Positions 1-64,000 of a DNA stretch of 64,000 nucleotides are shown one piece after another. Position numbers and translations under genes: made by a program. Within the stretch, counting starts at the first letter, position 1; every line of letters begins with the position of its first letter. Origin of the DNA: Alphaproteobacteria bacterium (lineage in GTDB: Bacteria; Pseudomonadota; Alphaproteobacteria; MPNO01); NCBI GenBank assembly GCA_964291675.2, contig OZ219866.1, positions 384,001-448,000 of the forward strand. The letters are read 5' to 3'. The notes under the pieces are model-generated. The model made no database searches. It was given only the letters and a program-made list of their open reading frames with translations, and was not told where the DNA came from.

Positions 1-1
1 G

Positions 2-277
2 CCGGAGACCCAGCTCGCCCTCGCCGCCGCGCCGGATGCGTCCGAGGCGCCGATGCCGGCGCCCGGCGTGTCGCTGCGCCTGGTCGACCGGGACGGCAAC
101 ATCCTTGCGGGCGAAGCAGAGGGCGCGCTGGAGCTCCGCGGCCCGAGTCTCGCGCCCTCCTATCTCGATGACGAGGAAGCGAACCGGAACCGCTTCACCG
201 GCGACCGCTGGTGGCGCACCGGCCTGCGCGCGAGAATGGACGCCAGCGGAACGGTCGCGCTGCTGGGCAGGCATTGA
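2..277 (+). CDS. AMP-binding (ANL family) enzyme, 3' part only (runs off window start)
   Basis: Frame open from position 2 (PETQ...); GALELRGPSLAPSYLDDEEAN...WWRTG resembles the ANL motifs GEL.vRGP....GY....T...W..TGD; stops at LLGRH*. Confidence 0.65.
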   Translation, partial: PETQLALAAAPDASEAPMPAPGVSLRLVDRDGNILAGEAEGALELRGPSLAPSYLDDEEANRNRFTGDRWWRTGLRARMDASGTVALLGRH

Positions 278-296
278 GCGAGGCAGGGAGACCGGC

Positions 297-986
297 ATGA
301 GCTACGCCATACCCTTCGCCGGCCCTCCGACGGTCGGCATCGCGGGCGGCGATCTCCGCTTCCCTGTGCGCCGGATCTACACCATCGGGCGCAACTACGC
401 CGCCCATGCCGCGGAAACCGGGCTGGGCGGGGCCGGCGGCTCGAAGCCGGGCGTTTCGCTCAAGCCCGCGGATTCGGTGATCCCCGACGGCAGCGCCCTG
501 CCCTACCCGCCGGGGACCGCGCAGCTGGAGCCGGAGGTCGAGATGGTCGCCGCCATCGGCAAGGGCGGCGCCGACATCCCGCGCGCAGCCGCGCTCGACC
601 ACGTCTTCGGCTACGCCGTCGGCTTCGACATGATCCGGCGCGACATCATGCATGCCTGCATCGCCGACCAGCATTCCTGGGATCTCTGCAAGAGCTTCGA
701 CGGCGCATCGCCGATCGGCGACCTCGCCCCCGCCGGGGACATCGGCCATCCCGCGAGCGGCGCGATCGCGCTCGCCATCAACGGGGCGGAGCGCCAGCGG
801 GGCGATCTGTCGGAGCTGATCTGGCCGGTCGCGGAGATCGTCGCGCGGCTGTCGGCGCTGAGCCGGCTGGAGCCGGGCGACCTGATCTTCACCGGCACCC
901 CCAAGGGGCCGGGCAAGGTCGAGCGCGGCGACCGGCTGGAGGGCGTCATCGAGGGGATCGGCAGCCTCGCCATCGACATCGCGTGA
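297..986 (+). CDS. Fumarylacetoacetate hydrolase family protein
   Basis: FPVRRIYTIGRNYAAH, EVEMVAAIGKGG, GYAVGFDMIRRD, KSFD, LEPGDLIFTGTP; ATG at 297 after GGGAG. Confidence 0.9.
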   Translation: MSYAIPFAGPPTVGIAGGDLRFPVRRIYTIGRNYAAHAAETGLGGAGGSKPGVSLKPADSVIPDGSALPYPPGTAQLEPEVEMVAAIGKGGADIPRAAALDHVFGYAVGFDMIRRDIMHACIADQHSWDLCKSFDGASPIGDLAPAGDIGHPASGAIALAINGAERQRGDLSELIWPVAEIVARLSALSRLEPGDLIFTGTPKGPGKVERGDRLEGVIEGIGSLAIDIA

Positions 987-1004
987 TCGCGGCGCGCCGA
1001 CCCT

Positions 1005-1511
1005 TCAGGATATCGGATCGGTCAACCCCGCCGGCAGGCGGGTCCGCGCGGTCAGATGCGCGCGGGCGAGCTGGTCGGGCTTCAGGCTGAGCACGGAGGA
1101 GAGATCGGCACCGTCGAGATTGGCATCGTCGAGCACGGCGTGGAGGAGATCGGCCCCCGCGAGATCGGCGTCCAAGAGCTCGGCGCCGGAGAGATCGGCC
1201 CGCACCAGCTCCGCCCCGGCGAGCCGCGCGCCGCGCAAGCTCGCACCCGTCAGCACGGCATCGTGCAGGAAGGCGCCGCCGAGATCGGCCCCGGCCAGAT
1301 CGGCGCTCCGGAGCTCGGCGCGCCTGAGCTCGGCCCGGCGCAGGCTCGCCCCGGCGAACAGCGCCCCGTGCAGGGTGTAGCCGTGCAGATTCGCGCCGTC
1401 GAGATCGAGCCCGCTGAAATCGCCCCGCTCGCCGCCCTTGCCGGCGCTCAGCACCCAGCTCAGATGGCGCTCGAAGCGCTTGCGGAACGCCTCCGCGTCG
1501 ATCGTCTCCAC
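1005..1511 (-). CDS. Pentapeptide repeat protein
   Basis: Tandem A(D/E/N/S)Lxx pentapeptides after HxxW...GERGDFSGLDL; GTG start at 1511 is my estimate. Confidence 0.85.
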   Translation of the reverse strand: METIDAEAFRKRFERHLSWVLSAGKGGERGDFSGLDLDGANLHGYTLHGALFAGASLRRAELRRAELRSADLAGADLGGAFLHDAVLTGASLRGARLAGAELVRADLSGAELLDADLAGADLLHAVLDDANLDGADLSSVLSLKPDQLARAHLTARTRLPAGLTDPIS

Positions 1512-1664
1512 CGCCGTTCCCCGTGACCCTTCGACACCGCGCCGGCACGGTGTTGAAACAGCTCGCGAATTGCAAGCCCGCAAGGGGTGGCGATCGAACG
1601 CGCAGGACGGCACAATTGCGTCCTCCCCCGCGTAACTTGGCTGGGCAACAAGGGCGAGACCGAC

Positions 1665-2558
1665 ATGCAGAGCGTTGAGACGAAGCACAATCTTAGGTTG
1701 TCTCGGAGGACGGTCTCGCTGTTCTGCGCTGTGCTGGTGTCCGGAACCGGTCTGTTCCTGTCACCCGACCGGACGCAGGCGGCTCGCCCGGGAGGTCCAC
1801 CGACGTGTACGGTCGACAACATCACGGGCCCCTGTCGCTTCATCCGCACGATCAAGACTATCAAGGCGGACCACGACAAATACGTGTCGAACCGTTCGAT
1901 TCTATGGATCGAAAAGGCCTACCTGTCGCGCGAGGAGGCGATGCACCTGCACGAGAGGATCGACAAGGGCATCGGCGATGTCGAGAACGCGCTTGGATTG
2001 AAATTCGCGGCCGAAGTCTACGGCCAGGAAAAGATCGAGTTCTTCGTCCACGGGGCGCGCAGACCTTCGCACACGATTACCGCCTATTGGCCGCGGCGCT
2101 TCCTGCACCCGGTCATCTTCCTCACCTACGCCAAGGGGCGAAGAACGCCCTACCTGCACGAGATCGTCCATATCGTCGCCTGGGACTGGCACGCGCTGTG
2201 GCTCAAGGAAGGGCTGGCGGTGGTCTTGAACGACCGGTTGGGCGGCTATCGCGCTTTCCCGAATTTCGGCCGGTCGCTGGACAACCTGGCGCGGGAATTC
2301 GACGGGGGCGGCTCGTTCCCCGCGACGGCGGCGATGGACCTGATCGGCCAGAACGGCGTACCGGAGTTCGACAACCGGAAGGTACGGCGGATCTTCTATA
2401 TCTTCGCAGGCTCGTTCGTGGCCTATCTGGAACGCAAGATCGGGCTGCCGGTGCTGATGAAAATCTATTCGGCGGAAGACACCGCGGCCGCCATTCTCCG
2501 GCTGACGGGAAAACCGGTGGGGCAGTGGAAAGCCGAATGGCGTCGAGAGTTCTACTAG
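1665..2558 (+). CDS. Secreted putative zinc metallopeptidase (gluzincin/peptidase MA-like)
   Basis: Hydrophobic N-terminal segment; PYLHEIVH (HExxH) followed by WLKEGLAV (third-ligand Glu). Confidence 0.65.
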   Translation: MQSVETKHNLRLSRRTVSLFCAVLVSGTGLFLSPDRTQAARPGGPPTCTVDNITGPCRFIRTIKTIKADHDKYVSNRSILWIEKAYLSREEAMHLHERIDKGIGDVENALGLKFAAEVYGQEKIEFFVHGARRPSHTITAYWPRRFLHPVIFLTYAKGRRTPYLHEIVHIVAWDWHALWLKEGLAVVLNDRLGGYRAFPNFGRSLDNLAREFDGGGSFPATAAMDLIGQNGVPEFDNRKVRRIFYIFAGSFVAYLERKIGLPVLMKIYSAEDTAAAILRLTGKPVGQWKAEWRREFY

Positions 2559-2692
2559 CGGCGGCGGGTGAAGGCGGCCACCCGGCTCCGGCGACCCGGG
2601 CCTCTTCGTTTGATCGCAGCCACAACCGGCCCTATCATGGAGAGGAGTGCATGGCCAGGTGTCGGCACCGGCGTTTCGGACGGGATTTCGGA

Positions 2693-2998
2693 GTGAACAG
2701 AGCGCCGTTTCTTGCCGCGGGGTTTGTCGCGCTGGCGGCGCTGCTCGGCGCCTGCAGCGTGGCCGAGTCGCTCAATCCCGCGGGCTGGTTTCCGTCCTCC
2801 GACGACGACGGCAAGGGCGCCGAGCAATCGCCGGCGGAAGAACCCGCGCCCGCGCCCGACTGGGACGAGCTGCGCGAGAAGATGGCCGACGGCCTGATCG
2901 CGGACCGCGAGAACGCCCGCCATACCGGCGAGCCGATCCCGCGCCAGAGCGATCAGCTCGCCCCGCCGCCGGGAGCGTCGACCGAGGGCGCGCGCTAG
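2693..2998 (+). CDS. Small putative lipoprotein
   Basis: Signal peptide with lipobox LLGA/C (VALAALLGACS); alternative in-frame ATG at 2651. Confidence 0.6.
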   Translation: MNRAPFLAAGFVALAALLGACSVAESLNPAGWFPSSDDDGKGAEQSPAEEPAPAPDWDELREKMADGLIADRENARHTGEPIPRQSDQLAPPPGASTEGAR

Positions 2999-3191
2999 AA
3001 AGGGGCCGGCGGTTCGCAAGGGACCGCGGCAAATCGTCCCGGAACGGCGTCTCGCCCACCCGGTCCCGCAATTCGGCGGGTCGGCGGCGCAGCGCCGGGT
3101 TGTCAGCGCCCGTCAAACGATGCAGTTTCGCCGCCGATGAGGGTTCGGCCCCGCCGCCGGATCTCGCCAGAGTCGGAAAGCCGATCGAGCC

Positions 3192-4427
3192 ATGAGCGCA
3201 GTGCCGGAGAGCGAGCAGCAATTCTACCGGATCAAGCGGTTGCCGCCCTATGTGTTCGCCGAGGTGAACGCGATGAAGGCGGCGGCGCGCGCGGCCGGCG
3301 AGGACATCATCGATTTCGGCATGGGCAACCCCGACGCCCCCTCCCCGCCGCATGTCGTCGCCAAGCTGGTCGAGGCGGTGCAGGACCCGAAGACCCACCG
3401 CTATTCCAACTCGCGCGGCATCCGCGGGCTCAGGCGGGCCATCGCGGCCTATTACGAACGCCGCTTCGGGGTGACCCTCGACCCGGAGCGCGAGGCCATC
3501 GCCACGCTCGGCTCCAAGGAGGGCTTCGCCAACCTGGCGATGGCGATCACCAGCCCGGGCGACGTGGTCATCGTCCCCAACCCGTCCTACCCGATCCACG
3601 CCTACGGGTTCATCATCGCCGGCGGCGCGCTGCGCCATGTCCCGGTCGGCCCCGGCATCGACTTCCTGGCCGAGATCGAACGCGCGGCGCGCTACAGCGT
3701 GCCGGCGCCGCTTGCCGTGATCCTCAACTTCCCGGCCAACCCGACCGCGCATGTCGTGGATCTCGGGTTCTACGAGGAGGTGGTCGATTTCTGCCGGTCG
3801 CGCGGCATCTACGTGATCTCCGACCTCGCCTATGCCGAGATCTATTTCGACGACAACCCGCCGCCGTCGATCCTCCAGGTGCCCGGCGCGATCGACATCG
3901 CGGTCGAGTTCACCTCGCTCAGCAAGACCTACTCGATGCCGGGCTGGCGCATCGGCTTCGCGGTCGGCAACCGCCGGCTGATCGAGGCGCTGGCGCGGGT
4001 GAAATCCTATCTCGACTACGGCGCCTTCACCCCGGTCCAGGTCGCCGCGGTGGCCGCGCTCAACGGCCCGCAGGACTGCATCGACGAGACCCGCGCGCTC
4101 TATCGCCGGCGCCGCGACGTGCTGGTCGAGAGCTTCGGCGCCGCCGGGTGGGAGATACCGCCGCCGGACGCGACCATGTTCGCCTGGGCGCCGATCCCGC
4201 CGCGGTTCTCCAATATCGGCTCGCTCGAATTCTCCAAGCTGCTGCTCGACCGGGCCAAGGTCGCGGTCTCGCCCGGCGTCGGGTTCGGCGAGTACGGCGA
4301 GGGCCATGTGCGGATCGCGCTGGTCGAGAACCGCCACCGCATCCGCCAGGCGGCGCGCAACGTCCGCCGCTTCCTCTCCGACACCGACCGCCTGGTCGCC
4401 ATGCCGAAACGGGCGGCGCAGGCCTGA
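3192..4427 (+). CDS. alaC: PLP-dependent class I aminotransferase (AlaC/YfdZ type, often annotated LL-DAP aminotransferase)
   Basis: FYRIKRLPPYVF, DFGMGNPD, DLAYAEI, SLSKTYSMPGWRIG; position upstream of hom is typical. Confidence 0.88.
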   Translation: MSAVPESEQQFYRIKRLPPYVFAEVNAMKAAARAAGEDIIDFGMGNPDAPSPPHVVAKLVEAVQDPKTHRYSNSRGIRGLRRAIAAYYERRFGVTLDPEREAIATLGSKEGFANLAMAITSPGDVVIVPNPSYPIHAYGFIIAGGALRHVPVGPGIDFLAEIERAARYSVPAPLAVILNFPANPTAHVVDLGFYEEVVDFCRSRGIYVISDLAYAEIYFDDNPPPSILQVPGAIDIAVEFTSLSKTYSMPGWRIGFAVGNRRLIEALARVKSYLDYGAFTPVQVAAVAALNGPQDCIDETRALYRRRRDVLVESFGAAGWEIPPPDATMFAWAPIPPRFSNIGSLEFSKLLLDRAKVAVSPGVGFGEYGEGHVRIALVENRHRIRQAARNVRRFLSDTDRLVAMPKRAAQA

Positions 4428-5722
4428 TGGCACCGCTCGCGGTCGCGCTGGCGGGGCTCGGCACGGTCGGCGCGGGCGTCTTCGCGCTGCTCAGGGACCG
4501 GGCGGAGACTCTGGCCGGCCGCGCCGGGCGGCCGATCCGGGTGGTCGCCGTCTCGGCGCGCGACCGCAGCCGCGACCGCGGCATCGATCTCGACGGCGTC
4601 GCCTGGTTCGACGACGCGGCGGCGATGGCGCGCGAGGCGGAGGCGGACGTCCTCGTCGAGCTGATCGGCGGCGCCGACGGCATCGCGAGGGCGGCCTGCG
4701 AGGCGGCGCTCGATGCCGGCCGCGACGTGGTGACCGCCAACAAGGCGCTGCTCGCCAAGCACGGCACCGGCATCGCGCGGCGCGCCGAAGCGTCGGGCCG
4801 GACGCTGGGCTACGAGGCGGCGGTCGCCGGCGGCATTCCGATCGTCAAGGCGCTGCGCGAGGGGCTGGCGGCCAACCGCATCGCCGCCATCTACGGCATC
4901 CTCAACGGGACCTGCAACTACATCCTCACCGAGATGCGCACGACCGGCAGGCCGTTCGAGGACGTGCTGGCCGATGCGCAGGCGCTCGGCTACGCCGAGG
5001 CCGATCCGCATTTCGACATCGACGGCATCGACGCGGCGCACAAGCTCTCCATCCTCACCGCGCTCGCCTTCGGCACCGAGATCGATTTCGACGGCGTCCA
5101 TGTCGAGGGCATCCGGCATGTCTCGGCCGACGATATCGTGTTCGCCGACGAGCTCGGCTACCGCATCAAGCTGCTCGGCATCGCCCGGCGCACCGGGCAC
5201 GGCATCGAGCAGCGGGTGCATGCCTGCATGATCCCGCAAACCGCGCCGCTCGCCCGCGTCGAAGGCGTGTTCAACGCCGTCGTCGCCGAGGGCGACAGCG
5301 TCGGACCGACGGTCTATGAGGGGCGCGGCGCCGGGGCTGGCCCGACCGCATCGGCGGTGGTCGCAGACCTGGTCGACCTCGCCCGCGGCCTCCGCCTGCC
5401 GGTCTTCGCCGCGCCGGCGGCGAACCTGCTGCCGGCGGAGACCGCGGCGATGGACCGCCATGTCGGCCCCTATTACCTGCGTCTCATGGTGGTCGACCGG
5501 CCGGGGGTCATCGCCGACGTCGCCGCGGCGCTCCGCGACGAGCAGATCTCGATGGAATCGATGATCCAGCGCGGCCGCGCGCCGGGCGAGCCGGTGCCGG
5601 TGGTGCTGACCACCCACGAGACGGCGGAGGCGGCGATGTCGCGCGCCCTCGCCCGGATCGAGCGGCTCGGCAGCGTGGTCGAGCCGCCGCGCATGATTCG
5701 CATCGAATCGCTGGTAAGCTGA
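4427..5722 (+). CDS. hom: Homoserine dehydrogenase with C-terminal ACT domain
   Basis: GLGTVG, VVTANKA, EAAVAGGIP, GILNGTCNYIL, GYAEADP, GRGAGAGPTASAV; TGATG overlap with upstream gene. Confidence 0.96.
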   Translation: MAPLAVALAGLGTVGAGVFALLRDRAETLAGRAGRPIRVVAVSARDRSRDRGIDLDGVAWFDDAAAMAREAEADVLVELIGGADGIARAACEAALDAGRDVVTANKALLAKHGTGIARRAEASGRTLGYEAAVAGGIPIVKALREGLAANRIAAIYGILNGTCNYILTEMRTTGRPFEDVLADAQALGYAEADPHFDIDGIDAAHKLSILTALAFGTEIDFDGVHVEGIRHVSADDIVFADELGYRIKLLGIARRTGHGIEQRVHACMIPQTAPLARVEGVFNAVVAEGDSVGPTVYEGRGAGAGPTASAVVADLVDLARGLRLPVFAAPAANLLPAETAAMDRHVGPYYLRLMVVDRPGVIADVAAALRDEQISMESMIQRGRAPGEPVPVVLTTHETAEAAMSRALARIERLGSVVEPPRMIRIESLVS

Positions 5723-5742
5723 CCGCCGAAGGGAGCGAGATC

Positions 5743-6723
5743 ATGACCGAGCCCGCCTCGACAATGGACCGCAACCTTGCGCTCGAGGTGGTCAGGGTCA
5801 CCGAGGCGGCGGCGCTCGCGGCATCGCGGCTGATGGGCCGCGGCGACGAGCGCGCGGCCGACCAGGTCGCGGTGGATGCGATGCGGGGCGCGCTCAACAG
5901 CCTCGCCATCGAGGGCACCGTGGTGATCGGCGAAGGCGAGCGAGACGAGGCCCCGATGCTCTATATCGGCGAGAAGGTGGGCGCCGGCGGCGGACCCAAG
6001 ATCGACATCGCGCTCGACCCGCTGGAAGGCACGACGATCACCGCCAAGGGGCTGACCAACGCGCTCGCCGTGGTGGCGATGGCCGAGGAGGACGGGTTTC
6101 TCAACGCGCCCGACGTCTATATGGACAAGATCGCCGTCGGCGGCGGGCTGCCCGAGGGCGTGGTCGATCTCGACGAGAGCCCGGGCGACAATCTCGAGAG
6201 CCTCGCCGGGGCCAAGGGGGTGGATGTCTCCGACCTGGTCGCCTGCATCCTCGACCGCCCGCGTCACGAAGAGCTGATCGCACGGGTGCGCGAGGCGGGC
6301 GCCCGCATCATGCTGATCACCGACGGCGACGTGTCGGGGGTGATCGCGACCTCGCAGAAGGAGAGCGGCGTCGACATCTATCTCGGCTCGGGCGGCGCGC
6401 CGGAGGGGGTGTTGGCCGCCGCGGCGCTGCGCTGCATCGGCGGGCAGATGCAGGGCCGGCTGATCTTCCGCAACGACGAGGAGCGGCGCCGGGCGGCGAA
6501 TTGCGGGATCGCCGATCTCGACCGCAAGTACGGGCTGCTGGAGCTCGCCGACGGGGACGTGATGTTCGCCGCCACCGGGGTGACCAACGGCACCATGCTG
6601 CGCGGTGTGCGGCGCGAGGCCGGGCGCGCCTTCACCCATTCCATGGTCATGCGCTCGAAGACCGGGACGGTGCGGCTGATCGAGGCCCATCACAACCTGG
6701 AGCGCAAGGCCAGCCTCGGCTAG
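5743..6723 (+). CDS. glpX: Class II fructose-1,6-bisphosphatase
   Basis: VRVTEAAA, VVIGEGERDEAPMLYIGE, DPLEGT, DGDV, GGAPEGV. Confidence 0.96.
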   Translation: MTEPASTMDRNLALEVVRVTEAAALAASRLMGRGDERAADQVAVDAMRGALNSLAIEGTVVIGEGERDEAPMLYIGEKVGAGGGPKIDIALDPLEGTTITAKGLTNALAVVAMAEEDGFLNAPDVYMDKIAVGGGLPEGVVDLDESPGDNLESLAGAKGVDVSDLVACILDRPRHEELIARVREAGARIMLITDGDVSGVIATSQKESGVDIYLGSGGAPEGVLAAAALRCIGGQMQGRLIFRNDEERRRAANCGIADLDRKYGLLELADGDVMFAATGVTNGTMLRGVRREAGRAFTHSMVMRSKTGTVRLIEAHHNLERKASLG

Positions 6724-6728
6724 CCGTC

Positions 6729-8534
6729 ATGGCGATCGAGGCGTCCGCCGCCGACAGCGCCTTTCTCGACGTCGACCGCTCGGTCACCGGCAAGCGCTGG
6801 TACGCGCGGACGGCCGACGATCGCCGGGCGCTGGCCATCGCCGAGGCCAACGGGCTGCCGGAAATCGTCGCCCGCGTGCTCGCCGGGCGGGGGATCGAAT
6901 CCGACCGGGTCGACGAGTTCCTCAACCCGACGCTGCGCAGCGCGCTCCCCGACCCGTCCACGCTGCGCGACATGGATTGTGCCTGCGAACGGGTCGTGCG
7001 CGCGATCGTCGACGGCGAACGCGTGGGCGTGTTCGCCGATTACGACGTCGACGGCGCGACCTCGGCGGCGCTGCTCTCGCGCTTCTTCGCCTCCATCGGC
7101 CAGCGTCTTTCGGTCTACGTCCCCGACCGGATGAAGGAGGGCTACGGCCCGAACGCCGGCGGGCTTCGCGCGCTCCGGGCAGGCGGCGTCTCGCTGGTGA
7201 TCGCGGTGGATTGCGGGACCACGGCGCACCAGCCGCTGGCCGAGGCCGCCGCGCTCGGGCTCGACGTCATCGTCCTCGACCACCATGTCGCGGAGGCGGC
7301 GCTGCCCGAGGCGGTCGCGGTGGTCAACCCCAACCGGCTCGACGAGGACAACGATTGCCGCCAGCTCGCCGCCGTCGGCGTCGCCTTCCTGTTCGCGGTC
7401 GCGGTCAACCGCGCGCTGCGCGAAGCCCGCTGGTACGGCGAAGGCCATCCCGAACCGAACCTGATGGCCTGGCTCGATCTCGTCGCGCTGGGAACCGTCT
7501 GCGACGTGGTGCCGCTGACCGGCGTCAACCGGGCGCTGGTGGCCCAGGGGCTGAAGATCATGGCGCGGCGCGGCAACCCGGGAATCGCCGCGCTCGCCGA
7601 CATCGCCGGGATCGACGAACGCCCCACCGCCTATCATGCCGGGTTCATGCTCGGCCCCCGGGTCAATGCCGGCGGGCGGGTCGGCGAGTCGGGGCTCGGG
7701 GCGCGGCTGCTGTCGATCGACGATCCGGCGGCCACGGCGGATATCGCCGCGAGACTCGAGGGCTACAACCGGGAGCGGCGCGAGATCGAGGCAGAGGTTC
7801 TCGAACGCGCGACCGACCTCGCCGACGCCCAGGACGCGGCGGCCGATACCGCCCAGGAACCGGTGGTCCTGGTCGCGGAAGAGGGCTGGCATCCGGGCGT
7901 CATCGGTATCGTCGCCGCGCGGCTGCGCGAGCGTTTCAACCGGCCCGCCTGCGTGCTCGCCGTGGAGGGCGGGATCGCCAAGGGCTCCGGCCGTTCGATC
8001 CCGGGCGCGGCGCTCGGCTCGGCGGTGATCGCGGCCCGCCAGGCGGGACTGCTGATCGCCGGCGGCGGGCATGCGATGGCGGCCGGCTTCACCGTGGCGA
8101 CGGACCGGATCGCCGAGCTCAAGGCGTTCCTCGACGATCATGTCGCGCGACAGCTCGGCCACCGGATTCCGGCGGTCGGGCTGGCGATCGACGGCGCCTT
8201 GACCCCGACCGGCGCCACCGCAAGGATCGTCGAAGCGCTCGAAGCCGTGGGACCGTTCGGCACCGGCAATCCGCGGCCGCGCTTCGCCCTCCCGCGGGTC
8301 ACCGTGGCCCGCGCCGACGTGGTCGGCACCGATCACGTCCGCTGTTTCCTCGTCGGCACCGAAGGCGGAGCCCGGCTCAAGGGTATCGCCTTCCGTTGCG
8401 CCGGTAGCGCGCTCGGCGATGCCTTGCTCGCGACCGGCGGCGCGCCGCTGCATTTGGCGGGGCATCTCAGGGCGGATCGGTGGCAGGGCCGGGACGCGGT
8501 CGAATTGGCGATCGAGGACGCGGCGAGGCTGTGA
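6729..8534 (+). CDS. recJ: Single-stranded DNA exonuclease RecJ
   Basis: DYDVDG, VDCG, LDHH, GTVCDVVPL, GPRVNAGGR, GSGRS, GGHAMAAG, PFGTGNP. Confidence 0.96.
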   Translation: MAIEASAADSAFLDVDRSVTGKRWYARTADDRRALAIAEANGLPEIVARVLAGRGIESDRVDEFLNPTLRSALPDPSTLRDMDCACERVVRAIVDGERVGVFADYDVDGATSAALLSRFFASIGQRLSVYVPDRMKEGYGPNAGGLRALRAGGVSLVIAVDCGTTAHQPLAEAAALGLDVIVLDHHVAEAALPEAVAVVNPNRLDEDNDCRQLAAVGVAFLFAVAVNRALREARWYGEGHPEPNLMAWLDLVALGTVCDVVPLTGVNRALVAQGLKIMARRGNPGIAALADIAGIDERPTAYHAGFMLGPRVNAGGRVGESGLGARLLSIDDPAATADIAARLEGYNRERREIEAEVLERATDLADAQDAAADTAQEPVVLVAEEGWHPGVIGIVAARLRERFNRPACVLAVEGGIAKGSGRSIPGAALGSAVIAARQAGLLIAGGGHAMAAGFTVATDRIAELKAFLDDHVARQLGHRIPAVGLAIDGALTPTGATARIVEALEAVGPFGTGNPRPRFALPRVTVARADVVGTDHVRCFLVGTEGGARLKGIAFRCAGSALGDALLATGGAPLHLAGHLRADRWQGRDAVELAIEDAARL

Positions 8535-8571
8535 TGCGAAAGCCGGAAAGCCGCCGCGCGGGCGGACGGGG

Positions 8572-9246
8572 ATGACGAAGGGGCGGAGCTTGCCTGCGGC
8601 GGGGACACAACCCTATCGGCGCCGGAACGGTCTGGTCCGGCTCTTGCGCTGGCTGCGCTACCGTTTCGTCGTTCCGATCAAGCGCAGCCGGCACCCGCCG
8701 CAATACACCGCCCGCGGCGTGGCGGTCGGGCTGTTCTGGGCGATGACGCCCACCGTCGGCATCCAGATGATGTTCGTGCTCGCCAACTGGATCGCGTTCC
8801 GCCGCTTCGGGCCGCGCTGGGACTTCAACGTGATCCACGCGATGGCCTGGACCTGGGTGACCAATTTCGCCACCGTCCTGCCGGCCTATTACCTGTTCTA
8901 CGTGACCGGGCAGGTGCTGCTCGGGCGCTGGGACGACCTCACCGGCTATGCGGGTTTCCTTCGGCTCTGGGATGCTAGCACCGCCGGCGGGGCGACCACC
9001 GACTACCTGCCGGGCGCGGCCTCGTCACCGGATGTGTTTTACGACGTCATCGTCGCCGGCTGGGGGCTTGCGATGCTGGTGGGCTGCCCTCCCTATGCCG
9101 TCGCCGCGGCCTGGATCGGCTACGTCTGGTCGCTCAAGCTGGCGGTCGCCCAGCGCCGGTTGATCGCGCGCCGGCGCTACGGCCACGATCCGCGGGACCC
9201 CATGCAGACCGGCAGGCCCCGACCGGAACCGCCGGGCGAGAGGTAG
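8572..9246 (+). CDS. DUF2062-family membrane protein
   Basis: P..TARGVAVGLFWAMTPTVGIQ and WVTN motifs, hydrophobic segments. Confidence 0.8.
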   Translation: MTKGRSLPAAGTQPYRRRNGLVRLLRWLRYRFVVPIKRSRHPPQYTARGVAVGLFWAMTPTVGIQMMFVLANWIAFRRFGPRWDFNVIHAMAWTWVTNFATVLPAYYLFYVTGQVLLGRWDDLTGYAGFLRLWDASTAGGATTDYLPGAASSPDVFYDVIVAGWGLAMLVGCPPYAVAAAWIGYVWSLKLAVAQRRLIARRRYGHDPRDPMQTGRPRPEPPGER

Positions 9247-9249
9247 CGG

Positions 9250-9280
9250 TTGATTTCCACCGACTCCGCGGCTACCAATC
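9250..9280 (+). promoter_or_regulatory. Candidate sigma70 promoter of tRNA-Glu
   Basis: TTGATT (9250-9255), 17 nt spacer, (GC)TACCAAT just upstream of the tRNA. Confidence 0.45.
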
Positions 9281-9287
9281 GCGCCAC

Positions 9288-9363
9288 GACCCCATCGTCT
9301 AGAGGCCTAGGACATCAGCCTTTCACGCTGAAGACACGGGTTCGACTCCCGTTGGGGTCGCCA
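9288..9363 (+). tRNA. tRNA-Glu (anticodon TTC)
   Basis: Acceptor stem GACCCCA/TGGGGTC, anticodon arm TCAGC-CTTTCAC-GCTGA, T-loop GTTCGACTC, encoded 3' CCA, 76 nt. Confidence 0.97.
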
Positions 9364-9385
9364 TACCTCCCCCCGGTTGCAAGAC

Positions 9386-10957
9386 ATGACGCAGACTAGC
9401 CCCGCTGCCGGGTCCGAATTCTGGACCGACGACACGCTGACCAGCCTGCTGGAACGCTGCGTGCGGGACCGCGGCGATGCGCCGGCGATCCTCACCGCCG
9501 GGGAGGTCGTCGACTGGCGCGGCGTCGCCGAGCGGGTCGATGCGCTGGCCGGCGGGCTCGCCGCGCTCGGCATCGGCCGCGGCGATGCGGTCGCGGTCCA
9601 GCTCCCCAACCTTCCGGCTTTCCTCTACGTGCTGCTCGCCGCATCCCGCCTCGGCGCGGTGACCAGCACCATCCACATGCCATACGGCCCGCGCGAGGCC
9701 GCGGACATCATTCGCCATGCCCGCGCCCGGCTCGTGTTCGCCGCGGCGGCGGCGGGCGAAAGGCGACCGGCCGCCGACATCGCCGCGCTCGGGCCGGACC
9801 TCCCCTCGCTCGCCCATGTCGTCGCCGTGGGCGGCCCGGCGGCCGCCGGCACGCTCGCCCTCGACGACGTGCCGCGCCCCGGCGCCGCGCTGCCGCCGCC
9901 GCCCGCAGCGGACGACGCCTATGTCATGCTGTTCACCTCCGGCACGTCGTCGAGCCCGAAGGCGGTGCTCACCGACTATCGCCGGTTCCTCGCCAACGCC
10001 CGGCTCAATTGCAGCGAAAAGCAGATGGGTCCGGGCTCGATCATGCTGTCGGCAGCGCCCTACAGCCACCTGTTCGGGCTGTATTCGTTCCACCTCACGC
10101 TCTATGGCGGCGGCGCGACGGCGCTGCTGCCGGCGTTCACGCCCCCCGGCCTGGTCGAGGCGGTACAGGCTTTCCGGCCGACCCACATCTTCGCCGCGCC
10201 TGCGCATATCGCCTCCTGCCTCGGCGCCGGGCTGCTCGGAGGCGACACGCTCGCCCCGGTCCGCTACTGCGTGGTCTCGGGCGCCAAGGCCGCGCCGGAG
10301 TTCTACCGCCGGGCGCAGGCGGCGCTGGGGAGCGGCCGCATCGCGCAGCTCTGGGGGATGACCGAGTGCCAGTGCGGCATGTTCACCCGGCCCTGGGAGG
10401 ATGCCGAGCGGGCGGCATGGGGCTGCGGACGGCCGAGCCCGGGAAACCGAGCCAGGGTGTGCGATGCGGACGACGAGCCGCTGCCGGCGGGCGAGGAGGG
10501 CGCGTTGCAGATCCGCGGCGCCTCGGTGTTCGACGGCTATCACGGCAATGACGAGGCCAACGCGGCCGCGTTCACCGCCGATGGCTGGTACCGCACCGGC
10601 GACCGGGCGGTGATCGACGCGACCGGCGCGGTGTCGATCACCGGGCGCGAGAAGGATTTGATCAACCGGGGCGGCGTGAAGATCAACCCGGCCGATGTCG
10701 AGGAGGCGATCGACCGCCACCCGGATATCGTCCAGTCGGCGATCGTCCCCATGCCGGACCCGGTGCTGGGCGAGCGGGCGTGCTGCTTCGCCATCCCCCG
10801 CGACGGCGCGGCGCCCGAGCTCGGCGATCTCGCGGCCTGGCTCGAAAGCCACGGGATCGCCAGGCTGAAATGGCCGGAGCGGCTGATCCTGGTCGACGAC
10901 ATGCCGCTGACCCCGACCCGGAAGGTGATCAAGGGACGCCTCCGGATCCCCGATTGA
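9386..10957 (+). CDS. Acyl/aryl-CoA ligase (cyclohexanecarboxylate-CoA ligase-like)
   Basis: FTSGTSSSPK, WGMTE, WYRTGD, GREKDLINRGG, PDPVLGERAC, MPLTPTRK. Confidence 0.9.
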   Translation: MTQTSPAAGSEFWTDDTLTSLLERCVRDRGDAPAILTAGEVVDWRGVAERVDALAGGLAALGIGRGDAVAVQLPNLPAFLYVLLAASRLGAVTSTIHMPYGPREAADIIRHARARLVFAAAAAGERRPAADIAALGPDLPSLAHVVAVGGPAAAGTLALDDVPRPGAALPPPPAADDAYVMLFTSGTSSSPKAVLTDYRRFLANARLNCSEKQMGPGSIMLSAAPYSHLFGLYSFHLTLYGGGATALLPAFTPPGLVEAVQAFRPTHIFAAPAHIASCLGAGLLGGDTLAPVRYCVVSGAKAAPEFYRRAQAALGSGRIAQLWGMTECQCGMFTRPWEDAERAAWGCGRPSPGNRARVCDADDEPLPAGEEGALQIRGASVFDGYHGNDEANAAAFTADGWYRTGDRAVIDATGAVSITGREKDLINRGGVKINPADVEEAIDRHPDIVQSAIVPMPDPVLGERACCFAIPRDGAAPELGDLAAWLESHGIARLKWPERLILVDDMPLTPTRKVIKGRLRIPD

Positions 10958-10972
10958 AGACTGGAGCGCGCG

Positions 10973-11770
10973 ATGGAACCTTACCGGACGATCGGCGTGG
11001 AGACCGATGCGCGCGGGATCGCGACGATCGCGCTCGACCGCCCCGAACGGCGCAACGCGATCGACCTCGCGATGATGGACGAGCTGCTCGCCGCGTTCGA
11101 CCGACTGGGCGCGGACGACGGGGTGCGCGCCATCGTGCTCCGCGGCAACGGCAAGGTGTTCTCGGCCGGCGGCGATCTCAACTGGATGCGCGACACCAGG
11201 GGCGCGAGCGAGGACGAGGTGGCGCGCGACTCGGCGCGGCTGCAACGGGTCTACGCGGCTGCCGCCGCCTGCCCCAGGATGCTCGTCGGCCGGCTGCACG
11301 GCGCGGCGATGGCGGGCGCGCTCGGCCTGGTCGCGTGCTGCGACGTCGCCATCGCAGAAGCCGACACCAGGTTCTGCCTGTCCGAGGTGAGGCTGGGCCT
11401 CGCCCCCGGCATCATCGCTGGGTTCCTGCTGCCGAGGATCGGCGCCGGCTGGTTCCGCTACCTCGCGACGGGCGCGGTGGTGTTCGGGACCGAAACGGCC
11501 GCGCGCGCGGGCCTGGTTCACGAGGTGGCGGCGGACGAAGCCGATCTCGACGCAAGGGTGGAGGCGCATTGCCGCCTCGCGCTCGCCGCCGCGCCGGAGG
11601 CGATCGCCGCCACCAAGGCGCTTCTCGCCGACCTCGGCCACGCGCCGGACCCGAGGCTGTTCGAGGCCGGGCTCGGCTGGAACGTCAGGACCCGCATGTC
11701 GGACGCGGCCCAGGAGGGGATCGGCGCCTTCCTCGAACGCCGCAAGGCGCGCTGGGCGGTCGACGCCTAG
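10973..11770 (+). CDS. Enoyl-CoA hydratase/isomerase (methylglutaconyl-CoA hydratase-like)
   Basis: RPERRNAID, FSAGGDLNWM, FCLSEVRLGLAP, EGIGAFLERR. Confidence 0.9.
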   Translation: MEPYRTIGVETDARGIATIALDRPERRNAIDLAMMDELLAAFDRLGADDGVRAIVLRGNGKVFSAGGDLNWMRDTRGASEDEVARDSARLQRVYAAAAACPRMLVGRLHGAAMAGALGLVACCDVAIAEADTRFCLSEVRLGLAPGIIAGFLLPRIGAGWFRYLATGAVVFGTETAARAGLVHEVAADEADLDARVEAHCRLALAAAPEAIAATKALLADLGHAPDPRLFEAGLGWNVRTRMSDAAQEGIGAFLERRKARWAVDA

Positions 11771-11809
11771 CACCGGCGATGCCACGATAGCGGCGTCGGG
11801 GAGGAGCGC

Positions 11810-12820
11810 ATGTTCGTAAAGCAGGCTTGGTATGTCGCGGCCACCGCCGCCGAAATCGGCCGCACCCCGCTCGCGCGCCAGGTTTGCGGCGAGCCCATCG
11901 TGTTCTTCCGCGGCGAGGACGGGACCGCGCACGCTCTTGCCGACCGCTGCATCCATCGCCGCCTGCCGCTCTCCCGGGGGCGGCTGGCGGGCGACCGGCT
12001 GGTCTGCGGCTATCACGGCTTCGCCTACGACCCGGAGGGGCGATGCGTCGCCGTGCCGGGGCAGGACCGGGTGCCGCGCCGCGCCGCGGTGCGCGCCTAC
12101 CCGCTGGTGGAGCGATACGGCTGGATCTGGGTCTGGATGGGGGCGCCGGACGCCGCCGATCCGTCGCTCTTGCCGGCGATGCCCGGGCTCGACGAGGACG
12201 GCTGGGTGCCGTTCCGCGACCGCCTCAATGTCCGGGCGCATTACCAGCTCCTGGTCGACAACCTGATCGACCTGTCGCACGAGACCTATGTGCATACCTC
12301 CAGCATCGGCAACGACGCCGTCGCCGAGACGCCGATCGAGTCGCGCCGGCAGGGAAACGAGGTTTTCGTCGACCGCATCATGCGCGACATCCCGCCGCCG
12401 CCCTTCTTCGCCCGGGCGGCCGGGAGCGACGCGAGTATCGACCGCTACCAGCTGGTCCATTTCCAGCCGCCCTGCTACGTGCATGTCGAGGTGCGGGCGG
12501 TGCCGCCCGGGAACGACGACCCCAATGCCGGGGTGCGGTTCTTCGTGCTGGACTGCCTGACGCCCGAGACCGAGCGCACGACCAACTATTTCTGGGCGGT
12601 GTCGCGCAACTTCCGGCTGACCGACGGCGAATTCGGCGAATGGTGGCATCGGGTGGTCTGCGGCATCTTCGAGGAGGACCGCGCGATCCTCGAAGCGCAG
12701 CAGGTCTCGATCGAGGCGGACAGCAGCGGGGTACGCACGGTCGACGTGGCGATCGACGGCGGCACCATCCTCGCCCGCCAGGTGGTCGACGGGCTTCTCG
12801 CCGCGGAGAACGCCGCTTGA
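11810..12820 (+). CDS. Rieske non-heme iron oxygenase subunit (VanA/O-demethylase family)
   Basis: Rieske motif CIH-x16-CGYH; mononuclear Fe motif DNLIDLSHETYVH; C-terminal EEDRAILEAQQ. Confidence 0.92.
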   Translation: MFVKQAWYVAATAAEIGRTPLARQVCGEPIVFFRGEDGTAHALADRCIHRRLPLSRGRLAGDRLVCGYHGFAYDPEGRCVAVPGQDRVPRRAAVRAYPLVERYGWIWVWMGAPDAADPSLLPAMPGLDEDGWVPFRDRLNVRAHYQLLVDNLIDLSHETYVHTSSIGNDAVAETPIESRRQGNEVFVDRIMRDIPPPPFFARAAGSDASIDRYQLVHFQPPCYVHVEVRAVPPGNDDPNAGVRFFVLDCLTPETERTTNYFWAVSRNFRLTDGEFGEWWHRVVCGIFEEDRAILEAQQVSIEADSSGVRTVDVAIDGGTILARQVVDGLLAAENAA

Positions 12821-12830
12821 CGGGCGCAAG

Positions 12831-13280
12831 CTAAGCGAACAGCGCCGCCGCCTCGTCTTCCAGCATCGGGCCGGTGACCGCCATCTCGCGTACGCCGCGC
12901 CCGGCGACCTCGTAGCAGCGCAGGTTCATCATCGGCGGCCCGCCCGCGCCGCGGATCTCGACCAGCCGCGGATGGGAGAGCCCGAAGACGATGCGCTCCA
13001 GCCCGGACCAGTAGGCGGCGACGGCGCACATCGCGCAGGGCTCGCAGCTCGTATAGAGGGTGTAGCCGCCGAGCGCCGGGCCGAGCTCGCGGCTCGCTTC
13101 GCGGATCAGGTTGATCTCGGCATGGCCGGTCACGTCGCCGGTGGTGATCATGTCGTTCTCGGCTTCGAGGACGATCCCGCCCGCGGCATCGACCAGCACC
13201 GAGCCGAAAGGCGGGTTGCCGTTCGCCGCCGCGCGCCGCGCCGCCGCGAAAGCGCGTCTCAGCAGTTCCTCTTCGCCCAT
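12831..13280 (-). CDS. Nucleoside deaminase (cytidine/guanine deaminase family)
   Basis: PFGSVLV, HAE, EPCAMC zinc-binding motifs. Confidence 0.9.
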   Translation of the reverse strand: MGEEELLRRAFAAARRAAANGNPPFGSVLVDAAGGIVLEAENDMITTGDVTGHAEINLIREASRELGPALGGYTLYTSCEPCAMCAVAAYWSGLERIVFGLSHPRLVEIRGAGGPPMMNLRCYEVAGRGVREMAVTGPMLEDEAAALFA

Positions 13281-13366
13281 CGCCTGTCTCCTGCCTGTTG
13301 CGCCCGCGGACCGCGCGGCAGCAAACTGTCCCGCCGCCGCCATCGTCAGCCCCGGGAGAGCCGCGG

Positions 13367-14425
13367 ATGAAATTCGGCCTGTTCTATCTGCCGACCTACC
13401 TGCCGCAGATCCGCGACGCCCATACCCATTACCACAACATGGTGGAGCAGGTCGTCTACGCCGACCGGATCGGCATCGACTACGCCTGGATGGTCGAGCA
13501 CCACTTCGTCCGCCACGGCGGGCTGCTGCCGGCGAACTACGCCTTCCTCTCCTTCCTCGCGGGGCGGACCGAGCGAATCCGCCTCGGCACCGGGGCGACG
13601 ATCCTGCCGCTGAACGACCCGGTGCGGGTGGCCGAGCAGGCCGCCGCGCTCGACCAGCTCTCCAAAGGGAGGTTCGATTTCGGCGTCGGGCGCGGCTTCA
13701 TCCGCGACGAGTTCGACGCCTTCGGCATCCCGATGAGGGAGAGCCGGGAGCGGGTCGAGCAGGGGGTCGCCCTGATCAAGGAGGCATGGTCGGCGCCGAC
13801 GCTCGAATTCGACGGCGGGTTCCGGCCCGCGATGACCGGGCTGCCGATCCTGCCGCCGGTCTACCAGAAGCCGCACCCGCCGATCTGGGTCGCCTGCCTG
13901 TTGTCGCCCGAGAGCTTCGAATGGACGGCGAGGGAGGGCCACAACCTGCTCTACGTCGCCTATCACGTCGACCACGAGATCGCGGTCGAGCGCATCGGCT
14001 GGTACCGGGACGCGCTCGAGGAGGCCGGGCGGAAGGTCGAGGATCACGAGATCTGCTGCGTCTATCACGCGTATTTCCTGGCCGAGGGGGACGATTCCAG
14101 GCTGGAGGCGACGGTGCACGGGCCGATGAGCGAATACGCCGCGGCCGGGCTCGAAGCCACCCGCAACCCCGCCGACCCCGTCGCCTACAAGGGCTACGAG
14201 CAGCGCGACGCCGGCCAGCGCCGGTTCACCTTCGAGTCCTACTTCCCGGGGCGCGTGCTGATGGGCGGGCCGGAACAGGCGATCGAGCGCATCCGGGCGC
14301 TGGCCGATATCGGCATCACCCAGATCGGCATGCTGGTCGATTTCGGCTCGCTGCCCCAGGCCGAGATCATGCGCTCGCTGGAGATCTTCGGAAAGGAGGT
14401 CCTGCCCCATGTGAGGGATCTGTAG
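13367..14425 (+). CDS. LLM-class (luciferase-like) flavin-dependent oxidoreductase
   Basis: MKFGLF, EHHF, RTERIRLGTG, GRFDFGVGRG, QKPHPPIW. Confidence 0.92.
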   Translation: MKFGLFYLPTYLPQIRDAHTHYHNMVEQVVYADRIGIDYAWMVEHHFVRHGGLLPANYAFLSFLAGRTERIRLGTGATILPLNDPVRVAEQAAALDQLSKGRFDFGVGRGFIRDEFDAFGIPMRESRERVEQGVALIKEAWSAPTLEFDGGFRPAMTGLPILPPVYQKPHPPIWVACLLSPESFEWTAREGHNLLYVAYHVDHEIAVERIGWYRDALEEAGRKVEDHEICCVYHAYFLAEGDDSRLEATVHGPMSEYAAAGLEATRNPADPVAYKGYEQRDAGQRRFTFESYFPGRVLMGGPEQAIERIRALADIGITQIGMLVDFGSLPQAEIMRSLEIFGKEVLPHVRDL

Positions 14426-14447
14426 GGGCTTCGCCCGACTCCGCCGT

Positions 14448-14894
14448 CTAAGCGAGCCCCTTCTTCGCCAGCTCCTGCTTCGCCGAGGCGGTCTTTTCGA
14501 GCCCGTCGAGCCCCATGCCGCGCAGGATCGGCTCGGCCTTGGTGAACTGGATGTCGTCGTAGGGCACGACCTCGACGCGGTTGCCCCAGGGGTCGCGGAA
14601 ATTGAGCCGGTTGCCGATCATCTCCGCGCCGAGCTCTTCGAGCGCCGCGCGGACCGTGCTGCGGTCGTCCACCACCAGCCCGAAATGGCGCTTCGCGTCG
14701 GGCGAGCCGCCGCTGTTCAGGGTCAGCTGGATGAACTGGTCGCCCATGTCGATGAAGGCGTTGGTCTCGCCGCGCCCGCGCAGCTCGAACTCGAACACGG
14801 CGCCGTAGAAATCGAGCGCCGCGTCGAGATCGTCGACCTCGAGCACGACATGGTTGATGCCCATCACGCGGGCCTTCTTGCGGGTTTCCGCCAT
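14448..14894 (-). CDS. VOC/glyoxalase family protein
   Basis: GINHVVLEVDDLDAALDFY...HFGLVV...DPWGNRVE. Confidence 0.88.
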   Translation of the reverse strand: MAETRKKARVMGINHVVLEVDDLDAALDFYGAVFEFELRGRGETNAFIDMGDQFIQLTLNSGGSPDAKRHFGLVVDDRSTVRAALEELGAEMIGNRLNFRDPWGNRVEVVPYDDIQFTKAEPILRGMGLDGLEKTASAKQELAKKGLA

Positions 14895-14908
14895 TTCTCC
14901 CTCCCTCG

Positions 14909-15670
14909 CTATCGCGGCGGCAGGCGGACCGCGCCGTCGAGCCGGATGGTCTCGCCGTTGAGCAGCGGGTTCTCCACGATGTGCTGGACGAGATGCGCGT
15001 ATTCCTCCGGCAGGCCGAGACGCGCCGGGAACTGGGTGATCGAGAGCAGCCCCTCGCGCACCGCATCGGGCACGTTGTCGAACATCGGCGTCTGCAGGAT
15101 GCCGGGCGCGATGGTCACGACGCGCACGCCCATGCGGGCGAATTCGCGCGCCGCGGGCAGCGTCAGCGAGGCGATGGCGCCCTTGGAGGCCGCATAGGCG
15201 GCCTGGCCGATCTGCCCGTCATAGGCGGCGACCGAGGCGGTGTTGACGACCACGCCGCGCTCGCCGGCCTCGTTCGGATCGAGGCCCGACATGGCGGCGA
15301 CGGCGAGCCGCATCGCGTTGAAGCTGCCGAACAGGTTGATGTCGACCACGCGGGTAAAATCTTCCAGCGGCATCGGTCCGCCGCGCCCGACGATGCGCCC
15401 GGCAGCCCCGATTCCGGCGCAGTTGACCAGCACCCGGGGGGTCCCGAGCGCGTCCGAGATTTCGGCGAGCGCCGCCTGCATCGCGTCCGCGCTGGTGACA
15501 TCGCAGCCCACCCCGGCGCCGCCGATCTCCGCGCCCACGGCTTTCGCGCCGTCGCCGTTGAGATCGACGATGCCGACCCTTGCCCCGAGCTCGGCCAGAC
15601 GCCTGGCGCTCGCCGCGCCGAGGCCGGATGCGCCGCCGGTGACCAGCGCCGAAATGCCCGCGATATCCAT
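14909..15670 (-). CDS. SDR, 3-hydroxyacyl-CoA dehydrogenase type II (HSD10-like)
   Basis: TGGASGLG, VNCAGI, TASVAAYDGQIGQAAYAASKG, LNGETIRLDGA. Confidence 0.93.
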   Translation of the reverse strand: MDIAGISALVTGGASGLGAASARRLAELGARVGIVDLNGDGAKAVGAEIGGAGVGCDVTSADAMQAALAEISDALGTPRVLVNCAGIGAAGRIVGRGGPMPLEDFTRVVDINLFGSFNAMRLAVAAMSGLDPNEAGERGVVVNTASVAAYDGQIGQAAYAASKGAIASLTLPAAREFARMGVRVVTIAPGILQTPMFDNVPDAVREGLLSITQFPARLGLPEEYAHLVQHIVENPLLNGETIRLDGAVRLPPR

Positions 15671-15758
15671 CCCCGTCCCCCTCTCCGGTACCGCCGTCAG
15701 TTTACACCGCCGGCCCCGGCCCCTATAGCTGGCGCGAAACAAGCGGGTCAATTCCGAC

Positions 15759-16541
15759 GTGACGACGTTCGAGAGCGAGGCGCTGCGGTTCGAGCAGCGG
15801 GGGCCGGTCGCGATCCTCACCATCGACCGGGCGGAGAAGGGAAACGCGGTCGACACCCGGCTGATCCAGGACATCAACCGCTTCTTCCAGGCGGTGCCGG
15901 AGGAGGCGCGGGCGGTCGTGCTGTGCGGCGCGGGCCGGCATTTCTGCGCCGGGCTCGACCTCGCCGAGCACAAGGAGCGCGATCCCGTCGAATCCTTCGA
16001 GGCCTCGCGCTACTGGCACCGCACGCTCGACATGGTGGAGTTCGGCGGGGTCCCCGTGGTCGCCGCCATGCAGGGCGCGGTGATGGGGGGCGGGCTGGAG
16101 ATCGCCGCCGCCACCCATGTCCGGGTCGCCGAGCCGAGCGCGATCTACCAGCTCCCCGAGGGCCAGCGCGGCATCTTCGTGGGCGGCGGGGCGACGGTGC
16201 GGGTCACGCGCATCATCGGCGCCGGGCGCACCACCGAGATGATGCTGACCGGACGCCGCGTCTCCGCCGAGGAAGGCCAGGCGCTCGGCCTGTCGCACTA
16301 CCTGGTGGGCGAGGGCGAGGCGCTGGACAAGGCGATCGCCCTGGCCGGGACGATCGCCGGCAACGCGCCGATGGTCAACACGATGGCGGTCGGCGCGATC
16401 GGCCGCATCGCCGACATGTCGCGGCAGGAGGGACTGTTCACCGAATCGGTCGCCTCCGCGCTGACCCAGACCAGCACCGATGCGCGCGCCGGAATCGAGG
16501 CGTTCCTCGAAAGGCGCAAGGCCAAGTTTGGCGGAGACTAG
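15759..16541 (+). CDS. Crotonase/enoyl-CoA hydratase
   Basis: HFCAGLDL, GGGLE, LPEGQRGIFVGGG; GTG start. Confidence 0.9.
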   Translation: MTTFESEALRFEQRGPVAILTIDRAEKGNAVDTRLIQDINRFFQAVPEEARAVVLCGAGRHFCAGLDLAEHKERDPVESFEASRYWHRTLDMVEFGGVPVVAAMQGAVMGGGLEIAAATHVRVAEPSAIYQLPEGQRGIFVGGGATVRVTRIIGAGRTTEMMLTGRRVSAEEGQALGLSHYLVGEGEALDKAIALAGTIAGNAPMVNTMAVGAIGRIADMSRQEGLFTESVASALTQTSTDARAGIEAFLERRKAKFGGD

Positions 16542-17467
16542 GAGGAATCGGCCTCCCGCGCGCCCGGTCGCGCCTTCTCGATCCGGACCGCGAGCACGGC
16601 GCCGATCACCAGCGCGGCGCCGGCGAGCTGGAGCGGGGTCAGCACCTGGCCCAGGATAAGGAACCCGGCGGCGATGGCGAACACGGGCTCCAGGTTCATC
16701 AGCAGCGAGGCGCGGATCGAACCGATCAGCGCGATCGCCCCGAAGAAGCCGAGCATCGACACGGCGTAGAACAGCGGCAGCGCGATCAGCCCGGCCCAGC
16801 CCTTTGCGGTCTGGGGGAGCGCGATGTCGCCGGCGACCAGGCAGATCGCGAGATAGATCAGCCCCGCCGAGATCTGCAGATGGAAGGTGAACAGGCGGGG
16901 GTCCTGGGTGCGCATCGCCCCGCCGCTCGCGACCACGAGGATCGACCATGAGATCGCCGCCCCGATGGCGAGCAGCGACCCCCACAGATTGGACCCTTGG
17001 CCGGTCGCGTCGAAGACCAGGATCAAGCCGGCGAAGGCGACGACGAGCCCGACCGCGATCGCCGGCGTGATCCGGTCCTGGCGGAAGGCGATGGCGAGCA
17101 GGGCGACCAGGATCGGGTAGATGTAGAAGATGGCGAAGGTGAGCCCGACCGCGATATGGGCGATCGAGGTGTAGAGGCAATAGGCCTGGATCGCGGCAAG
17201 CCCGCCGAGGGCGAGCGAGATCAGCCGCTCGCGGCGCGGCAGCGCGAAGCCGACGCCGGTGAAATGGAGCAGCGGCACGAAGACCAGCATCGCCCCGGCA
17301 TAGCGCGCGCTGATCGCCGCCAGCGGCCCGCCGCCGCCCTCGTAGGAGAACACCGCCGCCACCGTGGAGGCGGTGAAGGTGAGCGTCGCCCCGACCGCGA
17401 GCGCGATCCCGGCGAGCCCGCGCCGCCGGGCCGGGTCGTCGAGGAGCCCGGCCAAGACCGGAAGCAC
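16538..17467 (-). CDS. DMT/EamA family transporter
   Basis: About 10 hydrophobic segments in two repeats; IYPILV, LEPVFA. Confidence 0.87.
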   Translation of the reverse strand: MLPVLAGLLDDPARRRGLAGIALAVGATLTFTASTVAAVFSYEGGGGPLAAISARYAGAMLVFVPLLHFTGVGFALPRRERLISLALGGLAAIQAYCLYTSIAHIAVGLTFAIFYIYPILVALLAIAFRQDRITPAIAVGLVVAFAGLILVFDATGQGSNLWGSLLAIGAAISWSILVVASGGAMRTQDPRLFTFHLQISAGLIYLAICLVAGDIALPQTAKGWAGLIALPLFYAVSMLGFFGAIALIGSIRASLLMNLEPVFAIAAGFLILGQVLTPLQLAGAALVIGAVLAVRIEKARPGAREADSS

Positions 17468-17489
17468 GCGACCCGCCCTCGGCGGCTCG

Positions 17490-18494
17490 TCAGTTGAGCT
17501 TCAGGAGCTTCTTCGCGTTGTCGAGATAGAGCGCGCTGCGCTCGGCGTCGGTCACCTCGATCCCGTCGAGGATACGGATGGTCTCGCGGATATACATCGG
17601 CCCGCCCTCGGGATCGAACGGGCAGTCGGAGGCGAACAGGCACTTGTCGATGCCGAAGAAGGCAAGCCCGCAATCGGTCGCCGCGTCCGAGCCGAAGGTG
17701 GCGGTGTCGGCGTAGAACATCTTGAAGTAGTCGACCGGGCGCTTCTTCATCGAGGCCAGCAGCGCCTCGTAGTCCTCGTCCGCCGTGCGCGTGCCGAGCT
17801 GGTCCCAGCCCGGCCCGACGCGGCCCTCGAAATAGGGGATCATCGCGCCCAGATGGTGCGAGATGATCTTGATGCCGGGCAGCTTGTCGAAGATCCCGGA
17901 AAACACGATCCGGGCCATCGCCGCCGAGGTCTCGTAGGGCCAGCCGAAGGTCCACCAGATCTCGTACTTGGACTTGTCCTCGGTCAGGTAGTCGGGGTGG
18001 TTGGCGGCGCGCGCGGGATGCAGCCAGATCGGCAAATCGTGCCCCGCCATCTTCTCGAACACCGGGTAGAACTCGGGCTCGTCGAGCGGCCGGTTGTTGA
18101 CGTGGCTGAAGATCTGCACGCCGCAGGCGCCGAGCTCGCCGATGGCGCGGTCGATCTCGTCCACCGTCGCGTCCATGTTGTTCATCGGCAGCGAGGCGAT
18201 GAAGCTCGGGAAGCGGTCCGGGTAGCGCCGGCAGAGCGCCGCCATGCCGTCATTGGCGAGCCGGGCGAGCTCGGGCGTCCGCTCGGGGCCGGCGATGAAC
18301 TCGATCGGCGGCATCGAGTTGGACAGGATCTGCTGGTACTCGCCGAAGGAGTCCATCATCCGCAGCCTTGCGTCCACATCGTAGAGCACCGGGATGTTGA
18401 GCCAGCGCTTGATCGGCCCCTTGTTGGGGATGACCTCCTGCATGCGCTCGAAATACTTGACCGGAAAGATGTGGTTGTAGATGTCGAGCTTCAT
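17490..18494 (-). CDS. Amidohydrolase-2 family protein (ACMSD/aromatic decarboxylase or ring-opening hydrolase-like)
   Basis: DIYNH, ARLANDG, WLHP, FGWPYET, HHLGAMIPY, FASDCPF. Confidence 0.88.
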   Translation of the reverse strand: MKLDIYNHIFPVKYFERMQEVIPNKGPIKRWLNIPVLYDVDARLRMMDSFGEYQQILSNSMPPIEFIAGPERTPELARLANDGMAALCRRYPDRFPSFIASLPMNNMDATVDEIDRAIGELGACGVQIFSHVNNRPLDEPEFYPVFEKMAGHDLPIWLHPARAANHPDYLTEDKSKYEIWWTFGWPYETSAAMARIVFSGIFDKLPGIKIISHHLGAMIPYFEGRVGPGWDQLGTRTADEDYEALLASMKKRPVDYFKMFYADTATFGSDAATDCGLAFFGIDKCLFASDCPFDPEGGPMYIRETIRILDGIEVTDAERSALYLDNAKKLLKLN

Positions 18495-18698
18495 GGCGAA
18501 CCCCCCGCTCTCCGCCGCGCCGCCAGCGCGGCGCGCAACCCGCCGGCATTATGGCCGCCGCCCCGGAAGCTGCCAAGCAGAGGCCCCGAAGAGTCGCGCG
18601 ACTTGACAGTTGCACCGCCCCCACCCAGCATGAACGGACCGGTTCGCCTCCCGAGACCGGCCAGGCGGGCCGCCGGACGAATCGAAGGGAGGAATGAG

Positions 18699-19688
18699 AT
18701 GTTGAAGAAGCGTTTGCTGCTCGGGGGACTCTCCGTTCTGGCGGCAGCCGCGGTCTCGCTGCCCGCGCTCGCCCAGGCCCTCAAGGAAGTAACCACCACG
18801 GTCCCGAGGAACAGCGTCTTCATCCTCAGCGCCTATGGCGGCAAGGATGCGGGGATCTACGAGAAACACGGGATCGACTTGAAGCTCGATCCGCGGCCGT
18901 TCCGCGGCCACGTCGCGGGCCTCCCCGCCAAGGAATGCATGGTCACCTACTACCCCGGCACGGCGGCGATCGCCCGCATCAACAAGGGGCTCGACTGGGT
19001 GGTCATCGGCGGCGGGCTGACGGTGATGCAGGAGGTCATGGTCCGCAACGAGGCCCCGTTCAAGGCGGTCCCCGACCTGCGCGGCAAGAAGTTCTCCAGC
19101 TGGTCGACCGGCGCGGGCGCCTTCAAGGCGACCCGGGCGGCGCTGATCGACGCCTACGGCATCGACGTGCTCAAGGACACCGATTTCGTGCAGGCCGCCG
19201 CGCCGGCGCTGTTCAAATTCCTGGAGAACGGCAAGGTCGATTCGATGTTCAACATCTCCTCGTTGACCGTCGCGGCCCTGGCGCAGCCGGACAAGTACCG
19301 CTCGATCTTCTCGGCCAACGCCTATTGGAAGGAGAAGACGGGGTACCCGGTGGTCTGGTCGGCTCCGATCGTCGCCTGGCGCAGCTGGGTCGAGGAGGAC
19401 CCGGACCGCGCCAAGCGCTTCGTCGCGGCCTCGCACGAGGCCTGGGAGTGGCTGCGCAAGCCTGAAAACCTCGCCGCGGCGGTGAAGAAGCACGGCAAGC
19501 TCGCCGCGGTGAAGAACCAGGCCCAGGCCGACGTGTACAAGCGCCTGCTGTCCGAGAAGCGGGTGTTCCTGACCGACTGGAACCAGAAGGTGATCGACAC
19601 GCAATGGGCGTTCCTCGAAATGGCCCAGAAGCGCGGCGTGATCGACAAGGTTCCGGACAAGGCGAAGCACGGGCTGATCCTCGAATAG
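18699..19688 (+). CDS. ABC transporter substrate-binding protein (NMT1/THI5/SsuA-like), stand-alone
   Basis: Signal peptide, GIYEKHGIDLKL, DLRGKK; GGAGG RBS. Confidence 0.82.
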   Translation: MLKKRLLLGGLSVLAAAAVSLPALAQALKEVTTTVPRNSVFILSAYGGKDAGIYEKHGIDLKLDPRPFRGHVAGLPAKECMVTYYPGTAAIARINKGLDWVVIGGGLTVMQEVMVRNEAPFKAVPDLRGKKFSSWSTGAGAFKATRAALIDAYGIDVLKDTDFVQAAAPALFKFLENGKVDSMFNISSLTVAALAQPDKYRSIFSANAYWKEKTGYPVVWSAPIVAWRSWVEEDPDRAKRFVAASHEAWEWLRKPENLAAAVKKHGKLAAVKNQAQADVYKRLLSEKRVFLTDWNQKVIDTQWAFLEMAQKRGVIDKVPDKAKHGLILE

Positions 19689-19708
19689 GGACGCCCTGAC
19701 GCGAACGA

Positions 19709-19732
19709 CGCCGGGCCGGAAACGGCCCGGCG
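19709..19732. terminator. Hairpin between convergent genes (possible bidirectional terminator)
   Basis: CGCCGGGCCG-GAAA-CGGCCCGGCG perfect 10-bp stem; no long U tract. Confidence 0.55.
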
Positions 19733-19744
19733 CTTCGCGACGCT

Positions 19745-20458
19745 TCAGCCCCGGAACAGGGGCCCGAGCGACTCGGGCGCGGCGTCGTTGCCGACGGCGC
19801 GCAGCGCCGACCAGAGGATGGTCTGGTTGGAGCTCAGCACCGGGCGGCCGGTCGTCGTCGCGAGCGCGCCGAGCGAGGCGAAGGTGGGGAGGTCGGTGGC
19901 GAGCAGCACCACCGCATCCGAGTCGCCGAGGTCGAGCCGTTCCACCAGCCCGCGCAGACGACTGGCATCGACCCTCGGGACATCGGCCATCTGGCGGATG
20001 TCGAGGGTCGCGTCGTCGGTGACCTGGAACCCGCGATCGGCGAAGAACGGCGGCGCGAGTGCGTGGATCGCCGCCGGATAGGGCGTCCCCAGGGCGAAAC
20101 GGCAGACCCCGAGATGCGCCAGCGCATCGCGCAGCGCCGTCCAGGCCGAGATGCACCGGCAGCCGGTGCGCGCGGCGATCTCCCCGGTGCGCGCCTCGTT
20201 CCAGCCGGGCTCCATGATGAAACTCGTCACCATGTCGGCGTAGACGATGACGTCGACCCCGGTCGCCGCGAGCTCGTCGACCGCGCGGTCGACGTTTTCC
20301 TCCATCGCGTGCACCGCTGCCGGCGTCAGCTCCCCCTTGGCGAGGATTCTCGTGGCGTAGAGCGCGACGCCTGCGGGCAGGACCGACCACAGCTCCGGCT
20401 CCAGCACCCCGTTATTGGCCGGCACGACGAGGCCGATCCGTCCCGCTTCTCCGAACAT
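19745..20458 (-). CDS. Maleate isomerase / Asp-Glu racemase / arylmalonate decarboxylase family protein
   Basis: RIGLVVPANNGVLEPE, LGTPY, PVLSSNQ; the usual catalytic Cys positions read YADMVTS and LLATDL. Confidence 0.8.
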   Translation of the reverse strand: MFGEAGRIGLVVPANNGVLEPELWSVLPAGVALYATRILAKGELTPAAVHAMEENVDRAVDELAATGVDVIVYADMVTSFIMEPGWNEARTGEIAARTGCRCISAWTALRDALAHLGVCRFALGTPYPAAIHALAPPFFADRGFQVTDDATLDIRQMADVPRVDASRLRGLVERLDLGDSDAVVLLATDLPTFASLGALATTTGRPVLSSNQTILWSALRAVGNDAAPESLGPLFRG

Positions 20459-20461
20459 CGT

Positions 20462-21820
20462 TCAGCTCCAGTCCACCGCGCCGCGGCGCAGCCACCGCCC
20501 CGCCGGCGCGCCGCCGACATGGCGGCCGTCCTCCGCGATCACCCGGCCGCGCAGCACGGTGAGCACCGGCCAGCCGCGCAGCGTCGTCCCCTCGAAGGGG
20601 GAGCGTGCCGCCCGGGAGCGGATGGCGCCGCCATCGACGGTCCGCGCGAGCGCCGGGTCGAGCAGGACCAGGTCGCCGTCCGCCCCGATTGCGAGCCGGC
20701 CCTTGCGGTCGGCGATGCCGAACAGCCGGGCGGGGATCGCGCACAGCGCCGCCGCGACCCGCGTCCACGGGATCTCCCCCGCGGCGGCGAGATCGGCCAC
20801 CGCGGGCACGATGGTGTCGAGCCCGGGCGTGCCGCCGGGCACCGCCCAGGGCGACGGCCGGTCCTTCTCTTCGACGGCGTGCGGCGCGTGGTCGGAGCCC
20901 ACGAAATCGGCCGCGCCCGAGGCCAGAGCCGCGCGCGCGGCCGCACAATCGTCCGGGCTTCGCAGCGGCGGCACCATCAGCGCGAACGGCCCGTGCCGGC
21001 CGACCGCGCCGTCATCGAGGCGGAGGTGATGGGGGGTAACCTCGACGGCGACGGCGAGGCCGGGATCGTCGCGGCGGGCGGCCTCGATCATGGCGAAGCC
21101 TCGTGCGGTGCACACCTGCCGGGCGACGATCCGGGCACCGGTCGCGCGCGCGACCTCGATCAGCCGGGCGAGCCCCGTCGCCTCGCCGATTGGGTCTCGC
21201 GCCTCCGCAAAGGCGGCGAAATCGGTGCGCCCCGAGAGCCGCTCCAGCGCGGCGGCGACCATGGACCGGTCGCCGGTATAGACGCCGATCACACCGCCGC
21301 AGGAGGCGACCGCCTCCGCCGCCCGGACGAGGCCGTCGCCGTCGAGCAGCATCGTTTCCGGGGCGTCGGACAGCAGCGCCTCGAAGGAGCTCACGCCCAG
21401 ATCCCAGAGGGCGGGAAGGTCGGCGATGTTGTCCGGCGTGACCCCGGCCTGGACGGTGAAGTCGACCAGGCTCGCCCCCTCCCCCGCTTTGCGCATCGCG
21501 GCGATTCCCTCCGCCCCATCGGCCGGCGGATCGGTGTTCGGCATGCACATCACCGTCGTCACCCCGCCGCAGGCGGCGGCGAGCGTTCCGGTCGCGAAGG
21601 TCTCCTTGTGCGGATAGCCGGGGTCGCGCATGTGCACATGGGCGTCGATGAAGCCGGGGAACAGGAGCCGTCCACCCGCGTCGATGACGGTGTCCGCCAC
21701 CGGCCGGTCATCCGCCTCGACCAGGGCCGCGATGCGCCCGTCATCGCCGACGACGATGCCGCCCGGCCGTTCCCAGGCCTCGGTCACCAGATGCGCGTCG
21801 TGTATCGCGAGCAGTGCCAT
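20462..21820 (-). CDS. Cyclic amidohydrolase (dihydroorotase/allantoinase family)
   Basis: PGFIDAHVHMRDPG, GGVTTVMCMPNT, EVTPHHL, PPLR, GSDHAPH, KGRLAIGADGD. Confidence 0.88.
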   Translation of the reverse strand: MALLAIHDAHLVTEAWERPGGIVVGDDGRIAALVEADDRPVADTVIDAGGRLLFPGFIDAHVHMRDPGYPHKETFATGTLAAACGGVTTVMCMPNTDPPADGAEGIAAMRKAGEGASLVDFTVQAGVTPDNIADLPALWDLGVSSFEALLSDAPETMLLDGDGLVRAAEAVASCGGVIGVYTGDRSMVAAALERLSGRTDFAAFAEARDPIGEATGLARLIEVARATGARIVARQVCTARGFAMIEAARRDDPGLAVAVEVTPHHLRLDDGAVGRHGPFALMVPPLRSPDDCAAARAALASGAADFVGSDHAPHAVEEKDRPSPWAVPGGTPGLDTIVPAVADLAAAGEIPWTRVAAALCAIPARLFGIADRKGRLAIGADGDLVLLDPALARTVDGGAIRSRAARSPFEGTTLRGWPVLTVLRGRVIAEDGRHVGGAPAGRWLRRGAVDWS

Positions 21821-21905
21821 CTCTCTCCCCGGCAAACTATGCCACAGCGGGCGCGCGTTGACCCGGGATCGCGCGGGCGATATCGGTGGCGGGGGAGGTT
21901 CGCCG

Positions 21906-22910
21906 GTGCAGCTCCGAATCCTGACCGAGACCGACGTCCGGTCGCTGATCGACATGGATGCGGCGATCCCGATCCAGGAGGAGGCCTTCGCCCGGCTCGC
22001 CGCCGGCGAGAGCGTCGAGGGGTTGCGCAGCTTCGTGGTCTCGGAGAGCCCGCCCGGGGTCGCCATCTTCAACCCGTGCTTTCTTCGCAACGGCGGCGGC
22101 TACGGGGTCAAGGTGGTCTCCGACTTCTTCGGCAACACCGCGCGCGGGGCGGCGCGGATGTCGGCCCTCGTCACCCTGTTCGACGGCCAGACCGGCCATC
22201 CGCGGACGGTGATGGAGGGCGGCTACCTGACCGATCTCAGGACCGGGGCGGGGACCGGCGCCGCCGCGCGCCGCCTCGCCCGGCCCGATTCCCGCGTCGT
22301 CGCCGTGGTCGGCGCCGGCAGGGTCGCGCGCAACCAGCTCCTTGCGCTGGCGCGGACATTCGACATCGAACGCGTGCTCATCGCCGGGCGCAGTGAGTCC
22401 CGCGCCCGCGCCTTCGCCGAGGAGGTGCGGGGCGAGCACGGCCTGCCCGACGACGCGATCCTGGCGCGCTCGGCGGCCGAGGCGGTGCGCGCGGCCGACA
22501 TCGTGGTCGCGGCGACGACCTCGTCCGAACCCGTGATATTCGGCCGCGATCTCCGCCCCGGCGCCTTCGTCGCCGCGGCGGGCGCCAACGTCGCGACTGC
22601 CCGGGAGGTCGACACCGAGACCGTGCGCCGCGCCGCCAGGCTCGCGATCGACAGCCCGGCCGACAGCCTGGCCAATGCCGGCGACCTCGCGATCCCGATC
22701 GCCGAGGGCGCGATCCGCGAGCAGGACGTGGCCGGGATCGCCGACATCATCGCCGGCACAAGGCCGGGACGGCAGACGGCGGACGAGATCGCCTATTACA
22801 AGTCGATCGGGCTGCCGATCCAGGACCTGATCACCGCCCAGCATATCGAGCGCCGCGCCATCGCCGCCGGCGCCGGGACGGTAATCGAGATGGGCGGCGA
22901 CCATGACTGA
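21906..22910 (+). CDS. Ornithine cyclodeaminase/mu-crystallin family protein
   Basis: GVKVVS, YLTDLRTGA, GAGRVA, YKSIGLPIQD; GTG start after GGGAGG. Confidence 0.88.
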   Translation: MQLRILTETDVRSLIDMDAAIPIQEEAFARLAAGESVEGLRSFVVSESPPGVAIFNPCFLRNGGGYGVKVVSDFFGNTARGAARMSALVTLFDGQTGHPRTVMEGGYLTDLRTGAGTGAAARRLARPDSRVVAVVGAGRVARNQLLALARTFDIERVLIAGRSESRARAFAEEVRGEHGLPDDAILARSAAEAVRAADIVVAATTSSEPVIFGRDLRPGAFVAAAGANVATAREVDTETVRRAARLAIDSPADSLANAGDLAIPIAEGAIREQDVAGIADIIAGTRPGRQTADEIAYYKSIGLPIQDLITAQHIERRAIAAGAGTVIEMGGDHD

Positions 22911-22931
22911 CCCGAGTATCGAGCCGGGCGC

Positions 22932-24167
22932 ATGACACCCGCTTCCCTTGCCTGCATCAGATGCGGCGAGACCCACCCGCTCGATGCCTTCGCGCGCGCC
23001 TGCCGCGCCTGCGCCGAGGCGGGCGTGACCGCGAATCTCGGCGTGGTCTACGGCGACGCGGCGCCGCCCAGCCGGGACGCCATCCCGGCCGGGCCCGCCA
23101 CGCTCTGGCGCTTCGCGGACGCGCTGCCGCTCGCCGCGGAAGACGCGGTGAGCCTGGGAGAGGGGATGACCCCCCTGGTCCCGGTCGCCGCGCCGAATTG
23201 CAGTTCGCTCTGGGTCAAGGACGAGACCCGCAACCCGAGCTGGTCGTTCAAGGACCGGCTGGCGAGCGTCGCGGTCTCCTGGGCGAAGAAGATCGGTGCC
23301 GGGGTCGTCGCCACCTCGTCGTCGGGCAATGCCGGGGCGGCGGCGGCTTCCTATGCCGCGCGCGCGGGCCTCCCCTGCGTGGTGCTCACCTTCCGGGGCG
23401 CCGCCGGGCCGATGGTCGGGCAGATCCGCGCGGCGGGTGCCATGGTCCTCGAATGCGCGGAGAAGGAAGACCGCTGGCGCATCCTGTCCCAGGCGGTGAA
23501 AGAGTTCGGCTGGTTCCCGACCTCGCCCTTCTTCGGACCGGCGGCGGGCAGCAACCCGATCGGCATCGAGGGTTACAAGACGCTGGCCTACGAGATCGCC
23601 GAAGGGCTCGGCTGGCGGGCGCCGGACTGGTGCGTGCTGCCGGTGTGCTACGGCGATGCGCTGTTCGGGCTGTGGAAGGGGTTCGACGAGATGCGGCGCT
23701 GGGGCTGGACCGAGGCAATGCCGCGGCTGGTCGCCGCCGAGGTGTCGGGCTCGCTCGCCGCCGGGCTGACGGGCGAGGAGCCGATGCCGCCGGCGGCGGG
23801 GCGCGACGGGGACTCGATCGCGGTTTCGATCGACATTGCGCGCAGCACCGCGCAGGCTCTGCTCGCGCTGCGCCGGACCGACGGCATCGCGGTCGCGCTC
23901 GACGACGCGGAGATCGCCGCCGCGCAATCCGCGCTCGCGCGGCGCGAGGGGCTGTTCGTGGAGGCCTCCTCGGCCGCCGCCTTCGCGGCTATCGAACGAC
24001 TGGGCGGCGCCGGCGCGTTCCGCGGCAGCGACAGCGTGGTCGCAATCGCCACCGCGTCCGGGCTGAAGGATATCGGTTCCTCCGCCGCCGACGCGCTGCC
24101 CGCGGCGGGTACGGATCTCGACGGCCTTCGCCGCGCGCTCAAGCAAGGCTACGGTTTCGATGTCTGA
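22932..24167 (+). CDS. Threonine synthase-like fold-type II PLP enzyme
   Basis: N-terminal CxxC/CxxC, SLGEGMTPL, KDETRNPSWSFKDR, SSSGNAG, EGYKTLAYE. Confidence 0.88.
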   Translation: MTPASLACIRCGETHPLDAFARACRACAEAGVTANLGVVYGDAAPPSRDAIPAGPATLWRFADALPLAAEDAVSLGEGMTPLVPVAAPNCSSLWVKDETRNPSWSFKDRLASVAVSWAKKIGAGVVATSSSGNAGAAAASYAARAGLPCVVLTFRGAAGPMVGQIRAAGAMVLECAEKEDRWRILSQAVKEFGWFPTSPFFGPAAGSNPIGIEGYKTLAYEIAEGLGWRAPDWCVLPVCYGDALFGLWKGFDEMRRWGWTEAMPRLVAAEVSGSLAAGLTGEEPMPPAAGRDGDSIAVSIDIARSTAQALLALRRTDGIAVALDDAEIAAAQSALARREGLFVEASSAAAFAAIERLGGAGAFRGSDSVVAIATASGLKDIGSSAADALPAAGTDLDGLRRALKQGYGFDV

Positions 24168-25092
24168 GCTCGGCGTCTCGCTGGACTGCTTCTCGCCGGC
24201 GCGCGAGATCGCCGCGCAGGCCCGCGCGGCGGAGGCCGGCGGGGCGAAGACGCTGTGGATCGCGACCCATCTGTTCCTGCGCGATCCCGTCGCGCTCGCC
24301 GGCGCCGCGCTGGCCGCGACGGAGCGGCTCGAGGTCGCGCTGATGGCGCTGAGCCCGTTCTCGATCCACCCGGTCTACGCGGCGATGACGGCGGCGACGC
24401 TCGACGAGCTCTATCCCGGGCGGGTGGTGCTCTCGCTCGGGGTCGGCGCGCCGGGCGATCTGGATGCCGCCGGGATCGTCGCCGAACGTCCGCTCGCGCG
24501 GCTCGCCGAGGCGATCGGGATCTGCCGCCGGCTCTACGCCGGGGAGACCCTCGACCACGCGGGCGAGGTCTACCGGATGGGCGGGCGCGGGCTGATCAAC
24601 GCGCCGCGCGACATCCCGATCGTGCTCGCCGCGTCCGGCCCGCGCATGCTGGGCCTCGCCGGGCGGGCGGCGGACGGCGTGCTGTTGTCGACCGCGGTCT
24701 CGGTCCCGTTCCTGCGCCAGTGCATCGCGCGGCTCGGCGAGAGCCAGGCGGCGCGCTACGGCCAGGTCTATACAAGGATCGGCGAGGCCCCGGCGGAGCT
24801 CAGGCGGGCGCTCGGCTTCGTGCTGCGCGGCGCCCATCACCGGGCCAATCTCGATGCCGCGGGCGTCGCGCTCGACCAGGACGCGCTGCGTACCGCCTAT
24901 GCCGCCGGGGACTGGGCGGCGGTGGAGCGGACGATCGGCACCGACGTGCTCGCCGCCCACGCCGCCTGCGGCACGGAGGAGACCGTGCGCGCGCGCATCC
25001 GCGAATACCGTGATGCCGGGCTCGACCAGGTCATCGTCGCCGGAATCACCGAGCCCGCGGAGATCGCCCGCGTGCTGCGCGCCATCGGCTGA
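24160..25092 (+). CDS. LLM-class oxidoreductase (Mer/F420-dependent-like subfamily)
   Basis: RDPVA, HPVYAAMTAATLDELYPGR, LAASGPRMLGLAGRAADGV. Confidence 0.8.
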   Translation: MSELGVSLDCFSPAREIAAQARAAEAGGAKTLWIATHLFLRDPVALAGAALAATERLEVALMALSPFSIHPVYAAMTAATLDELYPGRVVLSLGVGAPGDLDAAGIVAERPLARLAEAIGICRRLYAGETLDHAGEVYRMGGRGLINAPRDIPIVLAASGPRMLGLAGRAADGVLLSTAVSVPFLRQCIARLGESQAARYGQVYTRIGEAPAELRRALGFVLRGAHHRANLDAAGVALDQDALRTAYAAGDWAAVERTIGTDVLAAHAACGTEETVRARIREYRDAGLDQVIVAGITEPAEIARVLRAIG

Positions 25093-25100
25093 AGCCGAGG

Positions 25101-25212
25101 GTCCTTCGATACGCCCGCCTGCGGCGGGCTACTCAGGATGAGGTGAGGTTGGCGTGCCTCAAAAAAACTCTCCTCATCCCGAGTAGGCGCGCCAGCGCCG
25201 TATCGAGGGACG
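25101..25212. repeat. REP-doublet (REPIN-like) palindromic element, copy A
   Basis: CCTTCGATAC-hairpin-TACTCAGGATGAGG ... CCTCATCCCGAGTAG-hairpin-GTATCGAGGGAC. Confidence 0.9.
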
Positions 25213-25273
25213 CCGCGCCGCTTCGACTTCGCGGGGCGATGCTCTAGTCTTCCGGCGCTTTGGGGGTGACGAC

Positions 25274-25930
25274 ATGACGACCGAAAACCTGGTTCTCTGG
25301 GGCGCCGGCACGATGCGGACGCACCGCACGCTGTGGCTCGCCGAAGAGCTCGGCCTGGACTACGAGCACTGCCCGATCGGCCCGCGCACCGGCGAGACCA
25401 AGACCGACGAGTTCCTCGCCATCAACCCGCGCCACAAGATCCCGGCCATGGTCCACGGCGACATCTGCCTGACCGAGAGCGCCGCGATCATGAGCTACAT
25501 GAGCGAGACGTTCCCGGCACCGGATCGCGTCTTCGTGCCAAAGGATGCGCTCGGGCGGGCGCGGCTGCTGGAGTGGTGTTTCTTCACCATGAGCGAGCTC
25601 GACGCCAACGCGATCTACAGCATCCGGCGGCATGGCGACCTGGTCCAGGAATACGGCGCATCGCCGATCGCCGTGCGCGCGGCGATCGAGTATTTCGACC
25701 ACCAGCTCGAACGGATGAAGGAGCGGATCGTCGCGTCCGGCCGGTTCCTGATGGGGGAGAAGATCAGCATCGCCGACATCCTGTTCATGTCCTGCCTCGA
25801 CGCCGCCGAGCGCTACGAGCTCGCCCTGCCGGACTGGTTGCGCGACTACCGCATCCGCATGCGGTCGCGCCCGGCCTATGCGGAGACCTACCCGCGCAAC
25901 TATGGCGGCCGCGCCGCGCCGGAGGTCTGA
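25274..25930 (+). CDS. Glutathione S-transferase family protein
   Basis: FLAINPRHKIPAM, LTESAAI, SIADI. Confidence 0.9.
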   Translation: MTTENLVLWGAGTMRTHRTLWLAEELGLDYEHCPIGPRTGETKTDEFLAINPRHKIPAMVHGDICLTESAAIMSYMSETFPAPDRVFVPKDALGRARLLEWCFFTMSELDANAIYSIRRHGDLVQEYGASPIAVRAAIEYFDHQLERMKERIVASGRFLMGEKISIADILFMSCLDAAERYELALPDWLRDYRIRMRSRPAYAETYPRNYGGRAAPEV

Positions 25931-25933
25931 GCC

Positions 25934-27136
25934 ATGCCCGGACCGCTCGACGGGGTTCGCGTCCTCGACCTGACGACCATGGTCTCGGGCCCGGTGGCGA
26001 CGATGATGCTCGCCGACCAGGGCGCCGACGTGATCAAGATCGAATCGCCCGCCGGCGACATCATGCGGCAATACGGCCTCGTCCACCGCGGCATGTCGGC
26101 CTCGTTCCTGTCCTGCAACCGCTCGAAGCGCTCGCTCTGCGTCGACCTCAAGACCGAGGAGGGGCTCGCCATCCTGCGCCGGCTGGCGGCGACCGCGGAC
26201 GTGCTGGTGCAGAACTTCCGCCCCGGCGCGATCGAGCGCATGGGGCTCGGCGAGGACGCGGTCCGCGCGCTCAGGCCGGACATCGTCTTCGTCTCGATCA
26301 GCGGCTTCGGCGAGACCGGGCCCTACGCGCATCAGCGGGTCTACGATCCGATCATCCAGGCGCTCTGCGGCCTCTGCGACATCCAGGCCGACAACGAGAC
26401 CGGGCGCCCGCACATGGTGCGGACCATCGTCCCGGACAAGACGACATCGGTGACCGCGGCGCAGGCGATAACCGCCGCCCTGTTCGCCCGCGAGCGGACC
26501 GGCAAGGGCCAGCACATCCGGCTCGCCATGCTGGACACCATGGTCGCCTATCTGTGGCCGGAGGCGAGCTCGCCGCTCACCTTCCTGGAGAACGAGCAGG
26601 ACCCGGCGCAGCAACTGGCCGCGCCCGACCTGATATTCGGGACGACGGACGGCTACATCACCGCCGGCGCGGTGTCGGATTCCGAATGGGCCGGGATGTG
26701 CCGCGCCTTCGCCCGCGAGGACCTGATCGACGACCCGCGCTTCAACACCGCCGCCGCCCGCGTCCGCAACCGGGCCGAGCGCCGCACAATCATGAGCCGG
26801 GAGATCGCCAGGTGGCCGACGGCGGAAATCCTCGCCCGGCTCGACCGCGAGACCGTCCCCGCCGCCCCGGTGCTCGGGCGCTCGGCGGTGATCGAGGACG
26901 CCCAGGTGATCGAGAACCGGATCCTGGAGATCCGCGACGACCCCGAGCTCGGCCCGGTGCGCCAGCCCCGCCCGGCCGCCCGGTTCACGGAAACGCCCGC
27001 GGAAATCCGCTCGATGGCGCCCAGGCTCGGCGCCGACAACGCGGCGATCCTCGCGGAGCTCGGCTACAGCGAGGCGGAGGTGTCACGCCTCGACGAGACC
27101 GGCGTCCTGCACCGCCCGGAGACGGAGGCGGGCTGA
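25934..27136 (+). CDS. CoA-transferase family III (CaiB/BaiF)
   Basis: PLDGVRVLDL, GADVIKIE, NRSKRS, NFRPG, SGFGETGP, YDPIIQA. Confidence 0.93.
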   Translation: MPGPLDGVRVLDLTTMVSGPVATMMLADQGADVIKIESPAGDIMRQYGLVHRGMSASFLSCNRSKRSLCVDLKTEEGLAILRRLAATADVLVQNFRPGAIERMGLGEDAVRALRPDIVFVSISGFGETGPYAHQRVYDPIIQALCGLCDIQADNETGRPHMVRTIVPDKTTSVTAAQAITAALFARERTGKGQHIRLAMLDTMVAYLWPEASSPLTFLENEQDPAQQLAAPDLIFGTTDGYITAGAVSDSEWAGMCRAFAREDLIDDPRFNTAAARVRNRAERRTIMSREIARWPTAEILARLDRETVPAAPVLGRSAVIEDAQVIENRILEIRDDPELGPVRQPRPAARFTETPAEIRSMAPRLGADNAAILAELGYSEAEVSRLDETGVLHRPETEAG

Positions 27137-27184
27137 CGCCGCGCCGTCGCCCGCACCTGGATACGCGGCGTTGCCAGGCTGGGC

Positions 27185-27693
27185 TCACTTGTGGTCGTGG
27201 CGCTCCATGCCGGGGCCGCGCGCGGTGATCGGACGGACCGCCACCGGAACGGTGACCTTGCCGGCGTTTTGGAAGGTGAGGGTGAGAGGGAAGGTGCCAC
27301 CCTGCTCCGGCGGGCCGGCCAGCCCCATCAGCATCACGTGGTCGCCGCGGGCTTCAGCTCGGCGGCCTGGCCGGCGGGCACCGGGACCGAATCGATCCGG
27401 CGCATGCGCATCGCCCCGTCGCGCATCTCGTGGCTGTGCAGCTCGACACGCTCGGCGACGGGGGAGGACGCGCCGATGAGCCGGTCGGCCTCGGCGCCGG
27501 CATTGACGATCCCGAGATAGGCGGCCCCCGCCCGCGCCCCGCGCCCGATCCGTGCCCACGGCGCTTCTATCGTGAGGGATCCGAGCTTGTGCGCGGCCGG
27601 GCCGTCGTTCTGGGCGCGCGTTGCCGAGGCCGAAACCAGGGCGACCAGTCCCACGGCGGATACCACGGCCAGGGTCCGCAACAGTCTCGACAT
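27185..27693 (-). pseudogene. Copper chaperone PCu(A)C, frameshifted near 27349
   Basis: Frame 1: signal peptide, APWAR, ELHSHEMRDGAMRMR...ELKP. Frame 2: GDHVMLMGL...LTLTF. One G missing from the expected KPGGDH. Confidence 0.85.
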
Positions 27694-27725
27694 GGTATGT
27701 CCCCGCGTTCGAGCTGCCCTCAGTC

Positions 27726-30079
27726 TCAGCCGCCCGCCGCCTCGATCAGCGCCCTGAGCCTGGGCGGGGTCATGGGGTAGTCGGCGAGCTTGATGCCGAA
27801 GGGCGAGAGCGCGTCTTCGACCGCGGCGACGATGGCGGCGGCGGCTCGACCGCGGCGACGATGGCGGCGGCGGCGGGGACGGTGCCGCATTCGCCGACCC
27901 CCTTGACCCCCAGCGGGTTGATCGGCGAGGGGGTCTCCTCGTAGCGCAGGTCGAGCCGGGTGAGCTCGGCCGCCGTCGGCATCACGTAGTCGGCGAGCGT
28001 GGTGGTGAGCGGCTGGCCGGCGGAGTCGTAGCCCATCCACTCATAGAGCGCGTTGCCGATGCCGTGCACCACCCCGCCGGTCACCTGGCCGTCGACCAGC
28101 ATCGGGTTCACGATCCGCCCGCAATCGCTGACCACGACGTAGTTGAGGAACTCGACCGCCCCGGTCTCGACGTCGACCTCGACCTCGACGGCATGGACTC
28201 CGTTGGAATAGGCGAGCCCGGACGGCTTGAAGTTGACATTGGCCTCGAGCCCGGCCTCGATGCCCTCGGGCAGCGAGTAGCCGGGGACGCCGGAGGCCGC
28301 CTCGGCGACCTCGCTCATCGGCACGGCGAGATCGGGGGCGCCGGCGACGCGGACGATGCCGTCGACGATCTCGAGGTCCTCGGGCGCCGCCTCCAGCATG
28401 TGCCCGGCGAGCCTGAGCACCCTGTCGCGCACGTCCGTGGCGGCGATATGCACCGACGAGCCGGCGGTCACGGTCTGGCGGCTCGCGAACCCGCCGAGCC
28501 CGAGCGCGACGGTGCCGGTGTCGCCGCAGACGACGTCGATCCCGGCGGGCGCCACGCCGAGCGCCTCGCCGGCGATCTGGGCCAGAATGGTCTTCAGCCC
28601 CTGGCCGATGGCGAGCGCGCCGGTAAACACCCGCACCCGGCCCGAGCGGTCGATGCGCACGATGCCGGATTCGAACGGGCCGCGACCGGTCCCCTTGAGC
28701 CCGTTGGCGATGCCGAGGCCGAGATAGCGCCCCTCCGCGCGGGCGGCGCGCTGGCGCCCGGCGAAGCCCGCCCGGTCGACCGCGTCCAGCGCCATCGCCT
28801 GGCATTTGGGAAAGTCGCCGCTATCCGCCTTGACCGGCGTCCCGGCGCGGGTCTTGAGCGGCATCTCGTAGGGCATCGCCTCGGGCGGGATCAGGTTGCG
28901 CCGGCGGATCTCGCCGCGGTCCATGCCGAGCCCGTCGGCGGCGCGGTCGAGCATGCGCTCGACGATGTAGTTGCCCTCCGGATAGCCCGCCCCGCGCACC
29001 GGCATCGAGGGGACGGCGTTGGTCTCGACCACCTTCACCGCCAGCTCGTAGCTGGGGACGATATAGGCGCCGGGGACCGAGGTGGAGGCGTTGTAGGCGA
29101 GGTTGATGCCCTGCGGCGTGTAGGCGCCCTGGTCCTGCAGCATGGTGCCGCGGATGCCGAGCAACGCGCCGTCGGCAGCCACCGCGATCTCCATCTCCCA
29201 GTACTGCTCGCGCTCCTGGATCGACCCGGTGAAGTGCTCGCGCCGGTCCTCGATCCACTTGACCGGACGGCCGAGCAGCCGCGCGGCCAGCGCGACCACG
29301 AGCTCCTCGTTGTACAGCAGGTACTTGCAGCCGAACCCGCCGCCGACATCGGGGGCGACGACGCGGATGCGGCTCTCGTCCGCGCCGAGCATCCTGACCA
29401 GCCCGGCGCGCGCCTCGTGCGACATCTGGGTCGACATCCAGATCGTGGTGCGGTCCTCGACCGGGTCGTGGCGGGCCAGCGCCCCCCTGCCCTCGATCGA
29501 ATGCGCCGCGCCGCGGTGCTGGACGAAGCTCTCCTTCGCAACATGGGCGGCGCGGGCGAAGGCGGCGTCGCAATCGCCGTAGGACTGGCCGAACTCGAGC
29601 AGCACGTTGCTCTCCTGCCCGTTGCGGACCAGCGGCGCGTCCTCGCGCGCGGCTTCGCGGCAGCCCGCCACCGACGGCAAAGGCTGGTAATCGACCTCGA
29701 CCAGCGCGGCGGCGTCCTCGGCGAGATAGCGGCTGTCGGCGATGACGACGGCCACCGCCTCGCCGACATGGCTCACCTCGTCGGAAGCCAGCACGTAGGG
29801 GGCGACGTCGTCGGCAAGCTGGTCGGTCTTGAAGCCGAGCGGCATCCGCCGCTGGGTCAGATGCGGGCGGATCTCGTCCCAGCCATAGACCGCCTGCACG
29901 CCGTCCGCGCGCGCGGCGGCGGCGCCGTCGATGCCCGCGATCCGGGCGTGCGGATGCGGGCTGCGGACGAAGGCCGCGTGCAGCGTGCCCGGGATATGGA
30001 TGTCGTCGACGAACTGCCCGCGCCCGCGCAGCAGCGCCGGATCCTCGATCCGGCGGACCCGCTCTCCGATCGCGCGCAA
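27726..30079 (-). pseudogene. Xanthine dehydrogenase/CoxL-family molybdopterin large subunit; C-terminus frameshifted by a 29-bp duplication
   Basis: RIEDPALLRG, DVGGGFG, PVRGAGYPE, GGFASR, GVKGVGECG; native C-terminus EDALSPFG...MTPPRL lies in another frame ending at 27726. Confidence 0.88.
27817..27874. repeat. Perfect 29-bp tandem duplication
   Basis: TCGACCGCGGCGACGATGGCGGCGGCGGC at 27817-27845 and 27846-27874. Confidence 0.93.
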
Positions 30080-30083
30080 CGGC

Positions 30084-30617
30084 TCAGGCGCTTTTCAGAT
30101 GGGCGTCGCGGCGCTGGAACAGCTCTTCGTCGGCATAGCCCATGGTCTCCGGCCTGCCGCGCCCCAGCATGACCTGGAAATAGACCGGCTCCAGGCTGTC
30201 GTTGACGTATCCGTGCACCACGCCGGGCGGGCAGGCGGCGCATTCCCACGGGCCGAGCCGCTTCTCGATGCGCTCGCCGGTGTTCTCGTCGTCGAAGAAG
30301 ACGGTGAGATGGCCCTGGAGCACGAAGAAGATCTCTTCCACCTCGTGGGTGTGGGCGGCGTTCCCCTGGCCCGGCTCGACATACATGATCGACAGCGTGA
30401 AGCCGCGCGCCGGGATGGCCTCGGTGTCGTGGTGCTTGCCCGACCCGCCGGGGCCGATGAAGCGGTGCTGGGCGCGCTTGTAGCCCTCGATCCGGGCGTC
30501 CTCGAAGGCGGCCCAGTCGGGGGTGATGTCCCGGAAGGCGCGGGTGTAGCGTTCGGCGATCTCGTTCAACGGAACGCCCACCAGCTCGGGCGGGCGGTCG
30601 TGCCGGGCAATCGTCAT
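30084..30617 (-). CDS. Cupin domain protein
   Basis: PGQGNAAHTHEVEEIFFVLQG and PPGVVHGYVN cupin motifs. Confidence 0.88.
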   Translation of the reverse strand: MTIARHDRPPELVGVPLNEIAERYTRAFRDITPDWAAFEDARIEGYKRAQHRFIGPGGSGKHHDTEAIPARGFTLSIMYVEPGQGNAAHTHEVEEIFFVLQGHLTVFFDDENTGERIEKRLGPWECAACPPGVVHGYVNDSLEPVYFQVMLGRGRPETMGYADEELFQRRDAHLKSA

Positions 30618-30745
30618 CGGAAGCTCCTCGCAGTCTCGGCGGATGATGGCACCGGGGACGGCGGCGGACAATGCCCGGGCGAGGTTGTACCGGCCGCGGC
30701 CGGTTGATACCGTCATGCCGGGACGGAAACAAAGGAGGCGATATC

Positions 30746-31849
30746 GTGAAGGACGAGAAGATTCGCAAGACCCCGACCCGGCGGTCGTTCCTTGCCAGCA
30801 CCACCGGTCTCGGGCTGATCCTGGCGGCCGGCACGGCGCCCGCGTTCATCCGCGAGGCCGGCGCGTCCAAGATGCGCAAGGTCACGTTCATGCTGCCCTG
30901 GCTGTTCGTGGGCGGCCATTCGTTCGAGTTCGCCGCCCAGAAGATCTACTGGAAGAAGCGCGGCCTCGATGTCGCGATCTCCCGCGGCTACGGCTCGGGC
31001 GCGGCTTGCAAGACGATCTCCGCCGGCAAGGCGATGTTCGGCGAGGCGAGCTACGGCGTGATGGTCAACGGGGTCTCCAAGGGCCTCGACGTCGTGGCCA
31101 TCGGCGCCAAGCTGCAGCGGAGCCCGATCGCGATCTCGTGCCGCAAGGACTCGGGCATCAAGTCCGCCAAGGATCTCGAAGGCATGCGCGTCGTCCAGGC
31201 CGCGGCGTCGGGCGACACGGTGATGTTCCCGGGATTCGCGCGGGCCGCAGGGGTCGACAAGTCCAAGGTCAAGCAGATCATCGTGCATCCGAGCAAGCTG
31301 ATCTCGACGGTGGTCAACAAGCAGGCCGAGTGCACAGGCAGCTACTACGTGTCCAACGCGGCGACGCTGGAGATGAACACCCCGTCGGTCCATTTCCTCT
31401 ATGCCGATTTCGGCCTTCAGACCCTGGATCTCGGGCTGATCACCCGCTCCGACATGATCAAGAACGACCCGGACCTGGTGCAGGCGATGGTCGACGGCGC
31501 GATGGAGGGTCTCAAGCTCCAGATTCTCGACGCCGGCAAGGCGCTCGACACCATGATCGAGGCCAAGCCCGAGCTGAAGACCCGCGACCGCAACCTGTTG
31601 CTGACCCAGGCCGGCAACACCAACGCGCTCTGCCTCGGCCCGGCGGTGAAGGATCACGGGCTCGGCTACATGCTTGCCGACGACCGGAAGCGCACCCGCG
31701 ACGTGGTCATCAAGTACATGGAAGCCAAGAACGTCCCGCCGGTCGAAAAGCTGTTCACCAACAAGTTCGCAGGCAACATCAAGATGTCGGCGAGCGAGTA
31801 CGAGACGGCGGTCAAGATCAACGCCAAGTTCGATCCGGGCAAGGCCTGA
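30746..31849 (+). CDS. ABC transporter substrate-binding protein (NMT1/THI5-like), Tat signal
   Basis: TRRSFL twin-arginine motif, LPW...H, GLDVAISRGYGSG, DLEG; AAAGGAGG RBS, GTG start. Confidence 0.87.
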   Translation: MKDEKIRKTPTRRSFLASTTGLGLILAAGTAPAFIREAGASKMRKVTFMLPWLFVGGHSFEFAAQKIYWKKRGLDVAISRGYGSGAACKTISAGKAMFGEASYGVMVNGVSKGLDVVAIGAKLQRSPIAISCRKDSGIKSAKDLEGMRVVQAAASGDTVMFPGFARAAGVDKSKVKQIIVHPSKLISTVVNKQAECTGSYYVSNAATLEMNTPSVHFLYADFGLQTLDLGLITRSDMIKNDPDLVQAMVDGAMEGLKLQILDAGKALDTMIEAKPELKTRDRNLLLTQAGNTNALCLGPAVKDHGLGYMLADDRKRTRDVVIKYMEAKNVPPVEKLFTNKFAGNIKMSASEYETAVKINAKFDPGKA

Positions 31850-31938
31850 CGGGCGCCCGACCGGCACCTCGACGGATCGGCAGTAGCAACCAGACCGGCC
31901 CCGGCCCGCCTTGACAGGCGGGCCGGGTTAGGGGGCCC

Positions 31939-32703
31939 ATGGCCGAGCATTCAGTCCACGTGCAGATCACCGCGCTGCGCAAGATCTACCAGACCCGCCG
32001 CGAAGAGATCGAAGCCATCCACAACGTCGACATGGCCGTCAACGAGGGCGAGTTCGTGTCGATCCTGGGGCCGAGCGGCTGCGGCAAGTCGACATTGCTG
32101 ATGGCGGTCGGCGGGCTGCTGCCGATCAGCGCGGGGACGATCGAGATCGACCGCGATGCGGTGACCGGGCCGAGGCGCGATACCGGCGTGGTGTTCCAGT
32201 CGCCGGTGCTGATGCCGTGGCGCACCATCGAGAAGAACGTGCTGTTCCCCATCGAGAGCCTCGGGCTCCGGGTCGCCGACTACCGGGACGGGGCCGACGC
32301 GCTCCTGGAGATGACCGGGCTCGACGGCTTCGCCGACAACTTCCCGAGCGAGCTGTCGGGCGGGATGCAGCAGCGTGTGGCGATCTGCCGCGCGCTGATC
32401 CACAACCCGAGCCTGTTGCTGATGGACGAGCCGTTCAGCGCGCTGGATGCGATCACCCGCGACGCCATGAACCAGGAGCTGCTGAGGATCTGGCAGGAGT
32501 TCCAGAAGACGGTGCTGTTCGTCACCCATTCGATCCGCGAGGCGGTGTTCCTGTCCGACCGCGTGTTCGTGATGTCGCCGCGCCCCGCCGTGATCAGCCA
32601 GATCGTCGACATCGACCTGCCGCGCCCGCGCAGGCTGGAGATCGAGGAGACGCCCGAGTTCAACGTCTATGTCGCCGAGCTGCGCAAGGCGATCGAGGGA
32701 TAG
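31939..32703 (+). CDS. ABC transporter ATP-binding protein (SsuB/TauB-like)
   Basis: GPSGCGKST, LSGGMQQR, LLMDEPFSALD, VTH. Confidence 0.95.
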   Translation: MAEHSVHVQITALRKIYQTRREEIEAIHNVDMAVNEGEFVSILGPSGCGKSTLLMAVGGLLPISAGTIEIDRDAVTGPRRDTGVVFQSPVLMPWRTIEKNVLFPIESLGLRVADYRDGADALLEMTGLDGFADNFPSELSGGMQQRVAICRALIHNPSLLLMDEPFSALDAITRDAMNQELLRIWQEFQKTVLFVTHSIREAVFLSDRVFVMSPRPAVISQIVDIDLPRPRRLEIEETPEFNVYVAELRKAIEG

Positions 32704-32706
32704 GCC

Positions 32707-33504
32707 ATGGAAAGAGCGGACGAGAACGGCGTCGCGGCCAAGATCACCGCCCAGGCGGTCAACCTCTTCCCCGCCACGGTCATTTCCATCGCCATCCTGA
32801 TCGTCTGGCAGGTGGTCGTGGTCGTGCTGAAGATCCCCGAGGCGATCCTGCCGACGCCGACCCGCATCTTCGACGTCATGGTCGAGCGCTACGACCTCCT
32901 GCTGACTCACACCTGGCCGACCGCCGTGCAATGCATCTACGGGTTCCTGCTCGCGGTCGCGGTCGGTGTCGGGCTCGGCATCATGCTCGCCTTCTCGCGG
33001 CTCTTCCGCACCGGGGTCTACCCGCTGGTGATCGCCTTCCAGGTGGTGCCCAAGGTGGCGCTCGCGCCGCTGTTCATCGTCTGGTTCGGGCTCGGCATGA
33101 CGTCGCGGGTCCTCCTCGCCTTCGTCATCGCCTTCTTCCCGATGGTGGTCAACACCTTCGCCGGCATCCAGAGCACCGACCCGGTGATGATCCGCATGGC
33201 GCGCTCGTTCAGCGCGAGCCGCTGGACCATCTTCTCCAAGATCGAGTTCCCGACGGCGCTGCCCTACATCTTCTCCGGGCTCAAGATCGGCATCACCTTC
33301 GCGGTGATCGGCATCATCGTCGCCGAGTTCGTCACCGCGCAGGAAGGGCTCGGCTACCTGATCGTGTTCTCGGAAGGCAATGTGGATACGCCGATGCTGA
33401 TGGCGGCGATCTTCGTCCTGAGCGTCGTCGGCGTGATCCTGTATGCGCTGATCGTGCTGCTGGAGAAGCTGGTGATCCGCTGGGACGTGGGCCAGAAGCT
33501 GTAA
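32707..33504 (+). CDS. ABC transporter permease (SsuC/TauC-like)
   Basis: PKVALAPLFIVWFG, FFPMVVNT, PTALPYIFSG, GLGYLI. Confidence 0.93.
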   Translation: MERADENGVAAKITAQAVNLFPATVISIAILIVWQVVVVVLKIPEAILPTPTRIFDVMVERYDLLLTHTWPTAVQCIYGFLLAVAVGVGLGIMLAFSRLFRTGVYPLVIAFQVVPKVALAPLFIVWFGLGMTSRVLLAFVIAFFPMVVNTFAGIQSTDPVMIRMARSFSASRWTIFSKIEFPTALPYIFSGLKIGITFAVIGIIVAEFVTAQEGLGYLIVFSEGNVDTPMLMAAIFVLSVVGVILYALIVLLEKLVIRWDVGQKL

Positions 33505-33517
33505 GGGAAAAGTCCGC

Positions 33518-34390
33518 TTGAAACCGCCGCGCTTCGACTACCGCGCGCCCGAGAGCCTCGACGAAGCCCTCGACCTGCTGGCCGATTCAGGGCCGGACGC
33601 CAGGATTCTCGCCGGCGGCCAGAGCCTGGTGCCGGTGCTCAACTTCCGCCTCGCCCGGCCGCGCCTGCTGATCGACATCAACCGGGTGCCGGGGATCGCG
33701 GGGATCGAGGATGCGGGCGACCGGCTGATCCTGGGCGCGATGACCCGCCAGCGGGAGATCGAGGTCTCCGCGACCGTCGCGCGGGCGGCGCCGCTGCTGC
33801 ACGAGGCGACCCGCCATGTCGCCCATCTCCCCATCCGCACCCGCGGCACCATCGGCGGCAGCATCGCCAACGCCGACCCGGCGGCGGAAGACCCCGCGGT
33901 CGCCGCCGCGCTGGAGGCGACGATGGTCTGCCGGTCGCGCCGCGGCGAGCGCCGGATCGCCGCCGCCGGGTTCTTCGTCGACGTGCTGACCACGGCGCTG
34001 GAGCCGGACGAGATGCTCATCGCCGTCGAGCTCCCCAAGATCCCCGCCGGCGCGGGCGCGGCCTTCGCCGAGATCAGCCGCCGCGACGGCGATTTCGCGC
34101 TCGCCGGCGTCGCCGCGCAGATCGCGCTCTCGGACGGCCGGGTGAGCGATGCGCGGATTTCCGCCTGCGGCATCGGTCCGGCGCCGGTCCGGTTCCGCGA
34201 GGCCGAGGAGATCCTGCTCGACGGCGCCTGCGAGATGGCGGCGATCGAGGCGGCCGCCAGGGCCGTCGCCGCCGCCTGCGACCCGCACGGCGACGTGCAT
34301 GCGAGCGCGGCCTATCGCCGCCAGCTCGCCGAAGCGATGGCCCGGCGCGCGCTGCAGACCGCGCGGGCCCGGGCGGGAGAGAGCGCATGA
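33518..34390 (+). CDS. Mo-hydroxylase FAD-binding medium subunit (CoxM/CutM family)
   Basis: MKPPRFDYRAP, AGGQSL, RGTIGGS...ADPAAE, DVHASAAYR; TTG start. Confidence 0.93.
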   Translation: MKPPRFDYRAPESLDEALDLLADSGPDARILAGGQSLVPVLNFRLARPRLLIDINRVPGIAGIEDAGDRLILGAMTRQREIEVSATVARAAPLLHEATRHVAHLPIRTRGTIGGSIANADPAAEDPAVAAALEATMVCRSRRGERRIAAAGFFVDVLTTALEPDEMLIAVELPKIPAGAGAAFAEISRRDGDFALAGVAAQIALSDGRVSDARISACGIGPAPVRFREAEEILLDGACEMAAIEAAARAVAAACDPHGDVHASAAYRRQLAEAMARRALQTARARAGESA

Positions 34391-34863
34391 GCGACGCACG
34401 ACGCGTGACCGTCACGGTCAACGGCGAGAGCCGGACCGGCGAGGCCGAGCCCCGCCTGCTGCTGAGCGACTTCCTGCGCGAGACGCTGGGGCTGACCGGT
34501 ACCCATGTCGGCTGCGAGCACGGCATCTGCGGCGCCTGCACGGTGCAGGTGAACGGCGAGGCGGCGCGCTCCTGCCTGATGTTCGCGGTCCAGGCGGACG
34601 GCGCCGAGATCGCCACCATCGAGGGGCTGGCGGATGGCGAGACCCTGCACCCCCTGCAGCGGCTGTTCTCCAAGCACCGCGCGCTGCAATGCGGGTTCTG
34701 CACGCCGGGCATGCTGATGACCGCGCTCGACCTGGTCCGCCACCGCCCCGACATGACCGAGGCGGAGATCCGCTCGGGCATGGCGGCCGTGCTCTGCCGC
34801 TGCACCGGCTACGAGGGCATCGTGCATGCGGTGGCCGAATATGCCAGCGGGGTCGAGACATGA
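34387..34863 (+). CDS. Mo-hydroxylase 2Fe-2S small subunit (CoxS family)
   Basis: GCEHGICGACT, QCGFCTPG, LCRCTGY. Confidence 0.95.
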   Translation: MSDARRVTVTVNGESRTGEAEPRLLLSDFLRETLGLTGTHVGCEHGICGACTVQVNGEAARSCLMFAVQADGAEIATIEGLADGETLHPLQRLFSKHRALQCGFCTPGMLMTALDLVRHRPDMTEAEIRSGMAAVLCRCTGYEGIVHAVAEYASGVET

Positions 34864-37217
34864 GCGCGACCTCTCCGGCCGGCTATATCGGGCGCTCGGT
34901 CCCGCGCCGCGAGGACCGGCGGCTGCTGCTGGGCCAGGGCGCCTATGTCGCCGATCTGGTGCTGCCGGGGATGGTGCATGCGGCGTTCGCGCGGAGCCAG
35001 CTCGCGCATGCCCGCATCGCCTCCATCGACCTCGCCCCGGCCGCTGCCGAGCCGGGGGCGGCGTTTGCGATGAGCGGCGCCGAGCTCGCGCGCGAGATGC
35101 CGCCGATCGGCGGCATGCAGGTCACCGCGCCCAAGGGCTGGGCGGAGCGGGTCGAGCACAGCATCGACCTGCCGCCGCAGAACCTGATGGCGAGCGACCG
35201 GGTGCGCTATGTCGGCGAGGCCTTCGCCGTGGTCTGCGCCGACAGCCGCTATGCCGCCGAGGACGCGATCGAGGCGATCGACGTCGAGTTCGAGCCCCTG
35301 CCCGCGGTGGTCGACCCGGAGAGGGCGAAGGAGGGCGAGATCCTCCACCCCGATATCGGCGGCAACGCGGTCGCCGCGCTGCATGTCGAGAAGGGCGACG
35401 TGGCGCGCGCGATGGAATCCGCGCCGCACCGCATCCGGCGCCGCTTCCGCCACCACCGCTATGCCGCCATGCCGCTCGAATGCCGCGGCGTCGCCGCCGA
35501 GTACGACCGGCGGACCGACTCGCTCACCGTCTGGTCGTCGACCCAGGTGGTCCACTGGGTCAGGAAGGAGCTCGCCCATGCGCTCGGCATGGCAGAGGAG
35601 AAGATCCGCGTGCTGGCGCCGGATGTCGGCGGCGGGTTCGGCGGCAAGGGGCATGTCTACCCGGAGGACCTGATCATCCCCTTCCTCGCCCGGCGGATCG
35701 GCAGGCCGGTGCGCTGGGTCGAGGACCGGCACGAGCACATCCTCAACGCGGCGCATTCGCGCGACAACGTCCACGAGGCCGAGATCGGCTTCGACGACGA
35801 GGGCCGCATCCTCGCCTTCCGCGACCGCTTCGTCGTCGATTCGGGCGCCTATTCCCCGGTCGGCGCCGGGGTCGCCTACAACACCACGGCGCATCTGCTG
35901 GGCCCCTACGACATCGAGAATTTCTCCGGCACCACCGAGATGGTGGTCACCAACAAGACGCCCAACGCGCCCTATCGCGGCGCCGGGCGGCCGGAGGCGA
36001 CGCAGGTAACCGAACGGCTGATGGACATCGTCGCCGGCGCGCTCGGGCTGGAGCCCGCCCGGGTGCGGCTGCGCAACATGATCGGCCCGGAACGGATGCC
36101 GTATGCGGTCGGGCTGCCCTACCGCGACGGCGTCGAGATGGTCTACGACAGCGGCGACTACCCGGCCTCGCTCAACCGCGCGATCGACGAGATCGGCGGG
36201 ATCGAGGCGTTCCGCGCCCGCCAGATCGAGGCCCGCGCGGAGGGACGCTGGCTCGGGCTCGGCCTCGGCTGCTACACCGAGGGCACCGGCGTCGGCCCGT
36301 TCGAGGGCGCGACGGTGAAGGTCGACGCCTCGGGCAAGATCGTGGTGGCGACCGGCGCCTGCCCGATCGGCCAGGGGCACGAGACGGTATTCGCCCAGGT
36401 GACGGCGGATGCCTGGAAGGTGCCGATCGAGGACGTGGTGGTGCTGCTCGCCGACACCTCGACGCTGACCATGGGCTACGGCTCGATCGCCAGCCGGTCG
36501 ACGGTCACCTCGTCGATGGCGATCGGCGATGCGAGCGACAAGGTGAAGGCGAAGGTGCTCGGCGTCGCCGCCCATCTGCTGGAGGCGAGCGAGGCCGATC
36601 TCGAGCTCGGGGACGGCAGGGTCGCGGTCAAGGGCGTGTCGGAAATGTCGGTCACGCTCCGCGAGATCGCCGCCGCGGCGGCGCCCGGCTGGCTGTCGCG
36701 CCGCCCGCAAGGCAGCGAGGCCGGGCTGGAAGCGACCTCCTATTACGAGCCGCCCACCGTCACCTGGGCCTATGCGTCGAACGCCGCCATTGTCGAGATC
36801 GAGCCCGATACCGGTCGGGTGCGGATCGAGCGCTATGTCGAGGTGCACGACGCCGGCCGGCTGGTCAATCCCGGGCTCGCCGACGGCCAGGTCAAGGGCG
36901 GGCTGGTGCAGGGGCTCGGCGGCGCGCTGTATGAGTCGATCGAATACGACGAGCAGGGCCAGCTATTGACCGGGAGCTTCGCCGACTACCTGCTGCCGAC
37001 CGCCGCCGAGACGCCGCCGATCGAGGTGGTCCACATGGAGACGCCGACCCCGCTGAATGCGCTCGGCGTCAAGGGGCTCGGCGAAGGCGGCGCGATCGCG
37101 CCCCCGGTGGTGATCGCCAACGCGGTGAGCGACGCGCTGAAACCCTTCGGCGTGGAGTTCAACACCCTGCCGATCCGCTGGCAGGACGTGCGCGCCGCGT
37201 TCGACGCGGCGGGGTAG
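34860..37217 (+). CDS. Mo-hydroxylase large subunit (CoxL form-II-like/xanthine dehydrogenase family), intact
   Basis: RREDRRLL, DVGGGFGGK, PYRGAGRPE, GSIASRS, GVKGLGEGG; ATGA overlap with the small subunit. Confidence 0.93.
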   Translation: MSATSPAGYIGRSVPRREDRRLLLGQGAYVADLVLPGMVHAAFARSQLAHARIASIDLAPAAAEPGAAFAMSGAELAREMPPIGGMQVTAPKGWAERVEHSIDLPPQNLMASDRVRYVGEAFAVVCADSRYAAEDAIEAIDVEFEPLPAVVDPERAKEGEILHPDIGGNAVAALHVEKGDVARAMESAPHRIRRRFRHHRYAAMPLECRGVAAEYDRRTDSLTVWSSTQVVHWVRKELAHALGMAEEKIRVLAPDVGGGFGGKGHVYPEDLIIPFLARRIGRPVRWVEDRHEHILNAAHSRDNVHEAEIGFDDEGRILAFRDRFVVDSGAYSPVGAGVAYNTTAHLLGPYDIENFSGTTEMVVTNKTPNAPYRGAGRPEATQVTERLMDIVAGALGLEPARVRLRNMIGPERMPYAVGLPYRDGVEMVYDSGDYPASLNRAIDEIGGIEAFRARQIEARAEGRWLGLGLGCYTEGTGVGPFEGATVKVDASGKIVVATGACPIGQGHETVFAQVTADAWKVPIEDVVVLLADTSTLTMGYGSIASRSTVTSSMAIGDASDKVKAKVLGVAAHLLEASEADLELGDGRVAVKGVSEMSVTLREIAAAAAPGWLSRRPQGSEAGLEATSYYEPPTVTWAYASNAAIVEIEPDTGRVRIERYVEVHDAGRLVNPGLADGQVKGGLVQGLGGALYESIEYDEQGQLLTGSFADYLLPTAAETPPIEVVHMETPTPLNALGVKGLGEGGAIAPPVVIANAVSDALKPFGVEFNTLPIRWQDVRAAFDAAG

Positions 37218-37225
37218 GGCCGCAA

Positions 37226-37262
37226 GGAAAAGGGCCGGCACGCAGCCGCACCGGCCCTTTCC
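37226..37262. terminator. Bidirectional intrinsic terminator candidate
   Basis: GGAAAAGGGCCGG...CCGGCCCTTTCC between convergent genes. Confidence 0.65.
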
Positions 37263-37287
37263 GTCCGCTTGCGCGTGGCGCCGGGCG

Positions 37288-38334
37288 CTACATCTCGTAG
37301 ATCAGCTTGCGCGCGCGGGCGACGACCTCGGGCGAGGCGTCGGTGACGGCCTGCGCGACGGCCTTCTGGATGTCGACGCCGGTGGCCGCCATCAGCCGCA
37401 GCTTGCGCCGCTGCAGGTCGGAGGCGAAGCCCTTGTCGGCGTTCATCTTGTCATAGGCCATCTGCAGGGTCTTGACCGCGTCGTCGGAGGCGTCCGGGTG
37501 CAGGGCGAGCCCGCGCCCGAGGATCCCGGCAACCGCGATGAAGTTGACCACCGCCTTGTCCATCTTGTCCTTGACCAGGTCGCCGAGCATGGGCACGTCG
37601 GCGGGCAGGTCCGGATCGCGGAAGATGCCGACCTGCAGCACCGCCTTGGCGAACTGCTTGCCGTCCTTGTCGGGCTTGAACCACTGCGGCACCTTGGAGC
37701 TCCAGGCCAGCCAGTTGAACGACGCGCAGTTGGTCTCGCCCTGCTCGACCGCGAGGATGCTGCGCGACGAGCCCTTGTAGCCGGTCACCATCTTGATCTT
37801 GAAGCCGAGCAGCGACGAGGCGAGCTTGGGCACGATATAGCCGGTCGAGCTCTTGCCGCTGGTCGAGCAGATCATGCCGGCCTTCTTCATGTCCTCCCAG
37901 CTGTTCACGCCGATATCGGTGCGCGACACCATGACCATGTTGGTCTGGTTGCTGGAGCCGACCCAGCGGAACTGGCGCGCGTCGTAGCGCATCTTCTTGG
38001 GCCGCATGAGCTGGTTCACGACCGAGTTGTCGAGCGGCACGATGAGATGGGCGTTGTCCTTCGGCGCCGCGTTGGCGAACCAGTTCATCGCCTTGGAGCC
38101 GCCGGCTCCCGGCATGTGCTGGACGATGACCGTCGGCTTGCCGGGGATGTGCCTGCCCAAATGGTCGGAGAAGGTCTGGCCGTACTTGTCGTAGGTGCCG
38201 CCCGGCCCGTAGGGGATGATGATCCTGATCGTCTTGCCGTCATACATCTGCGCCGAAGCGCTGCCCGCCGCGATGGCGAGCGCGGCCGCCGCGAGGATCG
38301 CCCCGCGCCCGAACCGCATCCCGGTCTTCGTCAT
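37288..38334 (-). CDS. Tripartite tricarboxylate transporter substrate-binding protein (TctC/Bug-like)
   Basis: Signal peptide, YDGKTIRIIIPYGPGGTYD, HMPGAGG, GYKGS...AVEQGE. Confidence 0.87.
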   Translation of the reverse strand: MTKTGMRFGRGAILAAAALAIAAGSASAQMYDGKTIRIIIPYGPGGTYDKYGQTFSDHLGRHIPGKPTVIVQHMPGAGGSKAMNWFANAAPKDNAHLIVPLDNSVVNQLMRPKKMRYDARQFRWVGSSNQTNMVMVSRTDIGVNSWEDMKKAGMICSTSGKSSTGYIVPKLASSLLGFKIKMVTGYKGSSRSILAVEQGETNCASFNWLAWSSKVPQWFKPDKDGKQFAKAVLQVGIFRDPDLPADVPMLGDLVKDKMDKAVVNFIAVAGILGRGLALHPDASDDAVKTLQMAYDKMNADKGFASDLQRRKLRLMAATGVDIQKAVAQAVTDASPEVVARARKLIYEM

Positions 38335-38455
38335 GTCGTGCGTCTCCCGATTGCCGTACCGGACGCCCAACGGCGGGCGCCGCTGCCACAAACTCGCATC
38401 GCGGCGCAGATTCCGCAACCCGCGATTGCCCTCCGGCGGCGCTGCGCAGCGCCGG

Positions 38456-39025
38456 TCAATCGAGCGCGTAGGGCACCTGCCTGGGGCCGAAGCGCTGGAG
38501 CCGGTCGCCGGTCTCCAGGTCGTACCAGGTCTGCGGGTTCGTCCCGACATTGGCGCTGCGCAGGATGATGCCGACGGTGCGCTTGGGGCCGTTGTACTCG
38601 GCGTGGATCTCGCCCGGCGGCACGAAGTCGATATAGCCCGGCGAGACCTCGTGGTCGCCGACCATTTCGAGGTCGTCCGCGCCCCCGGCCCGCCGGTAGC
38701 GGTGCACCGTCTCGCCGCCCTCGAGCACGCCGTAGACGGTCCACACCCTGCCGTGGTCGTGCACCGGCGTCGCCTCGCCCGGCTCCTTGATCAGCGCGTT
38801 GAGGACGAAGCCGTAATCGGGGTCCTCGTAGAACAGCAGGTTCTCGTAATGCCCCTTCGCCGGGTCGTTGCGCGACGGCCAGGAAGCGGCGCGCCGTTTG
38901 AGCTCCGGGTCCGCCAGCAGGTCCCCGAGATAGGGCCGCGCCTTCTCGAAGCGCTCCGCCTCGTCCCCGGTGGCGGCGCAGAGCGCGCGCATGCGCTCGA
39001 TGAAGTCCTGCATCGCCGGCAGCAT
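38456..39025 (-). CDS. Cysteine/thiol dioxygenase-like cupin
   Basis: LLFYEDPDYGF, TPVHDHGRVWTVYGVLEGGE, PGEIH (3-His site). Confidence 0.75.
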   Translation of the reverse strand: MLPAMQDFIERMRALCAATGDEAERFEKARPYLGDLLADPELKRRAASWPSRNDPAKGHYENLLFYEDPDYGFVLNALIKEPGEATPVHDHGRVWTVYGVLEGGETVHRYRRAGGADDLEMVGDHEVSPGYIDFVPPGEIHAEYNGPKRTVGIILRSANVGTNPQTWYDLETGDRLQRFGPRQVPYALD

Positions 39026-39103
39026 CGCGCTCTCCTCCCCTGGACCGGTGCGATCCTCGCACAACCGATGGATGGCGGAAAGCCCGCGCTCCCACCTTGT
39101 GGC

Positions 39104-39158
39104 ATGGATGGCCGGAACCGGCCCCGGACTGCGATCCGGGGCAAGTCCGGCCATGACG
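39104..39158. repeat. Second palindromic repeat family (TGGATGGCCGG...CCGGCCATGACG) with nested inner hairpin
   Basis: ATGGCCGGA/TCCGGCCAT stem enclosing CCCCGGA-CTGCGA-TCCGGGG; related sequences at 42650, 54058, 55805. Confidence 0.7.
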
Positions 39159-39210
39159 CGGGGGGGCAAATGCGGCAGTCTGTCGGCGGTTGGACAGGGC
39201 GGAGGACCGG

Positions 39211-39999
39211 ATGGACATCGTCGTCGACAGAAGCGCGACCTATGACAGCCTGAGGGACCGCGTGGTGATCGTCACCGGGGCGGGCCAGGGGATCGGGCGC
39301 GGCCTCGCGCATCACTTCGCGGCCCAGGGGGCGGTGCCGGTGATCGCCGACATCGACGGCGGCAATGCCGCGCGCGTGCAGGCGGAGATCGAGGACGGCG
39401 GCGGCCGCGCGCTCGGCATGGAGACCGACGTGGCGAGCGAGGCGGCGGCGCGGGCGATGGCCGGGGCGGCGCTCGCCGCGTTCGGGCGGATCGACGTGCT
39501 GATCAACAACGCGGCCGTGTTCTCGCGCATCACCATGGCGCCGTTCTGGGAGCTGCCGGTGGACGAGTGGAAGCGGGCGATGGACGTGAACATCACCGGC
39601 GCCTTCTTCTGCGCCCGCGCCGTGGTGCCGGCGATGCAGGAGGCCGGCTGGGGGCGGATCGTCAACGTCACCTCGGGCACGGTGAAGTCGGGCCCGCCCA
39701 ACTACCTGCACTACGTCACGTCGAAATCCGCCGTCATCGGCATGACCCGGTCGATGGCGCGCGAGCTTGGCGCCTGGAACATCACCGTCAACACGTTCTG
39801 GCCCGGCGTGACCGATACCGGCATCCCGAGGCCCTCGGTGCCGGCCGAGATGTTCGAGAAATTCGTCGAGATGCAGGTCATCAAGCGTTCCACGCGGATC
39901 GAGGACATGGCCAGGCCGATGCTGTTCCTCTGCTCCGACGAGGCCTCCTATATCACCGGGCAGATCCTGGAGGCCGATGGCGGGCTCAATTTCGGGTAG
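39211..39999 (+). CDS. Short-chain dehydrogenase/reductase
   Basis: [19 protein letters not shown] (YxxxK); GGAGG RBS. Confidence 0.92.
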
Positions 40000-40021
40000 G
40001 GCCGACGACGCGGAGGACGAG

Positions 40022-41338
40022 ATGGACACGCTGGCCGCCACCGGGCTCGAATACCAGACCGGCTTCGCCAACGCCTTCGAGAGCGAGGCGATCCCGGGCG
40101 CGCTCCCGATCGGGCGCAACTCGCCCCAGAAGGTGCCGTTCGGGCTCTATGCCGAGCAGCTCAGCGGGACCGCGTTCACCGCGCCGCAGGACTGCAACCG
40201 CCGGAGCTGGCTCTACCGCATCCGGCCCTCGGTGAGCCAGGGGCGCCATGCGCGGATCGACAACGGGCTGCTGCGCTCGGCCCCGGTCGGCGAGGCGCCC
40301 TGCCCGCCCGACCAGATGCGCTGGGACCCGCTGCCCGTGCCCGACGGGGACTGCGACTTCGTCGACGGCCTCGCCACCCTCGTCGCGGCCGGCGACCTCG
40401 CGGCGCAGGCCGGGATGGCGGCGCATGTCTACCGCGCCAACCGGCCGATGGAGGACCGGTTCTTCTGCAACGCCGACGGCGAGATGCTGATCGTCCCGCA
40501 GCAGGGCCGGCTGCTGATCGCCACCGAGCTCGGCGCCCTGCTCGCCGCGCCGGGCGAGATCGCCGTAGTCCAGCGCGGCATCCGCTTCCGGGTCGAGCTT
40601 CCCGACGGGCCGAGCCGGGGCTATGTCTGCGAGAACTACGGCGTCGCGTTCCGCCTGCCCGAGCGCGGGCCGATCGGCGCCAACGGGCTCGCCAACCCGC
40701 GCGATTTCCGCGCCCCCGTCGCGCGCTACGAGGACCGCGAGGGCGATTTCGAGATCGTCTCCAAGTTCTTCGGCAATCTGTGGGCCGCGCCGATCGGCCA
40801 TTCGCCGCTCGACGTCGTCGCCTGGCACGGCAACTACGTCCCCTACAAGTACGACCTCGCATCCTTCAACGCGATCGGGACGGTGAGCTTCGACCACCCC
40901 GACCCGTCGATCTACACCGTGCTGACCTCGCCGTCGGACCTGCCGGGGACGGCGAACGTGGATTTCGTGATCTTCCCGCCGCGCTGGCTGGTGGCCGAGG
41001 ACACGTTCCGCCCGCCCTGGTTCCACCGCAACGCGATGAGCGAGTTCATGGGGCTGGTGGCCGGCCGCTACGACGCCAAGGAGGAGGGCTTCGTGCCGGG
41101 CGGGGCGAGCCTGCACAACGCGATGGCGCCGCACGGGCCGGACGCCGACGCCAACGCCAGGGCGATCGCCGCCGAGCTCGCGCCGCAATACCTCGCCGAC
41201 ACCATGGCCTTCATGTTCGAGACCCGCTATGTCTGCCGGCCGACCGCCTTCGCGCTGGAGACCCCCTCGCGCCAGCGCGACTACCAGGACTGCTGGAACG
41301 GCCTCCCCCGAACCTTCGACCCGGGCCCGGGCGGCTGA
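40022..41338 (+). CDS. hmgA: Homogentisate 1,2-dioxygenase
   Basis: [51 protein letters not shown]. Confidence 0.97.
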
Positions 41339-41359
41339 GGGCGCGTATCGAAGGACGGC
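41339..41359 (+). repeat. Half-copy of the REPIN-like element
   Basis: GGGCGCGTATCGAAGGACGGC is identical to the right end of copy D. Confidence 0.7.
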
Positions 41360-41367
41360 GGACGGCG

Positions 41368-42597
41368 ATGGCCGACAAGACGATACTCGTCGTGGGAACC
41401 TACGACACCAAGTCCCCGGAGCTCGCCTACATGGCCGACCGCATCCGCGCGCTCGGCGGCGGCGTGCTCGCCATGGACATGAGCGTGCTGGGCGATCCCG
41501 ACATCCCGGTCGACTACTCGAAGCACGACGTGGCCCGGGCCGGCGGCGGCTCGATCCGCCAGGCGGTCGATTCCGGCCACGAGAACGCCGCCATGCAGAT
41601 CATGGCCGGCGGCGCATCGGCGCTCGCCGCCGAGCTCCACGGACGGGGAGAATTCGACGGCATCGTGATCCTCGGCGGCACCATGGGGACCGATGCGGCG
41701 CTCGACATCTGCGGGGCGCTGCCGCTGGGCGTGCCCAAATACGTCGTCTCGACGATCTCCTTCTCGCCGCTGATCCCGCCCGGCCGGCTGTCGGCGGACG
41801 TCCAGATGATCCTGTGGGCGGGCGGCCTCTACGGGCTGAATTCGGTCTGCAAGGCGACGCTCAGCCAGGCGGCCGGCGCCGTGCTCGGCGCCGCGCGGGC
41901 CGCCGAGGCGCCGGCGGAGGACCGCCCGGTCGTCGGCATGACCTCGCTGGGCTCGGCCTCGATGAAGTACATGACCGCGCTGAAGCCCGCTTTGGAGGCG
42001 CGCGGCTACGAGGTCGCCATTTTCCACGCGACCGGCATGGGCGGGATGGCGTTCGAGAGCATCGCCTCGCGAGGCGGGTTCTGCTGCGTGATGGATTTCG
42101 CCCTCGTCGAGCTCGGCAATCTGATGATGGGCTCCGTCGTCAAGGCCGGAGAGGACCGCCTGCTGGGCGCGGGCCGCGCCGGGACCCCCCAGATCGTCGC
42201 GCCTGGATACCTCAACCTGGTCCACATCCCGACCTGGCAGGACCCGCCGCCGCAATTCGCCGACCGGCCGTTCCACACCCACAACCGGCTGGTCAAGTCG
42301 GGGCTGCTCGACGCGGCGGAGCGCAGGGCCATCGCCCGCGAGGTCGGCCGGCGGCTCGGGGAGAGCCGGGGGCCCGCGCATTTCATCCTGCCCAGGCGGG
42401 GCATCGTGCAATGGGACCGGCCGGGATACGAGGCGCACGACCCCGAGGGAATGGCGGCCTTCGCCGACGAGCTCCGCAAATCCGTCGCCGCGCCGGTCCG
42501 CATGACCGAGCTCGACTGCCACATCAACGACCCGGAATTTTGCGCCGCGGCGCTGGAGATCTTCGATCGCTGGGTCGCGGACGGCACGATCGGCTGA
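41368..42597 (+). CDS. UPF0261/Tm-1-like ATP-binding domain protein
   Basis: VGTYDTKSPE, GGTMGT, LPLGVPKYVVST, FHATGMGG, HINDPEF. Confidence 0.9.
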   Translation: MADKTILVVGTYDTKSPELAYMADRIRALGGGVLAMDMSVLGDPDIPVDYSKHDVARAGGGSIRQAVDSGHENAAMQIMAGGASALAAELHGRGEFDGIVILGGTMGTDAALDICGALPLGVPKYVVSTISFSPLIPPGRLSADVQMILWAGGLYGLNSVCKATLSQAAGAVLGAARAAEAPAEDRPVVGMTSLGSASMKYMTALKPALEARGYEVAIFHATGMGGMAFESIASRGGFCCVMDFALVELGNLMMGSVVKAGEDRLLGAGRAGTPQIVAPGYLNLVHIPTWQDPPPQFADRPFHTHNRLVKSGLLDAAERRAIAREVGRRLGESRGPAHFILPRRGIVQWDRPGYEAHDPEGMAAFADELRKSVAAPVRMTELDCHINDPEFCAAALEIFDRWVADGTIG

Positions 42598-42647
42598 GGC
42601 GGGAGCCGAGCCGAAGGACGCTGCTGCTCCCCCCATCGTCACCCCCT

Positions 42648-42779
42648 CCGTCATGGCCGGACTCGATCCGGCCATCCACGCGGCGTCTCCACCCGCACGA
42701 CGGTCGGACGGGAGGGGTGGCGGCGCCCGTGAGTGCCCGAAAGAGCCTCGGACTCGCTCCGGAGGCCGGGGATGACGGT
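42648..42779. repeat. Second palindromic repeat family, full doublet
   Basis: CCGTCATGGCCGGACTCGATCCGGCCATCCACG ... degenerate inverted arm ending GGGATGACGG. Confidence 0.7.
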
Positions 42780-42878
42780 GTAGGGCGGGGCCCTATCGAC
42801 GGTCGCGCCGAAAAGCCTTTCGCTCTTCCCCCAAATCCCCGATCTTTGCGCGGATGGTGATGCAGGACGGGAGGTCAG

Positions 42879-42997
42879 GCGCCGGTGTTCGAGGAGCCGA
42901 CGCCTCTCACCGCCTCCGTCCGGCTCGGTCTCGTGCTCGGCCTGGCCTATGGCGCGACTGCCTCCCGGCGCTCGTGCCTTCCGCGACGGCTTGTGCC
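42879..42997 (+). pseudogene. Degenerate duplicate of the yeeE 5' end
   Basis: 42879-42952 matches 44191-44279 (7 mismatches in the 65-nt core plus a 15-nt deletion); VFEEPTPLTASVRLGLVLGLAYG vs FEELTPLAASVLLGLALGLAYG. Confidence 0.88.
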
Positions 42998-43069
42998 CAT
43001 CGGTGCGACGCATAACGTGTTAACGGGACGGCGTGCTAGCCGCCGGCTCAGAGTGATTGGAGCCGAAGT

Positions 43070-43879
43070 ATGAGCCCAGATGGATGGCTCGGACTGCTGG
43101 CGGCCGCTTTGGGAGGCGGCCTTGTCGTCAAGTTCCTGGATATCCTGTACGCGGAGGTTCGGCGCCGTTCGGAGAGCTCGGAGGAGGCCGAGCGGTTCGT
43201 CGACGAGCATCTGGATCCGCTGCTCAAGGCGGCCGACGAGCTGGTGGGCAAGCTCGTGTCTTTGGCTGGCGAGGACTTCACAAGTCTCCGCAACGTGGAT
43301 CCGAATGCCGACCGTATCGACAACAACGACTTCGTGAGCCTGGTTTTCCTCATGGCAACGTTTTGGGCTAACATCGAAATCATTCGCCGCGAAGGACTCT
43401 CCGTATCGATCGTGAAGGACGTTCGCGGCCAAAGACTGCAAAGCTTCTTGAATTGCATCGAGTCTCGCGGGGTGCGGATCGTCGACCGAATTTCGCAACG
43501 CGCAGTCGGGGAGCTGATGCTCGCCAACCGCCAGGACGGCACCTTGGAGTCCCGGTTTTTCGTCGATTTCGTACGCTCGATGGAGACCGATCCAAACGCC
43601 CGCCGTTGGCTGCGGCCCTTGGCTCACGCGCTGTCGCGCACCCGCCATACATCGGAACGCCAGAGACTCTTGAAGTACGGCATCGTCATTCACGCGATGA
43701 TCGACTCGCTCGATCCCGGGTATCAGGTCACGCGACGGCGCCCTTCGTACCCGAACAAGCTGTCCAACAAGTCGTGGCGGGATCTGAAATACCGAGTTTT
43801 CGGCCAATACCTAAAGTTCGTATCGGAACCCGAAAAATATACAGGGCCGCCCAAGAGAAAGCGGCCCCGAAGAGGGTAA
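43070..43879 (+). CDS. Hypothetical protein, one N-terminal TM helix, basic C-terminus
   Basis: 269-aa ORF, GGAG upstream, WLGLLAAALGGGLVVKFLDILY; protein-like composition; no family recognised. Confidence 0.75.
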   Translation: MSPDGWLGLLAAALGGGLVVKFLDILYAEVRRRSESSEEAERFVDEHLDPLLKAADELVGKLVSLAGEDFTSLRNVDPNADRIDNNDFVSLVFLMATFWANIEIIRREGLSVSIVKDVRGQRLQSFLNCIESRGVRIVDRISQRAVGELMLANRQDGTLESRFFVDFVRSMETDPNARRWLRPLAHALSRTRHTSERQRLLKYGIVIHAMIDSLDPGYQVTRRRPSYPNKLSNKSWRDLKYRVFGQYLKFVSEPEKYTGPPKRKRPRRG

Positions 43880-43967
43880 GGCGGCGCGAAGGGACTTTGG
43901 CTCTCTCGCTTGGAGACAACGGAACGTCCGTTGGGCCGCCTCTATTCCGTTGATGTGGGTTCACATC
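43844..43967 (+). ncRNA. Candidate structured RNA (multi-stem)
   Basis: Stems GGGCCGC/GCGGCCC, AGGCGGC/GCCGCCT, TCTC/GAGA, CAACGGA/TCCGTTG, GATGTG/CACATC within 124 nt; strand assumed. Confidence 0.4.
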
Positions 43968-44196
43968 TCAAAGCGGATCTTAGCGCGGAAGCACTCAAGA
44001 GTCCACAGCTATGCGCTCTTCCGCCAAGGGTGCCCCCGTGGAAGATCGTTGCACGGATGGCATTCCCTCCGACAGGAGCGTCTTCGGACGAAAACCCTTT
44101 TCCTTCAGGGATTATTCCTCAATCTTGAAGGTGAAGGCAGCGCTACCATCGTCACGCGCCGCCCCGTGTCACCAATTCTGGGTGGAGCAAGCGCCG

Positions 44197-45219
44197 GTGT
44201 TCGAAGAGTTCGGTTTCGAGGAGCTGACGCCGCTCGCCGCCTCCGTCCTGCTCGGCCTCGCGCTCGGCCTCGCCTATGGGGTGCTGGCGCAGCGGAGCGC
44301 CTTCTGCCTGCGCCGCAGCCTGGTCGGGCGATGGCGCGACTGCCTGCCGGCGCTGGGCGCCTGGGCGATGGCGCTGGCCTGCGCGATCGCCGGCACCAGG
44401 CTCGCCGTGGCGGTCGGGCTGATCTCCTTCGAGGAGCACCGCTTTCTCGCCGCCGACCTGCCGCTCGCCTCGGTGCTCGTGGGCGGCGCGCTGTTCGGCG
44501 CCGGCATGGTGCTGACCGGCGGCTGCGCCTCGCGGCTCGCGGTTCTGGTGGGCACGGGGAATCTGCGGGCGCTGCTGGTGCTGGTCGTCTTCGCGGTGGT
44601 CGCGCTGGCGGCGATGAAGGGTGCGCTCGCGCCGCTCCGCCTCGCGCTCGGCGCCGCGTCCGTCCCGGACGGCGGGGCCTCGCTCGCCGACCTTCCGGGC
44701 GGCGAGATCTGGCCGCTGGCGCTGGCGCTGGCGCTTGCCGTGCTCGCGTTGCGCACCGCCGCGCCGCTCTCCCATCTGGCGATGGCCGGCGCGATCGGGC
44801 TGCTGGTGCCGCTCGGCTGGGTCGGCACCGGGTTCCTGCTGCTCGACGACTTCGATCCCATCCCGCTGCAGTCGATGGGCTTCACCGGGCCGATGGCCGA
44901 CACATTGTTCTGGACGGTGGCGGCGACCTCGATCCCGGCGGGGTTCGGTACCGGGCTGGCCGCGGGCGTCCTCGCCGGCAGCCTGGCGGCGGCGCTGGCG
45001 GCGGGCGAGTTCCGCTGGCAGAGCCTGGAAGGCCCGCGCCAGACCGGGCGCTACCTCGCCGGCGCGGCGATGATGGGGGTGGGCGGCGTGCTGGCCGGCG
45101 GCTGCACGGTCGGCGCCGGCCTCTCCGGCGTCTCGACGGCGAGCCTCGCGGCCCTGCTTGCGCTGGCCGCCATGGCGGGGGCGGCGCGGACCACTGGGGC
45201 GGTGCTGGAGCGGCGGTAG
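44197..45219 (+). CDS. yeeE: YeeE/YedE family sulfur-compound (thiosulfate) transporter
   Basis: QRSAFCLR, GMVLTGGCASR, GVLAGGCTVGAG (three conserved Cys), multiple TM segments; GTG start. Confidence 0.9.
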   Translation: MFEEFGFEELTPLAASVLLGLALGLAYGVLAQRSAFCLRRSLVGRWRDCLPALGAWAMALACAIAGTRLAVAVGLISFEEHRFLAADLPLASVLVGGALFGAGMVLTGGCASRLAVLVGTGNLRALLVLVVFAVVALAAMKGALAPLRLALGAASVPDGGASLADLPGGEIWPLALALALAVLALRTAAPLSHLAMAGAIGLLVPLGWVGTGFLLLDDFDPIPLQSMGFTGPMADTLFWTVAATSIPAGFGTGLAAGVLAGSLAAALAAGEFRWQSLEGPRQTGRYLAGAAMMGVGGVLAGGCTVGAGLSGVSTASLAALLALAAMAGAARTTGAVLERR

Positions 45220-45221
45220 GG

Positions 45222-45327
45222 CGCCCTTCGATACGCGGCTTCGCCGCTACTCAGGAAGAAGTGTCTTTCTGGCCGCCACCACTCCGCCGTCATCCTGAGT
45301 AGGCGCGCAGCGCCGTATCGAAGGACG
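45222..45327. repeat. REPIN-like element, copy B
   Basis: CCTTCGATACGCGGCTTCGCCGCTACTCAGGA ... TCATCCTGAGTAGGCGCGCAGCGCCGTATCGAAGGACG between convergent genes. Confidence 0.9.
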
Positions 45328-45337
45328 CCCCCCGCGA

Positions 45338-46624
45338 TCAGCCGAACATGTCGGCGGCAATCGCGTCGTACCAGCCGAGCGATTCCTGGTAGGTCGCCTT
45401 GCGCAGCTCGGCGCTCTCCCCGGTCTTGGAGATGAAGCCGCTGGTCTTGGCGATCTTGGCGTCGGTCGCCTTGTAGGCGGCGCCCACCTTGACCCCGTCA
45501 TCGGTGCCGATGAGCGACCAGCAGGTGTTGGAGAAGCGCGCCGGGAACACCTTCGAGCCGGCCAGCGCGCCGCGCACCGCCATGGCGCAGACCTTGGCCT
45601 GGCTGTTGGCCGAGAAGCCGGATTTCGGCATGTCGCCCTGCAGCGAGGCATCGCCCAGCACGTGGATGTTGGCGTCGGCCCGGCTCTGCATGGTGTGCGG
45701 CACCACGGGCGCCCAGCCCGACTTGTCGGTGACGCCGGCAATCGCCGCGATGCGCCCAGCCTGCTGCGCCGGGATGACGTTGCAGACATCGACCTTGGTG
45801 ACCTCGCCGTCGACCACGACCTCCATCGCACCCGGCCTGACCTCGACCTTGTCGCCGCCGAAATCGGGGCCGACGCGCTCGATCATGCCGGGGTAGTGGC
45901 GCTGCCAGCCGTCCTCGAACAGCCCCTGCTTGGAGAACTTGGCCTTGGGGTCGACGATCAGGATCTTGGCCGACGGGTTGGACTGCTTGAGCGCATGCGC
46001 CACCATCGAGATCCGCTCATAGGGCCCGGGCGGGCAGCGGAACGGGTTGGGCGGCGCGACCATGCAATAGACCCCGCCCTGCCGCATGGCGGCGACCTGC
46101 GCCTTGAGGAGCTGGGTCTGCGAGCCCGCCTTGTAGGCGTGCGGCATGCGGTTCTGCTGCGACACGTCCCAGCCCGGGACCGCGCCCGGCTTGAAGTCGA
46201 TGCCGGGCGACAGCACCAGGCGGTCATAGGCGAGGCTGCCGCCGCCGGCGAGCCCGACGGTCCGCTTGCCGCGGTCGACGGCGACCGCCCAGTCGTGCAC
46301 CACGTTGACGCCGTGATTGGCGGCGAGGGCGCCATAGGTGTGGCCGATCGAGGCGAAGTCGCGGAAGCCGCCGAGATAGAGATTGGAGAAGAAGCAGCTG
46401 TAATAGGCGCGGCTCGGATCGACCAGGGTCACGTCGAGCGCGCCCTTGGAATCCTTGGCGATGTAGCGCGCCGCCGTGGCGCCGCCCGCGCCGCCGCCGA
46501 CGACCACGACGCGCGGCCGCGCCTGGCCCAGCACCGCGGGCGCGGCGAGCGCCGTCGAGGTGGCGGCCGTCGCTGCGAGGAACCGCCGCCGGTTCAGCCC
46601 GCCTCTGTCATTCCGTTCCGTCAT
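45338..46624 (-). CDS. soxF: Flavocytochrome c sulfide dehydrogenase flavoprotein (SoxF/FccB)
   Basis: Tat motif NRRRFL, GGGAGG, CFFSN, FRCPPGPYER, MPKSGFSANSQAK, NTCWS. Confidence 0.92.
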   Translation of the reverse strand: MTERNDRGGLNRRRFLAATAATSTALAAPAVLGQARPRVVVVGGGAGGATAARYIAKDSKGALDVTLVDPSRAYYSCFFSNLYLGGFRDFASIGHTYGALAANHGVNVVHDWAVAVDRGKRTVGLAGGGSLAYDRLVLSPGIDFKPGAVPGWDVSQQNRMPHAYKAGSQTQLLKAQVAAMRQGGVYCMVAPPNPFRCPPGPYERISMVAHALKQSNPSAKILIVDPKAKFSKQGLFEDGWQRHYPGMIERVGPDFGGDKVEVRPGAMEVVVDGEVTKVDVCNVIPAQQAGRIAAIAGVTDKSGWAPVVPHTMQSRADANIHVLGDASLQGDMPKSGFSANSQAKVCAMAVRGALAGSKVFPARFSNTCWSLIGTDDGVKVGAAYKATDAKIAKTSGFISKTGESAELRKATYQESLGWYDAIAADMFG

Positions 46625-46641
46625 CACGCTTCCCCCTCGTT

Positions 46642-47397
46642 TCACGGGCCGTCCTCGGCCCGGTGGAAATGCGCGGCCAAGGCGGCGATCTCCTCGTCCG
46701 ACAGGCGCCCGGCCACCAGCTGCATGGCGGGATGCACCCGCTTGCCGCGCTTGTAGGCGTGCAAGGCTATCACGAACTCGTCATGCGGCCAGCCCGTTAT
46801 CGAGGGAATGCCCGCCTCGCCCCCGCCCGGGCGGTGGCAGGTGGTGCATTCGCCGGCCAGATAGGCGCCGTATTCGGGGTCGCCCTCGACGGTCAGCAGC
46901 CTGGGGTCGAGACCGTACTCCTCGACCGTCACCGTGGGCTCGGCCGGCGGAAGATCGGTCCGGGCGCCGGAGAACCCGCGCAGCCAGGCCAGCAGCGCCG
47001 CCCGGTCGCCGGCGCGCTTCATGCCCTTGAAGCTCATGCGCGAGCGCGCCACGAGGGCGCGCGGCCGGGCGATGAAGGCGTCCAGCGTGGCCGCGGTCCA
47101 GACCAGCCCGCCGGCGCCGGCCGTCCGCATCGCCTTCGAGTAGCGGTAATCGGCGAGCGAGCCCGCCTCGCGGCCGAACAGGTCGTTGAGATGCGGCCCG
47201 ATCCGGTGTTTCGCGCCGCCGCCCACCTGGTGGCAGCGCTTGCACGCGCCGTAGAGCGCCTTGCCACGCGCCTCGTCGGCGCCCGGGGCGGAGGGGAGGA
47301 GAAGCGCCGCGGCGAGGAGGGCAGCCGTCCAGCCGCGGCCCCGCCCGGGCGACCTAGCCGACGGCGATCCGCCGCTCGAGGCCGTAGACCGAGCCAT
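46642..47397 (-). CDS. soxE: Diheme c-type cytochrome (SoxE-like)
   Basis: CKRCH with IGPHLNDLFGR (c2-like) and CTTCH; lies between soxZ and soxF; start uncertain (in-frame ATG overlaps soxZ). Confidence 0.8.
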   Translation of the reverse strand: MARSTASSGGSPSARSPGRGRGWTAALLAAALLLPSAPGADEARGKALYGACKRCHQVGGGAKHRIGPHLNDLFGREAGSLADYRYSKAMRTAGAGGLVWTAATLDAFIARPRALVARSRMSFKGMKRAGDRAALLAWLRGFSGARTDLPPAEPTVTVEEYGLDPRLLTVEGDPEYGAYLAGECTTCHRPGGGEAGIPSITGWPHDEFVIALHAYKRGKRVHPAMQLVAGRLSDEEIAALAAHFHRAEDGP

Positions 47398-47680
47398 CGT
47401 CGTCGACCCATTCGAAGGCGAGCAGGCCCGGCCCGGGCACCGCCATCGCGAACTGGATGTAGGGGTTGGCCGAGACCGCCGGCTCAAGGTCGACCGACAG
47501 CACCTCCTCGCCCTCGAAGCGGACCCGGAAGCGGTTGACGATGCGGCGCGGCACCAGCTTGCCCGCGCGGTCGCGCCGGAGCCCGGTATGCATGGGATGG
47601 ACGATCCGGGTTTTTACCGTGAACGGGACGCCCGCCTTTATCGATCTCGGCAGCTTTATGCGCGGCCTGGGCTTCGCCAT
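47354..47680 (-). CDS. soxZ: Sulfur carrier partner SoxZ
   Basis: HPMHTGLRRD, PRRIVNRF, AVSANPYIQF, WVDDDG. Confidence 0.92.
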   Translation of the reverse strand: MAKPRPRIKLPRSIKAGVPFTVKTRIVHPMHTGLRRDRAGKLVPRRIVNRFRVRFEGEEVLSVDLEPAVSANPYIQFAMAVPGPGLLAFEWVDDDGSVYGLERRIAVG

Positions 47681-47690
47681 CGTCCGGTCC

Positions 47691-48104
47691 TCAGCCGCAG
47701 CCGCCGACGGTCACGGCGACGCGCCTCGTCGCCTGGCGGAACGTGCCGTCTGCCATCTCGGCGATTGCGATCACCTTCTGGCTGCGGGCGAGCCGGATGC
47801 GGATCGTCGCTTGCGGCGGCGCCAGGGGGCCGAAGGCGAACACCGCGACCCCGGGATAGGGGTTGGCTTGCGCGAACAGCGCGATGCGCCTCGCCCCGTC
47901 GGCGGCCACCCGCACCGGCACCGCGCCGCCGTTGTCGGCGATCTCCGGCACGTCGAGAACCACCCCGCCGTCGGCCGGCTGCGCGCCGCCGGTGAAGCGG
48001 GCGATGGCGTCCTCGAACCCGTTCGACGCCGCCGCCCCGGCGGCCGGCAGCAGCAGCGCCGCCGCGGCGCCCGATCTCAGCACGTCCCTGCGTGTCGGAG
48101 CCAT
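47691..48104 (-). CDS. soxY: Sulfur carrier protein SoxY
   Basis: Tat motif TRRDVL, PEIADNGGAVPV, RIRLA, C-terminal VTVGGCG. Confidence 0.93.
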   Translation of the reverse strand: MAPTRRDVLRSGAAAALLLPAAGAAASNGFEDAIARFTGGAQPADGGVVLDVPEIADNGGAVPVRVAADGARRIALFAQANPYPGVAVFAFGPLAPPQATIRIRLARSQKVIAIAEMADGTFRQATRRVAVTVGGCG

Positions 48105-48230
48105 GTTGCAGCATATGGGTTGCGGCGGCGGCGCGGGTCAAGCCGGTTTGGCGGGCGATCTTCACCCGGCGTCTCAACCAGGCCGCCGTCCGGTCCCCCG
48201 GGGACGGGAATCCTTGCCGTTTCGGGCTAA

Positions 48231-48246
48231 TGTTTCACGTGAAACT
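48231..48246. promoter_or_regulatory. parS site (ParB binding), 15/16 match
   Basis: TGTTTCACGTGAAACT. Confidence 0.85.
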
Positions 48247-48267
48247 TAGGTCAACAATGCTGACCAT

Positions 48268-48283
48268 TGTTTCACGTGAAACA
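48268..48283. promoter_or_regulatory. parS site (ParB binding), perfect palindrome
   Basis: TGTTTCACGTGAAACA, the canonical chromosomal parS consensus. Confidence 0.9.
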
Positions 48284-48292
48284 TTAGGCCGG

Positions 48293-49114
48293 CTAGCGGC
48301 CGCGATATTCCGCCGGGCGCTTCTCGCGGAAGGCGCGGATCCCCTCTTTGTGGTCCTCGGTGCGGATCAGCACCGACTGGCCGATGCGCTCCAGAATGCG
48401 CCCCGAATTGGTGTCGATCGAGTCGCAGGTGTTCATGATCGTCTTGGCGAGCCCCATGGCGAGCGGCGCCTTGCCGGCCAGCTTGCGGGCGAGCGCCATC
48501 GCCGCGTCCCTGAGCCCGGCGGCCGGGACGACGCGGGTCACCAGCCCGATCCTGAGCGCCTGCTCGGCGTCGATGAAGGTGCCGGCCAGCACCAGCTCCT
48601 TGGCCCAGCCCGGCCCGATCAGATTGACCAGCCGCGAGCAACCGCCCGAGCCCGGGATCAGGTTGATGTTGGCCTCGGTGAAGCCGAACCGGGCGTCGTC
48701 CGCGGCGATGCGGAAGTCGCAGGACATGGCGAGCTCCAGCCCGCCGCAGGCGCACACCCCCTGGGCGGCGCAGATCACCGGGATCTCGATGCGCTCCAGC
48801 AGGTCGAAGAAGTCGTGCACCCAGCGGTATTCCACGCGGAAGCGCTCGGTCGGCCAGTCGTTCTCGAACCAGCTCACATCGGCGCCGGCGCAGAACGCGC
48901 GCTCGCCCTCGGCGTCGATCACGATGACCCGGATCGCCGAGTTCGCCTCGATCCGCCTGGTCAGCCACAGGAACTCGGCCCGCATGTCGTCGTTGAAGGC
49001 GTTGAGGCGCTCGGGCCGGGCCAGCGTGACGGTCATGATCCCGTCGCCGTCGATGGCCACCCTGAGCGCCTTGAAGTCGTGCTCCTCGATGATCTCGTTG
49101 CCCTCGTCGATCAC
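48293..49114 (-). CDS. Enoyl-CoA hydratase/isomerase
   Basis: RPERLNAF, AFCAGADV, GGLELAMSCD, FTEANINLIPGSGG; GTG start after GAGGAG. Confidence 0.92.
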   Translation of the reverse strand: MIDEGNEIIEEHDFKALRVAIDGDGIMTVTLARPERLNAFNDDMRAEFLWLTRRIEANSAIRVIVIDAEGERAFCAGADVSWFENDWPTERFRVEYRWVHDFFDLLERIEIPVICAAQGVCACGGLELAMSCDFRIAADDARFGFTEANINLIPGSGGCSRLVNLIGPGWAKELVLAGTFIDAEQALRIGLVTRVVPAAGLRDAAMALARKLAGKAPLAMGLAKTIMNTCDSIDTNSGRILERIGQSVLIRTEDHKEGIRAFREKRPAEYRGR

Positions 49115-51410
49115 TGCCTGCTCCTCGTCGTTGCGTCCCGGCCGCGCAGCAGCGCGCGGACCCGTTCCGGGGCGATCGGCGTGCGGTCGATCGCGCCCTC
49201 GATGCCGATCGCCTCGTCGACCGCGCTTGCGATGGCGGCCGCGACCCCGTTGATACCGCCCTCGCCGCCGCCCTTGATGCCGAGCGGGTTGCGCGGGCTC
49301 GGCGCGTCCTCGGCGATCAGGCACGCGATGGCGGGCACCTCGGCTATCGTCGGCAGCTTGTAGTCGGCGAGCGTGACGGCGAGCGGCTGGCCGGCCGCGT
49401 CATACACGAACGCCTCGTAGAGCGCACCCCCGATCCCCTGGACGCAGCCGCCGACAAGCTGCCCCTCCAGCATGGCCGGGTTGACCGCGCGGCCCACGTC
49501 ATAGGCGATCAGGAATTTTTCGACCGTCACCTCCCCGGTGCCGGGATCGACGCGGACCACGGCGATATGTGCGCCATAGGGAAAGGTGCATTGCGCAGTT
49601 TCATAAAATGCCTCGGCGGCGAGCGCGTCGCGTCCCAGGGCGCGCACGATCCCGCCGAGCGAAATCGACGGGCCGCCTTCGCCCGCTTGCACCACGCCGT
49701 CCCGGATCGCCAGCCGTTCCGGCGGCGTCTGCAACAGCCCGGCGGCGGCGGCGAGCGCCTTCTCGCGCAGCGCCAGCGCGGTCGCGTGCACCGCGCTCCC
49801 GGTCAGCACCGTCGCCCGCGCGGCATGCGCGCCGATGCCGTAGGGGATGCGGTCGGTCTGGCCGTGCACCACCCGGACGGCGCGATAGTCGACGCCGAGC
49901 GCGGCGGCGCAGATCTGCGCCATCGCGGTCTCGAACCCCTGCCCGACCGAGGCGCCGCCGGTGACCGCCTCGACCGCCCCGTCGGCGTCGACGGCGATCC
50001 TGGCGCCGTCCGACGGCCCGCGCCCGCTCTCCTCGAGAAAGGTCGCGATCCCGGCCCCCACCAGCTCGCCCGCCGCCCGGCGCCGCGCGAGACCGGCCCT
50101 GAGCGCGTCCCAGCCCACCGCATCGAGCGCCTTGTGCAGCAGCAGCTCATAGTCGCCGCTGTCGAGCGCCAGCGTCTCGGCATAGGGCTCGTCATAGGCG
50201 ATCGTGCAGGGCAAATCGGCGGCCGGGATCAGGTTGCGCCTGCGGATCTCCACCCGGTCGATGCCGAGCCGGTCGGCCGCGGCGTCCATCAGCCGCTCGC
50301 GCACGAAGCTCGATTCGAACCGCCCCGGCGCGCGGTAGGTCGCGGCCGGCGCCTTGTTGGTCAGCCGGACATGGCAGGAGGCGCGGAACGCCGGCACGCG
50401 GTAGAGCCCGGGCAGCGAGCACATCGTGCGGTTGGGCACGCTCACCCCGTGGGTCCTGAGATAGGCCCCCTGGTCGTGCCAGATCTCGTCCTCCAGCGCG
50501 AGGATGCGGCCCTCGGCATCGACCGCGAGCCGCGCAAGGTGGCGCTGCTCGCGCCCCTGGTTGGCCGCCGTCAGATGCTCCTGGCGGTCCTCGATCCACT
50601 TGACCGGAGAACCCAAGCGCTTGGCCGCCAGCAGCACCAGCACATCCTCCGGGTAGAGCTCGCCGCGGATCCCGAACCCGCCGCCGACATGGCCCTCGTG
50701 GAGGTGGATCTTGTCGGGCGCGAGCCCCAGCATGCGGATCAGGGTCTCCTTGTTGCGGTGCGGCACCTTGGCCGCGCCGTGGAGCGCGAGAAGGTCGCGC
50801 GCTTCGTCGTAGACCCCGATCGCCCCCCTGGTCTCCATCGGCACCCCCGAATGCCGCCCGGTCGCGAGGTCGAGCGAGACCACCGCGTGGCCCTGGCGAA
50901 CCCGGCAGCCGCGTCGCCGTAGGTATGGGTGAGCAGCGCCGCCTCGGTGCCGAGCCCGGGGGCGAACTCGCCTTCCCCGGCATCCGCGGCGACCACCGCC
51001 GGCAGCGGGTCGAGATCGAGCTCGACCAGCTCGGCCGCGTCCTCGGCGAGATAGGCGGTCTCGGCGAACACCGCCGCCACCGGCTCGCCGACATAGCGCA
51101 CCCGGTCCCGCGCGAGGATGTGCTGGCGATAAGGCCTGAGCGACTCGACCCGGCGGTCGGCGCGGAAGTCGATCGGCGGGATGTCGGCGACATCGGCGGC
51201 CGACCACACCGCGCGCACCCCTTCCAGCGCCAGCGCGGCGGCGGCATCGACACCCCCGATCTCGGCATGGGCGTGCGGCGAGCGCACGATCCGCATGTGG
51301 AGCTGGCCCGGGAAGTCGATGTCGGCGGCGTAGCGCCCGCGCCCGGTGACCAGCGGGCGGTCCTCGATCCGCGCGAGCGGCTTGCCGAGCGGGTCTCCGG
51401 CGTCGGTCAC
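49111..51410 (-). pseudogene. Third xanthine dehydrogenase-family Mo large subunit, frameshifted near 50889
   Basis: N-terminal frame RIEDRPLVTGRG...GFARA; C-terminal frame HAVVSL...METRG, HVGGGFG, TYRAPGRFE, GIKGGGEGG; one C missing at GCC-(C)AC. Confidence 0.88.
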
Positions 51411-51422
51411 GGGGGGGTGGAG

Positions 51423-51533
51423 CGTCCTTCGATACGCGCCCTTCGGGCGCTACTCAGGATGAGGTGGGGGTTTGAGCCGCACGCAACCCCTTCCCTCATC
51501 CTGAGTAGCGGCGAAGCCGCGTATCGAAGGACG
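51423..51533. repeat. REPIN-like element, copy C
   Basis: CGTCCTTCGATACGCGCCCTTCGGGCGCTACTCAGGATGAGG ... CCTCATCCTGAGTAGCGGCGAAGCCGCGTATCGAAGGACG. Confidence 0.92.
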
Positions 51534-51574
51534 GCATCGGCCGCGTCGGCGGTTCCAACCGAAACGGACACGCG

Positions 51575-52762
51575 CTAAACCTGCCCCAGCGGGTCGAGCC
51601 CGAGCAGCGCCTTGCCGGCGTTCTCGAAATTGGACGGCGCCGCCTGCACCTGCTGCGCGACCGTGTTCATGTCGCGGAACCGCCGCTCGAACGGGTTCGC
51701 GGCATGGATCGCCGTGGCGCCGGCCCGGTGATAGGCCATCGCCACCACCTCGCGGGCGCGGGTCGATGCGTAGGCGCAGGCGATGCGGAGCCGCGCCCGG
51801 CGGTCGAGGTCGAGCGCATCACCGCGCCCGAGCGTGTGCCAGGCCTCGTCCGCCATCTCCAGCATGAAGGCCCGCGAGGCGCCGAGATGGCCCTCGGCCA
51901 GCGCCACGTCGGACTGCACCGCGGTGCTCTCGCGCATCGCGCCCGCGGAATAGCTCGCGGTCTTGGCGGCGGCGAGCGCGACGAACGCATCGAGCGCCGC
52001 CCGCGCGATGCCGAGCGCGACGCCGGCGAAGGCGATTCCGTAGAACGCGGTGAGCGCGAGCCGGTAGAGCGGGCCGTCCTCGCGCCGGTCGGGGGCGTGG
52101 TCGCGCAGGAAGCTGCGGCCCCGGGGCACGAGCAGACCGTCCACCGCGTAGTCGTCGCTGCCGGTTCCCCTCAGCCCCATCGTGTCCCACACCGGCTCGA
52201 TGGCGGCGGCGGCGGCGGGGAACAGGAAGGTGCGGATGCGCGGGCGGCCCCCGGCGGTGAGAAGCGGCGCCCCGTCCGGCCCGGTCTCGAAGTAATGGGC
52301 GCCCAGCCAGCTCGCGTTGCGGATGCCGCTGGCATAGGACCAGCGCCCGCTCAGCCGCCAGCCGCCGTCCGCCGGCACCGCGCGCGCGGTCTGGTTGACC
52401 GGCCCCCAGGCGCACACCGCATCGGGCGCGCCGAAGATCTCGCGCGCGACGTCCGGTGCAAGAAATGCAGCGGAAAGCGAGCAACCGAGCGCCTGACCGA
52501 GACACCAGGCGGTGCTCGCATCCGCCGCGGCGACGGTCTCGACCACGGCGACCAGCTCGGCCGGCGACGCCTCGCCGCCGCCCATCGAGCGCGGCAGGCA
52601 GAGCCGGTAGAGCTCCGCCTCGTGCATCGCCGCCATGGCGGCGTCCGTCACCCTGCCGCCGCGCTCGGTGCGCCCGGACTCGGCGGCGATCAGCGGCGCC
52701 ACGCCGCGGGCGCGCGCCACCCAGTCGACCGCGCGCGGCTTCAGCGGTTCGGGGGTCGCCAA
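51575..52762 (-). CDS. Acyl-CoA dehydrogenase-fold flavin-dependent hydroxylase (HsaA/C2-like)
   Basis: PRSMGGGE, ADASTAW, GRWSYASG, WDTMGLRGTGSDD, ERRFRD; TTG start estimated. Confidence 0.85.
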   Translation of the reverse strand: MATPEPLKPRAVDWVARARGVAPLIAAESGRTERGGRVTDAAMAAMHEAELYRLCLPRSMGGGEASPAELVAVVETVAAADASTAWCLGQALGCSLSAAFLAPDVAREIFGAPDAVCAWGPVNQTARAVPADGGWRLSGRWSYASGIRNASWLGAHYFETGPDGAPLLTAGGRPRIRTFLFPAAAAAIEPVWDTMGLRGTGSDDYAVDGLLVPRGRSFLRDHAPDRREDGPLYRLALTAFYGIAFAGVALGIARAALDAFVALAAAKTASYSAGAMRESTAVQSDVALAEGHLGASRAFMLEMADEAWHTLGRGDALDLDRRARLRIACAYASTRAREVVAMAYHRAGATAIHAANPFERRFRDMNTVAQQVQAAPSNFENAGKALLGLDPLGQV

Positions 52763-52782
52763 CGCGCCAGCCTCGCCCGGTC

Positions 52783-53199
52783 TCAGCCGTCCTCGCAGTC
52801 GAGCCTGAGCGACAGCGAGTTGATGCAGTAGCGCTGCCCGGTCGGCATCGGCCCGTCGGGAAAGACATGGCCGAGATGGGCGTCGCAGCGCGCGCAATGC
52901 ACCTCGGTGCGGACCATGAACAGGCTGCGGTCGGTGGTGGTGCCGACCGCTTCGGCATCGTGCGGCTGGTAGAAGCTGGGCCAGCCGGTGCCGGAGTTGA
53001 ACTTGGTCCTGGAATCGAACAGCTCTCGCCCGCAGCAGACGCAGACATAGGTGCCCGCGTCCTTGCAGCCGTCGTACTCGCCCGAGAACGGCCGTTCGGT
53101 CGCGTGCTGGCGGGTGACGGCGTATTGCTCCGGCGTGAGCTGGGCGCGCCACTCCTCGTCGGTCTTCTCGACCTTGCCGGGCTTGGTGTCGGTTGTCAT
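52783..53199 (-). CDS. msrB: Peptide-methionine (R)-S-oxide reductase
   Basis: [44 protein letters not shown]. Confidence 0.97.
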
Positions 53200-53203
53200 C
53201 GGC

Positions 53204-53929
53204 TCAGCCTCCTCCGTACAGGCGTTCCAGCACGTCTCCGAACGCGCGCAGCGCATCCGCCCCGGCGCCTGCATAGCTGGAGCCGTGCATGCAGGCGAGC
53301 GTCTCCGGCCCGAGCCCGGCGAGGCGCTCCAGGACCGGCCGGGTCTCGCGCGTCCAGGGCACCGAATGCGACATCGGCCCCTCGGCCTGGGTCGCGTTGT
53401 AGGCGTCGGTGCGGGCGATTATGTCGCCCTCGAAGAGCGGCTCGACATCGCCGTTATGGCCGAACAGGTCGGAGCAGAACAGCGTCCTGGTGGTCTCGTC
53501 GAACAGCAGGCTCGCATCCCAGCCATGCGGCACGTGCTTGGTCTCGACGACGCGGAAGCGGTGGCTGCCGGTCTCGATCCGCTCGTACTCGCCGAGCACG
53601 CGCGGCGGGCGGATCGCGAAATCGCCGACCGAGGTGCGCGCGCCGACGAAGCTGCACACCGGCTCGGCCCCGGGCGCCAGCGCGAGCCAGTCGTTGAGGG
53701 TCGCGCACTCGTCGGCCTCGAAATGGCTGAACCCGATCCAGCGAATGGTCGCCGGGTCGAGCACGGTGGCGGCGGCCTCGCGGATCTCGTCGAAGAAGCC
53801 GCGCAGATTGGTGTGGTAGAGCAGCGGCTCGGCGTCGCGCACCAGGAAGCTGTTGAACTGGAAGTTCGCCGGCGCATGGAACGCCGACAGCCGGAACACA
53901 TCGGGCGCGATCTCGGTGACCTGGGCCAT
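53204..53929 (-). CDS. MBL-fold di-iron protein (FprA/ODP-like, no flavodoxin domain)
   Basis: [25 protein letters not shown]. Confidence 0.8.
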
Positions 53930-54096
53930 GGCGCGTCAACTCCGTCCGGCGGGCGGGCTCATCCCGGGCTTCACGCTCGGAACCGCGCCGAGTCTAGAGG
54001 AATTCGGCCGGGGCGGGAATGGCGGGGCTTCTCTCCGCTCGTCCTCTCGACCGGACACCGGATTCGATCCGGGGCGAAGACAGGCGAACGGATGGT

Positions 54097-54113
54097 TGAT
54101 TGCAATGCAAGCA
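54097..54113. promoter_or_regulatory. Candidate antitoxin operator palindrome
   Basis: TGATTGCA-A-TGCAAGCA about 40 nt upstream of the FitA-like gene. Confidence 0.5.
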
Positions 54114-54153
54114 CAGCTTAGGCTTGCGGTCTTTCAAGCAGGAGGGCGAACCC

Positions 54154-54396
54154 GTGGCCAGCATCACCATCCGCAAGCTTGACGACGAGGTGAAGACCCG
54201 GCTGCGCGTGCGCGCGGCGGCCAACGGCCGGTCCATGGAGGAGGAAGCGCGGGTGATCCTGCGCGAGGCGGTGGACGACAAACCCGCCTCGAAGGACCTC
54301 GCGAGCATTATCCGCGAATATTTCGGACCGTCGAAGGGCGTCGACCTGGAATTGCCGCCGCGCGATCCGATCCGGGAGCCTCCCCGGTTCGAGTGA
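54154..54396 (+). CDS. FitA-like ribbon-helix-helix antitoxin (plasmid stability protein)
   Basis: ASITIRKLDDEVKTRLRVRAAANGRSMEEEARVIL...LELPPR; GTG after AGGAGGG. Confidence 0.92.
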   Translation: MASITIRKLDDEVKTRLRVRAAANGRSMEEEARVILREAVDDKPASKDLASIIREYFGPSKGVDLELPPRDPIREPPRFE

Positions 54397-54406
54397 GGCG
54401 GAACCC

Positions 54407-54829
54407 GTGGTCGTCCTCGACACCAATGTCGTGTCCGAGTTGATGCGCAAGTCGCCTTTTGCCGCCGTGGACGCGTGGGCCGCGCGTCACGCGGCAGATG
54501 ATCTTTACTTTACGGCGGTGGGCGAGGCGGAGCTTCGCTACGGAGCCGCCATAATGCCGGCGGGCCGCCGCCGCGATACGCTCGTCTCGGACATAGACTC
54601 CATGCTGCTCGCGGCGTTCGACCGCCGGATTCTGCCCTTCGACAGCGACGCGGCGGCCGCCTATGCGGAGATGGCTGCCGTCCGCCGCCGATCGGGCCGA
54701 CCGGTCTCCCAGCCGGATTGCCAGATCGCGGCCATTGCGCGGTCGCGCGGCATGGCGGTGGCGACGCGGAACGTGCGCGACTTCGCCGAGATGGGTATCG
54801 ACGTGATCGACCCGTGGGAAATCGCCTGA
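54407..54829 (+). CDS. vapC: PIN-domain toxin (VapC/FitB)
   Basis: VLDTNVVSE, AELRYG, LPFD, DCQIAAIA, ATRNVRDF, IDPW. Confidence 0.94.
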   Translation: MVVLDTNVVSELMRKSPFAAVDAWAARHAADDLYFTAVGEAELRYGAAIMPAGRRRDTLVSDIDSMLLAAFDRRILPFDSDAAAAYAEMAAVRRRSGRPVSQPDCQIAAIARSRGMAVATRNVRDFAEMGIDVIDPWEIA

Positions 54830-54976
54830 CTGGCGCCGCTCGCGCGGGAATCGGCGTGGCCGCTTGACCGGGCGGGAGGTGGCGCACGCCGGCTCGAACG
54901 AACCGGAAAACCGGTCCATAGTTGGCGCTTCGACCGCGGCGCGGCCGCGGGGACCGGGAAGGGGGATCGGCGTCGG

Positions 54977-55762
54977 ATGGACTACGAGAACGTGCTGACC
55001 GAAATGGATGGCGAGCTGCTGATCGTCACGCTGCACTGGCCGGAGCGCCATAACGCGCTCGATCGCCAAATGCGGGTCGACCTGCTGGACTGCGTCCGCC
55101 GCGCCGAGACCGACGAAGCGGTCAGGGCCATCGTGATCACCGGACATGGCAACAAATCGTTCAGCGCGGGCGCCAACATTCCCGAGCTCAAGCAGCGGAC
55201 GCTGGTATCGGAGATGGGTCCTGCGGCGACGCTGCGGAAGGACCTGCCGACGGCCATCGAACGCCTGGCCAAGCCGAGCGTCGCCGCGATCAACGGCTAT
55301 TGCTTCGGCGCCGGGCTGGAGCTCGCCATGGGGTGCACGATCCGCATCGCCTCCGAGAACGCCCTGCTCGGCCAGCCGGAGATCGCGCTGGGACAGATCC
55401 CGGGCAGCGGCGGGACGCAGCGCCTGTATCGCTTCGTCGGTCTCGGCTGGGCCATGCAGATGGTGCTGACCGGGCAGCGCATCGACGCCCGGATGGCGGC
55501 GTCCATCGGCCTGGTCACCGAGGTCTTGCCGCAGGCGGACCTGCTGGACCGGGCGAAGGAGCTGGCGCGCGACATGGGCTCCCGCGCCCCGATGGCGTTC
55601 GTCGCCGGGCGCGACGCCGTGCTGCGCTCGACGGAGACCGATCTGCTCACCGGCATCGACTACGAGCGCAAGCTCTATGCCATCTGCATGGGCACCGAGG
55701 ACGTCCGAGAAGGCATGCAGGCCTACGCCGAGAAGCGCGCGCCGGAATACCGGGGACGGTGA
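54977..55762 (+). CDS. Enoyl-CoA hydratase/isomerase
   Basis: PERHNALD, FSAGANI, GAGLELAMGC, QPEIALGQIPGSGGTQRL. Confidence 0.92.
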   Translation: MDYENVLTEMDGELLIVTLHWPERHNALDRQMRVDLLDCVRRAETDEAVRAIVITGHGNKSFSAGANIPELKQRTLVSEMGPAATLRKDLPTAIERLAKPSVAAINGYCFGAGLELAMGCTIRIASENALLGQPEIALGQIPGSGGTQRLYRFVGLGWAMQMVLTGQRIDARMAASIGLVTEVLPQADLLDRAKELARDMGSRAPMAFVAGRDAVLRSTETDLLTGIDYERKLYAICMGTEDVREGMQAYAEKRAPEYRGR

Positions 55763-55851
55763 GGCGGCCCCGGCCTTCCCGGTCGCTCTTCCGGTGGCGG
55801 GCGGCGTGGATGGCGGGAACCAGTCCATTGCTGTCGCGGATTGGGTAGCAT

Positions 55852-55887
55852 CGGACAAAGCGAACATACTTTACATACTGGACAAAA
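55852..55887 (+). promoter_or_regulatory. Four imperfect 9-bp tandem repeats upstream of the Xre-RES pair
   Basis: CGGACAAAG/CGAACATAC/TTTACATAC/TGGACAAAA. Confidence 0.5.
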
Positions 55888-55931
55888 CGGCGATTATCGT
55901 CCCTGTTCGTGGAGAGCCAAGGGGCGACGGC

Positions 55932-56495
55932 ATGGTCAGGTCGAGCGGACCGCCGCGGGAAGAGATGGGCATCCTCGTAGAGAATCTTCCGCCCTTGTCG
56001 AGCGGTGCCAGGAACTTCATGCGACACCATCCCCGGGAAGCGTGCCTGGCGGTGGCCGTTGCCCTGGAGACGGCGGCTGCGCAAAGCGCGGCCGCAGACG
56101 GGAAAGCGGGCCTTGAAGTGCCGGAGAAGTTGCGGGGTTTCATCCGCCCCCAGCACCGAGGGGAAGAAATTCTCGGTGCCTCGGCGGCGGCGGCGCGGCT
56201 CGAAGTGTCGAGGACCACTGTCTATGACTGGGTGGAACGAAAGACGCTGATTGCCTGGAGGTCCACCAAGCGCGGGCTGAGCATTCCGGCAGCGCAGATT
56301 CTCGGCCCCGGCCATGTCGTCACGGGTCTCGCGGGTATTGTCGACATCGTTGGAGATGCGGAGCTTGCGTGGGCGTTCCTTACCCGGGAATGGCCGTTCG
56401 AGGACTCGGTGGCAGCACCCCTGGAACTGCTGAAATCCGGCCGGGTCAAGGAAGTTCTGGACGCGGCGCCCGGCTTTGGCTCCACGTTCACGTGA
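55932..56495 (+). CDS. Putative antitoxin (HTH plus Xre/MbcA/ParS-like C-terminus)
   Basis: HTH AAAARLEVSRTTVYDW; C-terminal AWAFL...PLELLKSG; GTGA overlap with the RES gene. Confidence 0.78.
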   Translation: MVRSSGPPREEMGILVENLPPLSSGARNFMRHHPREACLAVAVALETAAAQSAAADGKAGLEVPEKLRGFIRPQHRGEEILGASAAAARLEVSRTTVYDWVERKTLIAWRSTKRGLSIPAAQILGPGHVVTGLAGIVDIVGDAELAWAFLTREWPFEDSVAAPLELLKSGRVKEVLDAAPGFGSTFT

Positions 56496-57085
56496 GCGCG
56501 GCCGGCTACCCTCGGGACCGGATCGAGGCCGTACTCCGGAAGGCAAGCCTTCCAGACTGCTACCGGATCGTGCCGGCCAGCTTCCTGGCATCGCCGCTCG
56601 GAACCGTTCCCGCCGATTCGCGCTTTTGCTCGCGGGACGCCGGCTACGCGGTGCTCTACGCGACGCCCGATTTCGCCACCGCCTTTGTCGAAACGGTGGT
56701 GCGGGACAGGTTCACGCGAAGCCGGCTACGCGACGTGGCGTTGAAGGAGATCACGGGGCGGGGTTGGGCGCAGATTTCGAGCCGTCGTGCCGTCGTTCTG
56801 ACCCTGCTCGACCTTCGGGGAGACGGGTGCACCCGGATCGGCGCGCCAACCGATGCGATTCACGCGCGAAATCACGCGGCGGGACGCGCCTTTGCGACGT
56901 CGATCCACGGAGGACATACCGATGTCGACGGGCTGCTCTAAGTGTCTCGCCTGACCGGCGCGGATGTCTACGCGATATTCGACCGTGCCGTTGGCAAGCT
57001 GGATTGCCCGGCGGCGGGAATGTTGACAGATCACCCGGACCTGCCGGACGTCCTGGCGCGACACGATATCCGTCTGTTGGGCTAA
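56492..57085 (+). pseudogene. RES-domain toxin interrupted by an in-frame TAA at 56939-56941
   Basis: SRF...VLYATPDFATAFVETVVRD...DVDGLL*VSRLTGADVYAIFDRA; frame continues 47 codons to TAA at 57085. Confidence 0.87.
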
Positions 57086-57185
57086 GGCGGGGGCCGGCCG
57101 TGACGGTCGGGAGAATGGTGAGAACGCTTCCAACCAAAACGGGCGCGCACTAGGTTTGCCGGTGGTCAAGCAGGAGGGCGGACCC

Positions 57186-57428
57186 GTGGCCAGCATCACC
57201 ATCCGCAAGCTCGGAGACAAAACAAGGCGCCGGCTGCGCGTGCGTGCGGCGGCGAACGGCCGGTCCATGGAGGAGGAAGCGCGCGCGATCGGGCGCGATG
57301 CGGTCGCCGGCGAACACGAGGCGAAGGATATGGCCACTATCATCCGCGAGTTCTTCGGGCCTCATGGCGGGGTGGAGCTCGAATTGCCGCCGCGCGAACC
57401 CGCACGCGAGCCGCCCGAATTCGATTGA
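57186..57428 (+). CDS. Second FitA-like antitoxin paralog (orphan)
   Basis: ASITIRKLGDKTRRRLRVRAAANGRSMEEEAR...LELPPR; DNA and RBS region closely match 54134-54396. Confidence 0.85.
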   Translation: MASITIRKLGDKTRRRLRVRAAANGRSMEEEARAIGRDAVAGEHEAKDMATIIREFFGPHGGVELELPPREPAREPPEFD

Positions 57429-57440
57429 GACGGCGGCGCA

Positions 57441-57464
57441 ATCGACCCGTGGGAAGCGGCCTGA
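57441..57464 (+). pseudogene. 3' terminal remnant of a deleted vapC
   Basis: ATCGACCCGTGGGAAGCGGCCTGA (IDPWEAA*) vs 54806-54829 ATCGACCCGTGGGAAATCGCCTGA (IDPWEIA*), 21/24 identical. Confidence 0.8.
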
Positions 57465-58345
57465 GCGGGCCCGACCGCGGCCGCATTACCGGCCGCCTCT
57501 GGGTGCTTTCGGCCGGGCTTTGCATGAGCCTCGGCGGGCCGATCATCCGGCTCGCCGAAGACAGCACGGAGTGGCAGTTCCTGTTCTACCGCTCGCTCGG
57601 CGCGGGGCTCGCGCTGCTGCTCTGGTTCGTCGTCGCCCGCCGCCCGGTGCTGGCCGCGATCCGCGGCACCGGCGCGGCCGGGCTGGTGGGCGGGCTCTGC
57701 CTGGCCGTGGGGTTCGCCGGCTATGTGTGGGGCGTGATGAACTCCACGGTGGCGAACGCGCTGTTCCTGCTGAGCGCCTCGCCGCTGTTCGCCGCGCTGC
57801 TCGGCTGGGCGGTGATGCGCGAGCCCGTGTCGCGCTCGATGCGGTTCGCCATGGCGGGCGTGATGGCGGGCGTCGCGATCATGATCGGCGAGGGGCTGGC
57901 CGAGGCCGATCTGTTCGGCGACCTGGCGGCGCTCGCCGCGGCGCTGGGCTTCGCCGGCTTCTCGGTCTGCATCCGGCGCGGCCGGCACACCGACATGAGC
58001 CCGACGATCCTGATCGCCGCCGCCGTCACCGCCGCGGTCAGCGGGACGATGGCGCTCCTGGGCGGCGCCGGGCTCGACGTGCCGGCGGCCGATATCGGGC
58101 TCGCCGCCGCCTATGGCGTGCTGGTTATCGGCGCCGGCATCCTCATGCTGACCATCGGCGCCCGGCACGTGCCGGCGGCCGAGCTCGTCGTGCTCTCGCT
58201 CACCGAGGTGGTGTTCGGGCCGATCTGGGTCGCGCTCGCCTTCGCCGAGGTGCCGAGCGCGCTTACCCTGCTCGGCGGGGCCGTCCTGCTCGGCAGCATC
58301 TCGGCCCAGGCCGTAATCGGGATGCGGCGCCAGCCGATGGATTGA
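57449..58345 (+). CDS. DMT/EamA family transporter
   Basis: About 10 TM segments, SPLFAALLGW..MRE, TEVVFGPIWV...E.P; start uncertain. Confidence 0.85.
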   Translation: MGSGLSGPDRGRITGRLWVLSAGLCMSLGGPIIRLAEDSTEWQFLFYRSLGAGLALLLWFVVARRPVLAAIRGTGAAGLVGGLCLAVGFAGYVWGVMNSTVANALFLLSASPLFAALLGWAVMREPVSRSMRFAMAGVMAGVAIMIGEGLAEADLFGDLAALAAALGFAGFSVCIRRGRHTDMSPTILIAAAVTAAVSGTMALLGGAGLDVPAADIGLAAAYGVLVIGAGILMLTIGARHVPAAELVVLSLTEVVFGPIWVALAFAEVPSALTLLGGAVLLGSISAQAVIGMRRQPMD

Positions 58346-58403
58346 TCCCGCCCGGCGCGCGGGACCAGAATGGCGGAACCCGCCGGACACGGAGGCCGGA
58401 GCC

Positions 58404-59945
58404 ATGCCGGACAGCGTCGCGAGCGTCGATTTCGACCGGTTCCGCCTCGCCCGGCTGGTCGACCGCCTGGCCGAGGCCGGCGAGGTTGAGACGGTGGCCG
58501 AGACGGTGCCGCTCGCCCGGGTGGCGGCGAAGCTCGACGGCAACCCGAAGGCGGTGCTGTTCGAGCGCGCCGGTCCCGAGGGCGCGCGGCTGGTCGGCAA
58601 CGCGATGGCGAGCCGGCGCCGGCTCGCGCTCGCGCTCGGCACCGGGGAGCGCGACCTGCTGCCGGCGCTGCTCGACCGGCTCGACAACCCGATCCCGCCG
58701 GTCGAGGTCGCTCGGGACGCGGCGCCGGTGCAGGAAGTCGTGCTCGAAGGCGAGGATGCCGACCTCACCGCGCTCCCGGTCCATCTCCAGCACGCGCTCG
58801 ACGGGGCGCCCTATATCTCGGCCGGGCTCGACTTCTCGCGCGATCCCGACACCGGGCTCGTCAATATCGGCATGCGCCGGCTGATGCTGCGCGGAAGGCG
58901 CGAGGCCGGGATCGACCTCAACGCGCCGAGCGACCTGCGGGCGATCTACGGCCGGGCGCACGGGCGGGGCGAGAACCTGCCGGTCGCGATTGTCGTCGGT
59001 GCGCATCCGGCGGATGCCATCGCGAGCCTCAGCCTGATGCCGCCGGGGGACGAGCTCGCGCTGATCGGCGGGGTCCGCGGCGCGGCCCTCCCCGTGGTCA
59101 AATGCGCGACCAGCGATCTCATGGTCCCGGCCGATGCCGAGATGGTGCTCGAAGGCCATCTCGACCCCGCCGGCTGGTCGGAGCCCGAGGGGCCCTACGG
59201 CGAATATGTCGGCTATTACGGCGTGCTCAAGTCGAACCCGGTGTTCCATCTCGACGCGATCGCGCGCCGCGGCGATGCGCTGTTCCAGACGGTGACCATC
59301 GGCGGGCGCTACATGGACCGCACCGACACCGCGCAGATCTGCGCCCTGAAGACCGAGATCTCGCTGTGGAAGGCGCTGGAGACCGCGCTGCGCGAGCCGG
59401 TCGCGGTCTGCGTCACCGCCTCCTGCGGGGGGATGTACAACGCCCGCGTGTCGCTGCGCCAGCGGGTGCCGGGCGAGGCGCGCAACGCCATCGCGGCGGT
59501 GTTCGGCTCCAGCGCCGACGTGAAGCACGTCTTCGTCGCCGACGCCGATATCGACGTGTTCTCCGATTCCGAGCTCGACTGGGCGCTGGCGACCCGCTTC
59601 CAGGCCGACCGGGACATCGTGATCGCGTCGGGCTTCCGGGCGGTGCCGCTCGACCCCTCGCTGCAGGGCGCGCGGGCCGGCGCCAAGGCGGGGTTCGACC
59701 TGACGGTCCCGTTCGGCCGGCTGGGCGCGCAGGAGTTCACCGTGCCCGAGCCGCCCGAGCCGGCGGACGGAGCGGCGCGGGGGATTCCGGCGGCCGAGGC
59801 GCTGGAGGCGGGCCCGAAGCACTTCCGCGAGCTGATGCAGGCGGCGGGCTCGCAAGACGGGCGCGAGATCGTCCGCGAGCTCGAAGCGCTCTACGCCGAG
59901 GGCCGCCTCGGCCGCGACCCGGACGGGCGCTACGTGCTGGGGTAG
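58404..59945 (+). CDS. UbiD-family (prFMN-dependent) decarboxylase
   Basis: [43 protein letters not shown]...[16 protein letters not shown]. Confidence 0.92.
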
Positions 59946-59956
59946 GGCGCGGTCCG

Positions 59957-60065
59957 GTCCTTCGATACGCGGCTTCGCCGCTACTCAGGATGAGGGTGGG
60001 AGGTGGGCGAGCCAAGACCTCCTCCTCATCCTGAGTAGCGCCCGAAGGGCGCGTATCGAAGGACG
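59957..60065. repeat. REPIN-like element, copy D
   Basis: GTCCTTCGATACGCGGCTTCGCCGCTACTCAGGATGAGG ... CCTCATCCTGAGTAGCGCCCGAAGGGCGCGTATCGAAGGACG. Confidence 0.92.
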
Positions 60066-60138
60066 GCACGGTTCCATCGGTAACGGACACGCTCTAGGAT
60101 CGCCCGGGACCGGATGCGAAACAGGGGGAGCGCAGGGA

Positions 60139-61248
<1,110 letters not shown>

Positions 61249-61264
61249 CCGCCGTTCGCGGGGC

Positions 61265-62317
61265 ATGGCGGGCGGGGTGAGGCGGGTCCGCGCGGCCGCG
61301 CTTGAATCCTTCACAGCCCAGATCTTCGCCGCCGCCGGCACCCCGGCGGCGGATGCGGCGACCGTCGCCGAGGTGCTGGTCTGGGCCAATCTGCGCGGCA
61401 TCGACAGCCACGGCGTGCTGCGCGTGCCGGGCTATGTCGGGCGCATCGCGAGCGGCGAGTTCAACCCGAAACCCGATATCTCGGTCGTGGCCGAGCTCCC
61501 GGCGGCGACGCTGATCGACGCCGACCGCGCGTTCGGCCCGGTCGGCATGTCGCGCGGCATGGACATCGCCATCGCCAAGGCGCGCGAGGCCGGGGTGGGG
61601 GTGTGCATCGTCCGCCGGGTGACCCACATGGCGGCGATCGGCTGGTTCGCGCTGAGGGCGGTCGAAGCCGGGATGATCGGCCTCGCCTTCGGCTCCTCGC
61701 GGCCCAACATGGCCTATCACGGGGCGCGGGCGCGCGGCGTCGCCACCAGCCCGATCGCCATCGCGGTGCCGGGGGAGGGCGCGCCGGTGCTGCTCGACAT
61801 GTCGACGTCGGAGAGCTCGATGGGAAGGATCATGCTGGCGCGCGACGCGGGCACGCCGCTGGAGCCCGGCTGGGCGCTGACCGAGGACGGGACGCCCACC
61901 ACGGACGCCGACGAGGCGCGCATGCTCACCCCGCTCGGCGGGGCCAAGGGGGCGGGGCTCGCGCTGATGTTCGAGTGCCTCGCCGGCATCCTCGTCGGCC
62001 ACCCGCTGATCGCCACCGCCATCGGGCCGGACGCCGAGACGCGGCACAGCCAGAACGGGTTCGCGCTCGCCATCGACATCGCCGCCTTCGCCGAGCCGGA
62101 ACGCTATCGCAGGGACATCGCCGCGCTGGCGGGCGCGCTCAAGTCGCTCCCCGTCGCCGAGGGGCATGACGAGATCCGCCTGCCGGGCGAGCGCGGCGAA
62201 CGCACCATGGCGGAGCGGCTGGAGAGCGGCGTGCCGCTGCCGGCCGGCACCTGGCGCCGCCTCGCCGAGATCGCCGACGGGTTCGGCATCGCCATGCCGC
62301 CCGTCGTCGAGCGCTGA
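61265..62317 (+). CDS. Ldh_2 family oxidoreductase (malate/L-lactate/sulfolactate/ureidoglycolate dehydrogenase family)
   Basis: ANLRGIDSHGV, TSPIAIAVP, LDMSTS, GGAKGAGL, RLPGE. Confidence 0.9.
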   Translation: MAGGVRRVRAAALESFTAQIFAAAGTPAADAATVAEVLVWANLRGIDSHGVLRVPGYVGRIASGEFNPKPDISVVAELPAATLIDADRAFGPVGMSRGMDIAIAKAREAGVGVCIVRRVTHMAAIGWFALRAVEAGMIGLAFGSSRPNMAYHGARARGVATSPIAIAVPGEGAPVLLDMSTSESSMGRIMLARDAGTPLEPGWALTEDGTPTTDADEARMLTPLGGAKGAGLALMFECLAGILVGHPLIATAIGPDAETRHSQNGFALAIDIAAFAEPERYRRDIAALAGALKSLPVAEGHDEIRLPGERGERTMAERLESGVPLPAGTWRRLAEIADGFGIAMPPVVER

Positions 62318-62320
62318 GCC

Positions 62321-62530
62321 TCACTCGCGGTCGCCGCGCTCGCTGCGATAGGCGAGCCGCATCAGCCCGATCCCGAGCGCGAGGCTCGCGACCACGCCGA
62401 GCACCATGGCGATCAGCCCCCAGACGCCGATCGGCGCATCGCCCGCCACCCGCCACATCCAGACCGCGGCGACGACCGCCCCCGCCAGCAGCGCGCCGAG
62501 CAGGATGGAGAGCAGCAGGGTGCGGTTCAT
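62321..62530 (-). CDS. Small two-TM membrane protein
   Basis: Two hydrophobic helices ending GLMRLAYRSERGD. Confidence 0.65.
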   Translation of the reverse strand: MNRTLLLSILLGALLAGAVVAAVWMWRVAGDAPIGVWGLIAMVLGVVASLALGIGLMRLAYRSERGDRE

Positions 62531-62548
62531 CGCGGTCCCGGGCGCCTC

Positions 62549-63616
62549 TCAGGCGATCAGCGCGTTGCCGGCGAAGCGCTCGCGCCAGCGCGGCAGCACG
62601 TCGGGGTTGAACACGTTGTCCGGCACCTCGCCCCTGAGCGCGGCGAGCACCGCCTCGGCCGCCCACTGGATGCCGGGGCCGAGCCCGCCGCCATGGTTGT
62701 GCGAGATCATGTGCGGCGACAGCAGCACCTCGTTCCCCATGTCGAGCAGCCTGGAGTTGCGGTCCATCGGCTCGTCGAGAAACACGTCGAGCGCGGCGCC
62801 GGCGATCTCGCCCGCCGCGATGGCATCGGCCAGCGCCGCCTCGTCCATCGTGCCGCCGCGCGAGGTGTTGACGAACAGCGCCGTCCGCTTCATCGCCCGG
62901 AACTGGGCCGCGCCCATCATGCGGCGCGAGGTCGGATTGAGCGTCGGGTGCAGCGAGACGATGTCGGAATCGGCGAGCAAGGTGTCGAGATCGACCCGTT
63001 CGACCCCGTACTCGGCGAATTTCTCTTCCTCCACGAAGGGGTCGCAGACGATCAGCCGGACATGCCAGGGCTTGAGCAGCTCCACCATGCGCCCGCCGAT
63101 GCGCCCGAAGCCGACAATGCCCACGGTGAGCCCGGCATAGCCGTCCTCGTCGCGGCGGCCGAGATAGGTGCCGATCAGCGAGTCGTGCTTCCAGCCGCCG
63201 GCCTTGACGTGGGCGTCCTTCTCCCGGTTGCGCTTGAGCATGGTGAGGATCATCGCCATCGCGCCCTCGGCGACGCCGCCCCAGTTGGCCTGGGTGGGGG
63301 CGTGGGTCACCAGCACGCCGAGATCGGTGGCCGCATCGACGTCGATGTCGTCGGTGCCGACGGTGCACTTGGCGATGATGCGGAGCCGCTGCGCGCCCTC
63401 GATGATGCGCCGGTTGACCGGTGCGCTGCGGATCGAGGTGCCGGTCATGGCGACCGCTTCCGCGGCGCTGGCCGCCATGTCGTCCTCATAGACGCAGCCC
63501 GGGACATGCCATGCCTCGTCGCCGAATGTGAGCCGGCAGCCCGCCTCTTCCATCCGGCGGTTGCTGCGCCCCTCCAGATCGGCGTTGGCGAAGACGAAGA
63601 CGGTGGGCTCGGACAT
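62549..63616 (-). CDS. D-isomer-specific 2-hydroxyacid dehydrogenase
   Basis: VGTDDID, GFGRIG, VNTSRG, ALDVFLDEP, SPH. Confidence 0.92.
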   Translation of the reverse strand: MSEPTVFVFANADLEGRSNRRMEEAGCRLTFGDEAWHVPGCVYEDDMAASAAEAVAMTGTSIRSAPVNRRIIEGAQRLRIIAKCTVGTDDIDVDAATDLGVLVTHAPTQANWGGVAEGAMAMILTMLKRNREKDAHVKAGGWKHDSLIGTYLGRRDEDGYAGLTVGIVGFGRIGGRMVELLKPWHVRLIVCDPFVEEEKFAEYGVERVDLDTLLADSDIVSLHPTLNPTSRRMMGAAQFRAMKRTALFVNTSRGGTMDEAALADAIAAGEIAGAALDVFLDEPMDRNSRLLDMGNEVLLSPHMISHNHGGGLGPGIQWAAEAVLAALRGEVPDNVFNPDVLPRWRERFAGNALIA

Positions 63617-63661
63617 GGCGGGCTCCCCGGGGTTGGGTGTGGCGCGATATATAGACCGCGA

Positions 63662-64000
63662 TCAGTCGAACAGGAACCGGAACGCGCCGTTCTCCCGCCG
63701 CAGCCGGCAGGGCTCGAAATGCGCCGGCAGCAGGAGCGTGTCGCGCTCGGCGGCCCGCTCGAAGAGCGCGCGGCGGGTGGCGGCGGCGGTCGGCCGGTGT
63801 TCGCAGGCGCGGCTGTTCCAGCCCGGGTGGCGCGCCTGGATCGGGTGATGGAACACGTCGGCGGCGATCAGCCCCTCCTCGCCCTCGGAGCAGATCCGGA
63901 TATTGACCTGGCCCGGGGTGTGGCCGGGCGCGGGCTCGAAGCGTATGCCGTCCTCGACGACGTGATCCGCGGCCACGAGATCGGCGAGCCCGGCATCGAG
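63662..64000 (-). CDS. MBL-fold metallo-hydrolase, 3' part only (runs off window end)
   Basis: PAPGHTPGQ, ADVFHHPIQ, LLPAHF. Confidence 0.82.
   Translation of the reverse strand, partial: LDAGLADLVAADHVVEDGIRFEPAPGHTPGQVNIRICSEGEEGLIAADVFHHPIQARHPGWNSRACEHRPTAAATRRALFERAAERDTLLLPAHFEPCRLRRENGAFRFLFD

Follow-up and report, generated by a model that had tools for sequence, protein, structure and literature searches.

A predicted minus-strand small RNA convergent with, and antisense to the 3' end of, a gene for an uncharacterised membrane protein

The window, that is, the whole stretch of 64,000 nucleotides that was analysed, carries at 43070..43879 on the plus strand an open reading frame whose translation gives a protein of 269 aa. 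This gene had been called an orphan in an earlier note made on the same DNA; at least 400 relatives were found at E <= 0.001, every one of them nameless, and the protein belongs to a widespread, uncharacterised family of predicted membrane proteins. It begins with an N-terminal hydrophobic helix (residues ~6-20 only), continues as an all-helical bundle, and ends in a basic tail at the C terminus, and many arginines are invariant in the family (R133, R136, R140, R144, R190, and R197). No family was found for the protein of the window in Pfam, PADLOC, NCBIfam, or PHROGs, or for 25 of its relatives in Pfam and PADLOC. A sequence profile search of the PDB gave nothing (best E 0.26), the ESM Atlas gave nameless clusters only, phage records held no match, and no longer or fused forms were found, which is weak evidence. 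The AlphaFold2 model was all-alpha (pLDDT 86.8), and Foldseek returned nothing for it at E <= 0.001. The fold search returned generic helical bundles only; of the alpha-helical pore-forming toxins of ClyA/XaxAB type, the ClyA pore 6mrt_A came out at the top (Z 8.7, rmsd 3.8, 147 aligned) and XaxA at Z 6.4, both under the noise level for helical bundles, which is ~13. Neither the family searches nor the fold searches recognised an RNA-binding or RNase family in the protein.

Opposite the 3' end of this gene, a cis-antisense small RNA (sRNA) of ~135 nt is predicted on the minus strand at 43833..43971, where the covariance model R1 (139 positions, 36 pairs) matched with 144.4 bits and an E value of 1.7e-35. 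The minimum free energy of the predicted sRNA is -58.7 kcal/mol (z -4.10), and its final ~45 nt overlap the last codons of the gene. A promoter scan of 56 loci provided its putative promoter, which consists of a -35 box TGGACT (44000..44005, minus strand) and, after a spacer of 17 nt, a -10 box TAAGAT (43977..43982, minus strand); the start is predicted at about 43969-43971. The 5' hairpin P3 (43952..43967, minus strand; GAUGUG/CACAUC), called from folding and as covariation helix 1, lies outside the coding overlap and is joined by a conserved single-stranded linker, CAACGGAAUAGAGG, to P2, a long three-part stem (43878..43942, minus strand) called by RNAalifold and as covariation helices 2-4. 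P2 is made up of a closing helix GGCGGCC/GCGCCGCC and of the conserved inner helices of the element, namely GGAC/GUCC and a variable apical hairpin, and its internal loops are conserved in sequence. The 3' end would be formed by P1 (43833..43869, minus strand; terminator scan, helix 5), a G+C-rich hairpin (43869..43842) resembling an intrinsic terminator, with a U-rich tail, UAUAUUUUU, at 43841..43833. P1 is antisense to the codons for P-E-K-Y-x-G-P-P-K-R-x-R-P, within the last ~15 codons of the gene. The terminator scan of 42600-44400 called one site, which is no excess over shuffled sequence (1.6 +/- 1.3), and the U tract of P1 is interrupted.

The earlier note had described this region as a dense, RNA-like element of several stems running across the stop of the gene, and the segments that it named were all found by reading the sequence: GGGCCGC (43844-50) with GCGGCCC (43861-67) in the coding end, the closing stem AGGCGGC (43879-85) with GCCGCCT (43935-41), the inner hairpin CAACGGA (43917-23) with TCCGTTG (43927-33), the segment TTCCGTTG (43945-52), and the hairpin GATGTG (43952-57) with CACATC (43962-67). 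The 124 nt from 43844 to 43967 folded better than shuffled controls on both strands, with -55.2 kcal/mol on the plus strand (shuffles -45.65 +/- 3.51; z -2.72; 2/200 as good) and -55.1 kcal/mol on the minus strand (shuffles -40.29 +/- 3.98; z -3.72; 0/200 as good). Downstream of homologues, three helices were conserved and showed compensatory changes: the hairpin in the coding end, the closing stem, and GATGTG/CACATC. The proposal of a structured non-coding RNA is backed by conservation, covariation, and folding energy. Two of the pairings held in a subfamily only: across 56 elements, the inner hairpin CAACGGA/TCCGTTG was paired in 59.5% of cells and the alternative pairing through the second TTCCGTTG in 59.3%, compared with 95% for the supported structure. 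The remark that there is no U tract applies to the plus strand and fails on the minus strand, where UAUAUUUUUC comes after the first hairpin. A translational switch at the GTG at 43955 had also been considered; this is not a conserved start, because the similarity of relatives to the downstream sulphur-transporter gene begins only near window position 44187-44198.

Of the 66 places examined, 56 gave a match to model R1 on the strand opposite to that of the gene; they come from Alpha-, Beta-, and Gammaproteobacteria and, judging by record titles, from a few further phyla. Two plasmid copies matched the model as well. The ten places without a match were mostly distant homologues, and a simple terminator scan of two loci of the acidobacterial type called nothing. 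Among the 56 sequences, in an alignment that had been fitted to the structure, 95.0% of cells were paired (shuffles 75.7 +/- 0.6, with 0/500 reaching the observed value; slid controls at most 49.7%), changes on both sides were present at 35 of the 36 pairs, and doubly changed cells numbered 341, compared with 81 +/- 9.4 in shuffles. By helix, P3 (helix 1) was paired in 91.4% of cells with 6/6 pairs changed on both sides, helices 2-4 of P2 in 95.0%, 99.0%, and 93.4% with 20/20 pairs changed on both sides, and P1 (helix 5) in 96.7%. P2 was recovered independently when 27 sequences in a plain MAFFT alignment were folded with RNAalifold, with 17 of 24 pairs compensated. Unpaired bases in the P2 loops and the linker were conserved as UAAAGGCGG, ACGGACGU.CCG, and CCAAAGUC.CU.CG in hosts whose proteins are only 45-80% identical. 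The RNA belongs to no Rfam family: a cmscan of 42000-45000 on both strands against Rfam 15 (E <= 1) gave no match in the element, at or near gathering score or otherwise, and its sole return was a chance-level hit to Acido-1 at 42617-42677, outside the element, which reached 19.9 bits (E 0.96) where the gathering score is 50.

Several measures bear on which strand carries the RNA. The mean best promoter score at the 56 loci was 8.31/12 on the minus strand; the other strand gave 6.51 and shuffled sequence 6.68 +/- 0.10. A -35/-10 pair with a score of 8/12 or more was present on the sRNA strand in 43/56 loci and on the other strand in 2/56, and the distance from the end of the -10 box to the first position of R1 was fixed at 3-7 nt in 40/56. 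Single (1x1) mismatches within helices otherwise made of Watson-Crick pairs were, on the sRNA strand, of the G·U type in 35 cases and of the A·C type in 11; the corresponding counts in the fitted alignment were 158 and 11. The minus strand folded better in 44/56 loci, with a mean z of -4.71 versus -3.85 for the plus strand. Taken together, the promoter, the terminator, the asymmetry of G·U over A·C, and the energies make the minus-strand reading most likely, and the conserved promoter, the terminator, and the mismatch asymmetry favour the strand opposite the gene over the sense-strand placement of the earlier note. The plus strand also folds well and may have a role in the 3' end of the mRNA itself. 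There, P2 followed by UCUAUU could mark the end of the mRNA of the gene; a conserved UUUA(U/G) after the P2 stem is weak and atypical as a terminator, and the simple scan called no plus-strand terminator. A search of sequencing runs returned one RNA-library run (0.07 share of words) and one probable source run, both as contigs without strand, start, or end; the RNA run covered the element only with a piece of a diverged relative, which is neutral as to transcription.

If the terminator of the sRNA is encoded in the last codons of the protein, the conserved C-terminal motif (E-K-Y-x-G-P-P-K-R-R-P) would be constrained at synonymous sites. The pre-planned pooled test of U-tract codons was null (54/120 = 0.45, and likewise 0.45 for the remainder of the genes; p = 1). 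In P1 codons examined post hoc, Gly was GGG in 27/30 cases versus 87/345 elsewhere in the same genes, and GAA:GAG stood at 16:2 versus 303:348 elsewhere; both results come from splitting by codon after the pooled test, in sequences that are related to one another. In seven loci (L035, L057, L080-L083, and L085) the stop codon sits within the loop of the P1 hairpin, so that the arm behind the stop is non-coding, yet it is retained.

The RNA was present only alongside the gene or a remnant of it. Of 61 related genomes, four were hit by R1, and the protein profile picked out these four and no others, with one copy in each. The gene was damaged (cut off, frameshifted, or interrupted by a nonsense codon) in 8 of the 66 places: five held a C-terminal remnant only, with a full RNA match, and three further places a nonsense or frameshift change; the complete element and its promoter were retained beside gene remnants. 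Four copies of the module lie on plasmids. The island has a G+C content of 55-64%, compared with 70-77% in its flanks, and restriction, transposase, toxin-antitoxin, Abi, or CRISPR genes adjoin it in 8 of 31 loci, although no partner gene was conserved among the neighbours (31 loci, 117 ORFs). In three relatives of the same genus, similarity extends from 6 nt before the ATG to window position 44005/44006, and the upstream flanks are unrelated up to the ribosome-binding site.

These observations are best accounted for, with a probability that we put at roughly 60%, by a minus-strand sRNA gene that converges with the gene at 43070 and controls it in cis as an antisense RNA, the two forming a mobile module that would work like a type I toxin-antitoxin pair. 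The sigma-70-type promoter TGGACT-N17-TAAGAT (44005..43977) would drive an RNA of ~135 nt ending at P1. An RNA so transcribed and terminated would therefore match the 3' end of the mRNA as a perfect complement, over at least 45 nt, or over ~115 nt if the mRNA reaches the P2 stem. By forming this duplex, the sRNA would control the mRNA through degradation or blocked expression, in the manner of type I antitoxin RNAs with a 3' overlap, and the membrane-anchored helical protein of 269 aa would be the harmful or effector partner. A second mode, in which a protein binds the RNA directly, would be compatible with the conserved internal loops of P2. The pair would constitute a self-contained mobile module, carried on plasmids, in low-G+C islands, and near restriction or transposase genes. 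Pairing of the sRNA with the translation start of the gene was no better than in shuffles (mean z -0.25; 2/42 below -2).

Were this reading true, an RNA gene without annotation would go with every intact member examined of a protein family that is hundreds strong and equally unannotated, antisense-RNA toxin-antitoxin logic would be extended beyond tiny peptides to a membrane protein that is large and folded, and the gene would clearly illustrate how an RNA on one strand can shape the coding sequence on the other. The sRNA promoter would also give a handle on the function of the protein family, of which cultured carriers exist, among them Methylobacterium radiotolerans JCM 2831, with the element opposite MRAD2831_RS63925 on plasmid pMRAD07, and a Rhizobium sp. 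with a plasmid copy.

Among the closest known arrangements is yonT/SR6 of Bacillus subtilis, in which an antisense RNA of ~100 nt with its own promoter converges on the 3' end of a toxin gene, as is predicted here from sequence alone. In bsrG/SR4 and txpA/RatA, further type I pairs, antitoxin RNA and toxin mRNA likewise overlap at the 3' end of the latter. Such pairs occur, like the present one, on mobile DNA as self-contained two-part modules, and their antisense RNA with its own promoter has its counterpart here at the sequence level, with a predicted overlap of at least 45 nt. The present pair differs from them in its protein, a folded helical bundle of 269 aa, in its hosts, which are for the most part Proteobacteria, and in its RNA, which has a large conserved core of several helices. 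Type I toxins are small hydrophobic peptides, usually of less than ~60 aa; a protein of 269 aa is far above that size, which counts against a type I-like reading, and only residues ~6-20 of it are hydrophobic. The module is therefore described as working like a type I pair and is not filed as one. In type I systems the RNA pairs with the mRNA of a protein that is toxic on expression and so neutralises it; for the present protein, the damaged gene copies in 8 of 66 places are no more than indirect hints in that direction. The par locus of pAD1 (Enterococcus) likewise has a convergent toxin mRNA and antitoxin RNA (RNA I and RNA II) that share a terminator region, its toxin Fst being a peptide of 33 aa, and pairing there also occurs through 5' direct repeats; in the present case the coding sequence contains the predicted terminator of the RNA, and the sRNA was not found to pair with the translation start. 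PtaRNA1 (XCV2162, 'plasmid-transferred antisense RNA') is tied to a gene of unknown function and has a patchy distribution, with horizontal transfer, in Proteobacteria and on plasmids. It shares with the RNA described here the association of an antisense RNA with a gene of unknown function and the patchy spread, but it is another RNA with another partner protein: PtaRNA1 is present in Rfam and in Xanthomonas, and the element matches nothing in Rfam 15.

Type III systems (ToxIN and relatives) are mobile modules with links to defence in which a protein toxin of some size is neutralised by a structured RNA. It is conceivable, though unlikely, that the minus-strand RNA is real and acts mainly by being bound, as a type III-like antitoxin or as the RNA subunit of a ribonucleoprotein containing the 269-aa protein. 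The loops of P2 and the linker are conserved in sequence across hosts whose proteins have diverged to 45-80% identity, and such strong conservation of unpaired bases is not needed for a pure cis-antisense mechanism, against which it argues; the same bases are, however, also present in the 3' end of the mRNA, which could account for their conservation. The invariant arginines and basic tail of the protein, the strict linkage of RNA and gene, and an sRNA that does not pair with the translation start would all suit a bound RNA. Against it stand the lack of a recognisable RNA-binding or RNase family in the protein, the retention of the RNA by gene remnants without an intact protein, and the layout. 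In type III systems the antitoxin is a tandem array of repeats that precedes the toxin gene on its own strand and that the toxin itself processes, whereas the RNA here is a single copy on the opposite strand downstream of the gene, with no tandem repeat family in 43000-44100. A hybrid of type I and type III logic is a possible but speculative extension, which would make the pair a new kind of selfish or defence module: the RNA would be both antisense to the 3' end of the mRNA and, through its conserved internal loops, a ligand of the protein, checking a large membrane-anchored helical-bundle effector of a family without known relatives. By record titles, horizontal transfer would have carried the module through the Proteobacteria, and Acidobacteriota and relatives would have an RNA of a second type.

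An mRNA 3' end that is structured on the plus strand only, as a terminator, a stabilising 3' UTR, or the source of a 3'-UTR-derived sRNA, with no antisense gene, is an improbable explanation. The plus strand does fold better than shuffles, both in the window and over the 56 loci, P2 is followed by the UUUA(U/G) that resembles a weak terminator, and in every case the element comes immediately after the stop codon. This explanation would nevertheless leave unaccounted for the opposite-strand -35 and -10 boxes at fixed distance (43/56 versus 2/56), the minus-strand U tract after P1, the preponderance of mismatches of the G·U type over those of the A·C type (35:11), and the complete element with its promoter beside gene remnants, and the simple scan called no plus-strand terminator. 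A folded end of a mobile DNA element, attC-like or of the subterminal hairpin type of IS200/IS605 with a TCAA-like cleavage site, served by a recombinase in trans, is very improbable. IS608 cuts after TCAA, and a (T)GTCAA box lies near the point, 44005/44006, at which the similarity of the three same-genus relatives stops after starting 6 nt before the ATG; the unrelated contexts and the low-G+C island would also fit. The GTCAA box is, however, accounted for as a TTGACA whose -10 box follows at a spacing of 17 nt, each genome has a single copy, the neighbours share no recurrent integrase or transposase, neither a corresponding left end nor a duplicated target was seen, the upstream flanks are unrelated up to the ribosome-binding site, and the G·U bias indicates selection on RNA. 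Core sites of attC, which belong to integron cassettes set in arrays with an integrase nearby or in the genome, have the form RYYYAAC...GTTRRRY in an imperfect inverted repeat, which the arms of the element do not fit by eye. The position of the element had suggested to the earlier note an RNA associated with a reverse transcriptase, and a retron-like RNA is hardly credible: the likeness is general, a multi-stem RNA beside a gene of unknown function, whereas no Rfam family was matched, no RVT_1 match lies in the window, and no reverse-transcriptase family occurs among the 117 neighbouring ORFs of 31 homologous loci. RVT_1 had seven matches in the genome, the nearest on this contig at 1,578,955, more than 1.1 Mb away.

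A peptide encoded within the sRNA was considered and rejected, as the AUG in P3 is in frame with a conserved UAA in some copies and, by eye, not in others, including that of the window (AUG-UGA). A minus-strand ORF of 78 aa at 43964..43728 passes through the P1 terminator.

A predicted small RNA (sRNA) gene on the minus strand (43971..43833, about 135 nt), tied to the protein family of the gene at 43070-43879, is the main reading of the element, with a probability of about 0.85. The gene is a plus-strand ORF of 269 aa with the element directly 3' of it; it had been called an orphan in the earlier note, a description that did not survive a word-seeded HMMER search (3496 candidates), which returned at least 400 relatives of its protein at E <= 0.001. 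The best 120 relatives listed were 54-84% identical to the 43070 protein and nearly all 240-300 aa long; none had a precomputed Pfam domain and every given name was 'hypothetical'. Alignment of 25 relatives gave a mean column identity of 60% and 48 invariant columns. The protein was without a family in four libraries (Pfam, PADLOC, NCBIfam, and PHROGs), and a PDB sequence profile, an ESM Atlas search, and a search for longer, fused forms gave no family name. The AlphaFold2 model (25-row alignment) was confident and all-helical (pLDDT 86.8, pTM 0.81), with a single long helix at residues 3-67 followed by a bundle. Foldseek comparison of the model with the PDB gave nothing at E <= 0.001, and the top VIA-align match, the ClyA pore (Z 8.7, rmsd 3.8, 147 residues), lay within the tool's stated noise for helical bundles. 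A hydrophobic, glycine-rich stretch at residues ~6-20, with RRR directly after it, points to a putative N-terminal membrane anchor.

Every stem listed in the earlier note was found where it had been placed, and the folding check proposed there came out positive. The plus strand of 43844-43967 (124 nt) folded at -55.2 kcal/mol against -45.65 +/- 3.51 for shuffled sequences (z -2.72; 2/200 as stable), and the minus strand at -55.1 kcal/mol against -40.29 +/- 3.98 (z -3.72; 0/200 as stable). The 139-nt RNA of the window folded at -58.7 kcal/mol (z -4.10). Across 56 elements the mean folding z was -4.71 on the minus strand vs -3.85 on the plus strand, the minus strand being the more negative in 44. 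A search of both strands of 42000-45000 against Rfam 15 at E <= 1 gave no family for the element, the sole match being a chance-level Acido-1 hit at 42617-42677; the sRNA is thus without an Rfam family.

Pattern scans, with one genome per species, yielded 9 and then 64 loci encoding relatives of the 43070 protein, labelled Alpha-, Beta-, and Gammaproteobacteria together with a few bins labelled Actinomycetota, Chloroflexi, Acidobacteria, Planctomycetes, and others. A common layout recurred at the 3' ends of the genes: a G+C-rich hairpin spanning the G-P-P-K-R-x-P codons, a long stem closed by GGCGG.../...CCGCC, the motif TTTA(T/G)..CGT.G followed by a short hairpin of variable sequence, and, ~30-40 nt beyond the latter, a (T)GTCAA box. 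Single-sequence folds in RNA orientation repeatedly gave a 5' hairpin P3 (43967..43952), a single-stranded linker, the long stem P2 with inner helices (43942..43878), and the terminator-like hairpin P1 (43869..43833). From 27 sequences in a plain MAFFT alignment, RNAalifold retrieved P2 together with a portion of P1; 17 of its 24 predicted pairs showed compensatory changes. Seven close sequences and a structure of 36 pairs drawn up by hand went into a covariance model, R1. Of 66 places, 56 had an R1 match (E <= 3e-6) on the strand opposite the gene, and the model was re-run on these for alignment. The ten places where R1 had no match were L012 of the related genome G009, whose element is interrupted by an insertion sequence, and L075, L078, L079, L086-L089, L092, and L094, mostly the most distant homologues.

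Covariation 3' of the homologues, another check proposed earlier, was evident in the 56-row alignment, which is fitted to the R1 structure and contains related sequences: 95.0% of 1757 cells were standard pairs vs 75.7 +/- 0.6 in shuffles (0/500 as high), 35 of 36 pairs were changed on both sides vs 21.1 +/- 2.1, and doubly changed cells numbered 341 vs 81 +/- 9.4. Sliding the 3' partners by 1-3 columns lowered pairing to 32-50%. The proposal of a structured ncRNA thus held, as an RNA with a conserved covarying fold in 56 places, for which the strand opposite the gene is favoured. Two of its proposed details fell away, namely the inner hairpin CAACGGA/TCCGTTG, paired in only 59.5% across homologous elements, and the alternative pairing, in only 59.3%. 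In distant homologues, from bins labelled Acidobacteria, Binataceae, and Betaproteobacteria, the gene is followed by another conserved element, with the core GCCCAATGGGTGAC ... GATCCCGGCGGGCCA (minus orientation; L084 3760-3960, L086 3715-3930, L087 3790-4000, L089 3720-3930). On the opposite strand its end is formed by a G+C-rich hairpin with a T-rich tail, immediately beyond the stop codon, and it may be a second RNA type of the same architecture; a simple scan of it called neither promoter nor terminator.

The strand was judged from promoter, terminator, and mismatches. The recurrent TGTCAA reads TTGACA on the minus strand, and the 55 nt upstream of the R1 start were scanned in RNA orientation for -35/N16-18/-10 (score out of 12). 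The mean best score was 8.31 vs 6.51 for these stretches read on the opposite strand and 6.68 +/- 0.10 in 200 shuffled sets (maximum 6.97); scores of at least 8 were reached at 43/56 loci vs 2/56 on the other strand. The -10 box ended 3-7 nt before the first R1 position in 40/56 loci, and the commonest -35 hexamers were TTGACA (17 loci) and TGGACT (8 loci). The window itself has TGGACT at 44005..44000 and TAAGAT at 43982..43977, and in three same-genus carriers DNA similarity stops at 44005/44006, the outer edge of the -35 box. The P1 hairpin (43869..43842, minus strand), followed by UAUAUUUUUC, was called terminator-like by a simple scan; since one call was no more than the 1.6 +/- 1.3 expected from shuffles, its weight comes from conservation. 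The P1 helix was 96.7% paired in 56 sequences, and a comparable G+C-rich hairpin and T-rich tail was read by eye in ~41 of 52 non-redundant loci. In L035, L057, L080-L083, and L085 the stop codon lies inside the hairpin loop, so that one arm is non-coding, yet kept. An A·C mismatch on the minus strand is a G·U pair on the plus strand, and folding with G·U pairs forbidden treats both strands alike; 1x1 mismatches within helices counted in this way were 35 of G·U type, 11 of A·C type, and 46 others (21 a recurrent C·C). The fitted alignment held 1511 Watson-Crick pairs, 158 G·U, and 11 A·C. Together, mismatch asymmetry, promoter, and terminator favour a minus-strand RNA.

In the overlapped codons, the pre-planned pooled test on two-fold codons of x-x-K-Y ending in A/T gave no difference (54/120 vs 1557/3442 elsewhere in the genes, both 0.45, p = 1). 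Splitting by codon, a post hoc comparison of non-independent sequences made after the pooled test, gave GAA : GAG of 16 : 2 in the motif vs 303 : 348 elsewhere in the genes, AAA : AAG of 26 : 22 vs 232 : 375, TAC : TAT of 36 : 7 vs 129 : 149, and GGG for the Gly of G-P-P in 27/30 vs 87/345. The C of TAC lengthens the stem, and the biases are consistent with constraint on synonymous sites from a hairpin and U tract.

RNA and gene travel together as a module. R1 and the protein profile matched the same 4 of 61 genomes from the window's own genome, genus, family, and order (G000, the window's own, and G004, G009, and G010), with one copy each and the RNA adjoining the gene; eight of the 11 other genomes searched in the genus had neither. 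Four of 72,556 plasmid records encode the protein, namely pMRAD07 of Methylobacterium radiotolerans JCM 2831 and three plasmids of Rhizobium sp.; in the two that were scanned R1 matched next to the gene (72.5 and 79.5 bits), and phage records gave no match. Upstream flanks of the loci were unrelated as far as the ribosome-binding site. The 117 neighbour ORFs at 31 loci were heterogeneous, with no recurring partner gene; restriction-modification, transposase, toxin-antitoxin, Abi, or CRISPR neighbours were clear at eight loci (L042, L044, L047, L048, L049, L055, L068, and L090), the remainder having housekeeping surroundings. The suggested placement among RT-associated RNAs was not borne out: none of the 117 ORFs is an RT, and the seven RVT_1 matches of the window's genome (C1:916937; C2:1578955, 2121235, 2337221, 3413459, 3469625, and 3481595) all lie outside the window. 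These form two near-identical score groups, three at 119.2 bits (564-aa frames) and four at 107.5-109.2 bits (513-aa frames), and resemble retroelements present in several copies, for example group II introns.

Several copies are decayed. The gene is reduced to a C-terminal remnant of 29-94 codons in five places (L095, L097, L099, L100, and a second site in L091, 6331-6552), all of which still match R1 over its full length and have a good promoter; the L099 remnant lies ~10 kb from the intact copy L053 of the same genome. A costly protein would be expected to be lost while the RNA is retained, and the same outcome would follow simply from the dependence of the RNA's terminator on the last codons of the gene. 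The L093 copy is frameshifted. In L032 (2501-2524 region) and G009, whose proteins are ~68% and 82% identical to that of the window, TGA replaces the nearly invariant Trp-6 (TGG to TGA), which may reflect independent knock-outs, restart, or read-through; the codon after the TGA in L032 is TTG. An insertion sequence of ~2.3 kb, encoding a protein with a zinc-ribbon-like N-terminus, lies in the terminator hairpin loop of G009 with the 9-mer CAAAAGAAG repeated on both sides (G009:C14, about 3879-6190; L012, 2290-2330; L105, 1490-1530), so that with the TGA both module partners are broken there.

In silico, the element can be delineated from promoter to terminator as a putative RNA gene that is convergent with, overlaps, and is co-inherited with the 43070-type gene, and that has a conserved covarying fold. 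The sRNA has an even to somewhat better than even chance of being an antisense regulator or antitoxin of this gene: it would be transcribed from the minus strand, pair with the 3' end of the gene's mRNA, and thereby lower the output of a membrane protein that would be harmful. Among known systems the module most resembles type I toxin-antitoxin pairs with a 3' overlap, in which the RNA is reported to pair with the 3' end of the toxin mRNA and lower its expression (PMC5848175, PMC6563280). One of the features that define type I systems is a small hydrophobic peptide toxin, whereas the module's protein has 269 aa, so the module was not filed among them; nor does it share the type III layout. No extra pairing was found between the sRNA and the gene's translation start. 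Cis-antisense action leaves the strong conservation of unpaired P2 bases unexplained, which keeps alive both a protein-binding role for the sRNA and a role of P2 as the mRNA's own terminator, P2 being followed by UUUA on the plus strand.

The G+C content of 43000-44200 is 55-64%, compared with 70-77% on either side. Pfam names around the gene are homogentisate dioxygenase and UPF0261 protein, and those downstream are Sulf_transp (YeeE/YedE-type) and flavocytochrome c sulphide dehydrogenase. The gene and the stretch downstream of it are single-copy in their genome. A degenerate direct repeat flanks the island (42876-42990 vs 44188-44372), the left copy being a vestige of the downstream Sulf_transp gene's 5' end (65-nt core 89% identical, internal deletions). 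Its frame continues as a 62-codon ORF (42885-43073), the TGA of which shares bases with the start codon of the 43070 gene (ATGA); in this way a gene that otherwise has no promoter could gain transcription and translational coupling. The module gene lies directly behind a Sulf_transp gene in G009 and directly in front of one in G004. A dispersed intergenic repeat of ~100-150 nt at 42625-42795, on which the weak Acido-1 match (E 0.96) falls, has 74 matches at E <= 0.001 in its own genome, frequently clustered in inverted or tandem arrangement, and many in related genera; it resembles a REP- or MITE-type element. In sequencing run X2, which contains a near-identical version of the whole stretch and is probably its source sample, several other contigs match only the conserved RNA core (43879-43955) at <90% identity, so several diverged module copies from other organisms co-occur in that sample.
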